A stretch of 14,031 bases of DNA from Promethearchaeota archaeon (lineage in GTDB: Archaea; Asgardarchaeota; Lokiarchaeia; Sigyniarchaeales; SOKP01). The stretch is from contig RDOA01000067.1 of the NCBI GenBank assembly GCA_011364925.1, positions 1 through 14,031 of the forward strand. Reading direction: 5' to 3'. Every line of letters begins with the position of its first letter. Position 1 is the stretch's first letter. The notes beneath the pieces are model-generated. The model did no database searches, was not told where the DNA came from, and worked only from the letters and a program-made list of their open reading frames with translations. The translations under genes and the position numbers were made by a program. Shown piece after piece: positions 1 through 14,031 of the stretch.

Positions 1-627
1 GGAAAAACTGATAAACCAAAGCAAGAATACTCTATTGAAATGTTTTCAGAGGATTTAAGTGAATTTCTGAACAAACTTGAAGTTGATAAAGCTCATATAA
101 TTGGTCATTCATTAGGCGGGATGATAGCACAACAATTTGCCTTAAGCTTTCCAAATAGAATTTTAAGCTTGGTATTAGCTGCTACTTCATGTACTATTTC
201 AAAAAGATTTGAAGCATTAATGGACAATTGGATATTGATTGCAGAAGTAGTAGGGATGGAAGCTATTTTTTCTCAATTTGTATTATGGTCAACAAATGAC
301 ACAATTTACGCAAGGAATACAGATTTTATAGAAATTCTTAAAGCACAATATTTAAAAGATAACGATCAAGTGCATGCTTTTGTATCAGTCTTGAAAGCTG
401 TAAAGAAATTTGATGTGATTAATCAACTTCAAAAAATTAAAAAGCCAACATTAGTTTTAGTCGGAGAATTCGATATACTTACTCCTCCTGAATATTCCAA
501 AGTTATTCACAACAAAATTGTCGATTCTGATTTTCTAGTAATAGAAGGCGCTACCCACACGCTAAATTTCAAAGAAGACGGAAAGCCGTTTAACAAAGCA
601 GTATTTGAATTTCTCAATTGTAAATGA
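1..627 (+). CDS. Alpha/beta fold hydrolase, 5'-truncated by the window edge
   Basis: Frame is open from base 1 (GKTDKPKQEYSIEMFSEDL, matching the usual (G)xGxSDKP segment), so the gene starts upstream of the window rather than at ATG 40. Nucleophile elbow GHSLGG, candidate acid in LVLVGEFD and His in GATH. Confidence 0.9.
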   Translation, partial: GKTDKPKQEYSIEMFSEDLSEFLNKLEVDKAHIIGHSLGGMIAQQFALSFPNRILSLVLAATSCTISKRFEALMDNWILIAEVVGMEAIFSQFVLWSTNDTIYARNTDFIEILKAQYLKDNDQVHAFVSVLKAVKKFDVINQLQKIKKPTLVLVGEFDILTPPEYSKVIHNKIVDSDFLVIEGATHTLNFKEDGKPFNKAVFEFLNCK

Positions 628-675
628 AACACATACGAGATTTTTTCGAACTTTGGAGTTTTTCATTGCCCATCG

Positions 676-2025
676 TTATTTTCTGATAGAGTTTATATAT
701 TTTTCAATTGAGATTACAGGTTCAAATTTAGGAATTTCACCTTGTCTGTTTTTTACCCAGCGTAATTCTTCTTTAATATCAGCTTTCATCTTATCTCTAA
801 ATTGAAACTGTTTTAATCTAAAAAATCTCAACGTAAATTTATAGAATTTTATCGCTTGTTTTCCTAGTTCCAATTTGGTTAAAACTTTCGCTAAATTCCA
901 ATAATAAAAGAAATCATCTCTATATAGCTTAATCGCTTCTAAAAATCTGTTATGTGCTGCTTTGTATTTTCCAAGGTAAGCCTCCTTAATCCCTTTATAA
1001 AAATAATCTAGTGATTTCTGCCTAATAATTTCAAAAGAAAAAAAGCTAATCTCGCCATCCTTGATATCTTCAGACATTACTTTAAGCCTTTCTATTATTT
1101 CAGCTCGTTCTTCTGCAGACTGGTTAATTTTCGTAATAATACCTCTACCAAACGATTCAATTGAAGAAAAAGCAATTTTTTGGGTTCCTGGTTGGAGAGG
1201 TACTTTCTTTAAAGAATTCAATAATATGTTTGGAAATTTTAAATCAATCAATAATTCAACAGTATTACGAATGACTTTCATTTCCTTCTCAGAAAGAAAA
1301 GCTTGATTTTTGAGTCCATCTAAAAAAAATATCAGAAATTTAGGGGATTTTATTGCAATTTCATTTAATATCTCGAAAACAGAACTCTTATTATCGATTT
1401 GCTCTAGTTTTAACAATTCTGATGCAAATTTCGATATTAAATCATCTTGCTCTTTTGTGATAAACGAATCAGTAAAATCGATGTAATTATTCACGAGCAT
1501 CGACTTTCGAATTTTAGTTATCAATTGAAAGAAACTAAGGGGATAACTCTCGCTAAGTTTATTGCATTCAAATCTGATTGAAGGAATAGATTCGTTGTTA
1601 TAATAGAAATCTGTAGAGATGGCTTTAAATCCCGCGTTGGACAATAGTTCTTTTAATAGAAAAGGCGGAAAGCAAATTTTATGCTGCAATCCTTTATGAG
1701 GTACTCCAAAAAACCACCCTAAAATATCTTTTTTCTGTTCTTCGCTTGCTTTTAGATAATGTTGGCACGCTTTTTCAAGATCAGGAGTTTCAATAATGAG
1801 CTTCCCATTAGGTTTCAATACTCTAAAAAACTCGCTCAATGCGTAAATCGTTTCAAAAAAACTTAAGTGTTCAATTACGTGTATAGCTTTAATTTCCTCG
1901 CAACTAAAGTCGTCAAATTCGAGGTTTAAAGCGGACATCTGTCTATCAGCAACTAAATCTTCGTATAAGTCAATGTTACAATAATCTGGGTCGTATTTTT
2001 TGCCACAACCGATATTAAGTTTCAT
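676..2025 (-). CDS. Class I SAM-dependent methyltransferase domain fused to a helical region and C-terminal TPR-like repeats
   Basis: N-terminal KLNIGCG (motif I), NID, HVIEHL and RVLKPNGKLIIETPD are typical of Methyltransf_11-like domains. C-terminal YFYKG..YKAAHNRFLEAIKL..YYWNLAKVL..AIKFY fits a TPR pattern (about 820-1005). Start overlaps the stop of the upstream 78-aa gene (ATGA, 2022-2025). Confidence 0.85.
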   Translation of the reverse strand: MKLNIGCGKKYDPDYCNIDLYEDLVADRQMSALNLEFDDFSCEEIKAIHVIEHLSFFETIYALSEFFRVLKPNGKLIIETPDLEKACQHYLKASEEQKKDILGWFFGVPHKGLQHKICFPPFLLKELLSNAGFKAISTDFYYNNESIPSIRFECNKLSESYPLSFFQLITKIRKSMLVNNYIDFTDSFITKEQDDLISKFASELLKLEQIDNKSSVFEILNEIAIKSPKFLIFFLDGLKNQAFLSEKEMKVIRNTVELLIDLKFPNILLNSLKKVPLQPGTQKIAFSSIESFGRGIITKINQSAEERAEIIERLKVMSEDIKDGEISFFSFEIIRQKSLDYFYKGIKEAYLGKYKAAHNRFLEAIKLYRDDFFYYWNLAKVLTKLELGKQAIKFYKFTLRFFRLKQFQFRDKMKADIKEELRWVKNRQGEIPKFEPVISIEKYINSIRK

Positions 2026-2258
2026 CTTTTCTTATCAAAGTCTTTTAATTTTACAGTTGAATACCTTGATCCAGTTGGATATGTGTTGCTTATTGCCGAT
2101 TCAACGAGCAATATTATAAAATAACCAAATGTAAAGAAAATAATAACTAAGATAATAGTAAATATAACTTTGTTCCGAGTATTATCTAAAAATAAGACTC
2201 TTATTATATCTTTGTTAGTTAATCCTAATTCTCTTCCTAATTTAAACAATTGATACAT
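2022..2258 (-). CDS. 78-aa single-TM microprotein, paralog of 2307-2561; putative radical SAM/methyltransferase substrate
   Basis: Ungapped alignment to the 84-aa neighbour gives 35/78 identities by hand count. Central hydrophobic stretch, ATGA coupling to the methyltransferase. The substrate role is inferred from gene context. Confidence 0.8.
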   Translation of the reverse strand: MYQLFKLGRELGLTNKDIIRVLFLDNTRNKVIFTIILVIIFFTFGYFIILLVESAISNTYPTGSRYSTVKLKDFDKKR

Positions 2259-2306
2259 TTCTCTTGTTAATTTACCGTTGATGATTTTTAATTAAATATT
2301 ATAACT

Positions 2307-2561
2307 TTACTTTTTACCTTTATCTTTGAAGTCCTTCGTTTTTACAGTAGAGTACAATGCTCCGGCAGGATACGCATTTCTAGCGACTACAATTACTACA
2401 AAGACAATTATTATTCCAGTTAAGACGATAGCTATTATCAAAAGAATCGTATACAGCGTTGGGTTCTTAGTGTTGTTAAAAAGCAGTACATTCCTTATTT
2501 CTTTTCTATTTAATCCTAATTCTTTGCCGATTTTGACTAATTGAAAGAGATTTTCAAACAT
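2307..2561 (-). CDS. 84-aa single-TM microprotein, paralog of 2022-2258; putative radical SAM/methyltransferase substrate
   Basis: GGAGGT SD 9 nt before the ATG, start 34 nt downstream of the radical SAM stop, shared QLxKxGxELGL and NxYPxGxxYSTVKxKDF motifs with the neighbour. Confidence 0.85.
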   Translation of the reverse strand: MFENLFQLVKIGKELGLNRKEIRNVLLFNNTKNPTLYTILLIIAIVLTGIIIVFVVIVVARNAYPAGALYSTVKTKDFKDKGKK

Positions 2562-2570
2562 ATTTGGGAT

Positions 2571-2576
2571 ACCTCC
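2571..2576 (-). promoter_or_regulatory. Shine-Dalgarno GGAGGT for the 84-aa microprotein
   Basis: Minus strand reads AAATGGAGGTATCCCAAATATG, a 9-nt spacer to the ATG at 2561. Confidence 0.75.
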
Positions 2577-2595
2577 ATTTACATTTATTACAAGA

Positions 2596-3699
2596 TCATT
2601 TGAATCTTATTGTGTGTAGCATACTTTTCATTAATGAAACGGTTGAATCCAATTTTCCTTTGATTGGTAAGTGCTTGGATGAAATTAATTGATCTTCAAT
2701 TGCTCTTAAACAGTATGGCTCGTCAAATTCCTTTATCGCATAGGCTGTTCCCAAGCATCCTCCTTGACATAGATTTACTACATCACAATCAGCGCAATAT
2801 CCTTTTAGTTGTATTTTTTTTGTTCTCAACTTTCTCAAAATGGATTTTAAACTCTGAGTTCTAATGTTTCCTCCAATAAATTCGTCTGGGAGCGTTAGAC
2901 ATCCTTTGATATTTCCATTACTCTGAATACCTAAGACAGATTTTCCCGCTTGACATCCAACCCATGGACTTAATCCTAAATTTGGTAAAAACCTTGAGTA
3001 ATGCCCGAGGCAATGGGCGCCGATAACTGGTAATCTTTTAAAAGAATATTTTTTAGTATTGATAGCAATGAACAAAGCTACTGTGTAAAATTCTTCTCTA
3101 GAAATCGTTAATTCTCTTGGAAACCGTCCTATAGGGACTGTCGTTTGAATTTGCCAAGCAATATTTCGATCTAATAATAAATTTTTAATTTTATTTAGTT
3201 CATACAAATTTATTTTGCTAACTGAAGTAATTACACTGACTGAGAATCTTTCGGCTTTTAAACAGTTAATCGCATTTATTGTTTTTTCAAATGCACCTGG
3301 TATGCCTCTAAGATAATCGTGAACTTTTGCAGTACCCCCGTCTAAACTTAGTGAAACGCATTCAGGCTTTAATTTTTTTAACTTTTGCAGATTGTCAATT
3401 AGATTTAATCCATTGGTAACAATTGACAAATCAAGCCTGTTTTTTTTAATCTCTTTTGCAATTTCATACCAATCGTCTCTAACTAACGGCTCTCCCCCCA
3501 TTAAAGCAACTCCCTTATACCCACAATCACGGATATCTCTGACTAAATTCAATGATTCCTCCGTATTCAGCTCATCATGGCGAATCTTTCCTGCTTTTGA
3601 TCCGCAATGAATGCATTTACTATTGCATCTTAAAGTTATCTCCCAAACTGCACAGCTGGGTTTAATTATCTGAGAAATTAATGGAGTTATACTTGGCAA
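2596..3699 (-). CDS. Radical SAM protein with C-terminal SPASM domain
   Basis: CxxxCxxC (CNSKCIHC), GGEP, VSLSLDG..HDYLRG. SPASM cysteines Cx12Gx4C (CQAGKSVLGIQSNGNIKGC) and Cx2Cx5Cx3Cx14C (CADCDVVNLCQGGC...PYC). An in-frame TAA two codons upstream makes TTG 3699 the earliest possible start. Confidence 0.95.
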   Translation of the reverse strand: MPSITPLISQIIKPSCAVWEITLRCNSKCIHCGSKAGKIRHDELNTEESLNLVRDIRDCGYKGVALMGGEPLVRDDWYEIAKEIKKNRLDLSIVTNGLNLIDNLQKLKKLKPECVSLSLDGGTAKVHDYLRGIPGAFEKTINAINCLKAERFSVSVITSVSKINLYELNKIKNLLLDRNIAWQIQTTVPIGRFPRELTISREEFYTVALFIAINTKKYSFKRLPVIGAHCLGHYSRFLPNLGLSPWVGCQAGKSVLGIQSNGNIKGCLTLPDEFIGGNIRTQSLKSILRKLRTKKIQLKGYCADCDVVNLCQGGCLGTAYAIKEFDEPYCLRAIEDQLISSKHLPIKGKLDSTVSLMKSMLHTIRFK

Positions 3700-3724
3700 T
3701 TCTTAATATTAGATTCAAGTTTTT

Positions 3725-3730
3725 TTTAAA
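3725..3730 (-). promoter_or_regulatory. Putative archaeal TATA box (TTTAAA) for a leaderless or short-leader radical SAM operon transcript
   Basis: TTTAAA lies 26-31 nt upstream of TTG 3699 and there is no SD. The AT-rich background weakens this call. Confidence 0.4.
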
Positions 3731-3814
3731 TTTACGTACAGATTTCGAAATTTTCTATGGAAAATTGGACAAAGTAAAATAAGCTGAGTAATTATTTAAC
3801 ATTTTTGGATAAAA

Positions 3815-4708
3815 TTAAGAAGAATCGCAATCTATAGGCCACTCAAGTAGCGAAATTATTAGATTCTTGTGAGACAATCCTCCTCGCGTTAGAGTCCCTA
3901 TAAAACTTTCCCTTTTGAACATTTTCTTTAAGATGTACCTTAAAAGTTGCGTATTTGATAACCTTCTTTCTTCAGCCTCGACTCTAAGTTTATGGATCTT
4001 AATATGCATGCTTTTAATCTCATCTATTCTATCTTTTAAAAAGGATCTTCCTTTAAATACTCCATTTCCGGAAGTGAAGAGAAGTAACTTATCCATTCCC
4101 TCTGTAAAGTCGTGCAATTTCTTAATCGATCGATATATCAAAGAAATATTTTCGGGAATGTCTGTATCCTTGCCGAATATCATTTGATATTTTGGCATTA
4201 CTGCGTCGGCGATAAATGCCCACTGGTGTTTCCGTTCGATTAGACTAATTTGTTCGGGAGCGTGTCCTGGCGTAGCAATTACATCAAAACAATATTTACC
4301 AGATTTGGTGTTAATTATATCTTCTAATGGTTCCGCTTGAAATGGTTGATAATTTATTCCCCAGACCATTTGACGATAGTCAGGGTAAATCTTTTCTTTT
4401 TTTAATAGAGGAATAGCCTGTTTGCTAGCAAAAACGGGGATATTAAACTCTTCTTGGAGCATACGACCTCCTCCGCAGTGATCTTCGTGATTATGGGTTA
4501 TAACGCATTTTTCAACCGCATTATTAGAATCAAGAGCCTTAATAAAATCTCGCAGGTCTCCTACTCCTCCTGGCGCACCCGCGTCAACTAACAATCCGTC
4601 AATTAAAAACACAGAGGTCCAGAACGGTTGAGGCATTAATTCGCTGTCTGAAGACCATTTCCATTCTAAAATTTCATTGTTGCAGTGATATACCTTTTGA
4701 ACAACCAT
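3815..4708 (-). CDS. Metallo-beta-lactamase fold hydrolase
   Basis: LLVDAG, HxHxDH (THNHEDH), TPGH and FIADA motifs. ATG 4708 (MVVQKV) preferred over the TTG at 4726 in the ORF track; start uncertain. Confidence 0.88.
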   Translation of the reverse strand: MVVQKVYHCNNEILEWKWSSDSELMPQPFWTSVFLIDGLLVDAGAPGGVGDLRDFIKALDSNNAVEKCVITHNHEDHCGGGRMLQEEFNIPVFASKQAIPLLKKEKIYPDYRQMVWGINYQPFQAEPLEDIINTKSGKYCFDVIATPGHAPEQISLIERKHQWAFIADAVMPKYQMIFGKDTDIPENISLIYRSIKKLHDFTEGMDKLLLFTSGNGVFKGRSFLKDRIDEIKSMHIKIHKLRVEAEERRLSNTQLLRYILKKMFKRESFIGTLTRGGLSHKNLIISLLEWPIDCDSS

Positions 4709-4859
4709 ATAATCAGCATAAAACAAAATTAAGAATCCAAATTAAATCTATTTCAAATTTATTTCCATACATAACAATAATTTAATTGCTTTTCTGATTA
4801 GAAAGTGTTATATGTTTACAAAATGAAATAGTGATATTGACCGAAATGAAGATAACACT

Positions 4860-6314
4860 ATGATGAAGAAAATCGCGTGGGGAACCCTTTTAATAACATT
4901 AACATTTACTGGGATGATATTAAATATAGGAATAGCTTCTCAACGCTACGAATACACTCATCAAAACAATCCTATAAGTTCATCTAATTCCGAATCTTGG
5001 TCAAAAATCGTAAAGGAAGATAGAGGACTTTATTTTTCTAGATGTGAATTAGTTAATGACTCTCTCTATATCATTGGTGAGTTTGATTTATATGATTCCA
5101 TTCAACATTCATATATAGAATACTTATATGTTTCGAAATTAGATCTCTCGGGTAATAAAGAATGGGAGCGTTCTTTTAGATTAAACGATAGTCGTCGAAT
5201 ATCTTATGTATTCGACAACGACGACAATTTAATAATTATTAGCGAGAATTGTTGTACAGACAAAATGCTGATTATAAAATTAAATTCTTCTGGAATACTT
5301 CTGTTTTCAAATATACTATCTCTTAATATGTATGAGCTTTCTATTGTATTAGGTGAAAATAACACTTTTTTAATCGCTGGGGAGTATACTACATCCTATC
5401 CAGCAGGCATATTACGTATAATCCAATTTAATACAACTGGTCAAATTATTCGAGAGACAACCCTTAGAATCGAAACTGAAGCTGATTTTGGTATTGTTAA
5501 AGCTTCTGCTAATAACTTGTATTTGTATTTTATGAATAATTCTATCTTTAAGGTGGCTAAGTTAAACGAGTTTGGGGCTATAGTATGGCAAACAAGTATA
5601 GAAAACATAGATTTAAGTTCGATCTTCCAACTAAATCTTATAGTCGATTCTGATGATAACGTATTCATTTTCGCATCAAAAAATTCTTCAAAAGGCTATA
5701 TTCTTAAAATTAATAGCACCGGGCAAAAAATCAAAGAAGTTCTAGTAGGTCATTACGATCTATTTTCCAAAATTGTGCATTCTGGAGATTTAGTAATGTA
5801 TAATTTTTCTAATGAAACTGTTTTATGTTTTGATTTAGATTTAGATTTGAAATGGAAACGTCCACTTTCTGATTATATTAATCCTAGATGGAATTCTTGG
5901 CCACTTTTAGCTGAAGATTCACAGGGAAATGTATTTTTCATCCAAGATAATACTGCAAGAGATCTTGATTTAGTTAAAATTAGCAGTTCAGGTGACCTTA
6001 TGTCAAAATTTACATGGGGGGGTAGATTTGAAGAAAAACCAAACGATTTGGTTATAGATTTGGATGATAATATCTATTTTGTTTGTTTATGCGAGGGACA
6101 AAATCGCTGGAATGATGTTTATCAAAAAGAGTTTATAAGATACATAGTATTAACAAAAAATCCTGTGTATGGAGGTTATCCTCCAAGTCCTAAGGTAATT
6201 TTTGATTTTCGTGATTATTTCCTTTTCTCTGTTTTAGGAATCTCATCCTTAATTGCTCTAGTTGGACTAATATTTATAATAAGAAATAGAAAGAGTAGAG
6301 GAATTAATGTTTAG
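4860..6314 (+). CDS. Secreted, C-terminally membrane-anchored beta-rich (propeller-like) surface protein
   Basis: N-terminal signal-like segment (MMKKIAWGTLLITLTFTGMILNIGIA). Recurring (I/V)xK(L/I)(N/D)xxG...W and D..DN(V/I)(Y/F) blade-like motifs. C-terminal hydrophobic helix followed by basic tail RNRKSR. Many NxS/T sequons. Confidence 0.7.
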   Translation: MMKKIAWGTLLITLTFTGMILNIGIASQRYEYTHQNNPISSSNSESWSKIVKEDRGLYFSRCELVNDSLYIIGEFDLYDSIQHSYIEYLYVSKLDLSGNKEWERSFRLNDSRRISYVFDNDDNLIIISENCCTDKMLIIKLNSSGILLFSNILSLNMYELSIVLGENNTFLIAGEYTTSYPAGILRIIQFNTTGQIIRETTLRIETEADFGIVKASANNLYLYFMNNSIFKVAKLNEFGAIVWQTSIENIDLSSIFQLNLIVDSDDNVFIFASKNSSKGYILKINSTGQKIKEVLVGHYDLFSKIVHSGDLVMYNFSNETVLCFDLDLDLKWKRPLSDYINPRWNSWPLLAEDSQGNVFFIQDNTARDLDLVKISSSGDLMSKFTWGGRFEEKPNDLVIDLDDNIYFVCLCEGQNRWNDVYQKEFIRYIVLTKNPVYGGYPPSPKVIFDFRDYFLFSVLGISSLIALVGLIFIIRNRKSRGINV

Positions 6315-6317
6315 TAT

Positions 6318-6842
6318 TTATATTCCCAAAAAGGGAGTGTATATTGCGATTGTAATAACATAGGCTAAGAGACCAATAAGAAAAGATGCCATGTTCGCGT
6401 AAGTTGTTTTTATGAGTATTGATTTTGTTGGGATTTCTGTTCCTACTAATCTCCTCAATTCTATCCTTAAAAGAAATGTTTCAATGATAATTACTTCTAC
6501 TTCAATTAGAAATACGGATAACCAGAAGAATTGTATGAAAAAAACATATATAAAATAAGTAAAAATTTGTGCTAAAGGAAAGGTAACGAGGTTGATTCGC
6601 AGAAATACTTTAAAACGACTTTTTGAAACATAGGTATAATTGTATTTATTAAAAAATTTTGTATTAAAATGGGCACTTTCTACTCGTACACCTATAAAAA
6701 ACAAACCTATTATGAGGGGGATAGTAATAAAGGGGTTTTTAGGTGGTTTCAAAACTATACCGTCTCCAAAAACGTTTTGGACTAATTCAATACACAAAAG
6801 AGCAAAGACTATTATTACTAAATATAACGATTTCTGCTTCAC
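6318..6842 (-). CDS. Hypothetical multi-pass membrane protein
   Basis: 174 aa with about 5 hydrophobic segments, GTG start, stop only 3 nt from the convergent gene's stop. Confidence 0.65.
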   Translation of the reverse strand: MKQKSLYLVIIVFALLCIELVQNVFGDGIVLKPPKNPFITIPLIIGLFFIGVRVESAHFNTKFFNKYNYTYVSKSRFKVFLRINLVTFPLAQIFTYFIYVFFIQFFWLSVFLIEVEVIIIETFLLRIELRRLVGTEIPTKSILIKTTYANMASFLIGLLAYVITIAIYTPFLGI

Positions 6843-6885
6843 ACTAATAAGTTAGACATGGAAATTTTAATACTCTATGCTTTTT

Positions 6886-6924
6886 AAAAATGTGAAAATC
6901 ATAGTTGAATTATTTCACATTTTT
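6886..6924. promoter_or_regulatory. Perfect 12-bp inverted repeat in a divergent intergenic region; candidate operator
   Basis: AAAAATGTGAAA (6886-6897), 15-nt spacer, TTTCACATTTTT (6913-6924). Confidence 0.55.
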
Positions 6925-7012
6925 GTGGAAACATATTTAAAGAGGTATAGCATAAATAAATATCAAGATCAAGTATCTATTCTAGAAATCTAAAACAGAA
7001 GTGAAAAATAAT

Positions 7013-7531
7013 ATGGATGTAAACAAAACCTCTAGAATTATTGTAGGAGTCTTATTACTTATAAACACCGTAACCATTTTTGCCCTATTGTTTCTGAACC
7101 CTGACGCATTAGCAGTTATTTTTAATTTCGGCATTGATATTACTGCTCACAATCTAGGTGAAGTAATTGCTGGTATAGCACTCGGAATTGGAGCAGCGAT
7201 TGGCTTTTTAATCTTTATGTTTCTCTTAGCAATTATCAACGCTATTATTTACACGGTGTTCGGTGCGCTTACATTAGCTCTAAATAGAACTAAAGCTATA
7301 CCAATCATAGTTTCGATATTCACCGCGTTAGCTCTATTTATCGGTGCTCGAGCTTTACTAATTCTAAATTTAGCAGGCCTTCCCGGTGATTTTCCAGGAA
7401 ATTTAATATTACCGTTACGAATCGTAAGCGATGTTGTGGTAATAGCTTTATCAATACTTTCTATTGTCCTAACGTTTAGGGAAGGAAGACTTCCTCGAGT
7501 AAAACCTGCTGCTACTACTACTACTTCTTAA
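7013..7531 (+). CDS. Hypothetical membrane protein with about 4 TM helices
   Basis: Four hydrophobic segments. ATG 7013 or GTG 7001 start. Ends in PAATTTTS, encoded by a GCT/ACT triplet run. Confidence 0.75.
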   Translation: MDVNKTSRIIVGVLLLINTVTIFALLFLNPDALAVIFNFGIDITAHNLGEVIAGIALGIGAAIGFLIFMFLLAIINAIIYTVFGALTLALNRTKAIPIIVSIFTALALFIGARALLILNLAGLPGDFPGNLILPLRIVSDVVVIALSILSIVLTFREGRLPRVKPAATTTTS

Positions 7532-7536
7532 ATCTC

Positions 7537-7551
7537 CTTTTTTTTATTATT
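7537..7551 (+). terminator. Putative archaeal oligo-T terminator
   Basis: Run of T residues a few bases after the stop at 7531. Confidence 0.4.
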
Positions 7552-7735
7552 ATAATAAATCTATTAATCTTGAAAATAGAAAACAAAAGAATGTTTTAAC
7601 TTTGGACTTTTACATGCTATTTGCTTTCAATTCCTATGTATTTTAATAATATCTCTTTACATCATAATAATAACTCATTTTATAAGGCTTAAAAATAAGA
7701 AAATAAAAAAAAAGTTAAGGATTTAGAACAGAAAT

Positions 7736-8110
7736 CTATTCAAGTCCTATTTTTGCGGTGTATTTAACTAAAAGGAAGATAACAAACGCCACAATAATGA
7801 ACGTTATCAAATCTCCTATAAACGCACCAACTCTAAATGGTCCTACAACAAATGCCTCCCACTGGAATCCTGTAGGTGTAAAAAATTGAACAATAGGCAT
7901 AATTAAATTATCTACAAGCGATTTAACTAATGCACCGAGATATACGCCCATTATGAAAGCAACAGCAAGGCCTAGTACTTTATATTTCTTAATGAAATCT
8001 TTAAACTCCATCAATAAGTTTTTCTTTTTCTCTGGTTCCGGTGGAGGTGATGTGGGTGCTAATGCCTCTCTTATCTTTTTTAATTCTTCCAAAATTTCCA
8101 TATCTGACAT
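7736..8110 (-). CDS. mscL: Large-conductance mechanosensitive channel MscL family protein
   Basis: EFKDFI..YKVLGLAVAFIMG..LVKSLVDNLIMPIV (S1 and TM1) and GAFIGDLITFIIVAFVIFLLVK (TM2) match MscL signatures. Confidence 0.92.
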   Translation of the reverse strand: MSDMEILEELKKIREALAPTSPPPEPEKKKNLLMEFKDFIKKYKVLGLAVAFIMGVYLGALVKSLVDNLIMPIVQFFTPTGFQWEAFVVGPFRVGAFIGDLITFIIVAFVIFLLVKYTAKIGLE

Positions 8111-8320
8111 TTATTTTCACTTTTCTTTTTTAATGTGGATTTTATTTTTTGACATCCTTTAAAGGAATAATGTTAAATTTCTTTTTTTCTACTTAAATAT
8201 TTTTTCTATTTTTTACGAAAAAAGCTAATTTACTCTACAATTCCATTTTTATCTTGATTCAACACAAGTTCGAACTATAATTAAACTTCGAATTTTAACA
8301 CTATAAATACTTTAAAGGCT

Positions 8321-8334
8321 ATTTATATATAAAT
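8321..8334 (+). promoter_or_regulatory. Putative TATA element upstream of the MBL hydrolase
   Basis: Palindromic ATTTATATATAAAT, 28-41 nt before ATG 8362. Confidence 0.45.
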
Positions 8335-8361
8335 TGATAAATTACTAGTTCAGTATTATCT

Positions 8362-9213
8362 ATGATCGAAAAAGAAAAACCTATAAAATTAGATTTTAAA
8401 TCAATTTATTTTGATCTTTATGAATTGAGTCCAGGAATATTTGCGGTAATATCTGCGGAAAAATTACCTACTTCAAACGCTGGATTTTTTGATCTAGGGA
8501 ATTATTCAATAATATTCGATACGCTTATGGATCCTTTTTCTACTATTGATCTCATCAAGGCATCAAAACAATTTACAAACAAGGATCCTTCTTTCGTAAT
8601 AATTAGTCACTATCATCTGGATCATGTTTTCGGAACCCGCAAATTTCCTATGAATATTCCTATTATAAGCAGTTATGAAACGCTATTAGAAACACAAGAA
8701 ACTTTAAAAACACGATTTCAAGATTTTAAAAAAAGAGCTCCACAAGAACTTAAAAGAACAGAAGAAGCATTACTTAAAGAAGAAAATCCAGACAAAATAC
8801 TCGAATTAAAGAATGATATAAATACCTGGAACGAAATTAAGGATCCCTCTTTCACTTTGAGACTTCCAGATTTCTGCATTAAAAATTCAATTACAATTAA
8901 CGGCTCCAAAAACCAAGTTCAAATATTATACATAGGAGCGGCTCACTCAAAAGGAGATATAATTGCTCTATTCGAGAAAGAAAGAATTTGTTTTATGGGA
9001 GACTTATTATTTGAGCTGACTGACCCCAGTTGGGCTGATCCTACAAGTGATATACCAAAACCCCCAAACCCTGAACATTTTCGTGATACATTATTAGAAT
9101 ATGCTGAAAAAGACATCGAAATCTATGTCCCTGGACACGGAAATCTCTGCACAAAAAAAGAAATGCGAGAAAATGCTGAATTCTACGATAAATACTATAT
9201 TAAAAGAAGCTAA
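8362..9213 (+). CDS. Metallo-beta-lactamase fold hydrolase
   Basis: SNAG..IIFDT, SHYHLDH, AHSKGD, FMGDL and VPGHG give a complete metal-ligand set. Confidence 0.92.
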   Translation: MIEKEKPIKLDFKSIYFDLYELSPGIFAVISAEKLPTSNAGFFDLGNYSIIFDTLMDPFSTIDLIKASKQFTNKDPSFVIISHYHLDHVFGTRKFPMNIPIISSYETLLETQETLKTRFQDFKKRAPQELKRTEEALLKEENPDKILELKNDINTWNEIKDPSFTLRLPDFCIKNSITINGSKNQVQILYIGAAHSKGDIIALFEKERICFMGDLLFELTDPSWADPTSDIPKPPNPEHFRDTLLEYAEKDIEIYVPGHGNLCTKKEMRENAEFYDKYYIKRS

Positions 9214-9214
9214 A

Positions 9215-9255
9215 AAATTATTTTAGTCAAAAATTATTTAATTCCTAAATTATTT
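9215..9255 (+). repeat. Three AAATTATTT direct repeats at 16-nt period upstream of the MoxR gene
   Basis: Copies start at 9215, 9231 and 9247. Confidence 0.6.
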
Positions 9256-9264
9256 CATTTAATT

Positions 9265-10119
9265 ATGAGTAAAGATGGATTTAACAAGTTTAAAGGAGAC
9301 GTGAACACAGATAGGATCAAATACATTGCCGATCCTCAACTGAGAAATATTGTTAATGTTTCTATTGCCTTAGCGCGACCTCTTTTGGTAAAGGGAGAGC
9401 CAGGCACGGGAAAAACTCTTCTTTCTCACGCGATTGCTGAAGCTTTGGGAAAAAGATTAATTGTATGGAATATAAAGAGCACCACAGAAGCGATAGATGG
9501 GTGTTACATGTACGATACAGTCCAAAGATTGAACGACAGCCGTTTTGGGTGCGAAGATCGCAATGTCGACAACATTAAAGATTACATTACTCTTGGACCT
9601 TTAGGCGAAGCGTTTGATTCTGAAGAACAAGTCGTGCTCCTCATCGACGAGATCGATAAAGCCGATATCGAATTCCCTAACGATCTTTTACAAGAATTAG
9701 ATGTTATGGAGTTTTATATTAAAGAAACCAAGGAATTTATTAAAGCGAAGACTCGACCAATCGTTATCATAACCTCCAACAATGAAAAGGAGCTTCCCGA
9801 TGCGTTTCTACGGAGGTGTATTTTCCATTGGATAGAATTTCCCTCAAAAGAGTTCATGGCAGACATATGCAATCTTCACTACCCTGATTTGAAGCAAAAT
9901 CTTTTAGAACAATGCTTAAAACACTTCTACGCGTTAAGAGCAGTAACCAAGTTAAGAAAAATGCCATCAACATCGGAACTTCTCGATTGGATTGGAGTTT
10001 TATTAAAGAGTGGAATTACTTTGGACGAACTAAAAAATGGAATACCATTTCTAGGCGTTCTTCTAAAGAAGGAAAAAGATTTAGAGGTTGCTCTCGAAAA
10101 AATCAAATTTCCTACGTAA
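9265..10119 (+). CDS. MoxR-family AAA+ ATPase
   Basis: Walker A GEPGTGKT, Walker B LLIDEIDKAD, FPNDLLQELD, and ITSNNEKELPDAFLRRC (sensor I and Arg finger). Confidence 0.95.
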   Translation: MSKDGFNKFKGDVNTDRIKYIADPQLRNIVNVSIALARPLLVKGEPGTGKTLLSHAIAEALGKRLIVWNIKSTTEAIDGCYMYDTVQRLNDSRFGCEDRNVDNIKDYITLGPLGEAFDSEEQVVLLIDEIDKADIEFPNDLLQELDVMEFYIKETKEFIKAKTRPIVIITSNNEKELPDAFLRRCIFHWIEFPSKEFMADICNLHYPDLKQNLLEQCLKHFYALRAVTKLRKMPSTSELLDWIGVLLKSGITLDELKNGIPFLGVLLKKEKDLEVALEKIKFPT

Positions 10120-10307
10120 TAATTCTCTAATTTTGACTATTTCTTCAAAATCCTAAAATGTTCTAAATTAATCTCAAATATTTTATTTTCAAACGTCTCT
10201 CTTCATTTTCAAAATATAAACGGGAGATTTATTAGCTTTAGATTATCTCTATGAATTGCGCGACTTTATATTAAAAATTTATTCAAATTTTATTTTAATC
10301 TAAAAGA

Positions 10308-10314
10308 GAGGTGA
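10308..10314 (+). promoter_or_regulatory. Shine-Dalgarno GAGGTGA for the DsrE-family gene
   Basis: GAGGTGA, 6-nt spacer, then ATA AGC GAA at 10321. Confidence 0.7.
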
Positions 10315-10320
10315 GAAATC

Positions 10321-10686
10321 ATAAGCGAAAAAGAAAAATACATTTTATATGTTCAAACCAGTGATGAACCAGAAAGACAATATTCGCCATTAGTGTTAGC
10401 TCAAACAGCAAAGGCTATGGATCTCAAAGCAACTGTTTATTATTTGGGTACCGGATTAAGAATTTTAAGACCGGGTGAGGCTGAGAGAATTAAATTAGGT
10501 AATTTTCCTACGGTAAAAGAAATGATTGATAAAACGCTTGAAGCAGGAGTTGAAATTCTCGTTTGCGAAGCTTCTAAGAGGATGTTGGGTTGGGAAAAAG
10601 TTGATTTAATTCCGGGAGTAAAAATTGTTGGGGCAGCAACCTTAAATGATTTAGTGCTAGAAGCGGATGCTACGCAGTGGTTCTGA
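10321..10686 (+). CDS. DsrE/DsrF-like family protein (121 aa if started at ATA 10321)
   Basis: The frame extends 24 codons upstream of the tracked GTG 10393 (SEKEKYILYVQTSDEPERQYSPLV), supplying the expected first strand and helix. Also TVYYLGTG, GVEILVCEAS (conserved Cys) and IVGAATLNDL. Confidence 0.85.
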   Translation: MSEKEKYILYVQTSDEPERQYSPLVLAQTAKAMDLKATVYYLGTGLRILRPGEAERIKLGNFPTVKEMIDKTLEAGVEILVCEASKRMLGWEKVDLIPGVKIVGAATLNDLVLEADATQWF

Positions 10687-10723
10687 TTTAGATTTCTGTC
10701 TGTTGTTTATCGATTTCAATATA

Positions 10724-11146
10724 TTAATGTGAGGTTTCAATTGTAGGGTCTATTCTTTTTATATCCATTACTTTATCAAAATCTGCATCGTGAGAATAAA
10801 TCTCTTTTACGTTATTTTCTAGCATGCTAGCAGCAATCAAGGAATCTCGACCTCCAATTTTATATTGATTTGCAATTTCAAAAGCGTACAGAATAGTTGA
10901 AGTGGAAATATTATAAATAATCACATTCTCCGAATCTAAAATGGCAATTAGACGGCGTTGGACCTCAGTAGGTAAAAATTTATATTTGTAAACTAAAGCA
11001 TGGTAACTTTCCATAAATACAATACTTGGAATTCCTACAATTTCTTTTGCAACTGCAATTCTTTCAAGTAGCTCCTTGCAAGGTTCATGCTCAGCTAAGT
11101 CACTGTTTAAAGCGTATACTATTACATTTGAGTCTATTCCCCTCAT
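10724..11146 (-). CDS. vapC: PIN-domain VapC-family toxin (ribonuclease)
   Basis: IDSNVIVY, VFMES, GRDSLIAA and IYSHDADFD carry the PIN acidic residues. ATG 11146 overlaps the upstream gene's TGA (ATGA), so it is preferred over 11155. Confidence 0.92.
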   Translation of the reverse strand: MRGIDSNVIVYALNSDLAEHEPCKELLERIAVAKEIVGIPSIVFMESYHALVYKYKFLPTEVQRRLIAILDSENVIIYNISTSTILYAFEIANQYKIGGRDSLIAASMLENNVKEIYSHDADFDKVMDIKRIDPTIETSH

Positions 11147-11373
11147 ATCTTCCACATACTTTTAGTCGCTTTAATTGCATCTATTTCTTTTTCTCCACCT
11201 GATAATGGTGCTTCTAAGATTTTTAATAATTGTTCTCTTTCTTGATTCTTTTTTCTAAACTCGTGACAAAGTATTAAATAATCACCGATTTTCATATTCA
11301 AATTAGCAGCTTCCCTTTTGATTTCCCACCATTTGGGTTTTTGTGCGTCATCAATTATAATATTTGTTCTCAT
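11143..11373 (-). CDS. Putative VapB-type antitoxin with ribbon-helix-helix-like N-terminus (76 aa)
   Basis: MRTNIIIDD beta-ribbon-like start, small size, directly upstream of and coupled to vapC. ATG 11373 has a TTTAAA box 25-30 nt upstream, so it is preferred over 11418. Confidence 0.75.
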   Translation of the reverse strand: MRTNIIIDDAQKPKWWEIKREAANLNMKIGDYLILCHEFRKKNQEREQLLKILEAPLSGGEKEIDAIKATKSMWKI

Positions 11374-11403
11374 ATATGTAAATATGTAATACATACATTT
11401 AAA
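11371..11403 (-). promoter_or_regulatory. Toxin-antitoxin promoter/operator
   Basis: TTTAAA (11398-11403), inverted repeat TATGTA-A-TACATA (11383-11395), extra TATGTA (11375-11380), and CATATATG palindrome over the start codon. Confidence 0.6.
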
Positions 11404-11563
11404 ATTTTGCAATTTCATCAGAACATCCTCTCTTTTCTTAAATTATATTGCTTTAACTTACTCGAAAATGTTATATCTAGGAGATTTTTAAAAGGAGTTA
11501 ATCTTAGATTTTACCTTTTTTTCAAAATGGATATATTTAAAATCCAAAACCAGGATTAAAAAA

Positions 11564-11980
11564 TTAATCATCATCAATGGTAGTAAGATAAATGAGAAAG
11601 CATTTTTTTGGTACACGTTTCCATGATTTACTTTGAATAAATATAAGGTAATTTTTCATGATATTTTGTGCTGGAACAAAAGGTTTCTTTGCAGATATAA
11701 CCGTATCGGGTGTACCTACAAGAACTCGAGCCTCTTCATCAATAAAAGCTTTTTTTTTGTGTTTATCAATAGCAATTATCTTCTTCTTTAAAGAAATTAC
11801 TTCTCCCTTCTTTTTTTCACTTATCGTAAGTTGATAGTAAGCACGCCCGTATTTAAATTCATATCCCTCATTTTCCACAATTTCCTTAATCGATAACTTA
11901 TTATCTTTCTCAATTTCAAAAAGATGATAGTTAATTGGGATTATAGTATCTAATATTGCTTTCAATTCTTCTCTTTCCAT
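11564..11980 (-). CDS. Hypothetical 138-aa protein, resembling a domain recalled from the C-terminus of some VWA proteins
   Basis: GRAYYQLT..E.I..KKIIAIDK..EARVLVGTP..YLIFIQSKS.KR pattern. Coupled to the upstream gene by a TAATG overlap at 11978-11982. Confidence 0.6.
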   Translation of the reverse strand: MEREELKAILDTIIPINYHLFEIEKDNKLSIKEIVENEGYEFKYGRAYYQLTISEKKKGEVISLKKKIIAIDKHKKKAFIDEEARVLVGTPDTVISAKKPFVPAQNIMKNYLIFIQSKSWKRVPKKCFLIYLTTIDDD

Positions 11981-13383
11981 TATTCATTCTCCTTTTTATT
12001 ATTGTCTTTTTTTTTAGATTTAAGTTCTATTAGCTGTTTATCGAGTTTTGTGTAGAATTCATTGAGTACCTTATCAAGGTTCGTATCTTTAACCACATCA
12101 TAAAAATTAGGAAATTCCTCAGAATCTAAATAAAAATCCAAGTCTTCAGGAGGGATATCCTTTAGATTTTCTAACATCTTTAAGAATAATCGTTCAAATC
12201 GTGGAAAGCAATAATCCATTAAAGGAGTGCCTTTCACCCCATACATTAGATGGTATAACTCGTAAGATTCAACACGATTGTCAGCCTCAATATTAGTCAA
12301 AATATGGGATAAAAGTGGTTTTATTCGGGAAGAGTACCCATTAATAAGAGAAGGTGGTTTTAACATGATTAAAAGGTCTCCTAAGCTATCGCTGTCTGGT
12401 CTTTGTTCTATTGAAGCTAATATCGGCTCAATCGTTTCCTTGAGAAGAGGAGAGTCCGCGATTTTTGAATCAAGGATTTGCTCAAAGTCAAGTTTAATTA
12501 TGTATAGGAACCTACTTAAACTTTCAAGACGTCTTGTTAATGGTGAGAGTTCTTTAATGCGAATTAAAAAATCTTCGAAGTGTTCGCTTACGAGTTTTGG
12601 ATTATATTTAATTGCTTGAGCTAATTCTAAAAATAACCTAGTATTTCTGGTCGCTTGGAATAAAGAGGAATACCACATATTCGCTTGAGTTAAAAACAGA
12701 TCCGCGAATTTAGTATCTTTCATCGCAAAAATGATACCCGTATATAATGTTAATTTCTTACTAATATCCATCTCGGTCTCCAAGGTTTTAAATCCCTTCA
12801 AAAAGATTTGTTCAACTTGCTGTAAGTAGGACTCCATTAAACCCACCTCCTGGATAGTTCTAACTATTGACCATAATCGTAGCATTTTGAAAAAGCTAAT
12901 GGGAGGTTGTTCTATTTCCTTTAAACTTTCTATAATAATCGTTTTGATATGTGAAGAGAATCTCTCAATCAAATAGGTATCTTTGGTTCCGGAAATTAGC
13001 TCATGAAAGTTTGCATCTCTATGTTGGTAGATTAGACTATATAAGGCAGCATCCTTATCTGGTATAGTAGATGTTGCTATAGCATTTACTTTATCTCGAT
13101 CATAAGATAGTATTGAATCAAGCGTGTCCGAAAATACTGATTCGATTGGAGTTTTATATATCTTCATAAGCTCGGTTTGCTTTATGGTTGCTATTAACTT
13201 TTTAAATACTGAGGCCTTTAATCCCGCCTCGTTTATTTGCTTTATTTTATTAATATTCTCTTCCCATGAAAGCCCATGCAATTCGTCTATATTCACGACT
13301 CGAGGTACAATATACATAGAACTTAATTCATTAAGGTATTGGGTAAGTAATTGTTTATGTTCGGAATTCAAACCACATTTCAC
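11980..13383 (-). CDS. Hypothetical alpha-helical repeat (solenoid-like) protein, 467 aa
   Basis: Long ORF with GTG start and degenerate helical repeats containing hydrophobic-K-(D/G/Q)-T-x-L. Confidence 0.7.
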   Translation of the reverse strand: MKCGLNSEHKQLLTQYLNELSSMYIVPRVVNIDELHGLSWEENINKIKQINEAGLKASVFKKLIATIKQTELMKIYKTPIESVFSDTLDSILSYDRDKVNAIATSTIPDKDAALYSLIYQHRDANFHELISGTKDTYLIERFSSHIKTIIIESLKEIEQPPISFFKMLRLWSIVRTIQEVGLMESYLQQVEQIFLKGFKTLETEMDISKKLTLYTGIIFAMKDTKFADLFLTQANMWYSSLFQATRNTRLFLELAQAIKYNPKLVSEHFEDFLIRIKELSPLTRRLESLSRFLYIIKLDFEQILDSKIADSPLLKETIEPILASIEQRPDSDSLGDLLIMLKPPSLINGYSSRIKPLLSHILTNIEADNRVESYELYHLMYGVKGTPLMDYCFPRFERLFLKMLENLKDIPPEDLDFYLDSEEFPNFYDVVKDTNLDKVLNEFYTKLDKQLIELKSKKKDNNKKENE

Positions 13384-13547
13384 TTTTTTTGTCTTAGGAT
13401 AGCTAGTAATATGAAATAAAGGTATAAATAAATTAACCTATCATTATTTTCAAATATAAAAAAAAAATAGGACTTTTCCAAAAAGCTAATATTGTTATAT
13501 TAATTCTATTCTAGTACAGAGAACTGAACTGAGTAATAATTAACTAA

Positions 13548-14031
13548 ATGTTTGTTGAATATTTCTACTACCTTAAGGAACGATTACCGGTAAGTATTAC
13601 AGAATATATGGCTTTACTTGAAGCGTTAGATAGAGGACTCATTCGCAATATGGTCGAGTTTTACTACGTTTCCCGCTCGATTCTCTGTAAAAACGAACAT
13701 CATTTTGATGTGTACGATATTGCATTTGCTAACTTTTTCAAGGATGCGATCATCAAATTTCCCGACGACATTAAACAAGAAATCTGGGACTGGTTAAATA
13801 AAGATATTACGATTCCCGAACTTCTCGAAGGATTGAAAATTTTATTGAAAGAATACCAACAGTACTTGAATATCGAAGACCTCCAAGAATTCCTCGAAGA
13901 ATTACTGCTTAAACTCAATAAGGACCTTCAAGGAAACTTATCAATAAACGCGCCTCAAGAGGTTAAAGATGAAATCTGGGATTGGCTTAAGAAAAATATG
14001 GATTTACTTAACGCAAATGCCAACGCACAAG
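13548..14031 (+). CDS. N-terminal part of a probable MoxR-associated VWA-domain family protein (COG3825-like), 3'-truncated
   Basis: Open frame from ATG 13548 to the window end, absent from the ORF track: MFVEYFYYLKERLPVSITEYMALLEALDRGL..EFYYVSRSILCKNEHHFDVYDIAF. This matches the recalled N-terminus of that family. The VWA domain itself would lie beyond the window. Confidence 0.8.
   Translation, partial: MFVEYFYYLKERLPVSITEYMALLEALDRGLIRNMVEFYYVSRSILCKNEHHFDVYDIAFANFFKDAIIKFPDDIKQEIWDWLNKDITIPELLEGLKILLKEYQQYLNIEDLQEFLEELLLKLNKDLQGNLSINAPQEVKDEIWDWLKKNMDLLNANANAQ

Follow-up and report, generated by a model that had tools for sequence, protein, structure and literature searches.

A four-gene cassette in the genome of a Promethearchaeota archaeon resembles a binary spliceotide system and, judged from sequence, is best read as a variant of one. 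It falls outside the filed members because its precursors lack the XYG motif and its enzyme scores below the family cut-offs. The cassette occupies positions 676–3699 of the window, by which we mean the whole 14,031-nucleotide stretch that was analyzed, and comprises genes for a radical SAM/SPASM enzyme, two microproteins, and a methyltransferase-TPR protein, all on the minus strand. Re-reading of the open reading frames reproduced exactly the layout given in the initial annotation: four same-strand genes with gaps of 34 and 48 nt followed by a 4-nt ATGA overlap. The two small genes, described there as paralogs lying between the genes for the radical SAM enzyme and the methyltransferase-TPR protein, are indeed related (45% identity, E = 3e-22) and so placed. 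In the host genome (3.9 Mb, 33% GC), each cassette gene is single-copy except for the two small paralogs; the nearest related loci bear the label Promethearchaeota/Lokiarchaeia. The general features of a RiPP are present, namely a gene-encoded precursor with a conserved leader and core beside a maturase. The microproteins are very probably the substrates of the cassette, and Y70 is probably the modified site.

Table 1 Features of the cassette and their positions in the window.
Feature	Position	Strand	Evidence	Assignment
Radical SAM/SPASM enzyme, 367 aa	2596..3699	-	Pfam, NCBIfam, cysteines, tree	Archaeal splicease-like clade, probable maturase
Precursor 1, 84 aa	2307..2561	-	dN/dS, model	Leader 2-26, membrane helix ~34-60, core
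Precursor 2, 78 aa	2022..2258	-	Orthologs at same position	Paralog of precursor 1, core intact
Methyltransferase (~1-156) and helical/TPR-like repeats, 449 aa	676..2025	-	Pfam, model, Foldseek	Probable tailoring enzyme
Shine-Dalgarno sequence GGAGGT of precursor 1	2571..2576	-	Sequence	
Putative promoter region	3711..3730	-	Sequence, comparison	TATA-like box 3730-3723 and GAATCY element 3716-3711

Several other genes in the window lie outside the cassette. A metallo-beta-lactamase-fold hydrolase is encoded 115 nt upstream on the same strand (3815–4726, minus); we rejected it as a cassette member because it is linked in only 4 of 37 loci, all close relatives. A MoxR-like AAA ATPase gene (9265–10119, plus) has similar counterparts near the cassette in seven related loci, which probably reflects local synteny. 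The product of 7736–8110 (minus) presumably resembles the MscL mechanosensitive channel, and a PIN-domain-like gene at 10724–11418 (minus) is overlapped by a small upstream gene, making a possible VapBC-type pair. Elsewhere in the host genome (G000:C27:163736-166144), two tandem radical SAM/SPASM paralogs fall outside the splicease-like clade.

The clear Shine-Dalgarno sequence reported for the first small gene is present as GGAGGT, 9 nt upstream of the start at 2561, and similar words precede 62 of 97 precursor genes. No clear example was seen before the precursor 2 gene, whose start lies about four codons later than in its orthologs. The gene for the radical SAM enzyme begins with TTG in the window and with ATG at the same place in orthologs. 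The TATA-like box noted before this gene does exist, at −31 to −24 relative to its start, and amounts to weak evidence, given 21 occurrences in both strands of the window and a lack of clean conservation. A GAATCC-like element is found 12–20 nt upstream of the radical SAM start in loci L001–L039, with the version GAATCT on the minus strand of the window; it is a possible promoter-proximal or regulator site. The word WATCC occurs within 25 nt of the radical SAM start in 27 of 37 loci; the corresponding figures are 2.8% for genes genome-wide and 5 of 81 for precursor genes. Scans for sigma-70 promoters and terminators, using models ill-suited to archaea, returned matches at the level of chance.

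The genes of the cassette travel together. Among 37 Asgard loci whose enzymes are 56–81% identical to that of the window, 35 carry one to four adjacent precursors and the other two stop at a contig edge. The methyltransferase-TPR gene is found in 31 of the 37; five loci are truncated, and the one true absence belongs to a genome with a second, complete copy of the cassette. Genes are ordered either enzyme-peptides-methyltransferase or peptide-methyltransferase-enzyme-peptide and the flanking genes differ, so the cassette moves as a block. Across 135 genomes of the family, which are related and not independent samples, precursors occur in 56, the enzyme in 56, the methyltransferase in 53, all three in 51, and none in 76. 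This patchy, all-or-none pattern within single genera is expected of a functional unit. The co-occurrence of the microproteins with both enzymes, on which the initial annotation had staked its proposal, is thereby borne out, and a search for radical SAM orthologs without precursor neighbors gave the same answer: besides the 35 Asgard loci, all 37 distant loci fetched from the archaeal clade carry precursors. Two enzymes outside that clade had none beside them. A separate Asgard radical SAM branch near the clade (L096:4275-5360, L097:2125-3171) was also observed, with no precursor found.

The absence of a recognizable RRE, protease, or exporter, remarked upon in the initial annotation, extends to the related loci. 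No conserved RRE was detected, and across the 37 loci no leader protease or exporter is a conserved neighbor; only two loci have an ABC pair convergent with the cassette. One orphan precursor (L122:3040-3282, on G259:C71), the only one found, has no enzyme genes beside it and is flanked by the genes that usually border the cassette in one sub-lineage; its genome has a complete cassette on another contig. Two precursor copies in L014 (7451–7697 and 9077–9253) are frameshifted or core-less, reflecting either decay or assembly error. Among sub-lineage neighbors on the downstream side are genes for a protein with a CBM96-like domain (eight loci; for example, L031:8746-9825) and for an unassigned membrane protein (six loci; L007:6218-6853).

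The microproteins are real genes under purifying selection, with dN/dS of 0.16 in the leader, 0.31 in the linker and helix, and 0.22 in the tail. Neither matches a Pfam or NCBIfam family. Kyte-Doolittle analysis confirmed the central transmembrane helix that had been described, with a single hydrophobic helix in each protein (3.6 at residues 41–59 of precursor 1; 2.9 at residues 34–52 of precursor 2). In the predicted model of precursor 1, a pair of leader helices is followed by a long hydrophobic helix and then by an extended tail. Positions G12, L15, Y64, G67, and Y70 are invariant, and S71, D77, and F78 are nearly so. In 76 of 78 Loki cores, those of both window precursors among them, Ser follows the conserved tyrosine, so that these cores do not display the XYG spliceotide motif. 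The initial annotation had inferred that the microproteins of this candidate RiPP-like system are substrates of both enzymes; as regards the radical SAM enzyme, genes that travel together and a leader followed by a core with a universal Tyr argue for that view. Two other readings of the precursors were rejected: the hydrophobic middle as the core, since it is the most variable part and is absent from soluble forms, and a pilin-like class III signal, since no such motif was seen in the precursors.

Sister enzymes (48–51% identity) adjoin three other forms of precursor. The first is a longer single-helix form, one of whose enzyme clusters is labeled Thorarchaeota. The second is soluble and lacks the helix, joining the same leader to up to six 15-residue core repeats; one is labeled Thermoplasmatota. 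The third has about three hydrophobic segments and ends in a short x-Y-G-V-[YF] tail. Because in these relatives an unchanged leader precedes either repeated soluble cores or three membrane segments, the helix must be a spacer or anchor, and the core is the tail. Of the conserved tyrosines, the second one alone, equivalent to Y70, is shared by all forms, and the multi-helix precursors keep just this one. Glycine follows it in most of these cores (soluble, 47 of 55; other single-helix, 22 of 34; multi-helix, 40 of 51), and Gly, Ser, Asn, and Asp can occur at this position within one locus. Copy number ranges from one to seven precursors per locus.

Individual loci illustrate this variety. In L092:150-4044 and L119:90-2582, seven and five genes for multi-helix precursors, respectively, form arrays upstream of the enzyme. 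L094 (G050:C1:1576294-1580160, minus) is a related cassette with a radical SAM enzyme (37% identity), a methyltransferase-TPR protein, and three tandem multi-helix precursors (1,576,294–1,577,714) having Asn, Asp, and Gly after the tyrosine. The metagenomic loci L064:3236-7371, L065:864-6235, and L066:732-8830 encode two radical SAM enzymes of the clade with soluble multi-core precursors, together with B12 radical SAM or methyltransferase-TPR genes. In a genome of the class Lokiarchaeia, the methyltransferase and radical SAM genes are separated by a pair of short, proline-rich soluble ORFs whose products end in Tyr-Gly-Val-Tyr (L087:5021-5476); no shared leader was seen in these ORFs.

The radical SAM/SPASM enzyme passes the Pfam cut-offs for both domains (Radical_SAM, 82 bits; SPASM, 30 bits), and its conserved cluster cysteines are intact. 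Its best NCBIfam matches are TIGR04103 (201 bits against a cut-off of 725) and TIGR03913 (170 against 592), scores far too low for membership in either curated family. The best plasmid matches include members of these two families, and their neighboring peptides carry Tyr-Gly or Tyr-Ala. TIGR04103 presumably corresponds to the InterPro entry IPR026482. PlpX, the first splicease, has been given as IPR026482 (PMC11002830). In a quick tree with SH-aLRT support values and without a characterized splicease sequence, the archaeal enzymes form their own clade (support 98) within a group of support 99 that contains TIGR04103 and TIGR03913; MftC and TIGR04053 fall outside. Identity to bacterial members of the two families is 30–33%, and the residues held in common with them include W77, Q183, Q185, G232, and W246. 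Sequence searches of the PDB returned only distant radical SAM and TPR matches. Modeling of the enzyme with precursor 1, as the initial annotation had suggested, gave a score of 0.41 compared with 0.02 for the best control, with at least 81% of contacts shared between runs and a partner pLDDT of at least 64. This support is weak: scores of 0.60 or less were seen for only 7 of 80 solved complexes and for both of the mismatched pairs that passed (2 of 110).

The methyltransferase-TPR protein passes the Pfam cut-off for Methyltransf_11, whereas its TPR match is weak (E = 2e-4) and under the cut-off. The predicted model (pLDDT 88.5) places a Rossmann-type domain before helical repeats, and the Foldseek matches are SAM methyltransferases. 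G6, G8, D19, D27, E52, and H53 are invariant, and a flexible loop (residues 102–116) is conserved. The Rossmann-type fold, glycine-rich motif I, and acidic ribose-binding residue are those of a class I SAM methyltransferase; look-alike clusters of the protein are archaeal. We favor the view that this enzyme acts on the peptide. In three soluble-type loci, genes for B12-dependent radical SAM enzymes occur and no methyltransferase-TPR gene is annotated within 5 kb, which hints that methylation may be a common second step. A role as a chaperone specific to membrane precursors was rejected, inasmuch as the protein accompanies soluble precursors in L066 and L087.

In the preferred model, the precursor would be set free in the cytoplasm before it enters the membrane, given a tail of only about 29 residues (the median among precursors). 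With so short a tail, the helix is likely still within the ribosome at termination, and insertion would be post-translational. Once the helix is inserted, the membrane would separate leader from core, and an enzyme needing both must therefore act first. The N-terminal helices would dock on the radical SAM enzyme in place of an RRE, as the RhaA leader does. Binary spliceotide systems lack an RRE, and a leader helix takes the place of the RRE-like Y protein (PMC11414181); the absence of an RRE here would be explained in the same way. The enzyme would then attack Y70 and excise a tyramine equivalent (−135.07 Da, loss of C8H9NO), leaving an α-keto-β-amino amide at x-Tyr-Ser rather than x-Tyr-Gly, and the methyltransferase-TPR protein would methylate the core or the newly formed group. 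The product would stay anchored in the membrane, its leader inside and its tail outside. This topology is probable on the basis of charge bias, the N side of the helix being the more basic one in 67 of 79 cases; the strongly basic extreme C-terminus counts against it. The resulting surface peptide, bearing a ketoamide where Y70 had been and possibly a methyl group, could inhibit proteases or cross-link.

The modified core might instead be freed by housekeeping signal or intramembrane proteases, in which case the helix would be the export signal of a secreted peptide. Such release, compatible with splicing, cross-linking, or other tyrosine chemistry, is suggested by the resemblance of the precursors to a signal anchor (basic N side, 23-residue hydrophobic stretch, short tail) and by the lack of the helix in soluble relatives. 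We regard it as rather unlikely: no protease or exporter is conserved, no cleavage motif is conserved at the end of the helix, and the three-helix forms are implausible as signal peptides.

We give splicease-like tyramine excision before membrane insertion roughly an even chance, since the literature consulted contains no documented case of splicing at Tyr-Ser. The Tyr-Gly found in most sister cores, which is the motif of spliceotides (PMC11414181), speaks for it; the serine of the Loki cores, the low identity of the enzyme to bacterial members, its scores far under the cut-offs, and the three soluble-type loci with B12 radical SAM genes speak against it. A diverged splicease scaffold could carry out other radical chemistry on the tyrosine, with methylation as the next step: side-chain cleavage that releases p-cresol, scission of the backbone at Tyr, or oxidation of the Ser next to it. 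The lineage-wide switch to Tyr-Ser, the separateness of the archaeal clade, and the tight coupling to a dedicated methyltransferase, unneeded in known spliceotide clusters, would fit such chemistry. We nevertheless think it unlikely. A search for enzyme residues that track the switch found little: among active-site columns almost none distinguishes Loki from Tyr-Gly-type archaeal enzymes, the exceptions in the core domain being S27 and Y61. The mixture of residues after Tyr within single loci suggests tolerance instead.

The invariance of Y64 and G67 also weighs against splicing, being compatible with a ring-forming reaction. SPASM enzymes often form aryl cross-links, and Y64, G67, and Y70 keep a fixed spacing in all 75 aligned Loki precursors and in the soluble repeats. 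A cross-link in the core (−2 Da), for example between Y64 and Y70 or between Y70 and a nearby residue, would produce a small macrocycle on a membrane anchor. This seems improbable given that multi-helix precursors retain only the second tyrosine and that the nearest named families are of the splicease type rather than formers of cyclophanes or sactipeptides. It is very unlikely that the small proteins are anchors or activators of both enzymes acting on another substrate (lipid, glycan, or cofactor): the leader helices could serve as a PlpY-like activator, and the methyltransferase, we presume, resembles COG4627-type enzymes, which often occur in glycan loci, but tandem core repeats, one to seven copies per locus, and a universal Tyr are hallmarks of substrates.

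Spliceases excise tyramine at XYG (PMC11414181). Like the type I systems PlpX/PlpY/PlpA and PcpXYA and the binary systems RhaX/RhaA, RcsX, and RasX, the cassette combines a radical SAM/SPASM enzyme, probably belonging to the same wider clade, with short precursors encoded next to it that have a helical leader and a conserved core Tyr; in common with the binary systems, it lacks an RRE (PMC11414181). It differs in its Tyr-Ser, a membrane helix between leader and core, an unrelated leader, a dedicated methyltransferase-TPR protein, and an enzyme about 33% identical to a TIGR04103 member. The TIGR03913 GDL-motif maturase with DUF1843 peptides likewise acts on multiple small paralogous substrates that are encoded in tandem and share an invariant Tyr, and one Aureibacter locus combines Tyr-Ala peptides with a downstream methyltransferase gene. 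However, the cassette shows no GDL motif or DUF1843 match, the enzyme identity is 30–31%, and its precursors are membrane-anchored. Mycofactocin biosynthesis shares a SPASM enzyme (MftC) that acts on a precursor tyrosine, as predicted for the cassette, and a methyltransferase in the cluster. By contrast, MftC lies outside the clade of the cassette enzyme (26% identity), and in the cassette no RRE is present and the Tyr is internal rather than C-terminal.

The initial annotation knew of no described system with this layout. The literature searched indeed contains no such description, but the splicease-like character of the cassette means that it is not unprecedented. A splicease survey by Scott et al. 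(Chem, 2022) reportedly covers archaea; leaving it aside, no Asgard peptide-modification pathway of this kind appears in the literature searched. We tentatively propose that the dedicated radical SAM enzyme and methyltransferase install a non-canonical backbone group at Tyr-Ser and that the anchored microproteins stay on the surface, which would represent either the first splicing outside Tyr-Gly or a new two-step tyrosine reaction. If splicing occurs at Tyr-Ser, it would widen the substrate rule for an enzyme class used in protein labeling; if the product stays anchored, it would be an unusual form of RiPP. The cassette is found in about two fifths of one Loki family, with relatives across Asgard lineages, and the proposal, if true, would mean that the prokaryotes most closely related to eukaryotes possess a class of modified membrane peptides displayed at the cell surface.

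Follow-up and report, generated by a model that had tools for sequence, protein, structure and literature searches.

Radical-SAM modification of ribosomally made peptides is well known in bacteria. The closest described systems are the spliceotide pathways, of type I (PlpX/PcpX, with PlpY) or binary type II (RhaX/RcsX/RasX), which combine enzymes of family TIGR04103 with XYG precursors. XYG is the experimentally established splice site of the spliceases, and a leader helix activates the binary spliceases (PMC11414181, PMC11626197, PMC9811515). Our literature searches found spliceotide pathways described from bacteria only, with no archaeal relative of the spliceases, no natural integral-membrane-protein substrates of such radical-SAM modification, and no description of the Asgard archaeal system reported here.

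The window, by which we mean the whole 14,031-nucleotide stretch of Asgard DNA that was analysed, carries a radical SAM/SPASM gene, two tandem small genes and a methyltransferase gene (Table 1). The same combination recurs in each of the 20 loci retrieved from other Asgard genomes, always with a single radical SAM/SPASM enzyme and a single methyltransferase bearing a helical domain; the gene order is rearranged in some of them. One to three tandem copies of the small gene accompany each enzyme pair in these 20 loci, and up to five in remoter lineages. Within the home family, small genes and radical SAM gene each occur in 57 of 134 genomes, and these are nearly the same genomes; by shared loci and near-identical genome sets, the small genes are tightly linked to the flanking enzymes. 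A radical SAM/SPASM enzyme, one to five tandem small genes and a methyltransferase therefore form a conserved cassette, found only in Asgard archaea in these searches. As in RiPP loci, a candidate precursor gene, here with tandem copies, adjoins a dedicated modifying enzyme and co-occurs with it across genomes. Counted by the small-protein profile, the cassette occurs in 77 of 400 Asgard genomes; counted by radical SAM matches at E<=1e-60, it occurs in 107 of 400, although at least one of these matches (locus L065, 37% identity) lacks both small genes and methyltransferase, and we treated it as a different family.

Table 1. Minus-strand features of the window, with the evidence for each
Feature	Position	Strand	Evidence and remarks
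Class I SAM methyltransferase (residues 1-156) with all-helical TPR-like domain (161-448)	676..2025	minus	Pfam; AF2 pLDDT 92; conserved in cassette
Small protein B, paralogue of A	2022..2258	minus	78 aa; family profile match E 3.6e-33
C-terminal Tyr motif of B, residues 59-74	2037..2084	minus	Translation, BLASTP, family conservation
Small protein A	2307..2561	minus	84 aa; ORF and translation; family profile match E 9.9e-44
C-terminal Tyr motif of A, residues 63-78	2328..2375	minus	Y64-P-x-G67-x-x-Y70-S-T-V...D77-F78; proposed modification site
Hydrophobic TM helix of A, residues 34-62	2376..2462	minus	AF2 helix pLDDT 87-96; sequence variable
N-terminal helix-turn-helix motif of A, residues 5-26	2484..2549	minus	Conservation over 72 members
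Radical SAM/SPASM enzyme, proposed maturase	2596..3699	minus	Pfam Radical_SAM and SPASM; ortholog adjoins small genes in 20/20 loci
Metallo-beta-lactamase-fold protein, peripheral, non-core	3815..4726	minus	Pfam Lactamase_B; only in two closest loci, L022 and L023

The two small ORFs had been described in the initial annotation as tandem duplicates, and its figures are exact: an ungapped alignment with residue 1 of B placed on residue 5 of A gives 35/78 identities, with 15 in aligned positions 1-29, 7 in positions 30-57 and 13 in positions 58-78 (by BLASTP, 35/77 identical, E 1e-21). Also where it had placed them are two pairs of repeated DNA words, each at an offset of 291 nucleotides: a 14-mer found at 2219 and 2510 only (0.01 expected by chance) and a 9-mer found at 2049 and 2340 only, the latter weak in that at least two matches also occur in 5 of 200 shuffles. 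The interpretation of these words as remnants of the duplication in the DNA does not stand. Synonymous sites between A and B are near saturation (pS 0.70), and the words code for the conserved ELGL and TVK residues of the two proteins, so that they reflect protein-level constraint; we attribute the repeats to conservation of ELGL and TVK at the codon level and reject duplication remnants. The exact conservation of length that had been claimed likewise holds for the aligned part only (Table 1). A repeat-finding run missed the 14-mer that an exact DNA word search recovers.

Judged by sequence conservation, the two ORFs are real genes of a family that has no existing name, with 27 close clusters; its representative clusters number at least 59 at E<=1e-10 and 150 at E<=1e-3. 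Comparison of the small proteins with Pfam and NCBIfam returned no match except a single chance TM match of 15.7 bits, and the ESM Atlas returned no usable one. Chance open frames in AT-rich DNA, or an artefactual similarity, would be favoured by the 32% G+C of the window, which makes long open frames easy to come by, but this explanation is refuted by the strength of the paralogue match, by homologues in 77 of 400 Asgard genomes, by the conserved context, and by pooled dN/dS values of 0.38 in the N-terminal part, 0.60 in the TM and 0.41 in the C-terminal part, below 1 in all three regions. Direct reading of the sequence adds a GGAGGT 9 nucleotides upstream of the ATG of A (2571..2576, minus strand) and an ATGA at 2022..2025 (minus strand) that holds both the methyltransferase start codon and, overlapping it, the stop codon of B. 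On the three points by which the initial annotation could have been overturned, we thus find purifying selection on the tandem paralogues, homologues in other genomes, and no match to a known membrane-protein family in Pfam, NCBIfam or the ESM Atlas.

To place the radical SAM enzyme, we compared it with curated families. Its best NCBIfam match, TIGR04103, gives 201 bits, far short of the family cut-off of 725, and the same family is the top match for six diverse orthologs (197-219 bits); the other radical SAM/SPASM genes of the same genome score at most 81 bits. Second comes TIGR03913, with which the window enzyme scores 170 bits and the orthologs 157-202, below that family's cut-off of 592 (591.75), followed by weaker matches to MftC (119 bits), WgkB (110 bits) and DynA (70 bits). 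Among plasmid sequences, tblastn ranks highest an Agathobacter radical SAM enzyme with 192 bits and a Nostoc 'nif11-class maturase 3' with 187, then GDL maturases with 166-176; the next tier reaches about 120 bits. In a quick tree search in which only one named splicease was sampled, the Asgard enzymes are sister to a group made up of the Nostoc TIGR04103 enzyme, a Tropicibacter sequence and the GDL enzymes, and the joint clade has an SH-aLRT of 99. Wherever neighbouring genes could be read, this clade is peptide-associated: an LYG site lies at the end of the Nostoc relative's precursor and an MYG site at the end of an unannotated ORF upstream of the Agathobacter gene, and the DUF1843 peptides beside the GDL relatives carry PYG, YA or YM sites. 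By these comparisons, the cassette is related to the bacterial tyrosine-excising spliceases. A PDB sequence search with the enzyme found distant radical SAM cores only, such as 7tol at E 8.6e-6. An in-frame TGA in some radical SAM matches was considered as a selenocysteine codon; the one case checked (L039) is an ordinary stop codon.

For the methyltransferase, a Foldseek search with the predicted model returned generic class I methyltransferases only, with no target indicated, and a PDB sequence search returned nothing. A scan of the window for sigma-70 promoters and terminators gave counts at shuffle level and is uninformative for an archaeon.

Small protein A is predicted to consist of an N-terminal helical hairpin, one TM helix and a disordered C-terminal tail, as its AF2 model has helices at residues 2-14, 19-26 and 34-62 and a tail pLDDT of 54-65. 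Across 72 members of the family, G12 of the N-terminal motif is invariant and G16, L17 and E21 are at least 95% conserved; in the tail, Y64 and Y70 are invariant (72/72), G67 is conserved in 71/72; at position 71, 65 members have S and 7 have G. The two small proteins of the window have the sites L-Y-S and R-Y-S, and the X-Y-G splice motif is not present in them. Column entropies in the TM are high. The family profile therefore agrees with the original description of two conserved ends and a drifting hydrophobic centre. That centre is 25 residues long in 43 of the 72 members, with a range of 24-33. Both of its flanks have many K/R residues (net about +3 N-terminal of the helix and about +5 C-terminal of it), so the membrane sidedness of the tail is not fixed by charge, and the topology problem raised from the window sequence is a real one.

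Remoter Asgard lineages have the same enzyme pair with small proteins of roughly three TM helices. In these relatives the stretch from one Tyr motif to the other is longer by about 77 residues and contains as many as two additional hydrophobic segments. All 26 of them keep YP and the C-terminal Y without exception, and the N-terminal motif of A aligns with theirs (hhalign, probability 75%, E 2.7e-5). One lineage has three TM-less peptides of 46-65 residues between the orthologous radical SAM and methyltransferase genes, which keep only the Tyr motifs (YP and a C-terminal xYG) and have neither a TM nor the N-terminal motif. Most of the remoter cassette substrates carry Y-G near the C-terminus. 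TM-less, one-TM and roughly three-TM forms alike have kept only Y-P and a Y with a small residue, mostly G, after it; the universal core of the family is therefore the Tyr motifs, whereas the membrane segment and its length are no part of that core. The proposal of selection on the exact spacing of the motifs is rejected in view of the 24-33-residue centre and of the multi-TM and TM-less relatives. Its companion, selection on both flanking motifs, holds in that both are conserved, but they are not of equal rank: the Tyr motifs are universal and the N-terminal helix is confined to TM-bearing forms.

These comparisons bear on what the small proteins do. The best explanation, and a probable one on present sequence evidence, is that they are ribosomally made, RiPP-like membrane-anchored substrates of the adjacent radical SAM/SPASM enzyme and methyltransferase, modified at Tyr. 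We consider it unlikely that they are instead membrane anchors or scaffolds that recruit the two enzymes to a lipid or other membrane component. Such a role would account for a TM helix joined to a conserved, cytoplasm-type helical hairpin and would suit the TPR-like domain of the methyltransferase, which could bind a partner; archaeal lipid-modifying radical SAM enzymes also exist, one being the distant PDB match 7tol. An anchor would not, however, be expected to be replaced in the same position by TM-less peptides that keep only the Tyr motifs, to vary from one to five copies per enzyme pair, or to have its invariant residues in a disordered tail and its least conserved part in the TM, and the enzyme clade is otherwise associated with peptides.

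Small single-pass membrane proteins beside RiPP enzymes are sometimes immunity factors. An immunity, export or sensing role for a different, unrecognised cassette product would follow that precedent, and our search for other precursors was non-exhaustive; still, in the loci examined the enzymes have no further conserved small ORF beside them, TM-less forms cannot serve as membrane immunity proteins, and the Tyr motifs parallel sites in the precursors of related enzymes, which together make such a role very improbable.

If the small proteins are substrates, as we favour, the nature of the chemistry can be put forward only tentatively. Splicease-type tyramine excision is the leading candidate, and is a possibility to be held with reserve, as the window copies have Y-S and not Y-G. 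Similarly tentative is the fuller proposal that the Asgard membrane-anchored proteins, with one or about three TM helices, and their TM-less cousins are spliceotide-like substrates whose product is then methylated by the dedicated methyltransferase. It is also possible, with similar reserve, that the same substrates undergo another Tyr chemistry, namely a C-C or C-O cross-link from Tyr to a side chain, Tyr oxidation or epimerisation, with the methyltransferase capping the product. The Y-S-T of the window copies, the presence of two invariant Tyr where one would suffice, the sister relationship of the Asgard enzymes to the spliceases, their scores far short of the equivalog cut-off, and the aromatic cross-linking SPASM enzymes among the weaker matches (WgkB, DynA and MftC) all speak for such a chemistry. 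Against it, the named enzymes that come closest in score and in the tree are spliceases and GDL maturases rather than cross-linking families, and x-Y-G stands near the C-terminus both in most remoter substrates and in the peptide beside the closest bacterial relative.

In the mechanism that we propose for a substrate role, the radical SAM enzyme would act in the cytoplasm on Tyr70, and perhaps also Tyr64, of the C-terminal tail. Modification would probably precede or accompany post-translational membrane insertion, since a protein of 84 aa has little of its TM released from the ribosome at the end of translation; if the tail ends outside the cell, a cytoplasmic Fe-S enzyme would have to act before insertion. 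The N-terminal hairpin of the TM-bearing forms may serve in recognition or chaperoning, for which the leader helix of binary spliceotide precursors is a precedent, and the methyltransferase would add a methyl group to the product. Neighbouring genes were compared by BLAST with the window proteins only, and in that comparison no leader peptidase, other protease or exporter with a counterpart in the window recurred in the other loci; the product is thus probably not a classical released RiPP and would probably stay in the membrane as a modified protein.

Should the spliceotide-like reading be true, this would be the first system of its kind from archaea and the first whose natural substrates are integral membrane proteins, and an electrophilic warhead or a modified tag would come to lie at the cell surface. 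Splicing, if that is the chemistry, would extend backbone beta-amino-acid formation to archaea and to membrane proteins. The series of TM-less, one-TM and roughly three-TM substrates allows one to ask which features the enzyme recognises, whether processing at Y-S sites resembles that at Y-G sites, and how a cytoplasmic, oxygen-sensitive enzyme handles a membrane-destined substrate.

Among known systems, MftC, the PqqE-type enzymes, WgkB and DynA, peptide maturases that modify Tyr or aromatic residues, resemble the Asgard enzyme in combining radical SAM and SPASM domains; their target is a short, conserved motif at the C-terminus of a protein encoded by a small gene. They are more distant (70-119 bits, and about 120 by tblastn), lie outside the clade of the Asgard, splicease and GDL enzymes, and use RRE/PqqD partners that are missing from the Asgard cassette; indeed, none of the conserved cassette genes was recognised as PqqD-like.

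The spliceases share with the Asgard enzymes a radical SAM/SPASM architecture without an N-terminal RRE domain, the best-scoring curated family and the well-supported joint clade. The substrates are alike in being encoded by tandem small genes, with an invariant Tyr and a small residue near the C-terminus (G in most remoter Asgard homologues), and the N-terminal helix of the Asgard substrate could match the activating leader helix of the binary spliceases (PMC11414181). Unlike the spliceases, the Asgard enzymes fall far short of the TIGR04103 cut-off and form a sister clade rather than lying inside the group. In contrast to spliceotide systems, the Asgard system is archaeal, its substrates have one to three TM helices (except in the TM-less lineage) and neither a Nif11 nor an NHLP leader, there is no PlpY gene, the window copies have Y-S in place of XYG, and a methyltransferase with a helical domain accompanies the radical SAM enzyme in nearly every locus examined.

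The GDL-motif system (TIGR03913 with DUF1843), on the chemistry of which our literature search found no paper, lies in the same clade and gives the second-best curated score. The window proteins differ from its peptides in having no DUF1843 or other Pfam match and no GDL motif (Y-X10-GDL), and no homology was detectable between the window methyltransferase and that of the Aureibacter GDL locus. Like the Asgard cassette, however, the GDL system has tandem small genes for peptides in which G, A or M comes after a Tyr, and the Aureibacter locus, with three peptides, a radical SAM enzyme and a class I methyltransferase, has the same three-part architecture.

The small genes A and B lie on one strand in the order metallo-beta-lactamase-fold gene, radical SAM/SPASM gene (rSAM), A, B, methyltransferase. 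GGAGGT precedes A; B ends and the methyltransferase begins within a shared ATGA, in which stop and start codons overlap.

Coordinates of the cassette genes, of three nearby window genes and of the tandem ORFs in a remoter Asgard locus
Feature	Position	Strand	Description
Metallo-beta-lactamase-fold gene	3815-4726	minus	directly upstream of rSAM
rSAM	2596-3699	minus	radical SAM/SPASM gene
Small gene A	2307-2561	minus	ORF, 84 aa
Small gene B	2022-2258	minus	ORF, 78 aa
Methyltransferase	676-2025	minus	class I SAM methyltransferase with ~290 residues of helical, TPR-like domain
MscL-like gene	7736-8110	minus
284-aa ORF	9265-10119	plus
Three tandem TM-less ORFs	L052:6021-6534 (G128:C11)	minus	65, 54 and 46 aa; between orthologous rSAM and methyltransferase

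The two proteins match by BLASTP at E 1e-21. A recount reproduced exactly the 35/78 ungapped identities of the initial annotation (with the first residue of B set against residue 5 of A), as well as their division into 15, 7 and 13 over positions 1-29, 30-57 and 58-78. The exact length conservation also claimed there applies to the aligned part alone (the proteins measure 84 and 78 aa), and the reading of shared DNA words as remnants of a duplication does not hold. A 14-mer at 2219 and 2510 and a 9-mer at 2049 and 2340 each recur at an offset of 291 nt and at no other place, the 9-mer pair being weak taken alone (at least two matches in 5 of 200 shuffles too). These words code for the conserved ELGL and TVK residues, and synonymous differences between A and B are near saturation (pS 0.70); the words are therefore maintained by selection on the protein, not left over from duplication.

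The small genes are genuine, and their family has no name. A word-indexed search returned 27 close clusters, one labelled Candidatus Hermodarchaeota and none with a Pfam domain, and an exhaustive profile search returned 150 representative clusters at E<=1e-3, 59 of them at E<=1e-10; the small proteins matched nothing in Pfam, NCBIfam or the ESM Atlas. Matches occur in 77 of the 400 genomes searched from the phylum, chiefly in the family to which the window belongs (57/134), usually with one to four tandem copies. Over 72 non-identical members, G12, Y64 and Y70 (numbering of A) are invariant, G16, L17, E21, G67, D77 and F78 are conserved in at least 95%, position 71 is S in 65 and G in 7, and the hydrophobic-centre columns have high entropy, bearing out the description of conserved ends with a drifting centre. 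Pooled Nei-Gojobori dN/dS, a check proposed at the outset, is below 1 in all three parts (0.38 in the N part, 0.60 in the centre, 0.41 in the C part), these being rough figures from non-independent pairs with high dS. The AlphaFold2 model, built on a 56-sequence alignment, has a hairpin of helices 2-14 and 19-26, a single long helix at 34-62, then an unstructured low-confidence tail.

The family travels with its neighboring enzymes. An rSAM ortholog, one to three small genes and a methyltransferase ortholog occur together in all 20 loci taken from other genomes (each up to ~19 kb), sometimes in shuffled order, such as small gene, methyltransferase, rSAM, small gene. Across the home family, genomes with small genes and genomes with the rSAM form nearly identical sets (57/134 each), the mismatches being contig-end fragments and three weak small-protein matches. 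Among the 20 loci, the metallo-beta-lactamase-fold gene recurs solely in the two closest, L022 and L023. The MscL-like gene and the 284-aa ORF lie close to the cassette in a number of related genomes (L022, L030, L031 and L035), which suggests local synteny, not a functional link.

The rSAM and methyltransferase pair extends to other Asgard families, at 38-51% rSAM identity, beside one to five adjacent tandem small genes encoding three kinds of protein. The first kind has one TM and a longer N-terminus. Proteins of the second kind measure 137-192 aa, contain two or three hydrophobic segments and retain a related helix motif at the N-terminus (hhalign probability 75%, E 2.7e-5). In them a Y-P directly behind the first TM is invariant, and so is a Tyr close to the C-terminus, where the sequence most often reads Y-G-V-Y/F and in some cases Y-S, Y-D or Y-N. 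The third, the L052 ORFs, lacks both hydrophobic segment and N-terminal helix and retains just G-Y-P and, beyond a K/E/P-rich linker, x-Y-G-V-Y at the C-terminus; these peptides would be the easiest substrates for in vitro testing. As judged from sequence, what all forms of the family share is a pair of Tyr motifs, adjacent in the window proteins (Y64-P...Y70-S); the presence and length of the membrane segment, like the N-terminal helix, vary from form to form as modules. Selection on motif spacing, as initially proposed, is not borne out, as the centre ranges from 24 to 33 residues (25 in 43 of 72 members) and TM count and N-terminal helix vary among relatives. The small proteins might instead be mere membrane anchors for the enzymes; against this, the Tyr motifs are universal while the membrane segment is variable, and absent in the L052 ORFs. 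In the lineage of locus L054, the rSAM adjoins another class I methyltransferase, of 206 aa and on the opposite strand (L054:5877-6497, G001:C5), which takes the place of the helical-domain methyltransferase.

At the level of sequence, the rSAM is shown to be a relative of peptide maturases directed at Tyr. In NCBIfam, the window enzyme and each of five diverse orthologs match TIGR04103 best (nif11-class peptide radical SAM maturase 3, which is the PlpX splicease family; 197-219 bits) and TIGR03913 second (GDL-motif peptide maturase; 157-202 bits), with scores far under the curated thresholds (725 and 592, respectively). On TIGR04103, no other rSAM/SPASM gene in the genome of the window enzyme exceeds 81 bits. 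Searching plasmids by tblastn placed an Agathobacter rSAM (192 bits), a Nostoc TIGR04103 enzyme (187) and GDL maturases (166-176) in the best tier, and a second tier including MftC and TIGR04053 near 120 bits. A quick IQ-TREE analysis of 44 sequences, in which characterised enzymes were thinly sampled, groups the Asgard enzymes with a TIGR04133 sequence on a long branch and the Agathobacter rSAM, and this group is sister to one comprising the Nostoc splicease (the one named splicease), Tropicibacter and GDL enzymes (joint clade SH-aLRT 99; Asgard rows on one side of a branch, support 78). Some rSAM matches (f31 genomes) were flagged with one internal TGA, a candidate selenocysteine; in the one case checked (L039:6302-6304) it is the natural stop codon, which the alignment overruns by a few codons.

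We thus describe a conserved three-part cassette with invariant Tyr motifs in a predicted disordered tail, whose tandem, variable-copy small genes probably encode the substrates. The rSAM would modify Y70 and perhaps Y64, and the methyltransferase, in Foldseek a generic class I enzyme and no more, would methylate some position. The N-terminal hairpin, the methyltransferase helical domain or both may handle the hydrophobic substrate before insertion. Mean charges are 7.2 K/R and 4.0 D/E on the N side of the TM and 6.5 K/R and 1.8 D/E on the C side. With its length, basic charge and helical form, the N-terminus favours a putative N-in orientation; the Tyr tail would then lie outside, so modification would be needed before insertion, which is plausible for an 84-aa protein. 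BLAST comparison of neighbours with the window proteins shows no protease or exporter recurring in the other 20 loci, for which reason the product may remain a membrane protein. The leading candidate for the reaction, itself less likely than not, is splicease-type chemistry; the window copies carry Y-S, not Y-G.

The cassette differs from TIGR04103 and TIGR03913 in every testable feature of membership, namely score, motif in this window, leader or partner, and the literature searched holds no published description of it. Among bacterial enzymes, the rSAM has its nearest relative on Agathobacter rectalis plasmid NZ_CP143948.1. An MFS transporter gene follows the gene of that relative, and an unannotated small ORF (L069:3707-3913) with an M-Y-G-T site at its end directly precedes it; this locus may be an undescribed bacterial cousin. 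Sites of a similar kind occur in peptides next to other relatives of the enzyme: the Nostoc Nif11 precursor has a terminal L-Y-G site, and DUF1843 peptides have P-Y-G, Y-A or Y-M sites. On Aureibacter tunicatorum plasmid pAT1 (L070:2204-4974), three tandem DUF1843 (GDL-motif) genes, an rSAM and a class I SAM methyltransferase form a three-part architecture like that of the Asgard cassette, with no similarity between the two methyltransferases detectable by BLAST. In binary splicease systems a helix in the precursor leader activates the enzyme; for recognition by PlpXY a short tag in the core is enough, with no need of the leader (PMC11414181, PMC11626197, PMC9811515). The Asgard system would work in a like manner to such spliceotide and RiPP cassettes.
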